Shown here one piece after another: positions 1 to 64,000 of a stretch of DNA of 64,000 nucleotides. Source of the DNA: a virus (taxonomy: Duplodnaviria; Heunggongvirae; Uroviricota; Caudoviricetes). The notes under the pieces are model-generated. The model was not told the DNA's origin. It saw nothing but the letters and a program-made list of their open reading frames with translations, and searched no databases. The stretch is taken from positions 34,789 through 98,788 of the IMG/VR virus record IMGVR_UViG_2974506819_000001; one strand, given 5' to 3'. The translations under genes and the position numbers were made by a program. The stretch's first letter is position 1, and every line of letters starts with the position of its first letter.

Positions 1-2
1 AG

Positions 3-1094
3 ACCAAGAAAACCTGGCGTCAGGATATTCTGGACTTGCTGGACCCGCTGAGCAACGTTAAGAAGAACGTGCGTGATGAGCTCAAGATGCTGTTCTCTCG
101 CATGCACATTGAAGTGGAAAACGAAGGCGTCGACAACCGCTTCATTCACTTCAAGGTCAGCAAAGGTGGTGGACGTTCTAAAATCACCGGCGAGAAGGTG
201 TACTACAAAACCAAGCCAAGCTTCCCGTTCTATAATGAAATGGTGAAGAAGCTGGCACGCAGTGAAGGGATGGCGGATAACCAAACGGTTGAAGTCAATA
301 ACTTTAGCGTGTCTCGTGGCGCACTGAAAGTGGCGGTTGATCTGTTCCAGGGTATCCTGCCGGCGGTAATGGCTCCGGACGACTACGAGTTTGAATCCAC
401 TCAACCGGTGGCAGCACGCTTGACGTCGTTCTTGATGTGTTATGCAGAAATGGCCGAACAGCTGAACCGTCTGCAGAACAACTTCCGCGCTGACTTCGAT
501 AAGAAGGGTATTTACCCAATCGATGTAAGCTGGGTAGAGCACCTGGAAAACCTGCCGGACATCTATCGTCAGGTACCGCAGATGGATTACAACTCGCACA
601 ACACGCAGGAAGAATCCACCAGTGGTGTCAACCAGGGCAACCTGGGCAACATGCTGAGCTTCAACAGCAACAGCAACAATACCCAACAGCAACAGCAGAA
701 CCCGCAACAGCAAGTGACCAATCAGATGGCACAGGCGCAGGGCTTTGATACCACCGCTCCGATGATGCAGCCGGGCGATGACTATCAGAACTTTGACATC
801 GACTACAACACCAACTCCGTCATGCACTATGCACGTAACCGTTCTACCGGCATGACTGTATTGTACCGTTGTTCTCGTCGTGGTAACCTGATTGAGCGTC
901 GCGAGCTGTATCCGCAGCAGCAGGGCGGTATGATGGGTGGTATGAACATGGGCATGCAGAACATGATGCCTAACATGATGATGATGATGCCTAACGGCAT
1001 GATGACCATGATGCCGATGTCAGCACCGACAGCGGGTTCTACCATGAACAGCATCCAGCCGGGCAGCTACGATAACACCCCAGCGGTGTTCTAA
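3..1094 (+). CDS. Hypothetical protein, 5'-truncated by the window edge, with a Gln/Asn/Met-rich low-complexity C-terminal half
   Basis: Frame is open from base 3 (TKKTWRQDILDLLDPL...), so the true start lies outside the window. C-terminus contains QQQQQNPQQQ and GGMMGGMNMGMQNMMPNMMMMMPNGMMTMMPM. It precedes the nvRNAP genes. Confidence 0.8.
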   Translation, partial: TKKTWRQDILDLLDPLSNVKKNVRDELKMLFSRMHIEVENEGVDNRFIHFKVSKGGGRSKITGEKVYYKTKPSFPFYNEMVKKLARSEGMADNQTVEVNNFSVSRGALKVAVDLFQGILPAVMAPDDYEFESTQPVAARLTSFLMCYAEMAEQLNRLQNNFRADFDKKGIYPIDVSWVEHLENLPDIYRQVPQMDYNSHNTQEESTSGVNQGNLGNMLSFNSNSNNTQQQQQNPQQQVTNQMAQAQGFDTTAPMMQPGDDYQNFDIDYNTNSVMHYARNRSTGMTVLYRCSRRGNLIERRELYPQQQGGMMGGMNMGMQNMMPNMMMMMPNGMMTMMPMSAPTAGSTMNSIQPGSYDNTPAVF

Positions 1095-1110
1095 CTCGCA
1101 ACATAACCCC

Positions 1111-1140
1111 TACCCCAGTACCCGTCAAGGTACTGGGGTA
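1111..1140. terminator. Hairpin at a convergent gene junction
   Basis: TACCCCAGTACC-cgtcaa-GGTACTGGGGTA, a 12-bp perfect stem between the converging ORFs ending at 1094 and 1161. Confidence 0.75.
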
Positions 1141-1160
1141 AAAGGAGATTGTATTCTTTT

Positions 1161-1487
1161 TTAACTGCGAACAGTATTCTTACGGGCTATGATGCTTTCC
1201 AGCTCAGATTCATTAAGGGTACGGATCTCTTTCAGTCCGCTGATATCCATAAAGGGATCTTCAATACCGTTAATAAAGGCAGTGGCCCAATACAAATGTG
1301 GCGGTATGCCTTCGCTGCGAAGTAAACGGTAGAAATCAAACCGATACATCTGCACCGAATAACGATTAATGATCGATTTGGTTCCCGCAGACTTCAGTAG
1401 CAGTTCTTTCTCTGACCGCACCAGGGTTTTAAACTCTTCGGTGTAGTAGAAGGCATACAGTTCGTTGTAGCCGGTTTCAATAGGCAC
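1161..1487 (-). CDS. Small protein with a LysM-like (T4 gp53/P2 gpX-type) baseplate motif
   Basis: 108-aa ORF. YRFDFYRLLRSEGIPPHLYWATAFINGIEDP resembles the 'D..a...yg...lyW.i...N.i.dP' pattern of gp53-like proteins (recognised by eye). Confidence 0.5.
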   Translation of the reverse strand: MPIETGYNELYAFYYTEEFKTLVRSEKELLLKSAGTKSIINRYSVQMYRFDFYRLLRSEGIPPHLYWATAFINGIEDPFMDISGLKEIRTLNESELESIIARKNTVRS

Positions 1488-1506
1488 GTCTTAATCTCCT
1501 ATGCAA

Positions 1507-1524
1507 TTTTAGCACTATATTATT
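1507..1524 (+). promoter_or_regulatory. Putative phage early promoter motif TTTY-N4-CTAYATWAYT
   Basis: TTTT-AGCA-CTATATTATT about 44 nt upstream of the RNAP beta gene. The same spaced motif occurs at 42341, 47910 and 53416. Confidence 0.55.
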
Positions 1525-1567
1525 AAATTGTAAATGGACAAGTAGTTTCACTAAAGAGGTATAATTA

Positions 1568-3679
1568 ATGGGCCTTAAAATCAACCAACTTCATCCTGAT
1601 GTCATGGGTGTCTGCATTAACCTTAACGTGTTTCCGTGGAATAACTCCGCCGCACGTTTGTACATGTGCGGTAACATGATTCCAAAGTCAGTGGTGACCG
1701 TTGGTCGGACTACCCGTAAGATTATCTCCGGGTTCGAAAAACAGTATGGAGAAACTGCGCGCAAAATCACGGCCCCGGCTAACATGACCGTTGAGCAGGT
1801 TTTCTTTATTGAAAGTCTGCAAGGCAATGGATTGGCAACCGACGAATGGAACAGCATTTGGGTGGTGTTCAAGAATGATGAAAAGAACGCCTACGATGTG
1901 CTGGAACTTCCTCGGTACAATACCCAGAACACCTACATCGGCTTCGAATACGTTTATGACAAAGAAATGATTAAGCGTCTGTTCGAAGAGAAGAACCCCA
2001 CCTTCCGTAAAGGTGATGTGTTCGGGTGGTCCCCACGCATCAGTGAAAGTGGTGAGTGGCGGTTCGGGATGGAAACCAAGGTCGCAGCCATGTCTTCTCA
2101 CCGTACGGAAGAGGACGGCATTGTTATCACCGAGAGCTATGCGCGTAACCGTATGCGCTGTATGTTCAAACATGAACGTGAGTTCAACTGGGATGAAGAA
2201 GAGTACGTGCCGGTGTTCCTGTACGGTACTGACGAGAATCCGCGTCCGTTCCCGGAAAGCGGTGAACCGATTCGTCCTGATGGTCTGGTTATGGCTTTCC
2301 GCAAGCGCGTCACGGAAAACGCGTTAGTCAGTCTTACCAAGAAAGCATTGCGTACACCGGACTACCTGTATGACATTCTGTTCTATGCACCGGCTGGTGC
2401 ACGGGTAATGTCAATCGACGTCAGCAGCGACCGTATGAAGAACCAGTCGAATAACCGCAGCACGGAATACATCGACCAGGAACATAATCGGATGCTGACT
2501 CAGATGGAACGTGCAGCAAACGAACACTTCATGCGCATCATCTCCTGGTACGAGAACAAGAACTACCATAACGGTAAAGTGGAAATCCCGGTGACCTTTG
2601 AGCTGGATACCTTTATCCGTAATGCCTACTACAACTACACCGTGGACTTCCGCGGTCAGACCAAGCAGATTAACCCGTTGTACCGTGCTTTCAAACGTAC
2701 CCGTAAGAAAGACTGGAACGTGAAGATTCTGCTGAAAGAAGAAGTGGTGGGTCGCAGTAAGTTCAAGCTCTCGGGCATGAACGGTGACAAAGGTGTAGCC
2801 GTAACCGTTATTCCTGATGACCATGCACCGATGTACGAAGACGGTACCCGTGCTGAAATCATCATCAACAACACGCCGGCGTTCCGTCGTCAAATCTTCG
2901 GGATGTTAATGGAGATGAGTATTAACTTCATCAACATGAACGTTCACCGGGAAATGTGTGCACTGCGTGACCAGGGTAATTATAAGGAGGCGTGGGCGAA
3001 GCTGATTGAGTTCTACCATACCGCTAACCCTGAGTTCGGTGAGATGGTGGATTCGGTGTACGTAACGGATGAAGAGCGTTTCGAGCACGTGGATTACGTT
3101 GCCCGTGACCAAATCTCCATTCAGTACCGCAGCGACTCAAAAGTAGTTGGGGCCGATATCATTAATGCGTTACGGAAGAAGTATTCTTATAAGCCGCAGA
3201 AAGCGTACTTCGTGAATGCCCTGGGTGAACGTATTCTCAGTGAGAACCCGATTCTGATTACGTCCATGTACTACATGCTGTTGGACAAATTCGGAACGGA
3301 CATGTCATCTCAGGCCATGCCGAAGTCGAACCTGTTTGGTATGCCGGCGAAGCTCAACGAGCAGGATAAACACGGGAACTGGTATCGCGATATCTGGAAC
3401 CGTAACTCCGGGGAAACGGAATCACGTCTGCGCGTTAGCCAGAGTGGTTCACAGGAAATCGTCAAGAACTTGGCGCTGGCCTACTCTCCTGACCTGCGTC
3501 GTGCTGTAGCGTCCCGCATTATCCGTGCTGACGATCCGTTTGAAATCAAGCAGATTGTGAAGCCGGCAGAATACGCCACGAATGCTGCAGTTATCATGGG
3601 TGGCTCTATGCTGTCCGATTCGGGGTACACTATCCGTCACGAACGCCCAACCGATCGCTCTTCAAATACCGGGGAATAA
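1568..3679 (+). CDS. Non-virion RNA polymerase beta subunit, C-terminal part (phiKZ gp71-73-like)
   Basis: RpoB-like motifs: RLYMCGNMIPKSV (cf. RALMGSNMQRQAV), EDGIVITES, KFKLSGMNGDKGV (cf. GDKMAGRHGNKGV), MYYMLLDK, RNSGETESR (cf. RFGEMEVW). Confidence 0.93.
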   Translation: MGLKINQLHPDVMGVCINLNVFPWNNSAARLYMCGNMIPKSVVTVGRTTRKIISGFEKQYGETARKITAPANMTVEQVFFIESLQGNGLATDEWNSIWVVFKNDEKNAYDVLELPRYNTQNTYIGFEYVYDKEMIKRLFEEKNPTFRKGDVFGWSPRISESGEWRFGMETKVAAMSSHRTEEDGIVITESYARNRMRCMFKHEREFNWDEEEYVPVFLYGTDENPRPFPESGEPIRPDGLVMAFRKRVTENALVSLTKKALRTPDYLYDILFYAPAGARVMSIDVSSDRMKNQSNNRSTEYIDQEHNRMLTQMERAANEHFMRIISWYENKNYHNGKVEIPVTFELDTFIRNAYYNYTVDFRGQTKQINPLYRAFKRTRKKDWNVKILLKEEVVGRSKFKLSGMNGDKGVAVTVIPDDHAPMYEDGTRAEIIINNTPAFRRQIFGMLMEMSINFINMNVHREMCALRDQGNYKEAWAKLIEFYHTANPEFGEMVDSVYVTDEERFEHVDYVARDQISIQYRSDSKVVGADIINALRKKYSYKPQKAYFVNALGERILSENPILITSMYYMLLDKFGTDMSSQAMPKSNLFGMPAKLNEQDKHGNWYRDIWNRNSGETESRLRVSQSGSQEIVKNLALAYSPDLRRAVASRIIRADDPFEIKQIVKPAEYATNAAVIMGGSMLSDSGYTIRHERPTDRSSNTGE

Positions 3680-3686
3680 TAGCGAC

Positions 3687-5672
3687 ATGATGAAAATTAA
3701 TCTTCGAGAGTTTGCTAACCTACCAGAAGAAACTATTCTGCGTTGGCGAGGATTTCGTTTTGCCGCAGAGGTCACGGATGACTTCGGGGAAACCAAAAAG
3801 TCAGACACCTATAACCTGATGCTCAGTTGGTATGGACTGATTGTGCATCGACAGTTTAATGAGGAGAAATATCACCTGGATGAAATCGTGGACTGTAAAG
3901 TCTATAACGAAGATTCCTTGGCGGAACCGATTAACTGTTTCCTGAACCGTATCATGGTCACGATGTACGACCCGGTTCAGTCTGACCTGATTAAACGCCT
4001 CATTTATATCTGGCAGTGCAAGCTCAATAACTTCCTGGTGGCTACTACTGAAGGTCACGCTATCTCTGCGGATGCCGAGTGCGTATCGGAAGTGCAGCAA
4101 GACCCAGGCATCATTGAGCTGCGCAATCGGGTACTGGCCGGTAAGATTTCCATTGACGATGGTGAGCAGGAGTTCATCACCTACATGGAAACATCACCGT
4201 CGCTGGATTACAACACCTTTGCGCTGCTGGCACGTACTGGTGGTGTGCAGTACAACCAGGCGTATCAGACTATCATCTGTCGTGGTGCGGTGTTTGATTT
4301 GAACAACCAAATCTTCCCGAACCCGATTTATGATTCGTACGCTACGGGTATCACCAACCTGGCAGACTCCCTGGCAGAAATTAAGGGTGCGGGTAAATCA
4401 CTGATTACCAACGGCAAGGCGCTGAAGGACTCAGAATGGTTCCACCGTAAAACGCACCTTTATATGTCTGTGCTGGAATCGATTGACCACTTCCACGACT
4501 GTGGTTCACCGTACACAGTTCCACTGAAAGTCACCGGCAAAGACTTTGCTAAATCCCTGCAGGGGAAATACATGGTCACCGAAGACAGTCAGCTGGTATT
4601 GATTACGCGTGACGTGTCGAAGAAGCTGGTGATTGGCGACACCGTGAACATCCGTTCACAGGCGTTCTGCTTGTCTCACAATCCAGCGGCTCCGTGTCGT
4701 GTCTGTTACGGTATGATGAAAACCGTTGTGCCGTACAACACCATCATGAAGCGGGATGCCAACATCGGGATGTTCTCAGGGACCACGGTCTGTAACCCGA
4801 TGGGTCAGAAAATGCTGTCCACTAAACACTTCCTGCGTAACACCACCACACAACCGTTTGCCGTAATGCGTGCAGATGCTGACATCATCAATACCAACGG
4901 TGATGACATCTTCCTGAACAAAGACCTGTGTCGTGCAGGAACGGAACTGGTATTGCCGGTGGCTGTGGTGCGTGAACTGTCGGACCTGCGTTCTCTGGAT
5001 ACTTTGGAAAACGTAAGCCAGGATAAACTGTCCTTCTTTAACGATGTGACGTTTAAGTACACCATGGAAGATCCAATGATTGGCGGGACCACCACCCATC
5101 AGCGTTCTGTAGTGACATCAGTGTCCTCTCGTTCTGCGAAGATGACCACTGACTTCCTGGAGTACGTACTGACCCGTGGTTGGAAAGTGCAGGACAAGAA
5201 GTTCATCTCGGTAGAGTTAGGCGGCTGGAACCATAAAGCTCCGCTGTTTGAACTGCCGTACATGCACGAAGACCTGGACGTTCACCGTCGGCGTATCGAA
5301 TCGTTCTTGACGTTCTCAAACCGCAACATCACCTGGAAGAAGCAGGAGGTGACCCCGCGTCTGTTTGGTGACGTGCTGAGCGAATTCTGGCAGCTCATGG
5401 CGCAGAAGTTTAAGGGCAACAACATTATCCATTTAGAGACAATGCTGTATGCCACAACGGCTGCGGACCCGTTCAATGGATGTTATGCACTGGTCAACGG
5501 CCGGGGTACTAAGTACTTCACGTCGTTTGTCAATTGCATCAACAACCGTGGTGCAGGAACCATGTTAATATTCGAACGCCAGCAAACGTACTTGAACGAC
5601 CCTAAATCGTTCTTGATCAAAGACCGCCAGGGTACCCCCCTGGAGTGTTTCTGGAACCTGGCTTGTAGTTAA
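3687..5672 (+). CDS. Non-virion RNA polymerase beta' subunit, C-terminal part (phiKZ gp74-like)
   Basis: Bridge-helix-like KGAGKSLITNGKALKDSEWFHRK, Zn-site Cys (DCGS, FC...CRVCYG) and trigger-loop-like GTTVCNPMGQKMLSTKH. Start set at ATG 3687 after the upstream stop; the track's 3582 start overlaps the previous gene. Confidence 0.9.
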   Translation: MMKINLREFANLPEETILRWRGFRFAAEVTDDFGETKKSDTYNLMLSWYGLIVHRQFNEEKYHLDEIVDCKVYNEDSLAEPINCFLNRIMVTMYDPVQSDLIKRLIYIWQCKLNNFLVATTEGHAISADAECVSEVQQDPGIIELRNRVLAGKISIDDGEQEFITYMETSPSLDYNTFALLARTGGVQYNQAYQTIICRGAVFDLNNQIFPNPIYDSYATGITNLADSLAEIKGAGKSLITNGKALKDSEWFHRKTHLYMSVLESIDHFHDCGSPYTVPLKVTGKDFAKSLQGKYMVTEDSQLVLITRDVSKKLVIGDTVNIRSQAFCLSHNPAAPCRVCYGMMKTVVPYNTIMKRDANIGMFSGTTVCNPMGQKMLSTKHFLRNTTTQPFAVMRADADIINTNGDDIFLNKDLCRAGTELVLPVAVVRELSDLRSLDTLENVSQDKLSFFNDVTFKYTMEDPMIGGTTTHQRSVVTSVSSRSAKMTTDFLEYVLTRGWKVQDKKFISVELGGWNHKAPLFELPYMHEDLDVHRRRIESFLTFSNRNITWKKQEVTPRLFGDVLSEFWQLMAQKFKGNNIIHLETMLYATTAADPFNGCYALVNGRGTKYFTSFVNCINNRGAGTMLIFERQQTYLNDPKSFLIKDRQGTPLECFWNLACS

Positions 5673-5687
5673 GGACAGGAGTAGGGT

Positions 5688-7220
5688 ATGCGCCATACGG
5701 CCGTTATTAGCACGGCGAATAACTATATCCGTGTTCATGGTTATCACCAGGAGTTCGTCGAGCGTGTGATAATGCCGTTTTGTCGTATGAACCTGTATAA
5801 GACGGGGAGGGTCCCAATACCTGGGACCCGTGAAACCAAATACGTGACCACTCATGTGTTTGCCCGGTTTAACTTCGACAAAACAGAATTTCGCATTTGC
5901 CGCGAACTGTTTGATAGCTTTATCGATTATGCTGATACTCATGGCTACCACAAGAAACGTATCAAGGTTATCTCCGAAGCCGAACTGAGTGGCGTTAACG
6001 TCTCGTTTCAGTTTCAGGACGGTTGGGGGTCACCGCGACCGCATCAGGTGGATTGGTTAGAGTATCAGATGGGTGAAGGTGCGCTCAAGATAAACAACAT
6101 GACGCCCGGGGGCGGTAAAACGTTTTGTGCGTTATACCAGATGGTGAAGATGGGTGTTCGCACCCTGATTACCATTCAGCCACGGTATATTCCGGTGTGG
6201 ATTAAAGCACTGGGGGATATTGTACAGCTGGGTCCCCGTGACGTTATCTTGTGTGAGGGTGACCTCTCGCAAATCGTCGAGAACATTGAGAACGGTACGA
6301 TTAACCCCAAAGTGGTTATTCTGCCGATGACCCGTATTGAACAGCATCTGAAGAAAGAGAAAGAAGACGAGTCCTATCCCGATTTGGACAACATCTTCCG
6401 GCGCATGGGTTGTGGGTTCCGTATCCAGGACGAAGCACACGAAGCCATCCACCAAATCTACCTTTCCATGATGTACGGTAACTTTCCTAAAACCCTGGTG
6501 CTCTCGGGTACATTGCAAGCCGATGACCCGTTCACCAACAAGATTTACCGCTGGCTGTTCCCGAAGAAGCATTACCTGAAGGCAACAGAACATAAGCAAT
6601 ACCTGGACATCGTTGCTTACCAGTATCAGATTGACATGCGCAAGTATCGCATTAATACCATGTCATTTGGGTCGTACAGTGATGTGACCTTTGAGAAGTC
6701 GATTATCCGTAATGGCAAGTTGATGAAGTTTTACTTTGAGCTCGTGAAGAAAGCGTTTGACGAGTTCTACCTTCCTCGAAGGCGTGAGGGTGGCAAGTGT
6801 CTGCTCTTCTTTTCGAAGGTGGATATGTGCGAACGCATTTGTTCAATGCTTAAGCACTGCTACCCTGACATGGATATCATCACGTACACCGGTGAGAACA
6901 GTAAGAAGGAACGCAAAGACGAGTACCGTAAGCATGAGGTGGTAATCTCTACCCCTGGTAGCTGCGGAACCGGTAAGGACATACCGGGACTCATCAACGT
7001 GTTCTGTTGGCACACTGTGTCCTCTATGCAACGTAACGACCAGATACTGATGCGCCTTCGCGATATCAGCAACCTCTGGACGGACATCGACCCGTTGTTC
7101 CTTTACGGCGTTTGTCTCGATATACCGAAGCATAAGGAGTATCACCGTAAACGTTATTCTCTGTTTGAACCAAAAGCCAAGCGTCAACGGCTGATTAATT
7201 CCGACATGATTCTAATGTAA
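5688..7220 (+). CDS. Superfamily 2 (DEAH) helicase, UvsW/phiKZ gp75-like
   Basis: Walker A MTPGGGKT, motif II IQDEAH, motif III LSGT, motif VI-like QILMRLRD. RBS AGGAG precedes the start. Confidence 0.9.
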   Translation: MRHTAVISTANNYIRVHGYHQEFVERVIMPFCRMNLYKTGRVPIPGTRETKYVTTHVFARFNFDKTEFRICRELFDSFIDYADTHGYHKKRIKVISEAELSGVNVSFQFQDGWGSPRPHQVDWLEYQMGEGALKINNMTPGGGKTFCALYQMVKMGVRTLITIQPRYIPVWIKALGDIVQLGPRDVILCEGDLSQIVENIENGTINPKVVILPMTRIEQHLKKEKEDESYPDLDNIFRRMGCGFRIQDEAHEAIHQIYLSMMYGNFPKTLVLSGTLQADDPFTNKIYRWLFPKKHYLKATEHKQYLDIVAYQYQIDMRKYRINTMSFGSYSDVTFEKSIIRNGKLMKFYFELVKKAFDEFYLPRRREGGKCLLFFSKVDMCERICSMLKHCYPDMDIITYTGENSKKERKDEYRKHEVVISTPGSCGTGKDIPGLINVFCWHTVSSMQRNDQILMRLRDISNLWTDIDPLFLYGVCLDIPKHKEYHRKRYSLFEPKAKRQRLINSDMILM

Positions 7221-7228
7221 TTGAAGAT

Positions 7229-7260
7229 TACCCTCTCTCCCTTCCCGGGGAGAGAGGGTA
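7229..7260 (+). terminator. Intrinsic terminator-like hairpin
   Basis: TACCCTCTCTCCC-ttcccg-GGGAGAGAGGGTA, a 13-bp stem followed by TTTTCTT, directly after the helicase stop. Confidence 0.8.
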
Positions 7261-7314
7261 TTTTCTTAGTGTCGTTCCCATATTACATGGTGTTAACGCG
7301 TCGAGAAGGTTGAA

Positions 7315-7749
7315 ATGAGCGACGAGAAAGATTTTGATAAAGAGAATGCGGACCAGCAATTTAGTATCGTGTTTCGCAACCAGCACGGCTATACCGAGGA
7401 CATCTACGAACTGTTAAAGGGGAGCTTGACTGATGCTTTACTTGCTTATGAAACTGCTGAGACGTGTTCTTATGACAACCTCCAGTGGGACATCACCCAA
7501 CAGATATACGACCAACGAGGACGATTAAACGTCAGTCCTTTAAACGACAGCTACATGCGCATCCTAAAAGATGACCGCGAGTGGCGAGACGAAATGTATA
7601 CCGGTACCCAGTTCCTGATTAACCATGTGTTGCAGGAGAACGAGGCCCGACTGTTAAGCATTTATCAATCGTACAACATTCGAGATGTGCAGGTCCCGGT
7701 AGTCACACAGAATCGCATTTTGGTGTTGTTGTCAGGGTTAAAGAAATGA
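7315..7749 (+). CDS. Hypothetical protein
   Basis: 144-aa ORF with RBS GAAGG; its stop overlaps the next start (ATGA). Confidence 0.75.
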   Translation: MSDEKDFDKENADQQFSIVFRNQHGYTEDIYELLKGSLTDALLAYETAETCSYDNLQWDITQQIYDQRGRLNVSPLNDSYMRILKDDREWRDEMYTGTQFLINHVLQENEARLLSIYQSYNIRDVQVPVVTQNRILVLLSGLKK

Positions 7750-8114
7750 CAACACAACGCTGGGGATCTCTGTTAGTACCGCTAGAAGGTTTAGTGGACT
7801 ATGGCTACTATGAAATCATCTGCCACGCAGTATCAGACAGAATCGTCAGTGTGTTAACCGGGGTGGACTTTGTGGACCACCTTGGGGTTTACGCCATGAA
7901 CTTCATCCAGGTGCCGGACCACTATGTGGAACACGGTAATGAAATGGAATTCTACGCTGAGGTAACGTCTGAACTCCGTACGCAGTTTAACTATAACGAA
8001 TCCCTGCCAGGCTACCTGAATGCCATGAACATTCTCTCGTTTTACCTGGGACACGATTTCCATGTAGCGGATATGAATGAACGTGGCATCACGGTATTGG
8101 TGGAGGCACCTTAA
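7746..8114 (+). CDS. Hypothetical protein
   Basis: 122-aa ORF translationally coupled to both neighbours. Confidence 0.75.
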   Translation: MTTQRWGSLLVPLEGLVDYGYYEIICHAVSDRIVSVLTGVDFVDHLGVYAMNFIQVPDHYVEHGNEMEFYAEVTSELRTQFNYNESLPGYLNAMNILSFYLGHDFHVADMNERGITVLVEAP

Positions 8115-8115
8115 C

Positions 8116-8622
8116 ATGAAAAGCGGAACCATAACCTTAACCGACACCATCTTTGGGATGGATGAAATCAAAGCAGACGTGCAGCAGGACTTACTGGTGT
8201 TGATTATTGTGGAGGCCATCCGCAATATCCTCTGGCAACGTAAAGACCAGATGATGGTGGGTTACCACGAGGCGTTAACGTTACGTCCGCTTGAACAACA
8301 GGACAACACCGTTACCGCTGACGATGTTTATGTAATGTCGTTGAATCACCTCATGGACGTGATTGAGTTAAACGACCCGTTGTTTGACACCGAAGATGCC
8401 GACAGTGTGGCAGAAGTCAGTGCAGCATTGAGTGATAAGCTGTCGATGCTCATGGGGTCGATTGACCGATTCAATCATCACGAAGTCTTGCTCCCCTATC
8501 AGGAACTGCTGTTTAACTTCTATGAAGAGAACGAGTTCCCGAGTGTCTCCGGTACCTTTGTGGGAAACAAAGTTGTGCTCTGTTTCACTACACCGACTAC
8601 GTTTGGTATGGCTACTATTTAA
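8116..8622 (+). CDS. Hypothetical protein
   Basis: ATG 8116 lies 1 nt after the upstream stop, with GGAGG RBS. 168 aa, acidic. Confidence 0.75.
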   Translation: MKSGTITLTDTIFGMDEIKADVQQDLLVLIIVEAIRNILWQRKDQMMVGYHEALTLRPLEQQDNTVTADDVYVMSLNHLMDVIELNDPLFDTEDADSVAEVSAALSDKLSMLMGSIDRFNHHEVLLPYQELLFNFYEENEFPSVSGTFVGNKVVLCFTTPTTFGMATI

Positions 8623-8632
8623 CCTTTATGGT

Positions 8633-8654
8633 CTCTGCTCCGCAAGGGGCAGAG
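8633..8654 (+). terminator. Short hairpin with GCAA tetraloop
   Basis: CTCTGCTCC-gcaa-GGGGCAGAG in the intergenic gap. Confidence 0.5.
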
Positions 8655-8681
8655 GTCAGATACCTATATTGAGGATAGAAA

Positions 8682-9143
8682 ATGACAACGCAGAAAACTA
8701 CCCCTAAGGCAAAGGCTCCGGGGAAACTGGTATTGGCAACGATTGTGGCTGAGTGTGCTTATAAAGGACAACAGGCCGTTATGCAGGGTAAACACGAACT
8801 CGAAGAAAACGGGTTTGAATCCGCTAAGGTATCCCGCTGCTGTAACGGGCGTCGTCGTGAACACAAAGGCTGTGTGTTTGAATACATCTCAGAGAAAGAA
8901 GCACAGAACCATGAGCGTGGTTTTTCACCGGAGACCCGAGCATTCCTCACCAACATCATTCATTTCATGACGCCAGTGATTACCGGTGTGAATGAAGAGA
9001 CCGGTGAAGAGATTGTGATGAACACTGCCTCTGATATGAAGGCCCGTGGTTTCGTGCCGGCTAAGGTACGTGCTATCATTAATAAGGATAAAACCTACAA
9101 CGGCTGGAAGTTCACCCGCAAAGACCCTGGTACCTTGAAATAA
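8682..9143 (+). CDS. Protein with two NUMOD1-like DNA-binding repeats and no nuclease domain
   Basis: GFESAKVSRCCNGRRREHKGCVFEY and GFVPAKVRAIINKDKTYNGWKFTR both match the NUMOD1-type pattern 'Is.ccngk.k...Gy.w.y'. RBS GAGGA. Confidence 0.6.
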   Translation: MTTQKTTPKAKAPGKLVLATIVAECAYKGQQAVMQGKHELEENGFESAKVSRCCNGRRREHKGCVFEYISEKEAQNHERGFSPETRAFLTNIIHFMTPVITGVNEETGEEIVMNTASDMKARGFVPAKVRAIINKDKTYNGWKFTRKDPGTLK

Positions 9144-9147
9144 GGTA

Positions 9148-9175
9148 TACCCTACTCCCCAACGGGAGTAGGGTA
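9148..9175. terminator. Hairpin at a convergent junction
   Basis: TACCCTACTCCC-caac-GGGAGTAGGGTA, a 12-bp stem with a T-rich tract downstream. Confidence 0.8.
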
Positions 9176-9193
9176 GTAACCTGGTTTTATTTT

Positions 9194-10498
9194 TTATTGT
9201 TGCAGTGCTGCTTTCAAATCCAACGTGGTGTTACTCAGACCTGCAACGTGTACCGCTTTCATACGGGACAACATCATGTTGGTTGGAACACGTACAACGT
9301 CTGCAGACACACGGGTGGTATACATCCCCAGCCCGGTACCTAAACAGGTCTTACAGTAGTTGCCGTCTTTCTCAATACAGAACTGAGGTACGCGTATCTT
9401 CAATGGTCTACCCAGCAGGCTGTCGACGTTCTCTTTGGTAATGAGTTCGGCTTGACCTTTGCTGTTGATGTAGTACGACCCTGTCCACCATTTCTTATTG
9501 GACTTGGTCAACACCACTTCTTCCCCTACTGGAGATTGACAGTCAGGATTATCTGCACGCACACGCCCTACCAGACGCAGGGTTTCTTTTACCCTGGCTC
9601 CGCCTTCACCCGTTGCCTTACCACGGTTATAGGAACCTTCAATCGCGGTGTTGATGTAGTTCGCCATTTCACTGACGTCCCACCCTTCATCCAACGAGTT
9701 GGTCAAGGACACAAAGCGACCGGTCTCAGCGTTGTACTCTGCACCAAAGGCAATGAACATACGCTTACGGCTGTTGTCGATAAACTTCTTCTCGATGTAG
9801 AAGGTGTTACTTGCCCCCTTCATCTGAATCTCGTAATCGAGCTTCACCACCTGGTCGATAATGCCCGTGAACACAACCGGGTCATCCAGCTTGTCTTTGT
9901 TTTCGGCAAAGAGCTTGTCACGCAACGCCAGTACTTCTTTCGGTACGGTTAATGCATCAATGCTGCTACAACGCACAAAGAACAGGCTGAGCCCTTCCAG
10001 GAAGTTACAGTGGGCAGAGAACTTGGTGACACAGATGTCAACCGGTGCTTTGCCTTCAGGAACCTCTTGTCCTTCTTCCGGGTTATCCACCATTAACTCA
10101 CGCAGGGTATCGCACACGAAGTCTTTGGTGAATTCCCCGTTGTGATACGGTACCAGTTCCCCAAACACTTCCCACAACAGCACCACGTTAAACAGGAAGA
10201 TACCAAACGTGGTTTCCGTGGCCTTTCCGCGTAAGCAAGGGTGGAAGTCACCCGGCAGGCTAATCGGTTCATCGATAAAGAACAGCGGTGCATCTTCGGT
10301 GTGTTCTATCTCAACCGGATGGGTACCTTCAAGATACCAATACTTCCCACCTTCTAAATACAACGCATAGGGAATCTTCTTAAACTCCCCAGCACTCTCG
10401 ATGTCTTCTAACTGAATAGAAATGATAGACTGCAAGAATGCCTTTTCGTTGTACGCCTTTTGTTCAAAGGTGTGCTTTAAGTAGTCAATCTTTTTCAT
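9194..10498 (-). CDS. Virion RNA polymerase beta' subunit, middle part (phiKZ gp80-like)
   Basis: NSLDEGW...IEGSYNRGKATGEGGARVKETLR aligns by eye with RpoC NSFREGL...[23 protein letters not shown]. Zn-site DCQSPVG and IRVPQFC...CKTCLG. It is a second, distinct beta' copy, consistent with two RNAPs. Confidence 0.85.
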   Translation of the reverse strand: MKKIDYLKHTFEQKAYNEKAFLQSIISIQLEDIESAGEFKKIPYALYLEGGKYWYLEGTHPVEIEHTEDAPLFFIDEPISLPGDFHPCLRGKATETTFGIFLFNVVLLWEVFGELVPYHNGEFTKDFVCDTLRELMVDNPEEGQEVPEGKAPVDICVTKFSAHCNFLEGLSLFFVRCSSIDALTVPKEVLALRDKLFAENKDKLDDPVVFTGIIDQVVKLDYEIQMKGASNTFYIEKKFIDNSRKRMFIAFGAEYNAETGRFVSLTNSLDEGWDVSEMANYINTAIEGSYNRGKATGEGGARVKETLRLVGRVRADNPDCQSPVGEEVVLTKSNKKWWTGSYYINSKGQAELITKENVDSLLGRPLKIRVPQFCIEKDGNYCKTCLGTGLGMYTTRVSADVVRVPTNMMLSRMKAVHVAGLSNTTLDLKAALQQ

Positions 10499-11403
10499 GA
10501 CCCTTCACCGCCTCCCAGTTGCAGTTCGCTGAGGATTTTATCCAGCTTCATCCGCACAGTGATATCATCAATCACTTCGTCCAAGTACTTCGACGCAGCA
10601 TCTTTGATTTGACTGTCATTGAGCTCACTGATTAAGAAGAGACAGATGATGTTAATGCCATACGCCAGCGGGTCACCGTTATCTTCTTCCAGGTAACGCT
10701 GTAGATCGCACTTAAAGAAGTTCAGCAGGCTCTCTACGGCTCCGCCGAGTTGTCCCTGGTTGACGATGTGGTCCCACGTCAACGTGCCTTTAAACAGCGG
10801 CTTATTGGCGATAACACGATCGATGATGTTTTGCGGTGGGTTCACTTCTTCATCGTTGGCTTTTAAACCATCCGACAGGGCCTTCAGCAAAACTTCACTA
10901 ACGTCCTCTATGATATAAGTAAAGGGTTCTATGTCGAAACCTTCACCGTTCAGCTTTTCCATTACCATCAGGAAACGCTCTTTGGAATCGATGTCTCTCG
11001 AATCCAGAATGTTGCTCAACCCCAGGGTATCTTCATAACCCGGTAGTGTGTACACCATGTCAACCAGACGGATGTACAACGGCAGGTGTTTGTTATCGAC
11101 GTATTCTGGAGAAACGGTAAAACCCATCTTCACCAGAATCTCCATTATATTGTCGACTATGAGCGACCAGATAACTTGCTTTTTGGCTTGTGTCTCCAGT
11201 TGTTCATCAACAAACACCTCAGTGATTTGTGTGGGGAGTAAACTGTCCGGATACGTCAGCAAAATGTAGTTCAACCCACGGGTAAGAATTTCATAATGCA
11301 GCTCCGGAATATACTCTTTGAATTCCGACCACATATCACCGACGTAGTGAATGGGCAACGTCTCATCACTGTCGTCATATACTTCTTCTATTTCATTAAT
11401 CAT
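10495..11403 (-). CDS. Hypothetical helical protein, co-transcribed upstream of the vRNAP beta' gene
   Basis: 302-aa acidic ORF whose stop overlaps the beta' start (ATGA) after a GGAGG-containing end. Confidence 0.8.
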   Translation of the reverse strand: MINEIEEVYDDSDETLPIHYVGDMWSEFKEYIPELHYEILTRGLNYILLTYPDSLLPTQITEVFVDEQLETQAKKQVIWSLIVDNIMEILVKMGFTVSPEYVDNKHLPLYIRLVDMVYTLPGYEDTLGLSNILDSRDIDSKERFLMVMEKLNGEGFDIEPFTYIIEDVSEVLLKALSDGLKANDEEVNPPQNIIDRVIANKPLFKGTLTWDHIVNQGQLGGAVESLLNFFKCDLQRYLEEDNGDPLAYGINIICLFLISELNDSQIKDAASKYLDEVIDDITVRMKLDKILSELQLGGGEGS

Positions 11404-11442
11404 ACGAATACCTATACCTTTCGTAAAAAGGAGCTACATAGC

Positions 11443-12201
11443 ATGACCACTAAAAACAACTTCAAAAAGCAGCGTAAAGCCGTACAAAAGCGCAAAGCGC
11501 GTGAACAGGCAAATGCTCAGGCGAACCACCGTGCACGCTCTCAGCCCAAGGGCAAGAAGAAGCACCCGAAGTACTCTGAAGAGTTCATCCACCGTTATAT
11601 TCAGCAGCATGGGTTTGCTCGTGCCGTGGTTGATCTCAAGCTGGAGCCGGAGAACACCGAGTTCACTAACAAAGACATTGCGCAGATGATTGCGGAAAGC
11701 ATCCCGCCGATCACCCGTACGCACGCTGGCGTTGAAGTGCTTGCTCGTCTTGCGAAAGAAGGCGTGATTGAGCTGACCGAAGAAAACCACGCGCTGATCG
11801 TTGAATACGACAAAGTGGTCGTGAAGTTCAACGAAGACGTCGACGCCGTCATCATGCTGATGGAAGCGAAGAAAGAGCCGGAAGAGTTCATGGAGCTGGT
11901 CGCGCATCTCACCGACATGCTGATGGACCTCATGACCACGTACCGTGAGCCGGTTATCGAGCTGATTGAATCGCACAGCGAGAAGGTCGAAGAGTACGTT
12001 AAAGAGCACCGTGCTGAAGACCAGAGCATGGACGACTACATGACCCTGCTGCACACCCAGCGCGCTGCAGAAATCTATCCTCTTTACCGTACCGGCCTGA
12101 CTGTGACCGAACACGTCGACGCTGAGTTCGCTAAGTTTGACGAACAGCTTAATGAAGCCGCTGCATCCGAACAGCCGTCTGAAACTCAACCCACTGAATA
12201 A
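11443..12201 (+). CDS. Hypothetical protein with a Lys/Arg-rich N-terminal tail and an acidic helical body
   Basis: ATG 11443 after AAGGAG. MTTKNNFKKQRKAVQKRKAREQ...KGKKKHPK. Strong optimal-codon bias. Confidence 0.8.
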   Translation: MTTKNNFKKQRKAVQKRKAREQANAQANHRARSQPKGKKKHPKYSEEFIHRYIQQHGFARAVVDLKLEPENTEFTNKDIAQMIAESIPPITRTHAGVEVLARLAKEGVIELTEENHALIVEYDKVVVKFNEDVDAVIMLMEAKKEPEEFMELVAHLTDMLMDLMTTYREPVIELIESHSEKVEEYVKEHRAEDQSMDDYMTLLHTQRAAEIYPLYRTGLTVTEHVDAEFAKFDEQLNEAAASEQPSETQPTE

Positions 12202-12216
12202 CGGAACTTATTGACC

Positions 12217-14031
12217 ATGGAACAACAACCTGGATTCGATCCTGATCTGAACAAAGATCTCCTGACTGAAGAAGTTGCTCATGCCCCGCGTCCCAATATC
12301 GGGCAAGCAGCTTCTGTACAACCAACTCAGTCTCAGCCGGTTATCCCGCAACCTCAGCCTGTGGTTCAAGAAGCCGCTGCCGCTGTTCCGGTTAAAGAGC
12401 CCGTTGCGCCAGCGCGTGCTGACCAAATTCACACGGCTGAAAACACGCCGTTCAAAAACTTCATCCCGCTGTCCAGCATCTTTATTAAGAAGCTGACCGA
12501 GAAAGAGAAGGAGCAGGGTTATCTGACCGTGTTCCTGGGTAACCACAAAGACGTTATCGAAGCGAAGAACGAGCTGATTCAGAAATGGCTGGTCTTCCGT
12601 GCGTCTATCGGTATGCTGGCTGACGGTGAAATCACCGAGCAGGAAGCGGAAAGCGCCCGTGCTAACTGGACAGAATATCTGCAGGCGAACCACCCAGGCG
12701 AAGACCAGGAAGAGATGGAGAAGTATTGTCTTGAGCTGTATCAGTTTATGGACACCATCCAGGACGGGATTAAAATCCGCAGTCGTCTGATGCAGGAAGA
12801 CCGCGTTACTAACCTCAGTGACCGTGGCAGTAACTTCATCACTGGCGACATCACCGGTAAACAGCCGAAGGCCGTACTGAAGAACACCGCGCTGTCTGAA
12901 CAGATGCGTCGTTCTGCGCTGAACGCCAATCAGGACCTGTATGAGTTTGATATCCTGCTGCGTAACTCGTTTGCCGGTCTGTCTATCCGTCGTCCTAACC
13001 TGCTTTCCCTGGGCAGCCTGGTGCAAGCCATCAGCAATCAGGTAAAAGGCTACGTGCGTCAAATCAACAACCCGTCGGTTACCCTGGCCTACATTGCCGG
13101 TATTCGTTGTATGTGGGACTACGTGTCTAAACTGATCCTTACCTGTTCAGTAAAAGACACCCGTGACTTCCGCGAGCTGGCTGACTCTATCCTGTTAACG
13201 GATGTGGACCAGCTGGCTGTGGGTCTGTTGAACTCCATCTACACCCGTGGCGTGCATCTCGAACTGCGCTGCATGAACCCGGGCTGTAACTGGTCTGATT
13301 TTGGCCTGGCTGATCCGTCAAAGCTGTTGGACATTCGTAAGAAGTTCGAAACGCCGGAAGAAGCTGCGGTATTCGCCAACATCATCAACCGTCGCCAGAA
13401 GTATTCTCGCGAAGACATGGAGAAGCTGCAGAAGGCAACCAACTACGGTATTGAAGACACTCGTGTGTTCGGTACTGATGGTCGCCATTACTTCCGTATC
13501 TCTCCGCCGACGTTGACTCAGGCATTCGAAACCCTGGAGTTCTTCACGGAAACCATCAACCCGCGTATTCAGGAACTGCGTGCCAACACGTTGGACCCGA
13601 AAGAGTTCGAAAACGAACTCACTGCGCTGTTGACCTCTATCTCCTCTGCGGAATACCTGCACTGGATTTCAGAGTACGTGGTACTGCCGGAGCCGGGTAG
13701 TGATGCTGAACCAACTGTGTACGCACGTCCTAAGCACGACACGGCTGAGTTTAACCGTGGCCTGATGGCTATCCTGGAGGATGACCCTGAGCTGGGTAAT
13801 GCCCTGGTGAAATTTGTGTACAACAAATCACCGTTCCTGTCTCGCGTCTTCACTGGGGTTGACCACCACGAGTGCCCGGCCTGTAAAGCACGTTCTGATG
13901 AACACGACGGTCGTCAGTTAGGCTTCACTCCGATCAACGCCTTCATGAGTTTTTTTACCCTTACCCAGTTGAAGCTCATGGTGAGAACGGTCCAGGCCGA
14001 CATAACAAACCGCGAAGCCCTCTCGGATTAA
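12217..14031 (+). CDS. Probable tail assembly chaperone / baseplate hub assembly protein (T4 gp26/gp51-like, Zn-binding), gpG-equivalent
   Basis: LTDVDQLAVGLLNSIYTRGVHLELRCMNPGC resembles the 'D.eylfl.iRa.S.ge.i.l...CpeC' motif. A second HECPAC follows, then ...NAFMSFF encoded over a T7 run. Start could be TTG 12211. Confidence 0.6.
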   Translation: MEQQPGFDPDLNKDLLTEEVAHAPRPNIGQAASVQPTQSQPVIPQPQPVVQEAAAAVPVKEPVAPARADQIHTAENTPFKNFIPLSSIFIKKLTEKEKEQGYLTVFLGNHKDVIEAKNELIQKWLVFRASIGMLADGEITEQEAESARANWTEYLQANHPGEDQEEMEKYCLELYQFMDTIQDGIKIRSRLMQEDRVTNLSDRGSNFITGDITGKQPKAVLKNTALSEQMRRSALNANQDLYEFDILLRNSFAGLSIRRPNLLSLGSLVQAISNQVKGYVRQINNPSVTLAYIAGIRCMWDYVSKLILTCSVKDTRDFRELADSILLTDVDQLAVGLLNSIYTRGVHLELRCMNPGCNWSDFGLADPSKLLDIRKKFETPEEAAVFANIINRRQKYSREDMEKLQKATNYGIEDTRVFGTDGRHYFRISPPTLTQAFETLEFFTETINPRIQELRANTLDPKEFENELTALLTSISSAEYLHWISEYVVLPEPGSDAEPTVYARPKHDTAEFNRGLMAILEDDPELGNALVKFVYNKSPFLSRVFTGVDHHECPACKARSDEHDGRQLGFTPINAFMSFFTLTQLKLMVRTVQADITNREALSD

Positions 14032-14480
14032 TCACCGAGCCTTACTTCTCGGCTGAGTACCTTCGGGTCTCTGGTAACCTGCTTGGGAAAGATATCTCGA
14101 ACATCTCTCCTGAGCAGCTCCAACGTTATGAAGAGATGCTGTACGACTTCAACATGGGGTATTACCGAACGGAGACCATGACTCCGTTTTCGTCGGTGGC
14201 GTACATCAAAGAGGAAAACGAATTCTATCATCCTTTATCGTTTGAGGAGACTGGCAAGCGCTATGGGTTTAACAAACTGCACGACGTTATTCCCATGGAG
14301 ACGTACCTGAAGCTTCCAGCCTTTATGATAGACGATTTCCTTAACGGCATCACGAAAGGCAAAGAGCAGCGGTTCAAGTTAGATAAGGACAAAGCACCGG
14401 CTGACGGTGACGCACCTAATGCTGAAATGCGGAACGTTGCTCTCCAACTCGAAAGTATCCTGAAGACTATGAACAAGTAA
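13950..14480 (+). CDS. -1-frame ORF, probably read as a frameshift extension of the chaperone (gpT-equivalent); its own ATG is at 14136
   Basis: The frame of the 14136-14480 ORF is stop-free back to 13902 and is exactly -1 relative to the upstream gene at T TTT TTT (13950-13956). YGFNKLHDVIPMETYLKLPAFMIDDFL resembles small chaperone C-terminal modules. Confidence 0.65.
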   Translation, partial: FFYPYPVEAHGENGPGRHNKPRSPLGLITEPYFSAEYLRVSGNLLGKDISNISPEQLQRYEEMLYDFNMGYYRTETMTPFSSVAYIKEENEFYHPLSFEETGKRYGFNKLHDVIPMETYLKLPAFMIDDFLNGITKGKEQRFKLDKDKAPADGDAPNAEMRNVALQLESILKTMNK

Positions 14481-14488
14481 TCTTCCCG

Positions 14489-14523
14489 TATCTCCTCCTC
14501 TGGCTGCGGCTGGGGGAGGGATA
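14489..14523 (+). terminator. Imperfect hairpin followed by TTTTATG
   Basis: TATCTCCTCCTCTGGC-tgcg-GCTGGGGGAGGGATA with G:U pairs and one bulge, then TTTTATG. Confidence 0.6.
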
Positions 14524-14567
14524 TTTTATGCATGCCTCCTTATTCTTTATTTATGAAAGGTGAAATT

Positions 14568-15188
14568 ATGGGTCAGCCTACCAAATCCGCTCCACAGATT
14601 GAAGAAGTGAAAGATCTTGCTTCTGAGAAAGAACCAGTCCTGGTACTGGATGAAGCACCTCCGGCTGCGCCGGTAAAAAGCACGGGTGCTGCCAACATCA
14701 AACTGAAAGATGTTGAGACCGTGAAGATTGGCGACCAGATTAGCGCCAAAGGGGATTTCGTCAGTGAACTGATGATTACCCGTATCAACCAGCACATGGA
14801 ATACCTGCGCGGCGAGAAAGGCTTCGCTACCGACGATGTGCGCTTCCGTGAAATGATTACCTTCATGGAAACCATCGGCAACTCCACCACGCTGGGTATT
14901 GACCAGTACTGTGTGGTAACCGACTTCCTGATGAAGACCATTCGCGATAACCTGGATGACTTCAAAGAAGGTCGTGCCTTCCGCTTTATGCGTGGTCTGA
15001 GCCGTCACTATTCTGACTCTGCGATTGCAGCTTATCAGAACTACATGACCATGCTGATCCGTCTGGCTGGCGCGTACGCTGACCGCAAGCGCGTCTTTAA
15101 GAAGATGGACCTGGACTACATCACTGTAGGGATGCCGGTTGCTGCACGCAACAACATCAACACCTACATTCGTCGTCTGTGCGAATAA
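14568..15188 (+). CDS. Hypothetical protein
   Basis: ATG 14568 after AAAGGTG. 206 aa with a Pro/Ala-rich N-terminus and helical body; optimal codons. Confidence 0.8.
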   Translation: MGQPTKSAPQIEEVKDLASEKEPVLVLDEAPPAAPVKSTGAANIKLKDVETVKIGDQISAKGDFVSELMITRINQHMEYLRGEKGFATDDVRFREMITFMETIGNSTTLGIDQYCVVTDFLMKTIRDNLDDFKEGRAFRFMRGLSRHYSDSAIAAYQNYMTMLIRLAGAYADRKRVFKKMDLDYITVGMPVAARNNINTYIRRLCE

Positions 15189-15205
15189 AAGAAACAACAT
15201 AAACC

Positions 15206-15237
15206 CTACCCCTACTCCTTAACGGGAGTAGGGGTAG
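15206..15237. terminator. Bidirectional hairpin with TTAACG loop
   Basis: CTACCCCTACTCC-ttaacg-GGAGTAGGGGTAG between converging genes, flanked by CATAA (left) and TTATG (right). Confidence 0.8.
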
Positions 15238-15250
15238 TTATGTGGTTTAT

Positions 15251-17008
15251 TTAAAACTCTGCAGCTTTCAGTTTATTCAGTACGTCTTCTTTACCCAGCT
15301 TAATCAGATGAGACTCAAACACTTCTTGAATCTCACCGGCTTTCGGGAAGCGGAACAATTCATAGCACAAACTGATGGCGTTCGCTTGAGGACTGGAACC
15401 GTAGTTCACTCCAATCTCTCGGAACTTCATCATGTCAGCACCTTGAATACGTGTGGCTTCCATCTTGGTAGTTTTGTTCCCTACGTTCAACGCAACGGTC
15501 TCGGTAGGATAGGCCCCTTCAACGTCAACGTCATCGGTTAACCCACGTGCCATACTGACCACGTCACTTAACCCTTCGAACAGCACTTTACCCATGGCTG
15601 CGTTCTTCTCAGTTTCAAGAAGAGCAATCCAATCGCCCAGTGTAGGTAGAATGTCAGTAAACGGCTTCTCACGACGTGCACCGGTACAACCCCATACGTA
15701 ACCATACTTCTTGGCAACGAACGACAGGGTGTCACTGATGATGCTTGGTTGAGATGGATAGTTGAAGTACTCGGAATACTTTAACAACATCGGCAGAGAC
15801 AGAGACAGATCATCCGTCTTATCGTTAATGTCCTCAATAACGATGTTATCTTTGATGTTGTACATGCAGTATTCGTACTTCGCGTTCTTCTGCATCCAGA
15901 TGTGCCATGGCAGCGTACCGGGTAACAGATGCTCACCTTTATCGGTATAGAGCTTTCCGTCTACCTTCTCACGTTCAGCCGTTGCGTTCAAACCGTAGCT
16001 TTCCAGTTTGCCCTGCGGTGCACGTTTAATGGCATACTTACACGCTGCATCAACCCACTGCCATGAAGCCAAGGTACGAACCGTTGGGAATTTCTCTTGC
16101 CACTCTAACGGAGTGCGGTCGCCGTTCTCTTTTACCTTGTGAGTACGACCAGGATGAAACTCATAGTTACAATAATGGTTCGGTACACCTGGATCACAAT
16201 AGATACGAGCAACATCAAACCCATGACGTTTTAATGCGGTTTCGTTTTTCTCCATATCAAACGCGGCGTTCCAACTGGCAATCCAATCTGGACTCCACTG
16301 GTGCCACTTTTCAATGTTGGCTTTAACGATTAACGCTTCGTTATCAAAGAGTTCGTATTCAACGTGAGAGATACCACGACGGTTTAACGTTTCACGCAGA
16401 TAGAGTTCTTCGTACTTACGCAGGTTGGCCAGAATCTCCTCATCGTTCTTTTCATCAAACCAGTTACGGTCTGCCGCAAAGTACGCCACCTTTTCAAAGG
16501 TAGTAGACGCCATGATGATCTCTTCATCCGGCGAATGCATGTTGGTTTCAACGTCGTACGCTGCTGTGCGATACGGTTCAGTTTCCTGGTGTTCCGGATA
16601 CTTCTCATGGAACTTCTGCTTGAACACAACCGGAATCGTCTGTTCACACCCAAACACATACTGACTGCCTTTCATCTGACGAAGCTGTGCAGTGACATCC
16701 GGACGACCATACAAAATCTTGCTGATGTTGTACGCTAACCGAGCACGACTGCTGCTGTATTTCTTACACATGCGTTCGTCAATGTAATCTTTGTTCTGTT
16801 CGAACTTGCGGTACTTCTCTTTAACAATGTAGAAGTCCTGCTTATAATCTTCAATACAGGTGTATTGATTGCTTCGAGTGCCGTCTTCATGAATGTTTGT
16901 TATCTTGGCACCCAAAAGATCTTTCATTGGATCGTATCGGTGTACGCCGTAATTCGCGTGCTTACAAACACGAGCAACAATGGGTGAGGAATTAGGAGTC
17001 ATTTTCAT
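15251..17008 (-). CDS. Split family-B DNA polymerase, 3'-5' exonuclease/N-terminal subunit (phiKZ gp82-like)
   Basis: ExoI AYDVET, ExoII SWNAAFD, ExoIII-like YNIKD, and a polB motif-A-like DVDVEGAYP near the C-terminus with no later pol motifs. Confidence 0.85.
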   Translation of the reverse strand: MKMTPNSSPIVARVCKHANYGVHRYDPMKDLLGAKITNIHEDGTRSNQYTCIEDYKQDFYIVKEKYRKFEQNKDYIDERMCKKYSSSRARLAYNISKILYGRPDVTAQLRQMKGSQYVFGCEQTIPVVFKQKFHEKYPEHQETEPYRTAAYDVETNMHSPDEEIIMASTTFEKVAYFAADRNWFDEKNDEEILANLRKYEELYLRETLNRRGISHVEYELFDNEALIVKANIEKWHQWSPDWIASWNAAFDMEKNETALKRHGFDVARIYCDPGVPNHYCNYEFHPGRTHKVKENGDRTPLEWQEKFPTVRTLASWQWVDAACKYAIKRAPQGKLESYGLNATAEREKVDGKLYTDKGEHLLPGTLPWHIWMQKNAKYEYCMYNIKDNIVIEDINDKTDDLSLSLPMLLKYSEYFNYPSQPSIISDTLSFVAKKYGYVWGCTGARREKPFTDILPTLGDWIALLETEKNAAMGKVLFEGLSDVVSMARGLTDDVDVEGAYPTETVALNVGNKTTKMEATRIQGADMMKFREIGVNYGSSPQANAISLCYELFRFPKAGEIQEVFESHLIKLGKEDVLNKLKAAEF

Positions 17009-17091
17009 GTCCTTGGCATTTTATGAAACTCTTAAAAAACTTTCGCTATAGTTATGCCTGCGCAGTGTTAAATAACGAAGGACGTGCCGCC

Positions 17092-18468
17092 ATGATCGAT
17101 ATTAATTTCCTTGCACCATGGAAGGTGGAAGGTTTGGAATTTATGGACTTTCAAAACCGATTGTTTTATCATGAACTCAGAGACCTGTTTGAGTCGTATA
17201 TTCGTCGGGATGATGGAAAGGTTCTTCTCAAAGGTTCAATTGAAGAAGACCTGTATACAATCATCGAGCGCTTCACTGGATATAAGAACATCAAGCTGAA
17301 GCTGGTAGACTGGGGTAACTTTGCAGTAGACACGGCGTACTTCAACCCGAAAAACATTTTGAACAGCCAGGCGGCGGAAGATTACTTCTCACCTACTGAC
17401 TCAACGTTAGGTAAGTGGTTTGCTAAAAACCGTAACAAGGCGTTCAAAGGCGGTGTTGATCGTAGCACAGGTAAAGTCACCGGTGCGTTCTGTGATCTTC
17501 CCGTGGAGCTGTATATCAACCGTTACCTGGACGATACCTTCCCGGAAGAGATGGTCAGGAAGTATAACACCGATTATGCTTCACTGTGTGCCGGTGTGGT
17601 TGTGCACGAGTTCGGTCATATCTGGGGCGGTTGCCTTATGATTACCCAGGCGGCAGAAGATAACTTTGTTATCAAAGCAGCCATTGAGGGGATGCGTAAG
17701 GTTACGCGAAAAGAAGAAGCAGTGGTTATCTTAAAAGATGCCGCTAAGCTGCTTGAGCTTGATCCGGTGGCCGATAAAGAAATCATCGACCTGATTGACG
17801 GTAAAAACAAAGAAGAAGTCACCGTCATGTACTTCACCAAGATGATGACACAGCGTAACACTCGTCGTGCATTGTCCCTGGGTGTCCCGCAAATGACCTC
17901 GGAAGTGTTAGCTGATGCCTACGCTATTCGTATGGGTTGTGACCGTGGGTTAATGCCAGCGTTGGCTATTCTTTATAGCACCGGGCGTTCAGGCATTATT
18001 AAAACCGGTTTCTACGCCACCCTTATCTTTACCGTAATCATGCAGTTGCTTACGGGTATTCCGATATTGCTGTTGGTTATGGGTGGGTGGTCTGGTTTCC
18101 TGCTGTACTTCTTCGGCATGACTTTCATCTATTCACTCATTACCTATTTCGGTATGAGTTATTCCGGTGATTATAACTCGGACTACCGTCGCTATGATGA
18201 CGCTATCCGTCAGCTGATTGCCCGGTTCAAAGAAGACAAGAACATGTCTTCCCATGACAAGTCCATGGCCATCAAAGAACTGGATAACTACCTGCAAATC
18301 GGTAAAACCATGAAGCCGCTGATTGATAACACTGTGGTGCACCGCACTATGGGTTGGTTATTCAACGGCAGTGATTTCAAACGTAACGAATTCGAACACT
18401 ATTCCCAGGTCCTCGTTAACCACGAGATTAACCTGCTGGGTGACAAACTGGGTAAACTCATTGCCTAA
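17092..18468 (+). CDS. Head-protein-like gene (phiKZ gp84/SPN3US gp45 position) with an HEXXH zinc-metalloprotease motif and transmembrane helices
   Basis: VVHEFGH (17605-17619), downstream EVLADAYAIRMG, and a long hydrophobic stretch (ATLIFTVIMQLLTGIPILLLVMGGWSGFLLYFFGMTFIYSLITYFG). N-terminal EGLEF. ATG 17092 follows GAAGGA. Confidence 0.7.
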   Translation: MIDINFLAPWKVEGLEFMDFQNRLFYHELRDLFESYIRRDDGKVLLKGSIEEDLYTIIERFTGYKNIKLKLVDWGNFAVDTAYFNPKNILNSQAAEDYFSPTDSTLGKWFAKNRNKAFKGGVDRSTGKVTGAFCDLPVELYINRYLDDTFPEEMVRKYNTDYASLCAGVVVHEFGHIWGGCLMITQAAEDNFVIKAAIEGMRKVTRKEEAVVILKDAAKLLELDPVADKEIIDLIDGKNKEEVTVMYFTKMMTQRNTRRALSLGVPQMTSEVLADAYAIRMGCDRGLMPALAILYSTGRSGIIKTGFYATLIFTVIMQLLTGIPILLLVMGGWSGFLLYFFGMTFIYSLITYFGMSYSGDYNSDYRRYDDAIRQLIARFKEDKNMSSHDKSMAIKELDNYLQIGKTMKPLIDNTVVHRTMGWLFNGSDFKRNEFEHYSQVLVNHEINLLGDKLGKLIA

Positions 18469-18479
18469 AGGAACTTATC

Positions 18480-18890
18480 ATGTCTCATCTGAAACACATC
18501 TCTGAACTGAAGCAGGCACTGGATACCCTGGGTATCACCTGTCCGTTCAAACAGCAGGAACTGACCATGGAAGCGTACTTCCGTGCTATCCTGGTGTCGC
18601 ACTTCCGTTACAACACGTCGCTGTCTATGACAGAAGACCAAACCCAGCGTTGCTGGAAACAGCTGGACAAGTGGAACTGCGTCTCCCCGATCAAAGCCCA
18701 GCTTATCATGACCAAGGTCGCCACCTTCCTGAACAGCCTGCGTAACTCCCTGGGTAACCGCGGCGTGAGTCTGGAAGAAGAACCATCCCTGGAACTGCCG
18801 GACGGCACCAAACAGTGCCTGTGCAGTCTGGACACCTTCAACGACCTGGTTCAGTACCTGGCCAAAGAAATGAGGGAAGGCAATGAGTGA
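18480..18890 (+). CDS. Small putative head protein
   Basis: 136-aa ORF with RBS AAAGGA, inside the head-protein operon. Confidence 0.7.
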   Translation: MSHLKHISELKQALDTLGITCPFKQQELTMEAYFRAILVSHFRYNTSLSMTEDQTQRCWKQLDKWNCVSPIKAQLIMTKVATFLNSLRNSLGNRGVSLEEEPSLELPDGTKQCLCSLDTFNDLVQYLAKEMREGNE

Positions 18891-20421
18891 TACGCCGGTT
18901 TCTTCAATGACCCAAATCAACAAAGGGAACACCACCGCTTACCTTCCGGGTGACGATGATGATACCCAGCGTGTTGATCTGGATGAGTACTACGAAGAAT
19001 GCGAGCAGACTCACGTCACAAAGATGGTTACCGGTGCTGAAGCATTCTTCAGTAAAGGTGTGCTGTCGAAATCCCTGGCGCGTCTGAGCGGTCTTTCCGG
19101 GTGCGAAAATTACGACCCTATTCCGTCCCGTATGAATGCAAGACTGGGCGGGGAAGGGTTTGTTAGCGTTATCGTGGATGGCTTTAAGAAGTTCATTGAG
19201 AACATCATTAAGTACGTCAAGATGGCGGTGAACTGGATTGTGGATTTGGTGAAAACCCTGCTCGGTTATAAAAAGACCAAGCGTCAGGTTGAACAAGCCA
19301 CGGCGGAAATGGAAAACATCAAGAAGGAGTTCAAGGAACTGCTGAAAGGACTGGGCTTCCCGTCTGACAAGTGGGACCTGGACAAATTCATTGCGGACCC
19401 TGAAGTGTCGTTTGACCGCATGGGTGCTTTCCATATCCTGCGCAACAAGTTCATGGATGATGCAGAAGCCATCAAACGCCTGGGTGAATCTCTGCCTACG
19501 TTTGTAACGGCCGTTGAGTTCATGAACCAGTCCAGCAAAAACGTCAAGCGTGCCAGCGATAACTTCCACAAAGTGATTCACAATGTGGCGGGTGAAGTCC
19601 GTAAGGGTAAAACCGACGGGCGTGCTGAGCTCGAGTTGATTAAGCAGGCCGGTCATGAAATCAAGTTAGCCACTAACTTCGAAGGCATCACCACCAAGTT
19701 GAGCGAACTGTACAACGCCCTGTACACCAACACTGACGGCAAGGTTATCAAAGAGAACAAGTTCTCGAACGAAGCATTGCAGGAAGGGTACATGGAAATC
19801 CGTGCACAGCTGCAACAGCTGATTACTACGTCTTCTGTATCCATCCAGTCAGTGCCGGACCGCCAGACGTTGCTCAGCAGCATCGCCGATGCATCAGCCC
19901 GTTACGTTGCGCTGAAAGACACGGACATTGATCTGTCGCACATCGACTTCAAACAGTACGGTGACCTCATTAACAAACAGGACGCGGAAATCATTCGTGA
20001 GATTGATAAGCTGACCGGTGTTAATGGTGCGTTGATTTCTGCCTACAGCAATACGGCGAAGATGGTGCGCGACTATACCCAGTTCTGTCACAGCATCATC
20101 AATGTCCTGAACCAGACCAACAAGCAGTTGGAAAACCTCTGGCTCTGGCATAGCCGTGCGCAGCAGATGATCTTCTTCTACGTGCTGAAAGACTTCGAAG
20201 GCATTGTTGAGCTGAACAAGCAATACATCGCCATGGGTATGAATCCGTACGCTAACGGTGAAGGCATTCCTCGCGTGGATGGGTTCATTAAGTATGATGA
20301 CCGGGTAACGATGTTTGAAAAGATTGCGGGCACTGCCAACGATCTGCTTGAAGAGAACATCAACGGCATCAAAGACAGCATTCGTAACTTAAGCCGTTCT
20401 TTGGGGTGGACACCACGATGA
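18883..20421 (+). CDS. Putative processed internal head protein (phiKZ gp86/SPN3US gp47 position)
   Basis: Acidic propeptide with TGAE, SGCE and LGGE|GF sites, then the amphipathic helix GFVSVIVDGFKKFIENIIKYVKMAVNWIVDLVKTLLG. Confidence 0.7.
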   Translation: MSDTPVSSMTQINKGNTTAYLPGDDDDTQRVDLDEYYEECEQTHVTKMVTGAEAFFSKGVLSKSLARLSGLSGCENYDPIPSRMNARLGGEGFVSVIVDGFKKFIENIIKYVKMAVNWIVDLVKTLLGYKKTKRQVEQATAEMENIKKEFKELLKGLGFPSDKWDLDKFIADPEVSFDRMGAFHILRNKFMDDAEAIKRLGESLPTFVTAVEFMNQSSKNVKRASDNFHKVIHNVAGEVRKGKTDGRAELELIKQAGHEIKLATNFEGITTKLSELYNALYTNTDGKVIKENKFSNEALQEGYMEIRAQLQQLITTSSVSIQSVPDRQTLLSSIADASARYVALKDTDIDLSHIDFKQYGDLINKQDAEIIREIDKLTGVNGALISAYSNTAKMVRDYTQFCHSIINVLNQTNKQLENLWLWHSRAQQMIFFYVLKDFEGIVELNKQYIAMGMNPYANGEGIPRVDGFIKYDDRVTMFEKIAGTANDLLEENINGIKDSIRNLSRSLGWTPR

Positions 20422-21089
20422 CCGAGAAAACTGAACTGATGGATTTCGCTGAACTCGAAAACCGTCGTGATGTGGCTGTAGCCGCAGCAGAAGCCATGGC
20501 GGAAGAGTTCGCTCGCCTCGAAGAGCTGGCCGACAGTCCTATCAGTGGACAAACGGTTATTGCGATCGTTTCCAAGCTGGCTCCGAACGATCTGATTCGA
20601 GTGCAGGAACGTGTGATGTCAGCAGAGTGTCGTGAAAACGGCTACGTACTGAAAGACGCACGCTTCAATGGCCCGGACTCTTACTACCACGGCGTGATTG
20701 AAAGCATTAACTCTGTCATGAAGGGTTACCGCGATCATATCGTTGATGTCTTTGCGAAAGCACTGGCGAACCTGTCTTCTGATTCGTCTAAAGCTGGCGA
20801 CATCTATGCGGACATTGGTCGTGTGGAACAGTTGTCCGTGTGGTTCGGTACAGAAGCCGGTGTGGTCGTTACTGACTGGACTGACATCGTACCGTTTAAA
20901 CAGGAAGAAGGTAACTATCTGTTAGAGGCTGCTCCGGTTGAACGGTTTACCGAACACCTGGATGCATTCATTGGCTACTCCGCACTGAACTGTGGTAGTG
21001 TGTGGGCACTGAATAACGATCTGCCGAAAATCAAAGAGCGTATCAGACTCTTGCAGTTGTTACACAAGCGCGTTCACAGCTATCTGTAA
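20418..21089 (+). CDS. Hypothetical protein, probably head-associated
   Basis: ATGA-coupled to the previous gene; 223 aa with an Ala/Glu-rich helical N-terminus. Confidence 0.7.
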   Translation: MTEKTELMDFAELENRRDVAVAAAEAMAEEFARLEELADSPISGQTVIAIVSKLAPNDLIRVQERVMSAECRENGYVLKDARFNGPDSYYHGVIESINSVMKGYRDHIVDVFAKALANLSSDSSKAGDIYADIGRVEQLSVWFGTEAGVVVTDWTDIVPFKQEEGNYLLEAAPVERFTEHLDAFIGYSALNCGSVWALNNDLPKIKERIRLLQLLHKRVHSYL

Positions 21090-21098
21090 TACACATAA

Positions 21099-21132
21099 GT
21101 CCCCTCTGCCCTTTGCGGGGCAGAGGAGGGCT
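21099..21132. terminator. Bidirectional hairpin flanked by CATAA/TTATG
   Basis: CCTCTGCCC-tttgcg-GGGCAGAGG core between converging genes; CATAA at 21094 and TTATG ending at 21140. Confidence 0.7.
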
Positions 21133-21142
21133 TTATTATGTT

Positions 21143-24067
21143 TTAGTTTCGAATGCTGACATCATGCTGCAAGAAGCTTACCTCAACGGCTTCCTTCACG
21201 CTTAACAATCCGTTGCTGCCTGTTTCCAGAAGCTTACGAACCGAGAAGCCTGACGAGCTGTCCAGGTTACTTACTACATCCAGCGTGGTATCGCCAGCAA
21301 AGGCACCAATCTTCACATCCACCACATCACCCCCGGCATCCTTCTTCAACGCCTCAGTGATATCGGACATCCCTAAGGTATTGCTGGACAGAAGTAAGTT
21401 GTTGATGATTTGCGGTGTGGTTGTGCGCAACGACTCTTTCAAGTTAGTGTTGTTGAACCCTGACTTGTTAAGGTAGTACACCACCTGGAATGCGAGGTCT
21501 TGACGAATCACCGTTTCATAGTTGTTGTTCACCATGACGTTGCGATAGCCAATCTTGCTCTTCGGTTGGTAGTACAATGACGTGCGGTCACGTGCATCGG
21601 CGTTAAAGGCTTCCATGTCTTTCGTAATGACCTTGATGAAGTAATCCTTTGTTTCCTGCGCAAAAGCCTGGTCATACGAATCGTTACTGAAGAAGTAAGC
21701 ACCGTCAAACGCGATGAAGTCCCAATGGTACAGCAAGTCCGCCGGAGCTTTCAAGACCGGTTGTCCGTCTGCCCCAATCACATAGTCCACGTTAGCCCGG
21801 TATTTATAAATAGGCGAACCACCGGACGTGTACTTAGGTTCACCGATGTTGTGCTCGATGATAGGACGTTTGTTGACATCCAAGACCAATTTACCTTTAT
21901 CATCACGCTGATACACAATCTGCTCGTAGGTATCGGGCACATCGTGGTCATAACGCTGATATTGGTCATCACCTTTCAGTGGACGGATACGGCTGTAGAT
22001 GTTGGTCAACTCAGCACCCAGTTGCACTTTGTAACGGGTTTCAATGATGGCCATCATCTGACGTGTAAACAACGTCTGGTCCAAACGTTCATCCATAGAG
22101 GTTGACGGAACCGTGGTGTCCGCTGACACGGTGAAGATAAAGGACAGTTCATCGGTCAGTTGAATGGTCACATCACGCACCACACCAAACTGATGCATGT
22201 TCTTAATCACCAGCAGGTTGTTGACGTCCACGTCGAAACTGGACTCCAGCTTAAAGCGCCACACGCGTTCTTGCTGGTCATCGGTACCCATCAGTTCACC
22301 GCCAATACAAGCAGGACGTGCACTGTCTTCCGTAGCGAAAGAGAGTTGTACCCCAACGTTGGCATTCTCCAGCTGTTTATACCCTTTACCGGATTTGGTC
22401 TTCAACAGAATCTCATAGCCGGTATCGGTGTGATTAATGGTAATTTCACCCACGCCCACTTCCAGTCCTAAGTTCGGGTTCTCACCGATATAGGTCGGAA
22501 GCATAAACTTCGGTTCGTCCAGGTGATAGGTCCGCAGTACGGTTTGGTTATTGGTTAAGTCAAACACGTAATAGAACGGAATGTACACCAGGGTGTTGTT
22601 CGACACCAGTTCAACCTTGGCATCCGAACTCAGACCCATGTAGGCGTTCTTGGTGAGTTGATTAATCAACACCGTCGTCGGAGTAGAGACATCAAACAGC
22701 ACACCCGGTGGAATGGTGACACGTTTACCGTTGTCATACACCACACCGCTGTCAATGAGCGTATTCACCGACGTCAAGTGACTGCCCACGAAACAGTTCA
22801 TGGTAGAGTGGAAGTCTTTGTTAGACTGTACCGGCAACTCTTTGGTCACGGAATAACGACGGGCTGTTAACAGGTCCACTGACCGCACTGAGCCGTAACC
22901 GTAGTTGGCTAACTCCCCGCTCAGGTTAGAATCCGTAATTGGAATCCCACGCTGACGACGCCCTGCAATGATGCTCTCCTTTAATACCGTAAACGGAATC
23001 GGATTAGACCCGCCGCTAACGATATCCGCAAACTGCCATGCAATCCCACCGCTTGAGGGAAGTTCCATGGAGTACGGTCCCAACGCTTTACCGGGATAAC
23101 GGAAGTCCAGGTAGTTCGGCTGGTATTTGGAAATCTCAATGGAGGTCAGGTCTTTAACCAGTTCGCCTTTGGTGGTGTAGGTGTACAACGTCACCGTCCC
23201 GATACCCATACCGTTAGAGATATAGACATCCGGAATTTCATAACGAATGGTGTTGTTCACCGTATCCAGTTTTAACGCCAGGGTCGGGGTTAACGGATCA
23301 AAGGTATCCTGGTCGTAGCTTACCCGCAGTTCAGTGGTTTGGTTGTTCTGGTTGGTTAAGAACGCTCGTACCCCGTACAGGTAATCGGTGTAGGAATACG
23401 CACCTGAACACCCGCTGCTTTCGGTGGAGTTGATTTTGTCCGACACGGCACAGCTAAGCTGACGCACCGGAATCTTCACCATCAGGAACTTACGGCCTTC
23501 AATCTCACGGAACTCACGCTCCAGCAGGTTGGTAGACAGCACGTTAAACGGGTTGTTGGTCGAGGCATCGTAAACCACCTGATAACCGGTACGTTCGTTG
23601 TAACGAATTTCAATCCCGTTCTCAATCAGGAAGTCATACCCCGTCACGGTAATCATGGTGTCTTTCGGAATCAACACCTTCTTGTACCGTGTAGTTACCA
23701 TGTTGTCCTGGATTTCCGCATCCTTGGCAATGGCCTTGAGGTTCTCGACGTTAATCGCAAACCACATAGAGCTGGTGCTAGGGTTAGCGAACAAACCATA
23801 CCGTTCTTCATCAGCAATGTTGCGGCTGAGGTCTTCAACGTTACGGGCATGCAGCAGGAAGGTTTTACTGCATGCATCGCTGAGGCGGTTCAGGAAGCCG
23901 TGCGTGGTCCCGATAATCAAATCCACGCACAGGATAGCCGGGTGGGCTTTGCTGTTCAGTTGAATGGTGCCGTTGTTCCAGCTCTGTTCAACTTCATTAA
24001 TAATCAGGTTTACCCCACGGGTAGGGTTGTTACCTAAGTTAAGGAGGTCATCCTGTGATAAGGCCAT
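21143..24067 (-). CDS. Large baseplate wedge-type virion protein (phiKZ gp87-like, T4 gp6-related)
   Basis: 974-aa beta-rich ORF. VSGGSNPIPFTVLKESI resembles the 'GG.d.Es...lr' wedge motif. Conserved position opposite the head-protein operon. Confidence 0.6.
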   Translation of the reverse strand: MALSQDDLLNLGNNPTRGVNLIINEVEQSWNNGTIQLNSKAHPAILCVDLIIGTTHGFLNRLSDACSKTFLLHARNVEDLSRNIADEERYGLFANPSTSSMWFAINVENLKAIAKDAEIQDNMVTTRYKKVLIPKDTMITVTGYDFLIENGIEIRYNERTGYQVVYDASTNNPFNVLSTNLLEREFREIEGRKFLMVKIPVRQLSCAVSDKINSTESSGCSGAYSYTDYLYGVRAFLTNQNNQTTELRVSYDQDTFDPLTPTLALKLDTVNNTIRYEIPDVYISNGMGIGTVTLYTYTTKGELVKDLTSIEISKYQPNYLDFRYPGKALGPYSMELPSSGGIAWQFADIVSGGSNPIPFTVLKESIIAGRRQRGIPITDSNLSGELANYGYGSVRSVDLLTARRYSVTKELPVQSNKDFHSTMNCFVGSHLTSVNTLIDSGVVYDNGKRVTIPPGVLFDVSTPTTVLINQLTKNAYMGLSSDAKVELVSNNTLVYIPFYYVFDLTNNQTVLRTYHLDEPKFMLPTYIGENPNLGLEVGVGEITINHTDTGYEILLKTKSGKGYKQLENANVGVQLSFATEDSARPACIGGELMGTDDQQERVWRFKLESSFDVDVNNLLVIKNMHQFGVVRDVTIQLTDELSFIFTVSADTTVPSTSMDERLDQTLFTRQMMAIIETRYKVQLGAELTNIYSRIRPLKGDDQYQRYDHDVPDTYEQIVYQRDDKGKLVLDVNKRPIIEHNIGEPKYTSGGSPIYKYRANVDYVIGADGQPVLKAPADLLYHWDFIAFDGAYFFSNDSYDQAFAQETKDYFIKVITKDMEAFNADARDRTSLYYQPKSKIGYRNVMVNNNYETVIRQDLAFQVVYYLNKSGFNNTNLKESLRTTTPQIINNLLLSSNTLGMSDITEALKKDAGGDVVDVKIGAFAGDTTLDVVSNLDSSSGFSVRKLLETGSNGLLSVKEAVEVSFLQHDVSIRN

Positions 24068-25143
24068 TAGCGCGGTCCCCAGTATTCCAACTCCATGTTG
24101 TTAATGTTGATCCATGGATACACGCGTCCGTACTGTTGGCCGTAGTAGCTTTTGAAATCTAGCTTACGGTAGTAACTTGCACGACGTTGTGGATGCATGT
24201 TCTCATTAAAAAACAGAGTGCAACGGTTAAACATATCAGCAACGCGAATGTTCCCGAAGCGGAAACCTTCACTGCTAAAGTTAATTTCGAATTCATCTTG
24301 ACCCTGACCACGAAGTGTATCCTGGGTGCGGTCAATGGTAGAGAAAGCCCCTGAAGGGAACGTGGTGGGTACACAACCGGCGTTACAGTAGATACCTTCA
24401 ATGCTACGCATGTTCTTGTTCAGAATCATGTGGTAGATGCGGCAATCGTAATCCGTGTAGTTGGCGTCCAGTGCTTCTGGGTACGGTTCCATACCTTCGT
24501 CGCCTAAACTCACCCCGTCAATATAGTGCAACCAGGCTTCAAACAAATACGGTAAGAAGTTAGGTTTCGGGTTGTAGTAAGTTTGGCGCATGTCGAAGTC
24601 GTGGTTGTACTTCAGGATGCCGTCAACGAACTGCCTGACCTCCTTGCGGAAGCCCGGCTGTGATTTACCCATATTGAGACTGAGATCAGGAAAACCAGAG
24701 CTGACTTTTACAAGGTTAGTGATTGGCGTAATCCACGGCGTATAGGGGTCCAACATGTCGTTTGGGTTGCCGCGGCCCCAAACCGGATCGAGCAGTCCTT
24801 TAATGTACGCCATCAAACTGTTGGGGCGAGGTTGATATAAAGGAAGCAGTTGTGGGTGCAACCGAACGTTCTCATCCGAAAGATTACAGAGCGGGCGGCT
24901 AACAAACACCAATCCTATGGTGTCATCTGGAACAGGTGCAAGCTGATTGCCCGGACCTATAATTCGAATCCCTTTGAGCATGTTTACCAATGCGGATTGG
25001 TATCCAGGACCGCCGTTTTCACTAAAGGCGTAGTCCAAAAAGCTCGGCAAGGTCGTGTTGTCAATGTTGGTGGATTTGGGGGCGTTTAACCCCGGGGTAC
25101 GCTCTAAATCCCCTATCCCAGGGACAGTAGACATTTCACTCAT
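24067..25143 (-). CDS. Tail tube-like/baseplate virion protein (phiKZ gp88-like)
   Basis: ATG 25143 preferred over TTG 25152. GLVFVSRPLCNLS and tube-like beta segments; stop overlaps the next start. Confidence 0.5.
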   Translation of the reverse strand: MSEMSTVPGIGDLERTPGLNAPKSTNIDNTTLPSFLDYAFSENGGPGYQSALVNMLKGIRIIGPGNQLAPVPDDTIGLVFVSRPLCNLSDENVRLHPQLLPLYQPRPNSLMAYIKGLLDPVWGRGNPNDMLDPYTPWITPITNLVKVSSGFPDLSLNMGKSQPGFRKEVRQFVDGILKYNHDFDMRQTYYNPKPNFLPYLFEAWLHYIDGVSLGDEGMEPYPEALDANYTDYDCRIYHMILNKNMRSIEGIYCNAGCVPTTFPSGAFSTIDRTQDTLRGQGQDEFEINFSSEGFRFGNIRVADMFNRCTLFFNENMHPQRRASYYRKLDFKSYYGQQYGRVYPWININNMELEYWGPR

Positions 25144-25175
25144 AATCGTCAAGTTTCCATGATAAAGAGGAATTT

Positions 25176-26279
25176 ATGATCGGTACAGCGCTTAATTTAG
25201 GAGCGATGCTCTTAAATCTGGCTAAATTCGCAATGCCAGAAAACAAAGATGTGGATTCTGCGGGTCGTATCATAGACACCGCGAGACACTCATACAATGT
25301 CCTCAATACCACCAGTATTTCGCAGAGCGCTAACCGTGCCGTGATTGCCCCGATGGTAGGTGTGGACAGCACGATTCTTCACCAGGAGTACATGAGCGAC
25401 ATCATGCAGGTAGTTCAACTGCGTGACATTATCTCTGTATTGACGCACCTTAATCTGCAGGGTTCTGTGGGGATGGGTGTGAAAATCGAAAACCTGCTGG
25501 GAAGCATCCAACCTAACCGCGGTGGGATGATGGCTTACCTGGGTTGTGAAGCGTATGCTGACGGCCCGAAAGCTACCTCCAACAAAAACACCGACGGTAC
25601 CTTTAAAAACCCAACCCAATCTTCTGATGGCGCATCGAAAGATCTGATGGAATACGGCCCGCTGGCTGTCGGTAAAGTGGTGCAGGCAGAAGTGTACAAC
25701 GAACACGGTAACAAAGTTACGTTCCCGTTAACCTTCCGTCAGTCTCCGGTCCCCATCAACCTGAAAGACCTGGAACTCATCTTCTCTGCGGCCAAGCCGG
25801 AAGACGGTTTCTTTGCTCGCCTCATGATGGTGAAAACCGGCGAAATCACGTTCCCGGAATTCCTAACCGGTCGTGACCTGATCAAAGATCGTTTCAAAAT
25901 CAAAAACCAGGACATGTCTGGCTATTATAAAGAAGCCGACAAACGTGAACGTGCAAACCGCGCGGCAGCGCTGCGTACTGGTGTGATCTCCATGAACACT
26001 ATGGCGAACACCTTTATCATGTCTAATGATACTGCTAACCAGGTTGAGCTTCAGATTGGTAAACGTTTTGCCGATCCGCGTAGCCGCGAAAAAATCTTTA
26101 AATCGGTGAAAGCCAACACCATCGTTGTGTGTAATGAAGACCGTGGCGTGTTCACGTTCTACACCAATGGCGTCGACATGCCGGAAATCTATACTCGTAA
26201 AGACATCGCTGTCAAATCGAAGAAAGATTCAGGCAACACGCTGAACGATCTGGTGAAACTGTTGAACGGAGGGATGTAA
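25176..26279 (+). CDS. Putative inner-body/head protein (phiKZ gp89-like)
   Basis: 367 aa, RBS GAGGA, internal LGCE|AY maturation-type site; first gene of the head-protein array. Confidence 0.6.
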   Translation: MIGTALNLGAMLLNLAKFAMPENKDVDSAGRIIDTARHSYNVLNTTSISQSANRAVIAPMVGVDSTILHQEYMSDIMQVVQLRDIISVLTHLNLQGSVGMGVKIENLLGSIQPNRGGMMAYLGCEAYADGPKATSNKNTDGTFKNPTQSSDGASKDLMEYGPLAVGKVVQAEVYNEHGNKVTFPLTFRQSPVPINLKDLELIFSAAKPEDGFFARLMMVKTGEITFPEFLTGRDLIKDRFKIKNQDMSGYYKEADKRERANRAAALRTGVISMNTMANTFIMSNDTANQVELQIGKRFADPRSREKIFKSVKANTIVVCNEDRGVFTFYTNGVDMPEIYTRKDIAVKSKKDSGNTLNDLVKLLNGGM

Positions 26280-27166
26280 TGAATATCCTGGATTACGCAA
26301 AGCGCGTCAAGTCAGTAAAAGACGTGGAGTTGCTGGGTACACTCAGTACCGTCACGGTGGGTTTGCAGGACCTGAAAGAAAACCTGAAAAAGATGGACCT
26401 GGCTAACATCGACATCTCTGCCCTGGGCGAGCGTTGGATTGTAGCCAGTAGCATCATGAAAGGTGTTAAGCAGGATGGTAGCATTCCGGGCAACATGATT
26501 CTGACTGAGATGTTGGACATGGGTGCGGATTCGGCTATCTCTACTGCTGCTGAACTGCAGGTGCTGATTAAGAAGTACAATCAGAAGGTCTGGTCTGGTC
26601 ACACGCTGACGATTCCACAGACCAACATCCTGAACATGATCGAGCACCTCGAGTTCTGGACGAACTATTCGTCTATGCTTGTTGACGTACTGCTGACCCA
26701 GTACAACCAGGCGACCGCGCCGGACCGTTACATGACCAAAGCCGATGTGCGTTGGATTAACGGGACCAAAGACTTCTACGTCGACTTCAGCAAACAGTTG
26801 ATGAAAGGGTCTCGCCACATTATCAGCATCCTGAAATCCATGGATGAGCTGGAAGTGGAAGAAGACGTGGTCGACGTGCTGGAGTCCAGCAAAGGCATTA
26901 AGTCGGTATCGGTCGCTACACGCGGTTTCGGTATCCACAACGTGAACCCTCTCTACTGGTACGACAGTATCAAAGAGAAGGTGGACCTGTGGCGTATCGA
27001 CAACATGCGTCGCAACAACGAAATGTTTGCGATGAAAATCAATCAGGCCATCAACAAAAAGAACGGCCAGAACGATCCGCAGCTGGACCGTCAGATTGAA
27101 GTCTACCAGGACGAGATCATCAAGAACCGTGCCAAAATCGAAAGCATCATTGAAAGCTACAATTAA
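26279..27166 (+). CDS. Putative inner-body/head protein (phiKZ gp90-like)
   Basis: 295 aa, TAATG-coupled, with a C-terminal coiled coil; assigned by synteny. Confidence 0.55.
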   Translation: MNILDYAKRVKSVKDVELLGTLSTVTVGLQDLKENLKKMDLANIDISALGERWIVASSIMKGVKQDGSIPGNMILTEMLDMGADSAISTAAELQVLIKKYNQKVWSGHTLTIPQTNILNMIEHLEFWTNYSSMLVDVLLTQYNQATAPDRYMTKADVRWINGTKDFYVDFSKQLMKGSRHIISILKSMDELEVEEDVVDVLESSKGIKSVSVATRGFGIHNVNPLYWYDSIKEKVDLWRIDNMRRNNEMFAMKINQAINKKNGQNDPQLDRQIEVYQDEIIKNRAKIESIIESYN

Positions 27167-27177
27167 GGGGTTTTCAA

Positions 27178-27699
27178 ATGGCTAATTTTCGACAAGTGAA
27201 AAACGGCTTCGTTAACTACGACGTCGGCGACGGCGACCTGATGACCATCATGCGTAACCTGAAGCAGTTTATCTGGTCGGGTTACAGTGATTACAACATC
27301 CGTTTGAATCCGCTTATCATCACCGATATTCTGAAACAAACGCGTCTGTTGGTCGGTCAGGACTTCCGGGCATTCTTGATGGCGAACTACAACCGCGGTA
27401 TCGGTTCCCAAGCGGGTCTGGTGCGTGAAGTAGTGAACTATCTGTCAGGTCAGGTGGGTTATCGTTCGGTGAACACCGCGATTGTGATTGAAGAGAACAA
27501 AATCAAGTCCTACGACAAGTTCGAAAACTGGGGCGCGAAAACCATCTCGGCTAATCACATGGATACCGTAGGGTTGAGTCAGTTGGATAAAGTCAACGAC
27601 TACGACTTCTACCGTCTCTGTGCAGGTCTGTCACCGGAACTGCTGGCCCGTATGTTTTTAGTTATCGGCGGGGAGAACATCGATGTCGGACGTAAATGA
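27178..27699 (+). CDS. Putative head protein
   Basis: 173-aa ORF inside the head operon with AAGGGG RBS. Confidence 0.65.
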   Translation: MANFRQVKNGFVNYDVGDGDLMTIMRNLKQFIWSGYSDYNIRLNPLIITDILKQTRLLVGQDFRAFLMANYNRGIGSQAGLVREVVNYLSGQVGYRSVNTAIVIEENKIKSYDKFENWGAKTISANHMDTVGLSQLDKVNDYDFYRLCAGLSPELLARMFLVIGGENIDVGRK

Positions 27700-28978
27700 T
27701 TTATCCGCGCAGATGGCCGCTATTAACGTTGTGGCCTCTACCGAGCTGGTAGAAAAGGTAAGCGACACGCACGACCTGGCCCGTCTTCAGAACAAACTGA
27801 ACGAAAGCCGTAACCGTGCTGAAACCGTTCGTTCGCTGTTGGTGAACACCCAACCGCATGAGCTGACCGTTGAAACCGCGAACTACATCGACAACCAGCT
27901 CAGTTCTATTGGGGCGTTACAGGTGGACGGTACTACCGTTCAGGGCGTGGAGTCACTGGGTTACACCCTGATGCCACGTCAGTTCCTGGAAACGCGTCTG
28001 GCGGGCTGTGAGGGCTTCCTGTCTAGCTGGGGTGCTAAGACCACCTTTATTGCTAAGCAAATCGCGGCGGCATTTAAAGATGCCTGGGTTCTGCTGCGTG
28101 AAAGCAATGACAGCCTGCTGAGCCGTTTGGATGCGCTGGACAAAGATATACAGCAAGCCGGGACTTTCCCGGAAGGAACCTCTGAGATTCTCATCGGGTT
28201 CCGTCTGTATAACCTGTTCCAGATTAATCACGAAGTAAAGGAAGACTGGATTAACCAGTTAACCAAAGTCAGCAAAACCATCAACGGTTTGTCGTCTAAC
28301 TACTACGTGATGTCCAAAAACAACCTCAACACCACGCTGAGCTATTTTGGCGGCTTCCCTAAGTTAGACGAAGCGAAAGCCACTGAACGCTACCTGATGC
28401 TGCCTGCGTCGATTCCGAGCGTACGCTTTAAAGAGTGTACTATCGCTGACCGTACGTGGCCGCAGAAAGGTATTGCCGCGTTCCGCAGTGTGGAAATGAT
28501 GGGCGGGCGTTTCTTTATGGATACCCGTACCCTGGACCGTGATCTGTCGCCGAAGATTCCGGAAGACGTTAACCAGTACCTGGTTGGGTATTTGGAAAAC
28601 GACCGGACGTTCTTTAACAACAAGCCTGAGAAAGAGTATAACGATCTCAAAGAAACCGTGAAGACCTTGGGGTCTGAACAAATCAAACAGATCGTGAAGC
28701 TGGCCCGTACCCTGTTAAAAGACTGGGAAAAGGTGTACATCGACGGCGAGAAGCACAAGCTGGTTGATAAAGACTACGAAGGCATCATGAAAGAGTTGCT
28801 GGACGCAGAGTGGAATGACGACCTGCGTTACTACGTGTTCAACGCCTTTAACGGCCTGGTCACGAAGAACCAGCAGGAACTGATTGAGCTGCGGGCGAAG
28901 GTGAATACCTACCTGGTGTTCTTAATCAACGGCATCATTGAGATCTGCTACACGTCGATTGAACTCAATCAGGAGTAA
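27683..28978 (+). CDS. phiKZ-like internal head protein (gp93/phiKZ_IP family)
   Basis: Propeptide ending QGVE|S...AGCE|GF, then an amphipathic helix; C-terminal helix typical of the family. Confidence 0.65.
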   Translation: MSDVNDLSAQMAAINVVASTELVEKVSDTHDLARLQNKLNESRNRAETVRSLLVNTQPHELTVETANYIDNQLSSIGALQVDGTTVQGVESLGYTLMPRQFLETRLAGCEGFLSSWGAKTTFIAKQIAAAFKDAWVLLRESNDSLLSRLDALDKDIQQAGTFPEGTSEILIGFRLYNLFQINHEVKEDWINQLTKVSKTINGLSSNYYVMSKNNLNTTLSYFGGFPKLDEAKATERYLMLPASIPSVRFKECTIADRTWPQKGIAAFRSVEMMGGRFFMDTRTLDRDLSPKIPEDVNQYLVGYLENDRTFFNNKPEKEYNDLKETVKTLGSEQIKQIVKLARTLLKDWEKVYIDGEKHKLVDKDYEGIMKELLDAEWNDDLRYYVFNAFNGLVTKNQQELIELRAKVNTYLVFLINGIIEICYTSIELNQE

Positions 28979-28981
28979 GTT

Positions 28982-30022
28982 ATGACGCCGTCTGTGTTGA
29001 TGTCCTATCGGGCAGGATTAGAAGAACATATCTCGTTACGAGAAAGCCATCAACAACTGATTGAGCTGGGTAAAATCCTGGACATGGACTTAAGCGCTGT
29101 GTCCGGGAATGAGGAGTTTGCAGACGACGCCAAAGAAGCGTTAAAAAGCGGTTTCATCTCGTTAGGTCAAGGTGTGCTATCCGCTAGTAAGTGGGTTGGG
29201 GGTCAAGCACTCGACCTGTTTACGAAAAGCATCTCCTCTGCCGGTTCTCAGTTGATGAAGGTCTTTGAAAGCAACGAAGGTCTGATTCGGAAAATCCGAA
29301 ACGCCGCGTCCGAACCGTCTTACTCGTTTAGTCTCTCCGTGGCACAGGTTGGGAACTTGACCTCAACCGGCCACTGGAAAGATTTCGAGCATGACATGGA
29401 TACGCTGTTGGCTACTCTGGAATCCACGTGGAAACACAGCAAGGATGTAAACGAGTATCTCAATAAACAGTTGGTGTGTGCCCGTAAGCTGAAAGGTGCC
29501 AAAAGTAACGACACCTTATTAAAGGTGATGGATGAGTTCGACGACATCACCTATCCCAAATGGAACCTTCCGGAACGCAATGGAAATACTATGTTGCTTT
29601 CTGACGTCTTACCGGAAGGTAAAGTCTTTAAATGTAATTACGACGCAAATGCCGGTAAAGTAGAATATTCTATGTCCGGTGATAAACCTGCGGGCGAAAG
29701 CAGTGATGTTGAATTGTCTAAATCTGAACTGGGCACTATCCTCAGCAAACTGGACAAGGTCAATGCGTTGCATAAAGCCATGAAGCAAGCCTACGACAGT
29801 TATCTGAGCTTTATCAAAGACTGGGGGTCTATGGTTAAATCCGTGGATTCAGGTCTCGGTGAAGCAGAGGGACTGAGTGGACATGTGGTTGGGGAAGCTG
29901 AAAAGCTGTTGGGTGGTGATGCCAAGGCATTATCATTCTATAGCGGGTTTTGCCCACGAGTGGTCAACTACACTGACAAGTACATTCATGGTGTGCTTGG
30001 TGTACTCGCTAAAGTAATTTAA
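28982..30022 (+). CDS. phiKZ-like internal head protein paralog
   Basis: AGLE and SGNE|EF sites; same overall architecture as its neighbours. Confidence 0.65.
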   Translation: MTPSVLMSYRAGLEEHISLRESHQQLIELGKILDMDLSAVSGNEEFADDAKEALKSGFISLGQGVLSASKWVGGQALDLFTKSISSAGSQLMKVFESNEGLIRKIRNAASEPSYSFSLSVAQVGNLTSTGHWKDFEHDMDTLLATLESTWKHSKDVNEYLNKQLVCARKLKGAKSNDTLLKVMDEFDDITYPKWNLPERNGNTMLLSDVLPEGKVFKCNYDANAGKVEYSMSGDKPAGESSDVELSKSELGTILSKLDKVNALHKAMKQAYDSYLSFIKDWGSMVKSVDSGLGEAEGLSGHVVGEAEKLLGGDAKALSFYSGFCPRVVNYTDKYIHGVLGVLAKVI

Positions 30023-30058
30023 TTAAATTCACTTTTGAAATTTCAAAGGAACAAGAAC

Positions 30059-31306
30059 ATGTCTTTAGATCTTCTGAATATGTACAAAGGCGCTGAAGAG
30101 CTGGACCTGGAAAACCAGGTTACTGAAACGGCTGAAGACGTTGCTGAAGAAGTGGCTCGCGCTGAAGTGGCTGAAGCGACTGTTGAGATCCAGGAGCAGG
30201 GTGAGCAAGTTGCCCAGCTGGTTGAAACTGTTCAAGACCTGGAAGAGCAGGTTGAAGAGCTGGAAGAAACCGTTGAAGGTCTGGAAGGCCTGCTGCGCTC
30301 TGGTAACTTCAACGCCGGCGCATTCGCGAACATGTACAACCGTGCTGCAAAACTGTCTGCCAACCTCGGCGGCCGTGCAACTGCGCGTATGGGTGCAGAA
30401 TCTTTCTCTGACGCAGCGACCGCTCAGGTAATGGCGCGCGACGGCATGGAAGGCTTCATGGATAAAGTCAAGGGTTGGGGTAAAACCGCCATTGAATTCA
30501 TCAAAAACATCTTCAACGCCGTGATCTCTTTCTTCGTTGGTATCTTCAACAAAGTTGAAGGCCTGCAGCGTCGCCACGATGCGCTGGTTAAGCGTGTTGA
30601 TGCCGCTGAGAAAGTGAAAGACAAAATCAAGCTGGGCGGCTGGAACGTTTGGATCGACTACGAGAAAAACGGCGCGTCTGAATCTAAAGCTAACAAGCTG
30701 GGCGACGCAGTTTCCAAACTGAACTCCTACTGCGAAGTAGCTAAGAAAGTTGAAAGCGCTAACGTCGGTGCATTCAACACTGCGTACACCGGCCTGGTTA
30801 ACGCGCTGAAAGCTGGCACTTCTGGCGGTAAAGAAGTGAAAGAAGGCAGCAAGAAGAAAGTGATGCAGGAAATCGGCGGTATCCGCGTTCTGTTCACTTA
30901 CGAAGCTGAATCTGTTGATAAAGCAGAAGACGCTCCGAAAGCTGCTAAAGCGCTGAAACTGATGGTTGGCAAAGCGCCGGAAGCCAAGAAACTGACTACC
31001 GGTGAAGTTGCTGCTAAAGCTGACAAATCTGCGCTGAAAACCGCGCTGGGTGAAGTTGCTGGTTCTATCTCTGGTCTGCGTCAGGGCAAAGCCGATCGTG
31101 CATTCTCTGCTGCTGAGCGCGACCGCGTGATCGCTTCTCTGAACACCGTGAAAGCGGCTAACGACGAAGAAGCGAAAGAGCGTAAAGGTCAGGTTGCAAT
31201 CGTGCGTGCCGTTTACTCTTCTGGCGCAAGCATCCTGAAAACTCTGGCTCAGGCCGAAACCAGCGCCGCTGATGCTCTGCTGAGCTGCGTAGCTGCACAC
31301 GTGTAA
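30059..31306 (+). CDS. Abundant phiKZ-like internal head protein paralog
   Basis: Glu-rich coiled-coil propeptide, EGLE, MGAE and DGME|GF sites, then the helix FMDKVKGWGKTAIEFIKNIFNAVISFF. Very strong optimal-codon bias. ATG 30059 after AAAGGA. Confidence 0.75.
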   Translation: MSLDLLNMYKGAEELDLENQVTETAEDVAEEVARAEVAEATVEIQEQGEQVAQLVETVQDLEEQVEELEETVEGLEGLLRSGNFNAGAFANMYNRAAKLSANLGGRATARMGAESFSDAATAQVMARDGMEGFMDKVKGWGKTAIEFIKNIFNAVISFFVGIFNKVEGLQRRHDALVKRVDAAEKVKDKIKLGGWNVWIDYEKNGASESKANKLGDAVSKLNSYCEVAKKVESANVGAFNTAYTGLVNALKAGTSGGKEVKEGSKKKVMQEIGGIRVLFTYEAESVDKAEDAPKAAKALKLMVGKAPEAKKLTTGEVAAKADKSALKTALGEVAGSISGLRQGKADRAFSAAERDRVIASLNTVKAANDEEAKERKGQVAIVRAVYSSGASILKTLAQAETSAADALLSCVAAHV

Positions 31307-31328
31307 GTAATCCCGCCGGGATTGTTAC

Positions 31329-31370
31329 TATAACAGGCCAGGTGAGCGAAAGCTCACCTGGCCTGTTATA
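31329..31370 (+). terminator. Perfect 19-bp hairpin with GAAA tetraloop
   Basis: TATAACAGGCCAGGTGAGC-gaaa-GCTCACCTGGCCTGTTATA, running into TATG and TATTTTTATTT. Confidence 0.85.
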
Positions 31371-31395
31371 TGCCTATTTTTATTTCGAGGTTTTT

Positions 31396-32496
31396 ATGTA
31401 TCCGACAGTGGTGGATGAAAAGCTTGTCCTTAGCCCAACCACAGCACAGTCCTATGAGAGTGCACCGGATGGCTATGATGCGATGTTGTCTGATGAAACC
31501 GAGACGGCGTTACGTAAAGAGAAGGAAACCCGTAAGGATGACGTAGACGGGTCTGAGTCTCTCTATCACAGTTTATCACGCTTAGTGTTACCGAAACCTT
31601 CTCTGGAGACCGTCGAGGGCTCAGAGGGCGTTCTGGGGACAATTAAAGGTGGTCTGTCTCGTTTGTGGAAATGGCTTAAGGAATTCCTGGGCTGGTTACG
31701 CAACATGATCTTTGGTCGTAAGGCACGGGTCAATCGTCAAGTTGAGGATTTGGCACAGCTGATTAAAACCGGTACGCTGAAACCCAAAGCCGTGTACCCG
31801 CACTCTATTGTTCCGTTGTGCCCTATTCAACGGGGTAAGCTGGGGGAGGTCCCGGGCAACCTGGAATGGTTGAAAGCGGAACAGAAACGCGTTCACGATT
31901 TTGTGAATACCGCTAAGGTCATTGTGAAGACCGCGGCTAAACAACTCAAGGAATGGGAACCGCTCTTCCGTAAAGTAGCTGACGGTAAAGAGGTGGATCT
32001 GGCTGCGTTCACGAAACCGGCGGTGTTAGGAGTCGCACTCTGGGGACCCCTTAAGTTACCGATTAAGCAACAGGACCCATACGACGAAATCCTGCATTAC
32101 GAAGGTGCTATCTTTGGGTCGTATGAAGCCAATATCTCCGTCGTTGGGAATGCGATGGTATTTAGTGTCTCCAAGTATAACGGTTACACGGGTAAACAAG
32201 AGTTCTCTACTTCCCCCAGTACAGCAAAAGATATCTTCACGGAAAACGAAAACCTGGGTAGTGCACTGGACAGTTTAAGCAGTGAGTGTGAAGACACCCT
32301 GAAGTCGGCTATCAAAGTGCTGGAGCGTGCTATTAACAGTATCCCCATGCAGTCCCGTGTTGGTCAGATAAAAGAAGCGACCCGTTTCATCAATTCTTAT
32401 ATTTCTGTGGTGAGTCGTTTCATGTCTTACTCAACGATTGATGTGCTGAAGATTCAAGAGTATATCAACCGTACCTTGTTGTCTGCTTATAAATAA
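31396..32496 (+). CDS. Internal head protein paralog
   Basis: DGSE|S and EGSE|GV sites, then GVLGTIKGGLSRLWKWLKEFLGWLRNMIFG. ATG 31396 after GAGG. Confidence 0.7.
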   Translation: MYPTVVDEKLVLSPTTAQSYESAPDGYDAMLSDETETALRKEKETRKDDVDGSESLYHSLSRLVLPKPSLETVEGSEGVLGTIKGGLSRLWKWLKEFLGWLRNMIFGRKARVNRQVEDLAQLIKTGTLKPKAVYPHSIVPLCPIQRGKLGEVPGNLEWLKAEQKRVHDFVNTAKVIVKTAAKQLKEWEPLFRKVADGKEVDLAAFTKPAVLGVALWGPLKLPIKQQDPYDEILHYEGAIFGSYEANISVVGNAMVFSVSKYNGYTGKQEFSTSPSTAKDIFTENENLGSALDSLSSECEDTLKSAIKVLERAINSIPMQSRVGQIKEATRFINSYISVVSRFMSYSTIDVLKIQEYINRTLLSAYK

Positions 32497-32505
32497 GGAG
32501 GTCAC

Positions 32506-33000
32506 ATGCGTGTGGCTATCATGAATACCGCGGCAATCATCAATAACACGTTGAGCGCCGATAAACAGGAAGGGTTTAACCCCAACCTGTTATCACTGAT
32601 GAACGTCAGTGAGAAGCTGTTCAAAATCGAATCGCCTTCTACTAATACCCATGCGCTGTTGGTAGAGAAGATTGACCTGGGGGAACTGTTCTGTAATACC
32701 CCTATCGATTTACGGGGTCTGACTTTTACCGATTCCCCGGCAGTTGATTTGACGGGATGGACCCAGTCTCTGAACGTCGATATCTTCCAAAACCTGCCTA
32801 AGTTGGATAACGAAGAGTGGGAGTATATTGCGGATGAAGATGTGTTGGGTAAGCATTTCTTAAACGCAGTTCGTCTTACTGGTTTGGTGACTTTATCCCG
32901 CACTGAAGTATCGTTGTCTGTATTGGACAACGTCATGACGATTGAGGCCGACAACGCCATGCTGTACAAGGGAAAGGTAGACGTTCTGCTGCCTGAATAA
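32506..33000 (+). CDS. Small beta-rich virion (tail/baseplate-associated) domain protein
   Basis: Ends in VMTIEADNAMLYKGKVDVLL, a 'v.l.a..ds..y.G...v' pattern recurrent in jumbo-phage tail-associated repeats. RBS AGGAGG. Confidence 0.55.
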   Translation: MRVAIMNTAAIINNTLSADKQEGFNPNLLSLMNVSEKLFKIESPSTNTHALLVEKIDLGELFCNTPIDLRGLTFTDSPAVDLTGWTQSLNVDIFQNLPKLDNEEWEYIADEDVLGKHFLNAVRLTGLVTLSRTEVSLSVLDNVMTIEADNAMLYKGKVDVLLPE

Positions 33001-33072
33001 TCTTATGTTTGTTGTATCCTTGGCCAAGGATATTTATCTTTTATCAACAATAAAAAACCACAGGAATTTAAG

Positions 33073-33990
33073 ATGGACGAGACCATTGACAATTTTGATG
33101 TAATCGAAGATGCACCCATTGAAGCAGAGTTCGCGGGCGAACACGCCGAAACACTGGTCGATGGAATCCTCGATACCATCCAGGGGAACGAATCTTTCCA
33201 CGGCGGCCTGACCCGCGCTCAGGAATACCTGAAAGCGGTAATGGAAGTTGACGGCGTAAGCTTCCACTCTGTTCATGGCACTGAAGGTGTGATGGACAAA
33301 ATCAAATCCGGCGCACACAAAGCGTGGGAAGCGGTGAAGCGTGCGTTCAAGGCCATCTGGTCTTTCTTCTTTGATAAGAAGATTGAGCGCCAGGCTAAGT
33401 CTATCTTCGATACGGCGAAAGAGTTTCGTCAGACTGCCGATCAAAAGATCAAAGGCTACAACGGCGAAGTTAATCAGGAATCCCTGAAGAAACGTTTCGC
33501 GATGATCGAGAAGGTCGAGAAAGAACTCGACGAGAAAGCAGATGCCGCGACCAAGAAAGCGCTGGACGAACTGCCGAAAAACTTCGAGCTCAATAAGCCG
33601 TACGTCAAAATGATGAAAGAAGCGGCAGAAGAAATCCGTAAAACCTACGGGCTGATGGACATCATCAAAGCGATCCATAAGCCGGCCGACCTTTCAACTG
33701 CGGTAACTAAGCTGGAAGAAGTAACGAAGAAAATCGTTGCTCACCAGGATAAAGTCCGCGGCGTGAAAAGTAACCTGGACAGCACGCTGAAAGAGATCGA
33801 AGCCATCATGGCGGATCCGGTTCAGAAAGGTCTTATCGGTAATGAGCACGTTGAGATGAACCTGAAAGTCGTTAAAACGTGTGCAGCGATCTTCCAGGAC
33901 TACATCACTGCTATCCAGAAGAAGATGAACCTGGTCAGTAAGCTGATGAGCTCCATCGACCGTCTCTTTGCTAAACCTGCTCAAGCTTAA
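33073..33990 (+). CDS. Processed head protein, paralog family 2
   Basis: QGNE|S...LTRAQEYLKAV...HGTE|GVMDKIKSGAHKAWEAVKRAFKAIWSFFF, followed by coiled coil. Confidence 0.7.
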   Translation: MDETIDNFDVIEDAPIEAEFAGEHAETLVDGILDTIQGNESFHGGLTRAQEYLKAVMEVDGVSFHSVHGTEGVMDKIKSGAHKAWEAVKRAFKAIWSFFFDKKIERQAKSIFDTAKEFRQTADQKIKGYNGEVNQESLKKRFAMIEKVEKELDEKADAATKKALDELPKNFELNKPYVKMMKEAAEEIRKTYGLMDIIKAIHKPADLSTAVTKLEEVTKKIVAHQDKVRGVKSNLDSTLKEIEAIMADPVQKGLIGNEHVEMNLKVVKTCAAIFQDYITAIQKKMNLVSKLMSSIDRLFAKPAQA

Positions 33991-34000
33991 GGAAAAGACA

Positions 34001-35074
34001 ATGTCTGAGATTGTAGTTGAAACGATTGAAGAAATCGAAGCGGCTCACCCCATGGTAGATGTCTCCCCGGAGCTGGAAGCGGTATCCGATCACGCTGAAA
34101 CTGTTATTCAGGGTACACTGGATACCCTGGACGGCACCGAAGGTTACGGACTGACCGATGCTCAACGTTATCTGAACTCAGTGCTGTACGCAGCGGGTGA
34201 AGTTCCTGCTCACGTTGCCGGCAACGAAGGCGTATTGTCTACCATTAAAGGTTGGGCGACTAAAGCTATCGACGCGATTAAGCGTGCGTTTAAAGCGATC
34301 TGGGATTACCTGTTCGGTAAGAAGAACGCAGAAGAAGAAGTTAAACTGCTGCGTAATGAAGTGAAGGCCACCGTTGAAAAGGTTAACACCTTTAAGCAGA
34401 AAGCCAAGTCATCTTCTGAAGGTTCTTCCGGTAACGTCGTTATCGCGCTGGCCAACAACTACTCTCGCGCTGCGAGCGAAGTTAAAGCCACTGATCCGGC
34501 TTTGGCGAAGCAGTACGAAACCGCTGCCGAACAGCTGAAAGAAAACCCAGTCATCACCAGCATGTCTGACAAGCGTATTGTCCTGGACGAAAAGCTTTAT
34601 AAGAAAATTAAAGCTATCGCCGCAGCTGCTGATGCCCATGTTAAGAAATGCGAAGATGATTTCCTGGACATGCGTAGTCAACTTCAAGACGAAGCTAACC
34701 TGCAAGAAATCAGCGTTTCTTTGTTTGGCCAATCGATGCATAAACTGCTGAAAGCAGTGGACAGCGTTCATGGTGTTGATGACATCACCAAAGCGCTGTC
34801 AGCGCTGGACGCTGAAATCTCTGGCTGGGGTCTCAGCAACACGCTGACGTCCATGAAACGTATTCGTAGCAAAGTCGAAGCAAAAATCAAACGCTTCGAA
34901 AGCGAGATGAGTTCCCAGGATGCACAGGAGCAGAAAGCCATGCGTAACGACATCAATGATTTCCAGGTGATTGTTCGTATGTGCAAAACTGTGATCAGCC
35001 GTATGGAAGCGCAACTCAACGCCGCTAAACGCCTCGCGAAAATGCTGCCGAAGTTACATCGTCTGCCTGCGTAA
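34001..35074 (+). CDS. Processed head protein, paralog family 2
   Basis: DGTE|G...LTDAQRYLNSV...AGNE|GVLSTIKGWATKAIDAIKRAFKAIWDYLFG. ATG 34001 after AAGGA. Confidence 0.7.
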   Translation: MSEIVVETIEEIEAAHPMVDVSPELEAVSDHAETVIQGTLDTLDGTEGYGLTDAQRYLNSVLYAAGEVPAHVAGNEGVLSTIKGWATKAIDAIKRAFKAIWDYLFGKKNAEEEVKLLRNEVKATVEKVNTFKQKAKSSSEGSSGNVVIALANNYSRAASEVKATDPALAKQYETAAEQLKENPVITSMSDKRIVLDEKLYKKIKAIAAAADAHVKKCEDDFLDMRSQLQDEANLQEISVSLFGQSMHKLLKAVDSVHGVDDITKALSALDAEISGWGLSNTLTSMKRIRSKVEAKIKRFESEMSSQDAQEQKAMRNDINDFQVIVRMCKTVISRMEAQLNAAKRLAKMLPKLHRLPA

Positions 35075-35083
35075 GGAGGGGCA

Positions 35084-36511
35084 ATGTCCACCGCAAAAGA
35101 CTTGCACCTGTTAAGTCTTCTGTATGGGGCTCCCGCCGAACAAATCGAAGAAATCCTCACAGGCTCTGGGTGCGTTGCGCTCAGAGCCGCTTTACAGGAA
35201 CAAGACCTGTTAGATTTGTTAGCGGCTCCCCGTGAAGATTTGTGCAAAGCCATTCGTTCTATTCTCAAGCTTTATCTCCAGCGGTCACAAGACCACCGGT
35301 ATGAGCAGATGAGTGTGAGCGAACCCGTGGGGGCGTTACTGGAAGAAATCCGTACCGCAACCAATAACGTTAACGACCCACCTTTACCGAGTCTGCAAAC
35401 AGTTGCCCGTGGCCTCATCGGTCAAGGTAAGCTGCCTAATGATTCTGAAAGCACACGTCCGGTCGAAGAACTGATCGACGTACTGCAGAAATTCATTAAC
35501 TGGGGATTAGATACCGTAAGTGATGAAGCCGTACAGAGTCCTTACCCGCTTCCTCGGTTAGTGCACGTTATTGTGTTTTTGGATGACGTCATGGTGATGT
35601 TGAACACCTATCTTACGTGTAAAGACAATCCTGATTATTCAGAAACCGAACTGATAAAAGAGAGTTTACCCATGAGTGAAACTATTCTGCTGGATCTGCC
35701 GGATGATGCATACGGCAACGTAGAAGAACAACTCGACCACGCCACCACCATTGTGGACGGTATGGAAGGCTTCCTGTTAAACGACTCGCCACGCGACCTG
35801 AGCTATGCTCAGCAGTACGTACACGGCGTGCTATATGCCAACGGTGCTATTCCGCAAATGCGTGAAGGTAACGAAGGCAAGATCATGGACACCATCAAGA
35901 AATCTGCCCAGAAAGTATGGGACACCTTGATGAGCGCCCTGAAAGCCATCAAAGATTTCTTCTTCGGTAAAGCCGATAAAGAAACCCAACAGGCTGCCCT
36001 GGCCATCGCTGATAAAAACAAAGCGACAATGGCTGCATCTGACGACAAAAGTGCCGAAATCAAAGACACCGCGAAAGCCGGTCTGTTGAAGCTGGCAGAA
36101 GCGTCTGATGAAAGCGGTGAGTTCAAGGCTGCAGCAGAAGGTCTGAACACCGTGTCTGATGCACCGTCTACGCTGGACAAGCTGAAGAACCTGATGAACA
36201 AACAGGTCTCTTCCGGCGGTAACCTGCGTAAGCTGTATGAAGCAGCAGAGAAAAAGGTGCAGGACCTGAAAGCCCTTATCTCTAAAGCTGACAGTGTGGC
36301 TGACGACGATAAAGAAGGCGCAGCAGCGGCGAAGCAAGAGCTGCAGGCTGGCATGAACGAAGCCAAAGAAGCGCTGACCGAAGCGAAGAAAGAAATGGGC
36401 CTCCACAAGAAGTTCATGAACGGTCTTCGCAAAGCCATGATCAACATCACCATGGCTATCTTCATGCACGGCAAGAACGTCGCTGAAGAAGTGAAAGAGG
36501 CCAACGCATGA
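35084..36511 (+). CDS. Head protein, paralog family 2, with an extra ~195-aa N-terminal domain
   Basis: The family module starts at internal MSETILL (35672): DGME|G...LSYAQQYVHGV...EGNE|GKIMDTIKKSAQKVWDTLMSALKAIKDFFFG. RBS AAGGAGG at the upstream start. Confidence 0.7.
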   Translation: MSTAKDLHLLSLLYGAPAEQIEEILTGSGCVALRAALQEQDLLDLLAAPREDLCKAIRSILKLYLQRSQDHRYEQMSVSEPVGALLEEIRTATNNVNDPPLPSLQTVARGLIGQGKLPNDSESTRPVEELIDVLQKFINWGLDTVSDEAVQSPYPLPRLVHVIVFLDDVMVMLNTYLTCKDNPDYSETELIKESLPMSETILLDLPDDAYGNVEEQLDHATTIVDGMEGFLLNDSPRDLSYAQQYVHGVLYANGAIPQMREGNEGKIMDTIKKSAQKVWDTLMSALKAIKDFFFGKADKETQQAALAIADKNKATMAASDDKSAEIKDTAKAGLLKLAEASDESGEFKAAAEGLNTVSDAPSTLDKLKNLMNKQVSSGGNLRKLYEAAEKKVQDLKALISKADSVADDDKEGAAAAKQELQAGMNEAKEALTEAKKEMGLHKKFMNGLRKAMINITMAIFMHGKNVAEEVKEANA

Positions 36512-37233
36512 AAAATATCCACCCCCGTGTCGTAGAGCTGTTGTCTAAGCAATTGCCAGCAACCGCACAAATTACGGGGGCAGTTTCGGTATCGGAAACT
36601 GAGTCAACTATCCTGGTGAAAAACAGTGGGGTAAAGAATCAGTTTAACTTACCGAAAACGGATATTGGAAATCGCTACCCGCATCGTGCCACTACCCTCA
36701 CGGTTAGTCGGACGTGTACCTATCGTGACGCTATTCAAAAGCTGAGCGATCGTGACCGTCTTTTCCTGCTTGGGGGTGTGGATTACGACAACGCTACCAC
36801 ACGTTTAGAGTTTGATGAAAACGGCAGGGGTGAAATTGCCCTGGCAATCTTGGACGACAGCATCATCTACACCGGAGCCATTAAGGTTAACCTGGTGTTA
36901 GCAGAGAAAGCGCTGACAACCAATGCCGAGCCGTTTACCTTACCATTAAGCTATGAGCGTGTAGCCCTGGCGTTAGTCCGTAAGGTGTTTACGGTAAAAG
37001 GCAATGTCTTTACCGGTAATCAACTCACCAAAGCATTTTGTCAAGCAGTTGTGTCGCACCTGACCTCATTCGGCTTTCCTTTATACAAGGATGCGCTTGA
37101 ACAGATGCAGCAGGGCGAAGTGCTTTCGGTTCACAACGACGGCGTTAGCGATATTCTCACGCTCCGTACTCTGAGTGGGATTTGTTACCTGATACGGTTC
37201 AAAACTCACGCTGAGGATGCTCCGGTATTGTAA
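36508..37233 (+). CDS. Virion tail/baseplate-associated protein
   Basis: ATGA-coupled. Contains EIALAILDDSIIYTGAIKVNL, the same repeat pattern as 32506-33000. Confidence 0.55.
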   Translation: MKNIHPRVVELLSKQLPATAQITGAVSVSETESTILVKNSGVKNQFNLPKTDIGNRYPHRATTLTVSRTCTYRDAIQKLSDRDRLFLLGGVDYDNATTRLEFDENGRGEIALAILDDSIIYTGAIKVNLVLAEKALTTNAEPFTLPLSYERVALALVRKVFTVKGNVFTGNQLTKAFCQAVVSHLTSFGFPLYKDALEQMQQGEVLSVHNDGVSDILTLRTLSGICYLIRFKTHAEDAPVL

Positions 37234-37239
37234 TCCTTC

Positions 37240-37265
37240 CCCTACTGCCTTTCGGGGCAGTAGGG
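37240..37265 (+). terminator. Hairpin with UUCG tetraloop
   Basis: CCCTACTGCCT-ttcg-GGGCAGTAGGG after the 37233 stop. Confidence 0.75.
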
Positions 37266-37305
37266 TGGGAAATTTTATAGTTCGCACAACATAAGGGTTG
37301 CTATA

Positions 37306-38796
37306 ATGTTAAAAACATTTGTACAAGCCGGCGAGATTTACCGTAACAGTACCCGACCAGCTATCTACGATTCGCTGAAGAGTATGTTAAAGTTTTACGG
37401 TTTGGATTCAGCAGCCGAAGTCTTCTACAACGGGGAGAACGAAATTGCCAAGCTGGTAGGCAGTAACGCTACCGACAATTTACGTACCGATATCTACACA
37501 GATGGATTGTTCCGCAACAAAATCTTTATTGTTCCCACGGTGGAGCCCAGTCCGTTTAACAGCGGGTATGCCAACAGTCGTCGTGCCTTAACCGAACGTC
37601 CCGTTTGGCAGGACGAAGACCTGGGGATTATGGTTGTTCCGTCCTTTGAGGGCCGTCGTATTACCGTTGAGGTGAATGCCCACTTCAATGACCGTAATAA
37701 AGCCCAGGAGTTTGTGAACACCATTAACTACCGTCAGGCTAATCAAATTGCGGACATGGCGTTCAGTGCGTATATTCACCTTCCAGTGAACACCGGCATT
37801 CTGGCCTTCCTGGAGCACGCTCACGACTTGCTGGTAAAGAATGACCCTACCGCCGAGCCTGATTGCCCTACGTGGTTTGGAGCACGTTGTAAGGCCCCTA
37901 TGACCACTGCCACCAACGCTGCAGGCAATAACGCGGAGATGTTGGTACCAATGCGTATTGATAACCTGGGGGTGCAGTTTGAAGAGCCACGTATCCGGCT
38001 TGCGCAGAAGGCGCAACTGGTGGGTAAATACGAAGTCGCGTTAACCTACTTCTTTTATTTCCAGGAGTTCATTGGTTGGGACGTTGAGTATCCGTTGAAC
38101 ATCTATCAGGATGAGATTGACGCTCAGTACATCCCGGCTATCAATGAACAGTATGAACGTGGGTTCACTAACCGCAGCAACATTGAGCTGGCGTTTGCCA
38201 ATCAACTGACGCCGTACAACCGGTCAGAACACTCACCGTATTTCCTGTGTCTGCCTAAACACGACCCGTTCCGGAAAGAATACCAGAACTGGATGGTGCC
38301 GGTATTCCAGGTGCGGTTAGCGGTAGCCAATGTTGAGCAACAGGAGCTGGCCGCGTTATCCGACATTCCGGATATTGAGTGGAACGACACGGTAATGAAA
38401 TACATGCTGCGCCGTCATGCTAAAGCGTTCTCTCACCACGACACACCTTTCTTGTTCTCAGCGTACAGCGGTGACCTTCAGGTCTTGCCGGTTCAGTTAA
38501 TGATGAACGAAACCGGGTCCACGTTCCTGACACGTCCTCCTACCATGAAGAATACTTACCGACTGATGTTGGATGTCGACATGGCTATCCGTGACTACAG
38601 TCAGGACTTCTGGGATGACCTCATGAAACACCCGGAAGACTGGGGTATCCTGCCAGGTATCTTCCCGTGGTATGACTGGACGGACTGGGATAAGAAATTC
38701 CCTCAATGCATCGATGACATTAATATCGGTGGTGACTTTATTCCGAAATGGGACCGTCTGATGTCGTGGATGGGTCTTATTGCTTACCGAGGATAG
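37306..38796 (+). CDS. Putative neck/tail-terminator-type virion protein (phiKZ gp98 position)
   Basis: 496 aa. RRITVEVNAHFNDRNKAQEFVNTI resembles tail-terminator folds; assigned by synteny. Confidence 0.45.
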   Translation: MLKTFVQAGEIYRNSTRPAIYDSLKSMLKFYGLDSAAEVFYNGENEIAKLVGSNATDNLRTDIYTDGLFRNKIFIVPTVEPSPFNSGYANSRRALTERPVWQDEDLGIMVVPSFEGRRITVEVNAHFNDRNKAQEFVNTINYRQANQIADMAFSAYIHLPVNTGILAFLEHAHDLLVKNDPTAEPDCPTWFGARCKAPMTTATNAAGNNAEMLVPMRIDNLGVQFEEPRIRLAQKAQLVGKYEVALTYFFYFQEFIGWDVEYPLNIYQDEIDAQYIPAINEQYERGFTNRSNIELAFANQLTPYNRSEHSPYFLCLPKHDPFRKEYQNWMVPVFQVRLAVANVEQQELAALSDIPDIEWNDTVMKYMLRRHAKAFSHHDTPFLFSAYSGDLQVLPVQLMMNETGSTFLTRPPTMKNTYRLMLDVDMAIRDYSQDFWDDLMKHPEDWGILPGIFPWYDWTDWDKKFPQCIDDINIGGDFIPKWDRLMSWMGLIAYRG

Positions 38797-38800
38797 TGCT

Positions 38801-40087
38801 ATGCCATTAGCCATTACTCCTGTAGGACAAATTAAGGACGTCCCTGCAGAAACCCCCAAGATTTACAACGAGCGTTATAAGCACTCTATCGTTGACTCTG
38901 CGTACCAACCTGAAACCAGTCTGTTGTCAATGGTGGACGGTGCACCACGTATGGTGGAGTTCTACCATCAGTTCCTGGGACAGACCGAAGAACCGTTACC
39001 GTTCCAACCGGAAGGCATGGCGCTCTACCAGTCCTACACCCGTATTAAACGGATGATCATCAAGCAGGAAGGTGACGGGGCTTATAACTACGACCCAGAC
39101 ACCGGGCAGTCAGCTAAAGAGTATAACGGTTACGTTATCTTTGACCTGACCCCTATCCGGGGTGATGTGTTTATTGCGGACATTGGTGACGGGAACGCCG
39201 GGCTCTTTGTGTTAACCGAACAGCCAGAGATTCGCAACTTCACCGCCAACAAAGTTTATTACATCACTTACAAGCTGATCAGCTTCTTGACTGAGCAGAT
39301 GTTTGATGCGCTGAATAAACGCGTAGTAAAAGAACTGGTCTATTCCAAAGACTCGGCGATGAACGGCGGTAACGCGGTTATCTCGGAAGGGGCTTACGAC
39401 GACCAGAAAAACCTGGTGAAGTGGCTTATCACCATTACCGGTCACCTGTACCGTAACTTTTACTGGAACCCAGAGAAAACCTTTGCGTTGATTACCCAGG
39501 GTGAACAGAAAGTTTACGACCAGTATTTGGTGGAGTTCCTGTGTGCGGTAACCCCACCTGAACTACGGCAGGGATATCCGTTCATCAATCGCCTGTCAAC
39601 GCAGTACGGTGGCCGTGAGGTGGGTTATCACGGGTCTCTGAGTATCTGGGACGTCTTGCTGCGTGGTGACTTCCATTTACTGGGTCAGTGCAGTAACCGT
39701 ATCGGGATTGTGGACGTTAATCGTCTGTACGCCACCCGAGCCTACGGGACTATCCGCAACAGCAAGTTTGACCAGGTGCTGGTAACTGACCCCGAGAACT
39801 ACGGCAACATGCAACCGTACTTCAACATGGATGGCTATCCGATTCTGACCTATGACGCTGACCGGTCCACGACCTACATGTTCACGGCAGAATTTTATAA
39901 AGGTCAAGCGAGCACGGAAATTGAACACCTGGTGTTGGACATTCTGCGCGACCGCGTGATTGACCGCAAACGACTGTTGAAGTATTGCGATACGTACTTC
40001 AACCTTACCCGTTGGGAACAGCTCTATTACGGAGCGATTCTCATCTTACTGATTCAGGCTACACGTAAAGTAGACGTCGGAGTGTAA
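38801..40087 (+). CDS. Putative neck/head-closure virion protein (phiKZ gp99 position, T4 gp14-like)
   Basis: LTPIRGDVFIADIGDGNAGLFVLT matches the 'P..GD.i......lF.i' head-closure motif. ATG 38801 after GAGGA. Confidence 0.5.
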   Translation: MPLAITPVGQIKDVPAETPKIYNERYKHSIVDSAYQPETSLLSMVDGAPRMVEFYHQFLGQTEEPLPFQPEGMALYQSYTRIKRMIIKQEGDGAYNYDPDTGQSAKEYNGYVIFDLTPIRGDVFIADIGDGNAGLFVLTEQPEIRNFTANKVYYITYKLISFLTEQMFDALNKRVVKELVYSKDSAMNGGNAVISEGAYDDQKNLVKWLITITGHLYRNFYWNPEKTFALITQGEQKVYDQYLVEFLCAVTPPELRQGYPFINRLSTQYGGREVGYHGSLSIWDVLLRGDFHLLGQCSNRIGIVDVNRLYATRAYGTIRNSKFDQVLVTDPENYGNMQPYFNMDGYPILTYDADRSTTYMFTAEFYKGQASTEIEHLVLDILRDRVIDRKRLLKYCDTYFNLTRWEQLYYGAILILLIQATRKVDVGV

Positions 40088-40088
40088 A

Positions 40089-40796
40089 ATGCTGATAGCT
40101 CGCTATAACCACATTCGTGGACGATTAACCGCGCTACACGATATGATTCAACACAAGCAGTTCTCGGTATGGGTTGCGCCTGTTATGTTCATGGATTTGG
40201 AAGAGCTACGGCACCGTCCGACTTTCCAGCGTGAAGACCACGTCGCAGACCATCAGTTCTACGAAACCCCTCAGATGCGTTCCATGACCGTATCACAGCT
40301 GGTTGAGATTCTACCAAACATGAACACCCCTAATGACATCGGGTACTGTCGTCCTAACGAAGACATCCCGCTGTTATATGAAGGGATTCAGGAATACATC
40401 ATGCTGTGGTGTGAAATCATCAAGGACGTACCTGAGGTGCCGTTCCCGCCGTTAGACGAACTCTACCTGCTGGAGAGCTTTGCTTACACTCTGTTCCCAG
40501 CATACCGTTCGATTAAGCCTTACCTGGACGACAGAGAACGTCAAGAGCAGAACGGCATCAATGCCCGTATGTCTGAAATGGGTCTGGCAAGCTTCATGGG
40601 GCTGTTCAAGCAAGAACGCTTCGGGGCCAAGATGGCAGACGGTCAGCTTAGCTTTGTCTCTTATCTTGACATGCTGAAGCAATCCATGAACTGGACGGAG
40701 TCAGCGGGACAGACTGGGGTGAAATCTGCTACCGACAGTTTGCTGGCACAAGATAACAACGATACCGGGTTGTCTTCTTGGTTCATGATGAAATAA
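40089..40796 (+). CDS. Conserved hypothetical protein
   Basis: 235-aa ORF tightly coupled within the tail operon. Confidence 0.7.
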   Translation: MLIARYNHIRGRLTALHDMIQHKQFSVWVAPVMFMDLEELRHRPTFQREDHVADHQFYETPQMRSMTVSQLVEILPNMNTPNDIGYCRPNEDIPLLYEGIQEYIMLWCEIIKDVPEVPFPPLDELYLLESFAYTLFPAYRSIKPYLDDRERQEQNGINARMSEMGLASFMGLFKQERFGAKMADGQLSFVSYLDMLKQSMNWTESAGQTGVKSATDSLLAQDNNDTGLSSWFMMK

Positions 40797-40805
40797 GGAT
40801 GATCC

Positions 40806-42140
40806 ATGCAATTTCCTAAACCGATAAGAAACCTACTTGAGCAAGCCAAACGCACCAGTCAAGTGGGTCAGGTTCGGGTGGTGCGGTTAAAGGCTACACT
40901 GATTACCCCGACACAGCACATTGACTTGATTATCCCTACGGGGTTCTCCAAGTACAGTAACTTTGTGTCGGCTAACAGTGATGACGCTCGTATCAAAGGG
41001 CACCTGCAACCGGGGGCGTACTTTAATAACGTGTTGCCTCACAAAGACAATCTGTTGATTGAAGTGTTGGAACAGGAAGGATTGCGTCAGACAGCCACCA
41101 CATACCGTTGTGTGCCGTTGGGAGATGGTAACCCCAGTCAAGCAGGTCAGCACAGCTCTATGGCCAATCTGGATGCGTTAAACAACCGTAACGTGATTGA
41201 GGTTGAGTTCCAGTTACTGGACCCCGGCTTTGATCTGTTAAAGAACGTGCCGGTTGACCGCATTCTGTTAATGGGGCGACTGGATGATACCCTGCACAGT
41301 TTGCTCACGGAGTTTGGTGAGAAGCTGGGACTGACAGGACCCAATGCGTTTCGTGGGGTGAACATTGAAAAGCCTATCGACAACGAACAGGTCATGTCGC
41401 AGATTGTCATTCCTCAGGGTACACGATTAATCAAGCTGGCCGAGTTCCTGCAAAACGACGACCAGTACGGCATCTATTCCAAAGGGATGGGAAGCTTCTA
41501 CCGGAAGGGCATGTGGTACATTTATACCTTGTATCGGTTAGGACGTTATAAGACCGCCTCCAAGGTACTGGACGTATACCGCTTGCCTCAGGACTCCATT
41601 CCAACGTTAGACGTTACCTATTACCAGAACGACCGGGTGATTACGGTAATGTCTACAGGAGAAGGTTCTCAGGTCGACCGTCGCGATATCCGTCGTCAGA
41701 ACAAAGGTACTGGTACCCGTGTGATTAACCCGGATGCCTTAGCAGGGGAAGCCGGTAATTACTACGGTAAAGGAGGCGCACTCACTACCCGTCAGGATAG
41801 CTTGTCAGAGTTCCGTACGTCACAGCGTGCTAACGACAATGACTTCGTGCCTCTTAACCCTACCCCGAGTTCTAACATCTGGAAGTACATGTCAGAGAAC
41901 GCTCGTAACGATGGCATGGTGGTTACGGTGGAATGGCATAACTCCAACACGGACTTAATCACGCCCGGTATGCCGTGTCGGTACTTCTACATGGAAGGGG
42001 ATGTGGTGAAGTCGAAAGAGGGAACGGTCTTGGAGGTTCGTCGAGACATGATGGCAGATACCTCTAACACCCGAGCTACCTTCAGAGAACGAGGGCAGTT
42101 ACACCTGTTCTTGTTAGACGATGATGAGATGATCCAATAA
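40806..42140 (+). CDS. Putative baseplate hub protein (phiKZ gp101-like, T4 gp27/VgrG-type fold)
   Basis: IVIPQGTRLIKLAEFLQ...GIYSKGMGSF and C-terminal LITPGMPCRY...EGTVLEV beta-barrel pattern. RBS AAGGA. Confidence 0.5.
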   Translation: MQFPKPIRNLLEQAKRTSQVGQVRVVRLKATLITPTQHIDLIIPTGFSKYSNFVSANSDDARIKGHLQPGAYFNNVLPHKDNLLIEVLEQEGLRQTATTYRCVPLGDGNPSQAGQHSSMANLDALNNRNVIEVEFQLLDPGFDLLKNVPVDRILLMGRLDDTLHSLLTEFGEKLGLTGPNAFRGVNIEKPIDNEQVMSQIVIPQGTRLIKLAEFLQNDDQYGIYSKGMGSFYRKGMWYIYTLYRLGRYKTASKVLDVYRLPQDSIPTLDVTYYQNDRVITVMSTGEGSQVDRRDIRRQNKGTGTRVINPDALAGEAGNYYGKGGALTTRQDSLSEFRTSQRANDNDFVPLNPTPSSNIWKYMSENARNDGMVVTVEWHNSNTDLITPGMPCRYFYMEGDVVKSKEGTVLEVRRDMMADTSNTRATFRERGQLHLFLLDDDEMIQ

Positions 42141-42340
42141 GTTTTTATTTTAAAGCTATTATATTAACTTATACTTATTATCCTAGTCTATCGTCAGAGG
42201 GTTGACTAAATTAATAGTAATACGAAGTATTACATCCTTATAGGTAATAGCTCATAACAGCTATTACCGGTTGTCTTTACTTCCTTATTCTTTCCCTCCT
42301 CTCGTGAGAGAGTGAGGGGAGGTTATTATATTATAACAAT

Positions 42341-42358
42341 TTTCGTCTCTACATTACT
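42341..42358 (+). promoter_or_regulatory. Putative early promoter motif
   Basis: TTTC-GTCT-CTACATTACT in an AT-rich intergenic stretch, 80 nt upstream of ATG 42438. Confidence 0.55.
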
Positions 42359-42437
42359 TAGGTGATCTGTGTAATAAACAAAACCTTTGTCAGACCGGCT
42401 TAGGTTATTTCTTTTTAAGGTTAAGAGGAAAGATACC

Positions 42438-42785
42438 ATGACGATTAGAAAATGGCTCTCAGTAGCGCTGATAGCGTTTATGACGATGTTTTGTATAAAT
42501 GCGTCTGCTGAACAAAACACTGCGCCTGTAGATGTCCGCTTTGGTCATCAAACCGATCCGATAAGCGGCATGCAATATACAGTCGCTTACGTCACTGCGG
42601 TTAGCGATGATGTCGTACTCACCGGCATTCGCGTTAACCGAGGTAACTGCCGAGAAAGCGTCGGCAATCCCGCTGTACCAGTGTCCATCTATTTTGGACA
42701 AACCGTCAAGTACCTGTATATGAAGTGTAACCGCATCATAGAAGCCGAATTACGTACGAACCATGGCGACTGGGTATTTAAGTAA
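42438..42785 (+). CDS. Small secreted/periplasmic protein with a signal peptide and VNRGNC motif
   Basis: ATG 42438 after AGAGGA. Sec-type signal MTIRKWLSVALIAFMTMFCINASA|E. Two mature Cys (RGNC, MKC). Confidence 0.75.
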   Translation: MTIRKWLSVALIAFMTMFCINASAEQNTAPVDVRFGHQTDPISGMQYTVAYVTAVSDDVVLTGIRVNRGNCRESVGNPAVPVSIYFGQTVKYLYMKCNRIIEAELRTNHGDWVFK

Positions 42786-42807
42786 CACAATCAGTTAAGG
42801 AGACACA

Positions 42808-43326
42808 ATGGAGAACCAAGCGTTTTTAGACAAGTTCAATACTGTCGAAGATTTGCTGTCTACGGGTGATATGCTGCTTTACAAGTCTACGGACTGGGAT
42901 TTAGCAGTAAAGACCCTACACGCCGCTGTCGTTCAACGTGTGGCCGCAGAACCTGATTTTGAAGTATGGGTCCCGTTACGCTATTGGCAATACGCAAAAA
43001 GCAAAGACCGGGCCGCTGGGTTATACATTGAAGTGTTTGATGTGTACATCAGCAACAAGGGACGCGTTTATAACCTGAATGGTAACGACGGTAGTGAGCC
43101 GCATTTTGGTACCGAAGATAGCAACGGGTATAAAACGTTCTCTGTAACGGTAGATGAGAAGTCGAAGAGTCTGATGGTGGAACGTGCGGTCGCCTGCTGT
43201 TTCCTACCGATACCGGATGACTTAGCGACACACAAAATCATCGACCTGGAAGTGGGGCATCGTGATGAGGATCGTGCTAATAACGATGTCATGAACCTGT
43301 TCTGGAAATTAACCAAAACCATGTAA
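42808..43326 (+). CDS. NUMOD4/HNH endonuclease-like protein
   Basis: YISNKGRV (NUMOD4-like), NGYKTFSV, VERAVACCFLP and VGHRDEDRANNDVMNLFW (HNH core). RBS AAGGAG. Confidence 0.75.
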   Translation: MENQAFLDKFNTVEDLLSTGDMLLYKSTDWDLAVKTLHAAVVQRVAAEPDFEVWVPLRYWQYAKSKDRAAGLYIEVFDVYISNKGRVYNLNGNDGSEPHFGTEDSNGYKTFSVTVDEKSKSLMVERAVACCFLPIPDDLATHKIIDLEVGHRDEDRANNDVMNLFWKLTKTM

Positions 43327-43332
43327 CCACTA

Positions 43333-43360
43333 CCCTACCTTCCCAATCGGGAAGGTAGGG
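43333..43360. terminator. Hairpin at a convergent junction
   Basis: CCCTACCTTCCC-aatc-GGGAAGGTAGGG followed by ...TTATGTTTATTTTTTATG. Confidence 0.8.
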
Positions 43361-43380
43361 ATTTCTCTTATGTTTATTTT

Positions 43381-44931
43381 TTATGCAGCTTCTCTGCTAA
43401 AATCATCCCAATCCGGAATTGAATTGCCGTTTTCATCAAGTCGGTGTTTCAAGCTCTTACGGTACGCTGGCTTACCGTTTATGTCGTGCACCAATCCCTT
43501 CTCTGGATCCAAGTCGTAAATACCAAAGCGGTCTTTCGGATCACACCCTTCCCCACGCTGCTTCCCTATTGAGAATGTCCAATAGTTCTTCAAGTCCGTC
43601 TTCGCCACGTGTATGGTGATTTCCACATCCACTTCGTTCGTTAACTTGGTTGAGGTTTCTGTCATGGACTTACCGGCCACTTCACGACCAAAGTACACTT
43701 CAGACTCATCATCCGATTCACGCAGAATCTTCTTCGCTTCTGGACTCAACTGGTGAGGCGTCACGAAACAGATACCACGCGCCATGGTGAACGACCGCAC
43801 CTTACGATAAAGCATCTGTAGCTTATCGCCTTTGGTGTCCCCGGTCATGCCTTCCAGTTCCATCATTGCCAGGTAGTCGTACGCCAGCAGAATGACTTCG
43901 TGACCTTTGAGTTCCAGCTTACGGATACGGTCACAGAACTTGTAGAAGTTATCTTTGTTGGGTTCAATCTGGTTGATGATTAAACACCAGCCGTTCTTCT
44001 TGAAGCCATTAACGATGGTGTTAATGATTTCTTCGGCGGTACAGGTCATGAAGTCTTTCAACTCACCTGTCTCGGCCACACAGAACAGTTTAAACATACG
44101 AACAATGATGAGGTCGAGGCTATCCTCAGCAGAGTCCAATACCACCGTTGGGATTTTAGACTTATCACGCAACAGGGGTTTGTTGTACAGACCCACAGAC
44201 GCTAACACATGACCCAGGGTAAACGATTTACCACGGTTGGTCAGGGCGTTAAACAGATAGAACTTAGCACGACGTAAACCCCCGTCCGGTTCCAGTGCTT
44301 TGTTCAAGCCCTGCATACCTAACTTAAGGATACCGTCCAAACTGGCTTCGGACTTCGCCTGACTGATAACCGACTCAAAGCTTTTCGGATCATCAGAGGT
44401 GACTGTCCCCACAACTTCGGTTTGTTTATCTTCGTTGAAGTTGTCGTTAATCTTTTCTTGAATCAGGTCCGACAGTTTAATCCAGTCTTCCTTCTTGAAC
44501 TTCTTCACATCACCAAAGTGAAACTCTTTGATGGTCTTCTTGAAGTTCTTGCTGAAACTGCTGTCGGTGGCATTACGACGAATTTCTTTGATGTGCTTAT
44601 AGATAATCTGACGGATACGTTCTTCGGACGCCACGTCTTCTAAGCCCAATTCAATCGATGTTTTCAATTCAGGTGCGTTGGCAGTGAAATCCATCACACG
44701 CTGCATTAACATTGATTTTATGATTGGCTCATCATCGGGCTGTTCCAGAATCCAGTCTATCGTCGCACGGATATCTTCCTCGGTCTTTTTATCTTGTATA
44801 AAAACTTCTGAACTGGAGATGGGTACGGTTTGTAAGAGATCCAACAGTTCATTTAACAGCGTCTTATCATTGATTCTTTTTACTTGGTAGATTGCTGTTA
44901 AGATTTTCACCAAGATGAGAAGATTACTCAT
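43381..44931 (-). CDS. dnaB: DnaB-like replicative helicase (phiKZ gp118-like)
   Basis: Walker A ALTNRGKS, Walker B AYDYLAMM, TPHQLS and IGKQRG motifs. Confidence 0.88.
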   Translation of the reverse strand: MSNLLILVKILTAIYQVKRINDKTLLNELLDLLQTVPISSSEVFIQDKKTEEDIRATIDWILEQPDDEPIIKSMLMQRVMDFTANAPELKTSIELGLEDVASEERIRQIIYKHIKEIRRNATDSSFSKNFKKTIKEFHFGDVKKFKKEDWIKLSDLIQEKINDNFNEDKQTEVVGTVTSDDPKSFESVISQAKSEASLDGILKLGMQGLNKALEPDGGLRRAKFYLFNALTNRGKSFTLGHVLASVGLYNKPLLRDKSKIPTVVLDSAEDSLDLIIVRMFKLFCVAETGELKDFMTCTAEEIINTIVNGFKKNGWCLIINQIEPNKDNFYKFCDRIRKLELKGHEVILLAYDYLAMMELEGMTGDTKGDKLQMLYRKVRSFTMARGICFVTPHQLSPEAKKILRESDDESEVYFGREVAGKSMTETSTKLTNEVDVEITIHVAKTDLKNYWTFSIGKQRGEGCDPKDRFGIYDLDPEKGLVHDINGKPAYRKSLKHRLDENGNSIPDWDDFSREAA

Positions 44932-44955
44932 TAGTTAACTCCAGGTGTAATAGAC

Positions 44956-45501
44956 ATGAAATTCGTTATTAGCCAGAACAATAAGAAGTCGGTATGGTTC
45001 TTGACCAAAGGTATGGTCGATGCGCTGAAAAGTGTAAGTATAGAATTTGACCAGTTAGACCAACTTCCGAAATTTACGGAGCATCTCACTCCCAGTGAGA
45101 TTGCCAACATCCTTAAGCTACAAGATATTATAGCTGGTAAGTTCGGCGTGCCCATTCTGCCGCCAGTGCTCGATAATGTGGACGCTGTCAACAAATTACT
45201 TATCGAGAGAGCATTAAATACAGTGAGCAGTGAAGATTTACAACAACACTTCAGTGCACACAACAAATTCTATGTTCATACAACACAAAACGGTTTCGTG
45301 CTGTGCTTGGCGAACAAAGATGAAACTGGGAGTATGCCCGGCTGGGAACCATTGGCGGCCGATACACTGGTTCCTGCCCTGCTGGAAGGACTCTATAAGA
45401 AATTTGGCTACAATGAGGTTCATTTCAAAGAAGTGACAAAAGCTTCAGTGAACGAGTTCTCATTAGCTAATATCTTTAATCTGATGGCTATTACTAACTA
45501 A
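44956..45501 (+). CDS. Hypothetical protein preceding the capsid gene
   Basis: 181-aa ORF, RBS AGGTG, divergent from dnaB. Confidence 0.75.
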   Translation: MKFVISQNNKKSVWFLTKGMVDALKSVSIEFDQLDQLPKFTEHLTPSEIANILKLQDIIAGKFGVPILPPVLDNVDAVNKLLIERALNTVSSEDLQQHFSAHNKFYVHTTQNGFVLCLANKDETGSMPGWEPLAADTLVPALLEGLYKKFGYNEVHFKEVTKASVNEFSLANIFNLMAITN

Positions 45502-45527
45502 GCCCGTTAGCAGTAGCGATATCATTT

Positions 45528-45531
45528 TATG
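45528..45531 (+). promoter_or_regulatory. Candidate late-promoter TATG upstream of the capsid gene
   Basis: ATCATTTTATGTG 45 nt upstream of the MCP start. phiKZ late promoters are known to centre on TATG. Similar TTATG lie upstream of genes at 8682, 14568, 17092 and 33073. Confidence 0.45.
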
Positions 45532-45575
45532 TGCGCAAGCGCGAACAAATATATTTGTTTAAAGGAATTTAAGAA

Positions 45576-47759
45576 ATGGCTAAACTTATTACCGGTAAAG
45601 TGAATGGCGGAGCTAACCTCTTCCACGCTATTCGCTCCTCTCTTTCTCAGGGAACTCTGGGCACCATCCAGGGCACTGAAGGTTACGGTAGCTTCGCTTC
45701 TGCACTGGATATGGTTTCCGGTCAAGAAGGCGCCGCGCTGAAATCTCAACTGTCCCAACTGAACGCGTCTAACTTCGACGCTTTCGCAGGCGCACTGCGC
45801 CGTAAAGGTACTCCGGCGAGTACTGAAGTCGAATTCCGTGATGCAATCGCTAACTTTAGCGCGCTGGCCGGTAACGAAGGCTTCTCTCTGCAGAACGAAA
45901 AAGGTTCCGAGCAGGACATCAAAGCTGTCAACCTGACTCTGAACGCCCAATCTCACCGTCAGACTGCCGCCGCTGAAGCGCTGTTCAAAACCATCACCGT
46001 TAACTACGAAGACGATGGCGCTGAGCTGGTTGTTCGTGCTGCTGGTCTGGGTAACTACGTTTACGGCGCGTCTGCATGGCAGTCCGCTTCTGAGCTGCGT
46101 CCGATCTTCGGTCTGCTGCGTACCGGCGAAATGTTCAAAGATGAAGTCCTGGCTCTGTATCCGGTCTACCCGACTGATGCCAACGACGACAACCGCGAGC
46201 TGTTCGCTGAAGCTTCCTTCACTCCGGTGAAAGACGCAACCTATCCGCAGGGTGATGCCTACGGCCGCCAGGGTCACAAAACCCAGCAGCTGAAAGTGCC
46301 GGTTGTGGTTCCTAACCTGCTGGGTCTGTGCCAGGCTCCGGGTCAGCGCGCGTGGACTTCCACCGACGAGATCGAATCTAACTCCATCACTGTACGTCAG
46401 GTTGGCGTGACTGCGAAAATCGGCGCTGCCGGTAGCACCACCGATGCTAACTTCTTCATCAACACCGGCTCCATGTCCAACAACACCTTCGGTCCGCTGT
46501 CCACTGGTCAGTCTTCCGACGATCGTGGTCTGAACGCTCACATCCGTGATCTGCCAGCCTTCTCTGTTGTTGACAAAGACGGTAACCCGGTTGGCGAAAC
46601 TCTGTTCGCAGACTGGAAAGCTGCTGGGTACGAGCCGATGCTGACTCTGACCCTGGGCGGTAACTTCCAGCGCCAGACCAACGAACTGCGTCTGAACCCG
46701 GGTTCTGTGACCATCACCGCTCTGCGTGATATCCCGACCGGTAACGTCATCAGCATCGGTAAAGCCGACGCGACTACCAAGCCGCTGTTCAAACGTCTGA
46801 CCGCGGGTGTTGTAGCTTCTGCACTCCTGACCTTCAACGTCAGCAACACCTCTAACGGCAACTTCGGTTACCGCATCGAAGTTTACGATGCGCGTAAACA
46901 CCTGTCCGTTCGCCGTCGCTCTCCGGTATCTGTTAAGTACCCGGTCAGCAAAGATGACGTCAACTCTGAATCCCTGGATTACGCAATCCAGCAGATGTCT
47001 GTTGTCATCAACAACCAGTGCTCCAAAGACGCGTTCGATGAAGCTGAAAAGCACCTCGAGTACATCACCAGCATCAACAACACGCCGGTCGTAGGTAACC
47101 ACCAGGGTTCCAACATCCTGCCTGGCCAGCATTTCGTCACTGCAACTGCCGTTAATCGTAAGCTGAAACTGGCTGACGTAGTTTCTGCTGTTGGCAACAA
47201 CGAAATCTTCGATGCGGTTTGTGCAGCTATCATCAACGAAGTGGCAGACATCACTGCTGCGCTGAACACCAAATCCGGCCTGGCAGCGATTTCCGAATAC
47301 GGCAACGTTGACAAACTGGACTGGACCGTGGTCACTCACCAGAACCTGGCTCGTTTCTTCATCCGTTCTGGCGACGCGCGCACCATCGGTGGTTGGGATT
47401 CCATCAAAGTTGAAGCGACTAACTTCGACTCCATGATCGGTAAAATCCTGATCGTTCCGCGTAACACCTCCAACGACGATTCCATCAACCCGCTCGGCGG
47501 CATTGGTGTGAACATCTCTAAAGAGAACATCGTTGTTCAGGGTAACGTGACTCGTGACCAGCAGGACTTCGGCGTCGTGATGACCATGCCGACCTACCGC
47601 CACTGGCCAATCTGCCCGGTAATCGGTTCTCTGATTATCGAAGATGCCGATAAACTGCTGACCGACGAAGGTCTGATTTCTCAGCTGGCTAAACTGCGCG
47701 TGCAGGTTGCTAACGCTGCTGACATCGGCACCGGTGCAGGTACTGACCCAAACGCTTAA
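45576..47759 (+). CDS. Major capsid protein (phiKZ gp120-like)
   Basis: 727 aa with the strongest codon bias in the window, RBS AAGGA, an N-terminal propeptide with QGTE, SGQE and AGNE sites, and a position between dnaB and the gp123-like RNAP gene. Confidence 0.88.
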   Translation: MAKLITGKVNGGANLFHAIRSSLSQGTLGTIQGTEGYGSFASALDMVSGQEGAALKSQLSQLNASNFDAFAGALRRKGTPASTEVEFRDAIANFSALAGNEGFSLQNEKGSEQDIKAVNLTLNAQSHRQTAAAEALFKTITVNYEDDGAELVVRAAGLGNYVYGASAWQSASELRPIFGLLRTGEMFKDEVLALYPVYPTDANDDNRELFAEASFTPVKDATYPQGDAYGRQGHKTQQLKVPVVVPNLLGLCQAPGQRAWTSTDEIESNSITVRQVGVTAKIGAAGSTTDANFFINTGSMSNNTFGPLSTGQSSDDRGLNAHIRDLPAFSVVDKDGNPVGETLFADWKAAGYEPMLTLTLGGNFQRQTNELRLNPGSVTITALRDIPTGNVISIGKADATTKPLFKRLTAGVVASALLTFNVSNTSNGNFGYRIEVYDARKHLSVRRRSPVSVKYPVSKDDVNSESLDYAIQQMSVVINNQCSKDAFDEAEKHLEYITSINNTPVVGNHQGSNILPGQHFVTATAVNRKLKLADVVSAVGNNEIFDAVCAAIINEVADITAALNTKSGLAAISEYGNVDKLDWTVVTHQNLARFFIRSGDARTIGGWDSIKVEATNFDSMIGKILIVPRNTSNDDSINPLGGIGVNISKENIVVQGNVTRDQQDFGVVMTMPTYRHWPICPVIGSLIIEDADKLLTDEGLISQLAKLRVQVANAADIGTGAGTDPNA

Positions 47760-47817
47760 TCCCTTCAACCAACTACGGTCGTCTGGGTTAAACTCAGGTT
47801 AGTACCGGTTGAAGGGA
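47760..47817 (+). other. Structured 3' element directly after the capsid stop
   Basis: Outer 11-bp stem TCCCTTCAACC/GGTTGAAGGGA enclosing a CTGGGT-taa-ACTCAG sub-hairpin. Confidence 0.6.
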
Positions 47818-47844
47818 CTTCCCGCGTTTGATAAGTGATATCCT

Positions 47845-47875
47845 CTACCCCCTCCCTTAACGGGGAGGTGGGTAG
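47845..47875 (+). terminator. Hairpin with TTAACG loop
   Basis: CTACCCCCTCCC-ttaacg-GGGAGGTGGGTAG followed by GGTTTATT. Confidence 0.75.
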
Positions 47876-47909
47876 GGTTTATTACGCAACTTTACTTTCC
47901 ACAATATAT

Positions 47910-47927
47910 TTTTAAACCTACATTATT
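47910..47927 (+). promoter_or_regulatory. Putative early promoter motif
   Basis: TTTT-AAAC-CTACATTATT upstream of the operon containing the nvRNAP beta N-subunit. Confidence 0.55.
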
Positions 47928-47995
47928 AGAGAGACTAACCCAATTATTGTTTAGCAATCAGTAGGCCACTGGTTGTTCTTTTGAGGTACCTCTCT

Positions 47996-49126
47996 ATGAC
48001 ATTAGATCATAATGACCACACTAACCCTATTTTCAGTTGGGTGGTGGTAAACAAAACCAATGAAAGCTTGTCGGCAAAATCTCGGGGTGGGTTTGAATAC
48101 ATCATTCCGTCGATTAACCGTGAGCGTGTAGTACACGATGGTGAAGTGAAGCTTATCGTGGAGTACAAGAATGTCTACATTGACCGGATAGCCTTCAACA
48201 AGTCTCAAGCATGCACCAAGCTGGACAAAACGTTGATTGACTTACTGGAAGCTCGCCGTCAAGTCATGCTCAATAATGAGTACCTTAACCGCAGCATGGT
48301 ACAAACCATCAGCGTTGGGGTTATCCTCAAGACGGACCATGTCGAAAACGACGACGGTGTACACAGTGACATCTTGGGTGTAAGCTTCTTCATGGACAAC
48401 AACCTGTCTCGTCAAACCTCTGTGGGTATTCCGAAAGGCACCCCCACCTCCATCAACAACAAACTGATGTGGGAAGAGAATTACGAGGGTGTGTTGCCGG
48501 ATGCATCTGAATCAGTACGGGAACGCTGTATGACCGCAGAAACGCGTTTAACAGTGTTATATAACGACCCAACCAATATATTTAGTGGACTGTGGATGAA
48601 CATACTGGGACAAGCCCGGTTAATCAATCGTACCCGTACCACAGACATCCAGCCAGGGCTGTATATCACCTACCGCTCTGGGTTAAGTAATAATGAACTG
48701 ATTGAACGATACTATAGTTTCGACCAGCTTAATGACAAAGCTTTGGAAGAAATGGGAATCTTTCTCAGCAAAGAAGAAGCACAGAAAGGGGGTAATACTG
48801 AACGGTATTTACAAGCAGAAGCGACAATCAAATCGCTCAGTCAAAACATTGTTGGCTACCGTAAAGAAATCGCACAGCTTAATGATAAAAACAGCAATTT
48901 AACAAAAGACCTTAATAAAGAGGAAACCACCAACCTGAGATTAGCAGCTGAAATTGCTTTCCTGAAACAGGATTCTCGATTAAAGGACCGAGAACAGAAA
49001 ATAGCGATAGAGACTATCAAAGGAGCAAACAAGCCGAACAACACGGCGAGCTTTGTTGATATCTGTAAGGGAGTCGGCCTGTTAACCACAGCGGGGGTAA
49101 CTGTTTATAAAGTATTCGCTACGTAA
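47996..49126 (+). CDS. Conserved hypothetical protein with a C-terminal coiled coil and hydrophobic tail
   Basis: ATG 47996 after GAGG. Heptad region EATIKSLSQNIVGYRKEIAQLNDKNSNLTKDL; ends GVGLLTTAGVTVYKVFAT. Confidence 0.75.
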   Translation: MTLDHNDHTNPIFSWVVVNKTNESLSAKSRGGFEYIIPSINRERVVHDGEVKLIVEYKNVYIDRIAFNKSQACTKLDKTLIDLLEARRQVMLNNEYLNRSMVQTISVGVILKTDHVENDDGVHSDILGVSFFMDNNLSRQTSVGIPKGTPTSINNKLMWEENYEGVLPDASESVRERCMTAETRLTVLYNDPTNIFSGLWMNILGQARLINRTRTTDIQPGLYITYRSGLSNNELIERYYSFDQLNDKALEEMGIFLSKEEAQKGGNTERYLQAEATIKSLSQNIVGYRKEIAQLNDKNSNLTKDLNKEETTNLRLAAEIAFLKQDSRLKDREQKIAIETIKGANKPNNTASFVDICKGVGLLTTAGVTVYKVFAT

Positions 49127-49144
49127 AAGTCGGAGATCCCATCG

Positions 49145-50800
49145 ATGGACCCAAAACTCTGGTCTCGTGTTGATACGAGCATGCCGCGATTTAATCCTGT
49201 AATCACGTCCGGGTTTCATCAGAAAGAGTGTGAGAATGGTGTGCACTTCTATGATTATTGCTTGCGTTTGATCTTTAAGAACATCGAACGTAAAGGGGTA
49301 TTCTTTAAAGGGGTAACCCGTGTGCCACCAAAAGAGTTCGTGGAGTACCTGCAACGAACCAGTCACAAAGTCGCGGAAATTCATAAAGAGACACTGTATC
49401 CGGTGCGTCTCAACTTTGAATATCGTGACAAAGCCGGTCGTATTGTTCCGCTGAACCCTGTGTACATGATGCTGCCTTATTGTGATATTTACGGGGATAC
49501 ATACCTGCGTAACACACAGTACAGCTTCCAGGTGGTCTTAGCAGAACGCGGCCTGCCCGTTACTAAAGAAGAAGCTATCTTCGTGAAAGTGCTGGGTTTC
49601 AAATTCAAAATTGGAACTGAGTACTTCAAGTATGACCGCATCTTCAACGAAACGTCGAACAACATGGCAAGAACGCTGGACATCAACTTACCGTCCAACC
49701 GTTTCTACAGTCCGTCTGAAGCACGCAAGATCAAAGACAACAAAACTCCCATTCCTTTATTGGCATGGTACGTATTTGCTGAAATGGGCTTTTCCAAGGC
49801 CATGGAGCAGTACGGTGAGTGTGAGTATGAGATCGGTGCACCAGAAGCCATTACGGATGAGTGTAAAGCTGATAGCCGCTGGGAAATTATTACGCGCAGT
49901 AGCAGTACTAATACCAAGCGTCTGGGCGAATTCATTCCGCATGACTTAGCCATCGGCGTTCGTAACAAGAATGAACGACGTAAAGAACTTTCCATTATGG
50001 GATTACAGTATGCCACCGCGCTGCTGTACGTCATTGACTGCTTGCCGTCGTATTTCGACATTGAGCGCATTGACGATCCTGATTATTGGAAGCTGATTAT
50101 TGGCCGGTGTTCGGTAAAACCTGGAGACAGCAACGAGTACATCATGCGCTTGATGCATGAGCACTTTGACTCCATGGACGAATACCTCGACGAGGATTCC
50201 ATTAAGAAGTTTGCTAGTCAGTCTATCGTGGTCTCTAACATGTTCGATTTGTTCAACTACATCATTGCTAACCGCAGTGAGATTGTTCAAACAACTGATA
50301 GAGCTTCAATGTTCCATAAGGAAATTGCGAGCCTGGAGTTCGTCCTTGATAAACTGATCACTGCAGCAAACCAATTCAGACACGACATCAAAAATAACTC
50401 CGAACTGAGCCTCAATAAGGTTAACCGCCTCCTGACATCCAACTTCCGTATTAAAGAGATCGACAACGCCCGTACAGCGAACTTGATCCAGGAAGCAACG
50501 CCGACCGACAATCCATTTGTCGATTACATGTTGGGTTGTATGCCGCAACACAAGGTCTACACCAATGGCATGAAAGGGAAAGGTAATAAAGATTTTGATC
50601 CAAACGATTCAGCGACAATTACCCACGCATCACTCGCGTTTGTTAACAGCTTCCAACGTGTAACCAAACCCGGGCCGGATACGAGGGACTTCCTGAATCC
50701 GTGCGTGTTTTTGGTGAATGATCGCTTTACCGCTCTGAACCCTGAGCGCCGCGAGCTGTATGAAGCCACAGACAAGCGCCTTAAAAATAGAGAGAGTTAA
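49145..50800 (+). CDS. Non-virion RNA polymerase beta subunit, N-terminal part (phiKZ gp123-like)
   Basis: GDTYLRNTQYSFQVVLAE (cf. RpoB GTFVINGTERVIVSQL) and fork-loop-region-like DPNDSATITHASLAF. Located two genes after the MCP. Confidence 0.75.
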   Translation: MDPKLWSRVDTSMPRFNPVITSGFHQKECENGVHFYDYCLRLIFKNIERKGVFFKGVTRVPPKEFVEYLQRTSHKVAEIHKETLYPVRLNFEYRDKAGRIVPLNPVYMMLPYCDIYGDTYLRNTQYSFQVVLAERGLPVTKEEAIFVKVLGFKFKIGTEYFKYDRIFNETSNNMARTLDINLPSNRFYSPSEARKIKDNKTPIPLLAWYVFAEMGFSKAMEQYGECEYEIGAPEAITDECKADSRWEIITRSSSTNTKRLGEFIPHDLAIGVRNKNERRKELSIMGLQYATALLYVIDCLPSYFDIERIDDPDYWKLIIGRCSVKPGDSNEYIMRLMHEHFDSMDEYLDEDSIKKFASQSIVVSNMFDLFNYIIANRSEIVQTTDRASMFHKEIASLEFVLDKLITAANQFRHDIKNNSELSLNKVNRLLTSNFRIKEIDNARTANLIQEATPTDNPFVDYMLGCMPQHKVYTNGMKGKGNKDFDPNDSATITHASLAFVNSFQRVTKPGPDTRDFLNPCVFLVNDRFTALNPERRELYEATDKRLKNRES

Positions 50801-50802
50801 TA

Positions 50803-53343
50803 ATGTCTTCTATGATCACACCACGCAACGTCAGCGTACCCGGCGTGCAAGTTCCAGCCATGGATCCTAATGCCGGGGGACAGCGTATGTTGATGCCCGG
50901 TAGTCAGACCCAACAACCTCAAGACCCTCTGTATGCGCTACGCAACATGTTCTCGAGTTCGTCGGGAGCTGGGGCGGTAACTGGTGTAGACTGGGGGCGT
51001 TATGACAGTCCGGGTTACGATGATCCCGCTCTCCGTGAAATCATCGCCAGCGGTAGCAGCATTGATGAGAACAGTACGCAGTATTACATCTCCCGTATAG
51101 CGCATGCGATGGGTGCATTCGTGCAGCAGGTTTCGATGCGCAACGGGCTGTTTTATCAGTGGTACATGCAAACCGTCGAAACGTTCAAGCTGGACGAGCA
51201 GGGCAACCGTTGTCCAATAGCTGAACAGTTCGTTGAGTTCTTCAAGAAGCGCCCAGAAATCACTGTAATCGTTGCTCGCAACGCCGCGGTTATGTTTGGG
51301 TACGAAGGTATCTCCCGCATGAAACAACGCAATGTCGATGCTCTGGATGCTCGTGAGTATGGTCAGTGTGTGGAAGTGGGGGTACGGTTTATCCTGTTCT
51401 TGGAAATGATCTCGTGGTTAACCAAAACGGCTCAGGGTCAGTCACTGGCTCAGAACCTACCACCTTCTTTCCGGGCCCGTGTTGATAAACTCGATCCGTA
51501 TAAGGAGTTCGCGCAAACTGTTTTTATGCAGTTCAACTTGCCGTTCCCTTATGAAAACCTGATCTTCGAAGTTAAGACGCCGGTAGCATCAGGCTATCAG
51601 TTTGCTCAGGTTCCGGCCATGTATGAATCCGACTACGGGTTCACCACTGCTCCCGCTCCAGCGGCGCAAGTGCGTCAGATTAATGACGGGTACGGTAACA
51701 GCATTACCATGGAAGAAACGGCGCGTCTGCAGTCCCTGTGCTACAAACTGCATTTCCGTTCTCACCAGGAAGTCCTGAACTTCGAGAATCAAATCCAACG
51801 TCGTATCAACCCACTGAACCCGCAAGACGTTCAGATGGCAATTGCGACCCGTAACCAACATTTATCTCAGGAGGACCAAGTAACGTCTCCGTACGCCTCT
51901 GCGCCTCAACGCGATGCATTTACCGACATGTATGCGATTCAGGACCTGCGCTCTGACTTTGCCAATATCACCGTTCAGAACCGTGATGCCTTTGACTGGC
52001 GAGCTCAGTTTGTCTTTACGGGACAACCTAATAAATACCTAATTAAGGATGAAGTTTGGCAACACATTAAGCGCGCGTTGCGCAAAGCTGACCCCAAAGA
52101 GATTGAAGAATCCATGTGGGGTGCGTACTGTTACCGAGTAGTTGTAGTCGATTTGCAGTATCCCGACAAAGATGGTTACCATTCGTATCTCGTCAGAGAT
52201 AAGGCACGGAGGTTTACCCAGATGCAAACTTTCACCGACCCGGCGAAGTGCTTACCGGAACTTGAAGCAGATGACAACGGCAACGTTGTTGTAGCAAACA
52301 CCGTCAAAGTAAACGACATCATTCCGGAGAACGATCTGTCGTCGTTCATTATCCCGGCCAACGAAGTCAAAACCCTGGAAGGCACGGTACCGGTTATCGT
52401 GAACACCGATCCAGTGGCCAGTAATAATCACCACAGCATCAAGCAGACTATCGCAGCCATCAACGGCCGTCTGACCAATCCGCTTGAGCAACTCAACGCA
52501 ACGTCTATGGACGTCGCCGCGCTGGAAGAATTCCACTGCAGCAACGAATCCACCAAGGCCCGCCTGTTAGAGCTGTTGCCGTTCCTGTTTGACGACAACT
52601 ACTTTGATCTGGTGGCGATGTCTTATGCAGAAGCTATCGAGTATATCGAGAAGACGCTGCGTTACGAAAACATCGAAGAAGAAGTTTCGCGCTTTATCCG
52701 TTTCAAGCTGACCCAGGACTTCAACAACTTCCTGGTTAACGGCGTTGGGTTTAACCCGGTCCCGGGCGGAGAGAACCATCTCTCCAGTTCAGATATTCTT
52801 TCCGACATCCATGAGGTGCTGGAACTGTTTGAGCGTAATGACAAATCGCTCTACGAGTATCTGACCAACAAGAAATACCGCTCGTCGCTGCTGCGCAAAA
52901 TGTGCATGTTCACAGTCGACGAAGTGGAGTACGAAGAAGTGGAAGTGATCGAAACCGATGAAGAGTCGGGCAAAGAAGTCAAAGTCATGAAGTCTATGCC
53001 GGTCAAACTTCCGCCGGTGGAACAGCTGAAGCTGGATACCACACTCAACGTGTGTAACCGCATTCACTTTACCACCATTAACCGTACGCCGAGCCCAATG
53101 TGGCAAGAGCATGCAACGGTGACCATCAAGCGGTCGAACTTCCCGGAAATCTTTGCCATGGTAGAAGATGGCTTTAAGCAGACCTACGGAGACGACGCGG
53201 AGTTCCAGGAGCTGGATAAAGTTGTGCGCTTTGCTCACGACGACAACTACTGGTTGTTCACCACGTCGGTTTACGACAAGAACGTTGCACTGCTTCGCCA
53301 CATGCCACAGGACTCTGACCTGTTCATGCTGGAATTCAATTAA
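50803..53343 (+). CDS. Large hypothetical protein
   Basis: 846-aa ORF with Pro/Gln-rich linkers; no motif recognised. Confidence 0.8.
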   Translation: MSSMITPRNVSVPGVQVPAMDPNAGGQRMLMPGSQTQQPQDPLYALRNMFSSSSGAGAVTGVDWGRYDSPGYDDPALREIIASGSSIDENSTQYYISRIAHAMGAFVQQVSMRNGLFYQWYMQTVETFKLDEQGNRCPIAEQFVEFFKKRPEITVIVARNAAVMFGYEGISRMKQRNVDALDAREYGQCVEVGVRFILFLEMISWLTKTAQGQSLAQNLPPSFRARVDKLDPYKEFAQTVFMQFNLPFPYENLIFEVKTPVASGYQFAQVPAMYESDYGFTTAPAPAAQVRQINDGYGNSITMEETARLQSLCYKLHFRSHQEVLNFENQIQRRINPLNPQDVQMAIATRNQHLSQEDQVTSPYASAPQRDAFTDMYAIQDLRSDFANITVQNRDAFDWRAQFVFTGQPNKYLIKDEVWQHIKRALRKADPKEIEESMWGAYCYRVVVVDLQYPDKDGYHSYLVRDKARRFTQMQTFTDPAKCLPELEADDNGNVVVANTVKVNDIIPENDLSSFIIPANEVKTLEGTVPVIVNTDPVASNNHHSIKQTIAAINGRLTNPLEQLNATSMDVAALEEFHCSNESTKARLLELLPFLFDDNYFDLVAMSYAEAIEYIEKTLRYENIEEEVSRFIRFKLTQDFNNFLVNGVGFNPVPGGENHLSSSDILSDIHEVLELFERNDKSLYEYLTNKKYRSSLLRKMCMFTVDEVEYEEVEVIETDEESGKEVKVMKSMPVKLPPVEQLKLDTTLNVCNRIHFTTINRTPSPMWQEHATVTIKRSNFPEIFAMVEDGFKQTYGDDAEFQELDKVVRFAHDDNYWLFTTSVYDKNVALLRHMPQDSDLFMLEFN

Positions 53344-53354
53344 TTGAAAACCAT

Positions 53355-53386
53355 TACTCCTACCTCCTTAACGGGAGGTAGGAGTA
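53355..53386 (+). terminator. Hairpin with TTAACG loop
   Basis: TACTCCTACCTCC-ttaacg-GGAGGTAGGAGTA, a perfect 13-bp stem, then a T-rich tract. Confidence 0.8.
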
Positions 53387-53415
53387 TATTACTTTATTTT
53401 TTAAGTTATAGTTCA

Positions 53416-53433
53416 TTTCAAGTCTATATAACT
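53416..53433 (+). promoter_or_regulatory. Putative early promoter motif
   Basis: TTTC-AAGT-CTATATAACT, 75 nt upstream of ATG 53508. Confidence 0.55.
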
Positions 53434-53507
53434 TGGGTGAATAAATGAATAAGAAATTCATTATTCTTAACCTAACATAACCACATTTAAATTAATGAGG
53501 AACTATC

Positions 53508-53879
53508 ATGACTACTTCTAACAACAACAACTCTTACAACAACACTGCTGACCGTGACTTCATGAACAGCAACAATTCTGGCTATGCACGTATCGCTGGT
53601 TTCGGTGGCGTTGCTCTGGCAGCTGGCCTGGGCATCTATGGCGGTAAAGACGTGGCGAGCGTAGTGATTGGTGCTGGCGTTGGCGGTGCTTATGCTTACC
53701 TGGTAGGCGGCATGGCTGATGGTATCGCACCATTTGCAGGTAAAGGCGGTCGCATCTGCCTGGCTACTTTAGTAGCTGCTGGCGGCTTCGCACTGACAGC
53801 TGACATGATTCGCATGTGCGAACAACTGACTACTGATGTAGCCGGTAACGAAGGCGTTGCTGCTGACCCGCTGTTCTAA
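53508..53879 (+). CDS. Small Gly/Ala-rich membrane protein (glycine-zipper-like)
   Basis: RBS GAGGA. Asn-rich N-terminus and three hydrophobic Gly-rich segments (GFGGVALAAGLGIYGG; VVIGAGVGGAYAYLVGG; ICLATLVAAGGFALTA). Confidence 0.75.
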   Translation: MTTSNNNNSYNNTADRDFMNSNNSGYARIAGFGGVALAAGLGIYGGKDVASVVIGAGVGGAYAYLVGGMADGIAPFAGKGGRICLATLVAAGGFALTADMIRMCEQLTTDVAGNEGVAADPLF

Positions 53880-53885
53880 TACAGA

Positions 53886-53915
53886 ACTCCTGCTACCCTC
53901 ATGGGTAGCAGGAGT
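53886..53915. terminator. Hairpin at a convergent junction
   Basis: ACTCCTGCTACCC-tcat-GGGTAGCAGGAGT, a perfect 13-bp stem. Confidence 0.8.
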
Positions 53916-53946
53916 AATCTGGTTAACTACTTATTTTTTTTTTCAC

Positions 53947-56946
53947 TTAGCCGAACGGGTTGTCTTTATTGTCAGAAGGTTTGTTCGCATCTGGGTCGTT
54001 ATCAGTTGCGTTGAGATCAAGGTCTTCAGGTTTAACCTCATCATCTTCTGTCTCTTTAGGAACTTCATCCGGATCAGTAACCTCATCATCATCAACGTTC
54101 AGTGCACTGATATCACCGGTTTCGTCAGCCCCTGGAGTAAACGGATCGTCATCCACTTCAGTGACTGTTTCGGTACCTGGCTCTGTCAGCGGAGTTTCTT
54201 CCTCCTCCTCCTCCACACCAAAGGCTTTGTTGATTTTCTCACCCATGGTCTTGTACTTCTTATCGGCCTTGGCTTGATCCATCATGAACAGAGACAGGAA
54301 TTCTGCCACGTTACCACGCATGAAGCTCACCGAGTTGACCAGAGAAGCAATACCGCCGTTCTTACCTTCACCCACAATCTCGTCAAACGGCATCGGCAGG
54401 TTATAGCGTTTGAAGGCTTCCATGTAGAACACGGATTTAACAATCGCTTTAATCTCGTCTTCATTGTACAATTCAGAATCGATACCCATAACCGCCAACA
54501 GGTTCTTCATGATACCCAGGTGACCAGACATCTCTTCCCAACGTTCCACCAGGTCTTTCACAGCGTCCAGGCTGTCACGCAGCTTGTTGGTTGTTTCGGT
54601 GCTGGTAGGGCGTGGGAACTCACAGTAGACATTGTTAATGAAGTCCGTAAGGATAAGCTGAATCTTCTGCGCATCGTTAGAACCTGGAATGTCTTCCCCT
54701 GAATCAGGTTTCCAGAGTTTCTTGTTATCGGCAATGCCTTTGATTAAGCGCATCATTAACGGTTGGTTAACCTCAGCATGCTTACGCTGGAAGTCAATCA
54801 AGCCTTCTGCAAACAGCTCCTGCCAGTTTACAACCTGATTAAGAATCATCTGGTGTTCAGCCAGTGCCTCAATCTGGAAGTTGTTCTGGTCATCACTGAC
54901 GTCCAACCAGGAACGGGGTAAAGAGAAGTAGTTTGCGATGTCGTTCATTACCTTCTGACGACTCTGGTCATCAACCGGTTTAAAGTTCCCTTTGTCCATC
55001 TGCGACATTTCAATATCCGGTGCCGCGATGTTCGGGTTCTCGCCTGGGTTGATTTTCACCGTCAGGGATTGTTCACGCAAGGCATCAACAATCTGAGGAA
55101 CAGACAACTGTGCTGTGGCCAGGATACCATGCAAACGTGGGTTAGCACGGAAGTAGGTTTGACGTGCCATGGCAATGTGAGACATCGGATCAGTATCTTC
55201 TTTCTCGACGTTCACGGTCATTAAGGTATGCGGTTGTGCACCCTCAATGTTGGCCAGGGCATCGGCCAAGTCATACGCTGCCAGACGAGCAATGTGCATC
55301 TTCGCCATCTGCGTCAGGGATTGACCAGTGCCTAAACGGTTGTTGGTCTTGAATGTCATGTAGGTCATGCATTCACCCGGAACATAGAGACAGCGCACAG
55401 CCTGACGACGGAACATACGAGCCAGGAAGATTTTGTTGGTCTCTTCATCCAAACTGACGCTGATGCTGTCGGCCTTGCCTGAAATAGCAGCACCCAGGAA
55501 ACGTTTGATGATGCTAGAGCGTGCCATGTCGGCAAATTCACTCATGTCAAAATCACACGCTTTTCCTTCCTGAACTTTACGCAAGCTGGAAATGAGATGG
55601 TTATCACTACCAATCTTGTTCTTGTCACCAATAGACCCACCTGATTTCGACGACTGGTAGTATTCGTAATCGTTGGTGTTCTTCAGGAAGTTCCCTTCAT
55701 CGTCTAACAGTACGATGTAGTCCAGGCGCTCTGCACTGTTACCGTTGTAGTGAATAGGAATCACTGCTTCACTCGGTACATGCCAGGTAATGCCTTGACC
55801 GTATGGGGCAACGCTCAACTGGTCCGGAGTTTTGATGTGCTGAACTTGTTGATAAGCCGGGTTACGACGCGGGAAGATATCAGACTGCAATGCTTCTTCC
55901 TGGGCCATGGACATGTTCTGGGTCGTGGCTTTTGGATTGGCAGGTTCGCCTTTCTTCGGAGCCTTCTCCTTCTTGTCCTTTTTATCCTTCTTATCTTTCT
56001 CGTCCTTGTTATCGTCCTCTTCGCCATCCTCGAGGTTGTCTTTACCACCCAGGGCGCTTTTGATTAAGGAGTCATACCCTTCGGCACCGGTAACCTCATT
56101 AATGTCACGCTGACGATTGCTTTCGCTAATCTTCTGCAAGAACAGTACCGCTGGGTTATCCGTGATGGTGATCATGTCAAAGACTTTCTGATCATCAGCA
56201 TTTTCAAACTGGAACAGCGGGAACTCTTCTTCATTAATAGTCACACCGCGAGAGAACAAACTCTCAATCCCTGTTACCGTTTGAGTGGTAGCTTTCGGGT
56301 TACGGATGTATTTACCCAGGTTACGAACCAGGTAACGGTTATCCTTCTTAACGAAGTGTTTACCGATTTCTGTCTGAAGGTTTGACATGAAATCTTCGTT
56401 ACCGGCAACCGTCTTCATCTGGCTACCGTTAATCAAGTAATCCAGCGTCGGACGCGAAAGGTTAAGCAAAGCGTAACTTCCCGTATTCCACAGGATGTCG
56501 TTAAGCATTTTCCTTAACTGGCGCTCGATTTTATAGTCGTTGGTGAAATAACCATCCCAGATTTTGAGCAATTCTGAGTGAAGTTTATCGTTACGCAATT
56601 GGCTGTTTTGCGTGTTGTACGTTAGGATTTTGTCCTGCTGGCCATTTGGGTACAACATCAGCGTAGACCAGATAATCTCTGCTTTATCAATGTACGGGGT
56701 AATTTGACGCAGGTCAGTCACGGCATTGATATTGTTTGAAATGATGTTACTCAGTCTTTCTAATTTTTGAGTATTAATGACATTATCAGGATTGAGCTCA
56801 TTTCGTTCTGGACTGGTGCCGTTCTTAGGGACGGCATTACGCAAAGTGTTTGCAACCATCGGATTAACGTTGCTTAATTGACCACGAAGCTTGGTAAAAT
56901 CAACTTCTTGATTTCCCTTAGTGGTGGCCCTCGAAAATCTTGACAT
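53947..56946 (-). CDS. Portal protein (phiKZ gp129-like)
   Basis: ARLAAYDLADALANIEGAQPHTLMTVNV and DIANYFSLPRSWLD parallel the T4 gp20 clip/stem motifs. Long acidic C-terminal tail. Confidence 0.75.
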   Translation of the reverse strand: MSRFSRATTKGNQEVDFTKLRGQLSNVNPMVANTLRNAVPKNGTSPERNELNPDNVINTQKLERLSNIISNNINAVTDLRQITPYIDKAEIIWSTLMLYPNGQQDKILTYNTQNSQLRNDKLHSELLKIWDGYFTNDYKIERQLRKMLNDILWNTGSYALLNLSRPTLDYLINGSQMKTVAGNEDFMSNLQTEIGKHFVKKDNRYLVRNLGKYIRNPKATTQTVTGIESLFSRGVTINEEEFPLFQFENADDQKVFDMITITDNPAVLFLQKISESNRQRDINEVTGAEGYDSLIKSALGGKDNLEDGEEDDNKDEKDKKDKKDKKEKAPKKGEPANPKATTQNMSMAQEEALQSDIFPRRNPAYQQVQHIKTPDQLSVAPYGQGITWHVPSEAVIPIHYNGNSAERLDYIVLLDDEGNFLKNTNDYEYYQSSKSGGSIGDKNKIGSDNHLISSLRKVQEGKACDFDMSEFADMARSSIIKRFLGAAISGKADSISVSLDEETNKIFLARMFRRQAVRCLYVPGECMTYMTFKTNNRLGTGQSLTQMAKMHIARLAAYDLADALANIEGAQPHTLMTVNVEKEDTDPMSHIAMARQTYFRANPRLHGILATAQLSVPQIVDALREQSLTVKINPGENPNIAAPDIEMSQMDKGNFKPVDDQSRQKVMNDIANYFSLPRSWLDVSDDQNNFQIEALAEHQMILNQVVNWQELFAEGLIDFQRKHAEVNQPLMMRLIKGIADNKKLWKPDSGEDIPGSNDAQKIQLILTDFINNVYCEFPRPTSTETTNKLRDSLDAVKDLVERWEEMSGHLGIMKNLLAVMGIDSELYNEDEIKAIVKSVFYMEAFKRYNLPMPFDEIVGEGKNGGIASLVNSVSFMRGNVAEFLSLFMMDQAKADKKYKTMGEKINKAFGVEEEEEETPLTEPGTETVTEVDDDPFTPGADETGDISALNVDDDEVTDPDEVPKETEDDEVKPEDLDLNATDNDPDANKPSDNKDNPFG

Positions 56947-56966
56947 GTTAACCTCGTGAGAATAGC

Positions 56967-59261
56967 ATGGAAAATATTGAATTAAATGCCTATATAGCGA
57001 ATGTGTTTCGTTTGGCGCGCACGATGGTCATTAAGATTGAGGCCATAGCTAAACGCGATAACAAACTGCTAAAAGCCGCCGGGTACGAGGTTCTCAATGA
57101 TAAACGCACGTGGCGTTATTACATGAACCTTAACGGCGAGTATCATCCCACTGATGACCAAATGAAGGTAGTCAGTATTGATACCGGCGAAGAAATTGTC
57201 TTTAATAAAGCCAATTTAGAAATCCACATGGCGACGTACCGAGAGTATTCGCTGGGTGGTTATTGGTTTAACCGACTCACTGAGCGGTATCCCCACCAAA
57301 CTGATTTGATTAAAGGCATTCTGTCCCCTATCCCCTATGAGGAGACGATAGCGGCAGACGACTATAAGATTCTGCGTTACAACAGCACCTTGGTGTCCTG
57401 GAACGAAGATCAGTTGATTCCTGCCCTGCAGCGCTGGATTGACAGCGAGGTAGCGCAGACCTTTAAGAACGATTACATGATTACGGATAACCTGATGTTA
57501 CCAACTATGGTAATGAACCTCTATGCAGGGGTGATTCAGGCTATTCACACTATTCGCTTTGAAGCCATTGGCACCCGTTATGCTCACGAGTTCTATATTT
57601 GGAGTCACATCGATTCGTTCGGTAACTTCTCCAAGTACAAGGGTTCGTTGAATGCATTCCAAACCATGTGGCTTTACCGTAACATTGGTTGGATACAAAA
57701 CAACGCCGGCCGGAAGTACACGTTCGATAAGCTGTTGCAAAACCTGTTAACCGAACGCAGTATCCCGTTGGCCAAGTATGACATGGTGCTCAACACCGCA
57801 CAGCAGATTAAGGATGTCTCTCCTGATCCGCAGTACCGTCATCTGTATCTTAACCTGCACGATGATTACGGCTCAACCCCAACGTACATTACCACCGAGC
57901 AGCTTCTTGAAAAGGAACGTGGACTGGCCCGTGATAACGGCGACTTCATGGATACCTATTACGAAGACGCGGTAGATAAAGGTAAGTTCAGTCTCTATTC
58001 TGAGCTGCCGACCAAAGTGTTAGAATCAGCCATGCGGGACTTTACCAACCGTCACGCAGACACCTTGATGACCGTGGTGTATAACCACTGGGTGTACCTG
58101 GCCGGTAACAACATCTTCAACGCTACTATTCTGCTCACGGACCCCAAGACCAGTAAACAATATCGTGTGTCTTCCGCTGAAGCTTATCAATTGTGGAACT
58201 ACATGATTGCCAAAGCCAAAGGCAAGGAATTGGTTGAAGTGCCGCTGGTGTATTACCACCGCGTGGCCAAGCTCAACATTCCGTCACAGGATTTACTGTT
58301 GTCATTGGGAAGCGATCGGTACCTGGACAAAAAGCTGGTCAATGATATTCGACGGCTGGGTGTAACTTATAGTCGTATCGTGTCTTCCGAAGCGTTACTT
58401 AATATCTCGAAAGAGGTGTACTGGAAGATGTGGGAACACAAGAAACTGTATTCCCAGTTCTACGACTTGAACAAACGTGCGCGTGTTAAGAATGCTTGTG
58501 ACACGATGTACGAAAGCGGTTACATCAAACTAACGAATTATACCAGTTACCGCACGCTGATGGAAAAGTATGAGCTGGACTTCTCCGAGTACAGTGAAGA
58601 AGAGCTGCGTAACTTTGCCTGGGATATCTTCCAACGGGTAACAGGCTGGGATTTAAACTCGAACCCGTCCTTGCGTTTGATTCAAAGCGACCTGATTGAC
58701 TTAATGATGGACTTGTCCTCATACACCATTCAGATTGTGAAGACCATGGACGATGGGGCTGAGGTTATTGAACTCCCTAACGAACCGTTTATCGGAGACA
58801 GTCTTGGGGTGGGGTTAGGGAATAACTTGACACCTGATTTCTCGGGATGCATCTTAAACCCAGTGGCGGCTATCTTGCCACGTAACACCCTGACCGCTGA
58901 AATGGTGTTACAGGATAAAACTGTACCCAAGATAGCGATGTCCTCAAAGGGTCACATTGTTCTTGAACCAGAACAGCCGTTGAAACGGGTTGACACCGGA
59001 ACTGATGTCAGTGAAGCGATTCGTCTCTTTACTCCGACATACATAACCCTGTTGCCTGATGAACATCCGCTGCCGGATCCGAATGCATTCCATATTCCGG
59101 ACACCGACTACGGTTCCCTGTTCACCAACGGAACTAACCCTATCCCTGGCGACACCTCAGTGCTGAGAACCAAAGACCTGGGTGACATTACCAGCAAACA
59201 AACTCCATCGGAAATTGTTTTGAGTTCAGCTAACTTAGGGACTCTGCCTTCAACTGACTAG
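56967..59261 (+). CDS. Conserved virion (baseplate) protein
   Basis: TWRYYMNLNGEYHPTDDQMKVVSIDTGEEIVF is a motif typical of phiKZ-like structural proteins found divergent from the portal gene. Confidence 0.6.
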   Translation: MENIELNAYIANVFRLARTMVIKIEAIAKRDNKLLKAAGYEVLNDKRTWRYYMNLNGEYHPTDDQMKVVSIDTGEEIVFNKANLEIHMATYREYSLGGYWFNRLTERYPHQTDLIKGILSPIPYEETIAADDYKILRYNSTLVSWNEDQLIPALQRWIDSEVAQTFKNDYMITDNLMLPTMVMNLYAGVIQAIHTIRFEAIGTRYAHEFYIWSHIDSFGNFSKYKGSLNAFQTMWLYRNIGWIQNNAGRKYTFDKLLQNLLTERSIPLAKYDMVLNTAQQIKDVSPDPQYRHLYLNLHDDYGSTPTYITTEQLLEKERGLARDNGDFMDTYYEDAVDKGKFSLYSELPTKVLESAMRDFTNRHADTLMTVVYNHWVYLAGNNIFNATILLTDPKTSKQYRVSSAEAYQLWNYMIAKAKGKELVEVPLVYYHRVAKLNIPSQDLLLSLGSDRYLDKKLVNDIRRLGVTYSRIVSSEALLNISKEVYWKMWEHKKLYSQFYDLNKRARVKNACDTMYESGYIKLTNYTSYRTLMEKYELDFSEYSEEELRNFAWDIFQRVTGWDLNSNPSLRLIQSDLIDLMMDLSSYTIQIVKTMDDGAEVIELPNEPFIGDSLGVGLGNNLTPDFSGCILNPVAAILPRNTLTAEMVLQDKTVPKIAMSSKGHIVLEPEQPLKRVDTGTDVSEAIRLFTPTYITLLPDEHPLPDPNAFHIPDTDYGSLFTNGTNPIPGDTSVLRTKDLGDITSKQTPSEIVLSSANLGTLPSTD

Positions 59262-59276
59262 CATTTATATACAGGA

Positions 59277-59696
59277 ATGACGATGAACGGGAACTACATT
59301 TCTTTAGATGTTGCAAAGGAAGAATATTGCATGCATCATCAATTGGTTGATCGCCGTGAGATTGACCAAGTTTCTTTACGGTGTATTGGACGTAACGAAA
59401 ACCATGAGTATGTCTTTTCCGTGAAGTCACCTTTTAAAGGCCGGTTAGTAGACAGCATCTGGAATTTAGAACGACACGACGGTACACGAGTAATGGGACT
59501 GCAAGAGCTTACGCTGCCACGCAGTGAACGTCAGCCCACGAAGCATGCTGTGTGTTATCGCTTCCGTCAGGTCACCGGGTTACCCATGCAGGAAAGCGAC
59601 ATTGGGAAACTGGTAATAAAGGAAGACACCATTGAAGTCATCTTCCACCCGGATTCTATGACCTTTAAAAATTACTTAACCATTAAACGTATTTAA
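59277..59696 (+). CDS. Small virion-associated beta-rich protein
   Basis: C-terminal TGLPMQESDI...IEVIFHPDSMTFKNYLTI resembles the repeat in 32506 and 36508. Confidence 0.55.
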   Translation: MTMNGNYISLDVAKEEYCMHHQLVDRREIDQVSLRCIGRNENHEYVFSVKSPFKGRLVDSIWNLERHDGTRVMGLQELTLPRSERQPTKHAVCYRFRQVTGLPMQESDIGKLVIKEDTIEVIFHPDSMTFKNYLTIKRI

Positions 59697-59707
59697 GGAG
59701 ATGTGTC

Positions 59708-60655
59708 GTGGCCTTATCGACAAGTCAACAACAAGACCAGGACCGTTCGGAAATCCCTACACAGACCACCACCAATACTCTGTTAGGTAACCTCATTAAT
59801 AAAGCGTGCGTCACCAATCAGAAGATCGATATACCGGAGTTCACCACGTTGAACGAAGTGTATAAGGTGCGTGCGTCTGAATCGATCGGGGAAAAGAACG
59901 GTCGTGATTTCGAACTGAAATACTTCACGCTCGGCGTGCGTGGTTCTGACACCATCGGTAAAGATGCCAATGGGGTAGACATCCGTCGGGTTCTGCAACA
60001 CCAACCTATCGATGGCAACGTATTCGTTCCTATCCCGCTGTGTGTGCGTCCGGTCTCTAACGACCTGGATAACTTGAAGCGTGCTAAGCTGCGCTGCCGT
60101 GAAGTGCGTACCATCAACGGCGTACAGTATGCGATCTACTGGGCCGGTCTGATTAAGTTCGACCGCTACGATCCGCAGCTGCTGAAAATCTACAAAGACC
60201 CGGTGTCTGGGGCAGAAGATGTGAAGAAATACATCCCAAGCTCCGATAACCTGCGTCCGGTGCCGGTTGAACTGACCAGCTCTAACACAGTGCCTATCAG
60301 CAACACCTACGTGAACGGTTCGGCTATTCTGAACTGCACGCTGTCTGCTGACGAAATCGAAGAGGTGAAGAACGCCTGCCGTATCGTGTACAACGATGCC
60401 GGTTATGCTGCTCCTAACGAAATCGCCGTGGCTTACGGGATTGACAGCACCACCGACGGTGATATCGGCGGCGGTAAGTTCATTCGCTATACCGAAGCCC
60501 TGAGCCTGGTTATCGGTCACTTCATTACCGAACGCTCGGCCCGTGAAGCAAACAACAACCGTGAAATCAGCCTGGTGTTTGATCACGGTGCATCTGAACC
60601 GATGCTGCTGCACACGGTTGCGTCTACCACTGCTAATGCGAGCACGAACCCATGA
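59708..60655 (+). CDS. Conserved virion/baseplate protein
   Basis: GTG start 7 nt after AAGGAG. LKYFTLGVRG...HQPIDGNVFVPIPLCVRPVSNDL pattern seen in phiKZ-like structural proteins. Confidence 0.6.
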   Translation: MALSTSQQQDQDRSEIPTQTTTNTLLGNLINKACVTNQKIDIPEFTTLNEVYKVRASESIGEKNGRDFELKYFTLGVRGSDTIGKDANGVDIRRVLQHQPIDGNVFVPIPLCVRPVSNDLDNLKRAKLRCREVRTINGVQYAIYWAGLIKFDRYDPQLLKIYKDPVSGAEDVKKYIPSSDNLRPVPVELTSSNTVPISNTYVNGSAILNCTLSADEIEEVKNACRIVYNDAGYAAPNEIAVAYGIDSTTDGDIGGGKFIRYTEALSLVIGHFITERSAREANNNREISLVFDHGASEPMLLHTVASTTANASTNP

Positions 60656-61314
60656 CAGAAAAATCAGTGAATCCTTTTTCAGGGTTATCTGACAATCTGC
60701 ATGTGCCGTTAACCATTGGCATGTCCATGGAAGACGCGGTGAAAATCTTTAGCGCGTTTTATCTCGTGAAGGTAGATACCTCGCGCTTTAAATCATCGCA
60801 GGCATTTGTCAGTTCGTCTGGGTACATCACCCTGGAACTGCTTGATAAAACCTCAGGGGAAGTGGTGTACACGTTTGTTAACCGCATGCAGGTTATCAAA
60901 GACGAGACGCCAGTTCCTGTTCATAATCCGGCCTTTGAATTTACTAATCCACTTGAGCTCTCGACGCCAGACGTAAACTGGTTGACAGGTCCGGTGACCA
61001 TTACCCATCTGCAAGAGATGGATTTTCTAAAGGACGCACTCGTAAATCAACCACAGGCTATTGGCAATTTAACCAACCCATTGCCATTCCAGCTCTCGAC
61101 CCTGTTAAACAACTACGGGGTTGTAGGCCGTTGGGTAAGTGGTACGTTGGGCGAACTTTGCACAGGTGGTTTCACCTTGCTCTATTACGGAGCAGGCAAA
61201 GATGCACCCCCAGAGTACCTGGTTGGGGAGACGGTCGACACTGTGGTCCTGATTGCGATTAATCAGGGTAGTCGACAAGGTGTCTTATGTTTACAATACC
61301 TCAAGGCTCGGTAG
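60652..61314 (+). CDS. Hypothetical virion-associated protein
   Basis: ATGA-coupled 220-aa ORF in the structural operon. Confidence 0.65.
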   Translation: MTEKSVNPFSGLSDNLHVPLTIGMSMEDAVKIFSAFYLVKVDTSRFKSSQAFVSSSGYITLELLDKTSGEVVYTFVNRMQVIKDETPVPVHNPAFEFTNPLELSTPDVNWLTGPVTITHLQEMDFLKDALVNQPQAIGNLTNPLPFQLSTLLNNYGVVGRWVSGTLGELCTGGFTLLYYGAGKDAPPEYLVGETVDTVVLIAINQGSRQGVLCLQYLKAR

Positions 61315-61913
61315 CGCCAAAAGGAGAAGGGGTTGTCCGGGTAATTGGGACGGACCCCTCTACTACCAACATGGGTGTGACGGTCATTGACATCAACGTC
61401 ATGAAGCGTGAGAAGTTTACCTTACGCTACGTCAACACCATTTTCGGGGACAAGGTTCTGCACAGTATTCCGATGCAGTTTAACGACTTAGCGGATACCG
61501 GCGTGTTAGCACGCAGCTACGGGCTCTCACGAGCCTTTAGAGAGCTTGTAGAACTGTATGAACCTGACACTGGCATCTGTGAAGATAACTTCTTAGGTGT
61601 CTCTGCAGGGACCTTTAAACAGCTGATACAAGCTGTATCGCTTTACCGAGAAGCAGCGAACGGGCCTAACTTCCCTATCCACTTCTCGTACGTGTTGCCT
61701 AACCTCGCCAAAGCCATTGTCGGGGCTAACTTCCGGGGCACCAAAAAGGAAGACGTTATTGAAGGGATTCAAAAGTACGATTGGCTTGATGTCGGTGAGT
61801 GGGACTTGACGAAACTCGATGAGCACTCTGCGGACTCAATGGCCATCACGTTATATCGTTGCGAACAAATTGCAATGCATTTTGGGGTTTTTAAAGATGA
61901 CACAGCAAAGTAA
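61287..61913 (+). CDS. ruvC: RuvC-like Holliday junction resolvase
   Basis: Catalytic acidic motifs IGTDPSTTNMG, ICEDNF and DEHSADSMAI; AKAIVGANFRGTKKEDV corresponds to RuvC 'vK.avtG.g.AdK.qV'. Confidence 0.88.
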   Translation: MFTIPQGSVAPKGEGVVRVIGTDPSTTNMGVTVIDINVMKREKFTLRYVNTIFGDKVLHSIPMQFNDLADTGVLARSYGLSRAFRELVELYEPDTGICEDNFLGVSAGTFKQLIQAVSLYREAANGPNFPIHFSYVLPNLAKAIVGANFRGTKKEDVIEGIQKYDWLDVGEWDLTKLDEHSADSMAITLYRCEQIAMHFGVFKDDTAK

Positions 61914-62292
61914 TGGGAACGAGGGGAACACCTCACCTGTTACTGAGGAATCAGATGTGTTAAATCATGACCAGGGATTGGAGCGTAACCTATTTGGGAA
62001 ATGGACCATCCGGTTACGCAATTTGGGTGGGATTGTCGCCACTATTACAGTGTGCGCCATGGCAGTGCTGAACGGTTATACAACTCATGTGTCTGTGAGC
62101 TCGAAAATCGGGTGGCCTAGTGAACTCACGATGTTTATCATGAACATCGGTCCGATTGTGGTGGCGTTTACGTTCATGAACGCGAACAAAACCATCTCGA
62201 CCATCATGCAGTTTAAGTCTGTGGCTGAGAAGCTGCGCACGAAGGCAGCAGACGTGATTCGACCTACCAAAGATGATGCACCACCTCAGTAG
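61897..62292 (+). CDS. Putative holin (two transmembrane segments)
   Basis: 131 aa with two hydrophobic helices (LGGIVATITVCAMAVL; LTMFIMNIGPIVVAFTFM) and a basic C-terminus; adjacent to the spanin pair. Confidence 0.45.
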   Translation: MTQQSNGNEGNTSPVTEESDVLNHDQGLERNLFGKWTIRLRNLGGIVATITVCAMAVLNGYTTHVSVSSKIGWPSELTMFIMNIGPIVVAFTFMNANKTISTIMQFKSVAEKLRTKAADVIRPTKDDAPPQ

Positions 62293-62307
62293 CAAAAAAA
62301 AGCATAA

Positions 62308-62343
62308 TAATACGCTCTGGAGGGTTTCCTCCAGAGCGTATTA
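62308..62343. terminator. Perfect 16-bp bidirectional hairpin flanked by CATAA/TTATG
   Basis: TAATACGCTCTGGAGG-gttt-CCTCCAGAGCGTATTA, with an A-run on the left (a T-run for the minus strand). Confidence 0.8.
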
Positions 62344-62359
62344 GTTTATGGTGTTACAT

Positions 62360-62782
62360 TTATTTTAAGTCACCAATGCCTTGTACTACAGCATCAATAT
62401 TGTCGATTAACCCATTGATAGTGACTTGTCCGGCGTAGATTTTATCGTTTGCCTCGTCCAGCATCTTGGATGTACCAATCAATCTTAGTCGGGTCAAATG
62501 ATAACAATACTTGAAGTCCTCCGCCGTCATGCAATCGTTCTCCAAAAGAAACTTCGCCAACTCGGGCGACAAGCGCGTCGGTGCGACAGGATTGGGGTTC
62601 TTAAGAGGAGGGATTACCTGAGTTAATCCTTCTTTGGCATGCAGCAAGCTGTCGCGATAACTATTTATCTTTACTTGCTGCGCCTGCGCCAGTAGGTACG
62701 TGTCGGCTTCCTTCATTGACGGTCTGTCGCTGCACGCCGACAGCAGCATCGCCAACAGTAGCGTTACCGTTGTACTTACCAT
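62360..62782 (-). CDS. Outer-membrane spanin (Rz1-like lipoprotein)
   Basis: MVSTTVTLLLAMLLSA|C lipobox. Starts inside the upstream gene in a different frame; Pro-rich linker, then a helical C-terminus. Confidence 0.75.
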   Translation of the reverse strand: MVSTTVTLLLAMLLSACSDRPSMKEADTYLLAQAQQVKINSYRDSLLHAKEGLTQVIPPLKNPNPVAPTRLSPELAKFLLENDCMTAEDFKYCYHLTRLRLIGTSKMLDEANDKIYAGQVTINGLIDNIDAVVQGIGDLK

Positions 62783-63077
62783 ATTTCTGTTCAAGAGCAT
62801 CGTAATCTTTCTCCCGACTGTCTTTCCGATCACTGAGTTGCTGTTCCAGGAGGGTGTTACGTTTCTCCTGGGCCAAACTTGCACGTTCGATGTTGTTACC
62901 TACACGTTCCATTTGATTGGCTACGTTTTGGAGCGTATCCAACGTCTTCTCACTGACCGAACTCTGTTTCGGGAACATCCAGCTAAGCAGCACGATACAC
63001 AATATGATCATGAGCAGAACCAGTGTAGTGACCCCTCTGAGTTTGTCAGAGAATAATGCGTCCTTGAATTCAGACAT
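62661..63077 (-). CDS. Inner-membrane spanin (Rz-like)
   Basis: Single N-terminal TM (GVTTLVLLMIILCIVLLSWMF) followed by a periplasmic coiled coil; overlaps the lipoprotein gene by 122 nt. Confidence 0.75.
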   Translation of the reverse strand: MSEFKDALFSDKLRGVTTLVLLMIILCIVLLSWMFPKQSSVSEKTLDTLQNVANQMERVGNNIERASLAQEKRNTLLEQQLSDRKDSREKDYDALEQKYGKYNGNATVGDAAVGVQRQTVNEGSRHVPTGAGAASKDK

Positions 63078-63080
63078 AAG

Positions 63081-63998
63081 CTATGCCTCTTGTATGATAC
63101 TTCGGATTTTTAACAAATACCCCCGGTGAAGAACACTGGGGCGCTTACGATTGGTAAAGCCATGGTACAGTTGAGCACCGTTGCCTTCACCCGTCGTTTT
63201 ATTGAGATACAGCCGGTTGACACCGAGGTCTATATCTAATAAACGTCGATTAATAATCTTGCGTGTGTAGTATTTTGGTAATAATCCGTTAGACACCATC
63301 AGAGGCAAATTTTGAGTCTCATGGGTGTGGAACGTAAACGGAAAGCGATATGTTTCCAGCGGCACCACTTCAACAGAGAGGTTGGGGTTATCCAACACAA
63401 TCAAGAAACTACTCGGGTCAGTCAGCAGGGTAGTAAAGAACATTTCAGTGAAGAAGAAATCCTTACCCACAACCTGCCGTTCGAGATCGATCACCGATGA
63501 CAAATCGATGTAGTTCTTGCTGTCGAAGATGCGGCTAAACCAATCCACATAATCGATACGTATGGCGATGGAGTTTGCGCCCGTGACCTCAATGACGTCA
63601 CTCATGTAAAGGCGGCCTCCGATACTCATCCACACGGTCTTGTCCGTTAACGGAGTTTGGGTCTTTAAATGTAAGAACCCGTAAGTGTCGTGATCTTCAA
63701 ACTCAACCTGTTCCTCTTTAATGGGATAAGTGTTGAGCGTACTTATAGTGTTAAAGTTCAAACAGGTAACGTGAATGTTGTCGTACACCCGGAAATGTTT
63801 CCCGGCGTTTAACAGAAACAAATCATTGTCTCTGGCGATGGCACGACACAGGTGACCGTTCACGGTCCACAGAGCACGTTCCTGCAGCGCTTGATAGTCG
63901 ACCAAGGTATTGTCGGTCTTGCGCACACGAATGTCATTAGCACTGCTTGTGGTCAACGTATCTTGACGGTCGTCGCTGATACGAATGTCGCCAGGCAG
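63081..63998 (-). CDS. Conserved virion protein, 5'-truncated by the window edge
   Basis: The frame stays open to the window end (LPGDIRISDDRQDTLTTSSANDIRV...), so the true start is outside. Beta-rich sequence (LWTVNGHL, WMSIGGRLY). Confidence 0.7.
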   Translation of the reverse strand: MPGDIRISDDRQDTLTTSSANDIRVRKTDNTLVDYQALQERALWTVNGHLCRAIARDNDLFLLNAGKHFRVYDNIHVTCLNFNTISTLNTYPIKEEQVEFEDHDTYGFLHLKTQTPLTDKTVWMSIGGRLYMSDVIEVTGANSIAIRIDYVDWFSRIFDSKNYIDLSSVIDLERQVVGKDFFFTEMFFTTLLTDPSSFLIVLDNPNLSVEVVPLETYRFPFTFHTHETQNLPLMVSNGLLPKYYTRKIINRRLLDIDLGVNRLYLNKTTGEGNGAQLYHGFTNRKRPSVLHRGYLLKIRSIIQEA

Positions 63999-64000
63999 CA

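Follow-up and report, generated by a model that had tools for sequence, protein, structure and literature searches.

The locus described here lies on the plus strand of a 64,000-nt stretch of a tailed-phage genome (hereafter the window) and comprises a gene of 604 codons followed by a smaller open reading frame (ORF). The first gene (12217-14031, ending with TAA at 14029-14031) belongs by homology to the family of phiKZ gp77, PhiPA3 gp74, 201phi2-1 gp136 and EL gp47 (phrog_4585), and the AF2 model of its product has a pLDDT of 87.9. A TTG codon at 12211 represents an alternative start for this gene. The protein harbours a C-x4-C and a CxxC motif, as the initial annotation had pointed out. The first pair, C352-x4-C357 (13270-13287), is invariant in 62 homologues; in the second, C553-x2-C556 (13873-13884), located 23 residues before the slip site described below, C553 is invariant and C556 present in at least 90% of the same set. 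The two pairs probably constitute a four-Cys metal site. Neither reading frame of the locus has a match in Pfam or NCBIfam. Where relatives that share this gene order are annotated, the flanking genes code for a beta-like subunit of the virion RNA polymerase, a structural protein of the head, several small hypothetical proteins and a DNA polymerase, in keeping with the earlier remark that there is no adjacent tape-measure gene. As for the identity of the protein, genomic context had suggested PicA/Imp1 (phiKZ gp69), which was ruled out, as the PhiPA3 homologue is gp74 and not gp63. The proteins called 'gp77' in the papers on Goslar and PCH45 are different ones.

Close to its 3' end the gene reads ATG AGT TTT TTT ACC (13945-13959, in frame with the ORF 12217-14031), and the T_TTT_TTT heptamer at 13950-13956 (AGT TTT TTT, S578-F579-F580) is in X_XXY_YYZ register, as first noticed. 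The read-out of the frames also confirmed that the -1 frame has no stop from 13902 to 14480: its preceding stop is at 13899-13901, and the next is the TAA at 14478-14480. The third frame contains 17 stops between 13919 and 14423. A -1 slip after F580 would join the first 580 residues of the protein to 174 residues encoded at 13956-14480 (174 codons and the TAA), which bears out the arithmetic of the proposed fusion of some 754 residues; the predicted sequence reads ...MSFFYPYPVEAHGENG... across the junction. The tryptic peptide that would span the junction of this 754-residue form (about 85 kDa) is QLGFTPINAFMSFFYPYPVEAHGENGPGR. The 56 non-overlapping ORFs of the window contain 35 in-frame X_XXY_YYZ heptamers, and the median open length of the -1 frame behind them is 7 codons. 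It exceeds 100 codons only for the heptamer at 13950 (174 codons) and for one inside a gene overlap at 20400. The gene uses TTC for 19 of its Phe codons and TTT for 9, yet the slip site is TTT TTT.

The gene caller places the downstream ORF at 14136-14480 (114 residues, matching phrog_19747), which corresponds to the C-terminal two thirds of the -1 frame extension. The part of the extension that precedes this ORF falls into two segments. The first (13956-14031) is a dual-coding overlap, with TLTQLKLM...EALSD* in the zero frame and YPYP...RSPLGL in the -1 frame. The second (14031-14135) begins with ATC at 14031, in a TAATC junction, and contains no canonical start codon. It had been taken for an intergenic spacer, a view that we abandon: over the 35 codons that follow 14031, 27 residues are identical to those of the relative with 81% identity, which makes it a conserved coding stretch. 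A terminator-like hairpin with a 12-bp stem and a T-rich tail follows just after the stop of the extension (14493-14520, plus strand), and between the two frames there is nothing comparable, only a weak terminator-like match of 5 pairs (14022-14039) across the stop of the zero frame. In structure prediction the extension is all-helical (pLDDT 70); its only match in BFVD is its own homologue, and no known fold was recognised there.

Related loci were collected, among other searches, by a profile search built on an alignment of 14 sequences. A megablast search of the locus against phage records detected no near DNA relative, and tblastn with the C-terminal half added nothing. The full set of 52 distinct loci comprises 22 named phages, including phiKZ, PhiPA3, EL, OBP and PCH45, together with the window, a near-identical strain, four other Logan/ENA contigs and IMG/VR contigs. 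Protein identity to these relatives, which include phiKZ gp77/gp76.4, PhiPA3 gp74/73 and EL gp47/48, ranges from 81% down to about 22%. The alignment of homologues across the T7/SFF site and the open -1 overlap, which had been put forward as a check, revealed N_TTT_TTN and an open -1 frame in 52 of 52 loci, the downstream gene being in frame -1 throughout. The site itself is T_TTT_TTT, the exact T7 run, in 31 loci, T_TTT_TTC in 18, and T_TTT_TTA, G_TTT_TTT and C_TTT_TTT in one each. Thus, T_TTT_TTY is found in 49 loci and the canonical heptamer in 50, with G (PhiPA3) or C (one IMG/VR contig) at the X position of the remaining two, both of which retain the T6 run. In Kc263 the second Phe is replaced by Leu and a slippery TTA is retained. 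In each locus, the opening of the -1 frame is found 12-93 nt upstream of the slip point.

As the two Phe residues are also conserved at the protein level, part of the T run is explained by amino-acid conservation. Two other features are seen at the nucleotide level. The codon preceding the site ends with T in 50 of the 52 loci, although the residue that it encodes is S, N, A, G or T. Moreover, the identity of synonymous codons among 29 genes, which averages 0.54 (sd 0.09), reaches its gene-wide maximum of 0.86-0.92 at residues 579-584, and a second peak, at residues 597-600, falls in the dual-coding overlap. Conservation of the slip site is, by these comparisons, not a matter of chance. The extension is likewise retained: its length is steady, at 160-185 residues in 51 of 51 relatives, and the peptides of the relatives can be aligned starting directly behind the slip, at their first residue. 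Within the overlap, P2, P4 and S21 of the -1 frame are invariant and L23 is present in at least 90% of the sequences, whereas the zero-frame residues at the same places differ (T/D, L/H and Q/R at P2 and P4). In short, the comparative data show that the slip site has been maintained throughout the phiKZ-like (gp77-family) jumbo phages together with its frame relation and the extension, and that the conserved coding sequence of the trans-frame part lacks a start that is itself conserved.

An arrangement in which two frames meet at a homopolymer might raise the suspicion that a single gene of 754 codons was split by a sequencing error, to which such runs are prone, or by a recent frameshift mutation. 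Nevertheless, the same out-of-frame arrangement is present in 51 other distinct loci and in four independent Logan assemblies, about 96% identical, that retain both the T7 run and the TAATC junction. The zero-frame tail behind the run is itself conserved, with phrog_4585 covering the 604-residue protein to its end. This tail comprises 21-27 residues in most relatives, 11-12 in phiKZ and PhiPA3 and 44 in PCH45 and SPLA10. Among 86 representatives and 13 near matches, no homologue with the two frames fused in phase was found; what has been retained is thus the arrangement with two products itself. Error or decay of the locus is therefore extremely improbable, and the comparison of genomes refutes it for practical purposes.

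Could the two frames simply be two ordinary genes, with the T run reflecting a conserved Phe-Phe pair only? The downstream protein would then be produced by re-initiation at the overlap of stop and start, which is ATC 14031 in this phage, or from ATG 14136. This is how the locus is annotated in all GenBank records that we have seen, and phrog_19747 models a stand-alone protein of about 120 residues. ATC is an allowed, though weak, start in translation table 11, and in the five closest relatives the junction reads TAATG or TAGTG, with a start codon that overlaps the stop. However, no start codon is conserved across the family. The first ATG, GTG or TTG falls 4-85 codons past the site while the length of the extension hardly changes, and the annotated 'intergenic gap' between the two genes varies from -1 to 236 nt, the long gaps, such as those of Aeromonas D6 and phiKZ, being open frame devoid of starts. 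In this phage and in the four assemblies, the first 35 codons after the junction are conserved without a canonical start. As for ATG 14136, for which the initial annotation had noted a weak ribosome-binding site, the sequence contains no good Shine-Dalgarno (SD) motif in front of it or of 14031, consistent with that part of the claim, but it is not the ancestral start, since the conserved frame begins at least 35 codons earlier, at or before 14031. Independent genes would also not account for the fact that all 52 loci show the -1 relation with an open overlap, for -1 frame residues conserved upstream of any start, for a wobble T that persists over five different amino acids or for a peak of synonymous-site conservation at the slip site. 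We consider this explanation quite unlikely. In the five closest relatives, the start codons that overlap the stop indicate that the downstream frame may also be translated separately.

If the long product results from slippage, the polymerase rather than the ribosome might be responsible: by stuttering on the T6-T7 run, the RNA polymerase of the phage or of its host would add one U to some of the mRNAs, yielding the same 754-residue fusion. The phiKZ-like phages have unusual multisubunit RNA polymerases, and at least six consecutive T's are present in each of the 52 loci, including PhiPA3 and the IMG/VR contig that lack the canonical first base and keep T6. In addition, we found no RNA element that might stimulate ribosomal slippage. 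The folds of 70-nt single sequences downstream of the site in 27 genomes gave z-scores near 0, no better than those of shuffled sequences, Rfam has no match at the locus, and no consistent SD-like motif is present within 30 nt upstream. Such an element is nevertheless not obligatory for a ribosomal frameshift, and lambda G/GT operates without one. Efficient slippage by bacterial polymerases usually needs a run of about nine or more, for which T6-T7 is short, and a whole clade has T_TTT_TTC, in which the run has not been lengthened to T7. Furthermore, the run always has the same register with respect to the codons, and the T at the X position, a wobble site, occurs in 50 of 52 loci, exactly as the re-pairing of tandem tRNAs demands. 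Transcriptional slippage is thus an unlikely source of the long product.

Taken together, the comparative evidence strongly supports the presence of an unannotated programmed -1 frameshift that fuses the 604-residue protein to the downstream ORF, as first proposed. We estimate at roughly 0.85 the probability that a programmed -1 ribosomal frameshift generates both a 604-residue and a 754-residue protein from this single locus. We found no description of a frameshift at the gp77-family locus, either in annotations or in the literature. According to this model, most ribosomes would read through the run in the zero frame and terminate at TAA 14029-14031 to give the short form, with an expected mass of about 68 kDa. 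With tRNA-Phe in both the P and A sites on U_UUU_UUU (13950-13956), a minority of ribosomes would slip back by one base, the tRNAs re-pairing on UUU UUU. The slip would occur on the ribosome, not in transcription by RNA polymerase. The slipped ribosomes would then read the -1 frame from 13956, pass the zero-frame stop, continue through 14031-14135, where there is no canonical start, and then through the small ORF of the annotation, and terminate at TAA 14478-14480. The long form would thus consist of the 580 common residues and a mostly helical extension of 174 residues, and the short and long forms would presumably be made in a fixed ratio. We propose that both forms would assist in assembling the hub of the tail baseplate, where the shared Zn-binding body would perform the common job and the extension would provide a second contact in a minority of the molecules, in the manner of lambda G/GT.

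The initial annotation had gone further and assigned the locus to the G/GT-type tail chaperones. Several traits are indeed shared with lambda gpG/gpGT and P2 E/E+E'. In these systems too, the upstream frame contains, close to its 3' end, a heptamer at which a -1 slip occurs, and the two products, a short major one and a long minor one, have their N-terminal part in common. The extension forms a domain of its own, with about 150-180 residues, no strong RNA stimulator is needed, and the arrangement is conserved although the sequences have diverged. However, the lambda and P2 chaperones have no sequence or fold relation to the gp77 family, for which Pfam, NCBIfam and fold searches returned no match to this class, and no tail assembly chaperone was among the significant fold matches in the PDB and BFVD. 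Their common part is about 100-150 residues long, versus 580 here, and their slip site is of the G_GGA_AAG type, versus U_UUU_UUY. They are also encoded between the tail tube and tape-measure genes, unlike the gp77-family gene, which is flanked by the genes for a subunit of the virion RNA polymerase and for a DNA polymerase. The G/GT label can therefore not be taken as membership; it holds as an analogy only, covering the two products, their common N-terminus and the -1 frameshift. Outside tail assembly, T7 gene 10 (10A/10B) and Escherichia coli dnaX (tau/gamma) also combine a programmed -1 frameshift near the end of the gene with a fixed ratio of two products sharing their N-terminus. The T7 site is U-rich as well (G_GUU_UUC), but 10B adds only about 50 residues to the capsid protein. 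In dnaX the frameshift shortens the protein and takes place at A_AAA_AAG, with an SD-like element and a hairpin. In contrast, a conserved domain of 160-185 residues is added in the gp77 family, and no stimulator was found in the 27 genomes analysed.

The comparison with T4 gp26/gp51, also made in the initial annotation on account of a similar Zn motif, fits better than the G/GT label, in that structure searches point weakly in this direction. With Foldseek, the AF2 model of the 604-residue protein had matches in BFVD to models bearing the name baseplate hub assembly chaperone or subunit (E-values 9e-4 to 1e-2, probabilities 0.99-1.0, TMt 0.45-0.55), and an ESM Atlas cluster, 14% of whose members carry PF12322, matched it with TM-scores of 0.41/0.45 over 312 residues. 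Both T4 gp26 and gp51 belong to PF12322 (T4_baseplate), and these are the best named fold matches in both databases. The two proteins are listed as hub assembly chaperones (PMC3004832). Like the gp77 family (C352, C357, C553 and C556), the gp26 family (C82, C84, C187 and C190) has two invariant Cys pairs that are widely separated in the sequence; in both families the second pair is a CPxC close to the C-terminal end, followed by Phe-Phe. This part of the comparison stands, but sequence profiles do not confirm the link to gp26/gp51: none of 62 family members matched the PF12322 profile at E<=1, hhalign of the family against a gp26 alignment gave a probability of 2.6%, and only the CPxC stretch was aligned in hhalign comparisons of the family with T4 gp51 and gp26. 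Against solved structures, Foldseek on the PDB and VIA-align on 48,161 chains yielded nothing beyond a generic hairpin of helices at residues 109-180 (Z<=7). The T4 proteins are also much shorter, at 208-249 residues versus 604. T4 gene 26 does specify two products, gp26 and 26', but the second arises from an internal start, not from recoding. At the stop of gene 26, a TAATG forms the overlap with T4 gene 25. We also looked for the same slippery site in T4 gene 26; its Phe-Phe codons are TTC TTT, which is not slippery. To our knowledge, no frameshift has been described in that gene.

The short and long products probably take part in building the tail baseplate, although this functional assignment is weak. 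A broader proposal, which we put forward tentatively as a possible rather than a probable one, is that all phiKZ-like jumbo phages have a tail-assembly frameshift of their own, operating not on a G/GT chaperone but on a large scaffold that binds Zn and is a distant relative of T4 gp26/gp51. The short and long versions of this scaffold, with U_UUU_UUY setting their ratio, would jointly nucleate the baseplate hub or the tail tube.

Genes of the gp77 family belong to the core set of the phiKZ-like jumbo phages, the nucleus-forming ones among them, a group that is intensively studied and considered for therapy. If the frameshift takes place as proposed, the locus is mis-annotated in each of the roughly 200 public genomes with a gp77-family gene, from which a protein of about 750 residues is missing. 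The annotated 'small gene' would be merely the tail of a longer frame, and in phiKZ, where the start-less stretch lies at record positions 71685-71902, 218 nt of coding sequence would currently be called intergenic. Knock-down, Tn-seq and proteomic results reported for two 'genes' would then need to be re-read as concerning one locus with two products. The locus would represent a second, independent case in which phages use a fixed-ratio frameshift in an assembly factor. Should the products also turn out to be hub scaffolds, the rule of a conserved frameshift in tail assembly genes would extend to a myovirus lineage in which none was known, and the gp77 family would provide a mechanistic model for the enigmatic gp26/gp51 class.

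The 604-aa gene (12217-14031, + strand) very probably undergoes a programmed -1 frameshift, to which we assign a probability of about 0.85 on the basis of comparative sequence analysis. Positions 13945-13959 read ATG AGT TTT TTT ACC in register with the ORF (ATG 12217, TAA 14029-14031), so that the heptamer T_TTT_TTT at 13950-13956 falls in the X_XXY_YYZ register of the gene. After a stop at 13899-13901, the -1 frame meets the next one only at TAA 14478-14480, and the third frame carries many stops across the locus. Both the heptamer and the open frame reported in the initial annotation were thus correct on re-reading, and the predicted fusion of ~754 aa was recovered by computed translation, as a slip after F580 would yield 580 + 174 = 754 residues. 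As a control, we counted every in-frame X_XXY_YYZ heptamer across the 56 non-overlapping ORFs of the window. Among these 35 heptamers, whose median open -1 stretch is 7 codons, the site at 13950-13956 stands out: only this heptamer (174 codons) and one located within a 16-nt gene overlap at 20400 are followed by more than 100 open codons. The latter, T_TTG_GGG at 20400-20406 (227 codons open in the -1 frame), lies 4 codons ahead of the stop of ORF 18883-20421 and immediately precedes the GTG start (20406) of the next, overlapping gene; this is probably a plain overlap of two genes, not recoding. Elsewhere in the window, the only homopolymer runs of at least 7 nt are T10 at 53934-53943 and A8 at 62294-62301. 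The 604-aa gene uses 19 TTC and 9 TTT codons for Phe, and the slip site is nonetheless TTT TTT.

The 604-aa protein covers phrog_4585 end to end. tblastn found it in 69 phage records, or 204 with the PCH45 homologue as the query, all of them phiKZ-like jumbo phages. In annotated relatives it corresponds to EL gp47, PhiPA3 gp74, 201phi2-1 gp136 and phiKZ gp77, and the downstream ORF to EL gp48, PhiPA3 gp73 and phiKZ gp76.4. Gene order is kept in these phages. The opposite strand encodes a virion RNA polymerase beta-like subunit as well as a head protein; then come a small gene, the homologue of the 604-aa gene and the small downstream gene; a DNA polymerase is found near the locus in closer relatives. 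We rejected a PicA/Imp1 identity, as PicA/Imp1 is PhiPA3 gp63. The first ~60 residues (12217-12450) are rich in Pro, Gln and Val and predicted to be disordered (pLDDT below 60), which is the probable reason why two Aeromonas phage homologues are annotated as 'ZipA-like'.

The homologue alignment called for by the initial annotation lends strong weight to the frameshift. We compared the loci of 22 named phages (20 plus phiKZ and PhiPA3), four metagenomic relatives (81-63% identity), 31 IMG/VR contigs and four assemblies of one near-identical strain (about 96%), which left 52 loci with distinct extension peptides after removal of duplicates. Pseudomonas phage vB_PQ1 (PQ516283) was excluded because its locus, with a gp77 homologue split into five small CDSs and matching in three pieces, looks like an indel-rich assembly. 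An in-frame N_TTT_TTN is present in 52/52 loci, 11-44 codons ahead of the zero-frame stop, as T_TTT_TTT (31), T_TTT_TTC (18), T_TTT_TTA, G_TTT_TTT or C_TTT_TTT (one each). In all 52, the downstream gene lies in the -1 frame, which opens 12-93 nt 5' of the slip point and is uninterrupted thereafter. It runs for 160-185 codons after the site in 51/51 complete loci, regardless of where its first ATG/GTG/TTG occurs (4 to 85 codons past the site) or of the annotated gap between the two genes (-1 to 236 nt). In 50 of the 52 loci, the codon preceding Phe-Phe has T as its third base, despite encoding Ser, Asn, Ala, Gly or Thr, and in Kosakonia phage Kc263 the second Phe is replaced by Leu, but through a TTA codon that is still slippery. 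Synonymous-codon identity, calculated in 9-codon windows over 29 non-redundant genes, averages 0.54 (sd 0.09) and reaches its whole-gene maximum of 0.86-0.92 at residues 579-584, with a second peak at residues 597-600, within the two-frame overlap. The trans-frame peptides can be aligned from residue 1 of the extension, whose Pro2 and Pro4 are invariant, while the zero-frame residues on the same nucleotides vary (T/D, L/H, Q/R). Neither the 13 near hits nor the 86 representatives at the 50% level include a single-frame fusion of both parts; selection therefore maintains the out-of-frame arrangement itself.

As for the mechanism, two tRNA-Phe would re-pair in tandem on the -1 frame. This fits the invariable register of the site, the retention of T at X and a Z position that accepts T, C or A. 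Polymerase slippage on the T6-T7 run would give the same long protein; it is far less likely than ribosomal slippage because a whole clade retains T_TTT_TTC rather than a longer T run. No stimulator of ribosomal slippage was detected: in 27 genomes the 70 nt that follow the site are not more stably folded than shuffled sequence, Rfam gave no match, and no upstream SD-like motif is consistent among relatives. This does not argue against a slip, since the lambda G/GT frameshift also operates without a stimulator.

The start of the downstream gene provides a further argument. The five closest relatives have an ATG or GTG that overlaps the stop (TAATG, TAGTG), and their called downstream genes are 148-154 aa long, whereas the junction in the window is TAATC. 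Gene callers therefore begin at ATG 14136 (114 aa), the start given in the initial annotation, but the 35 codons of 14031-14135 are clearly conserved at the protein level, with 27/35 residues identical to those of the 81%-identity relative. The T7 run and TAATC are both retained in four independent Logan assemblies (strain about 96% identical) and are not sequencing errors. In this lineage the front part of the 'small gene', though conserved, has no canonical start. A frameshift is the simplest route to its expression, although weak initiation at ATC through coupling may serve instead. A terminator-like hairpin (14493-14520) follows the extension. Between the two frames there is no comparable terminator, save a weak match, a small hairpin of 5 bp (CTCGG-ATTAATCA-CCGAG at 14022-14039) that spans both the stop codon of the zero frame (TAA) and the ATC replacing the ancestral start.

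A possible function is suggested by structure prediction. The AF2 model predicted for the 604-aa protein is confident (pLDDT 87.9, pTM 0.86) and has no match among solved structures. In BFVD, beyond its own family, it matches proteins of T4-like phages that are named baseplate hub assembly chaperone, hub assembly protein or hub subunit, with E 9e-4 to 1e-2, prob about 1.0 and TMt 0.45-0.55; in the ESM Atlas it matches a 542-aa viral cluster (TM 0.41/0.45) with PF12322 in 14% of its members. Both T4 gp26 and gp51 belong to PF12322; both appear in PMC3004832 as hub assembly chaperones, with gp51 missing from the finished particle. The Cys likeness to gp26/gp51 proposed initially holds in that the gp77 family, like the gp26 family, has two invariant Cys pairs distant in sequence, the second a CPxC near the C-terminus. 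Sequence profiles do not confirm a link between the families, as 0/62 gp77-family members match PF12322 and hhalign of the gp77 family against the gp26 alignment gives 2.6%. From the fold matches and Cys pairs, set against these profiles, the odds are about even that the protein is distantly related to the gp26/gp51 hub assembly chaperones or, failing that, functionally analogous to them, and such a function is plausible. The extension is predicted to be helical, and no known fold was found for it. In T4, gene 26 (7803-8429, minus strand) ends GAG TTC TTT GAG TTA CTA TAA TG, so that gene 25 starts on the last base of its stop, a TAATG overlap also seen in the closest relatives of the window. 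Gene 26 also has Phe-Phe a few residues from its end, but the codons there are not slippery. As for the G/GT tail chaperone label first applied to the protein, we do not retain it: the two-product logic resembles lambda G/GT, but the protein lies outside that family and has no Pfam or NCBIfam match.

Programmed -1 frameshifting that yields two isoforms of an assembly factor is already known as a kind of event. The novelty here lies in the family of genes concerned, in how large the common part is, in where the locus sits in the genome and in its occurrence throughout the whole phage group. We found no published description of a frameshift in the gp77 family, and none is annotated at the locus in the GenBank records examined, in line with its initial description as unannotated. 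In phiKZ (NC_004629), the -1 frame continues open and without a start codon through 71685-71902, between gp77 and gp76.4, and its first ATG lies 85 codons past the slip site; the phiKZ annotation treats this part of the extension, 218 nt long, as intergenic.
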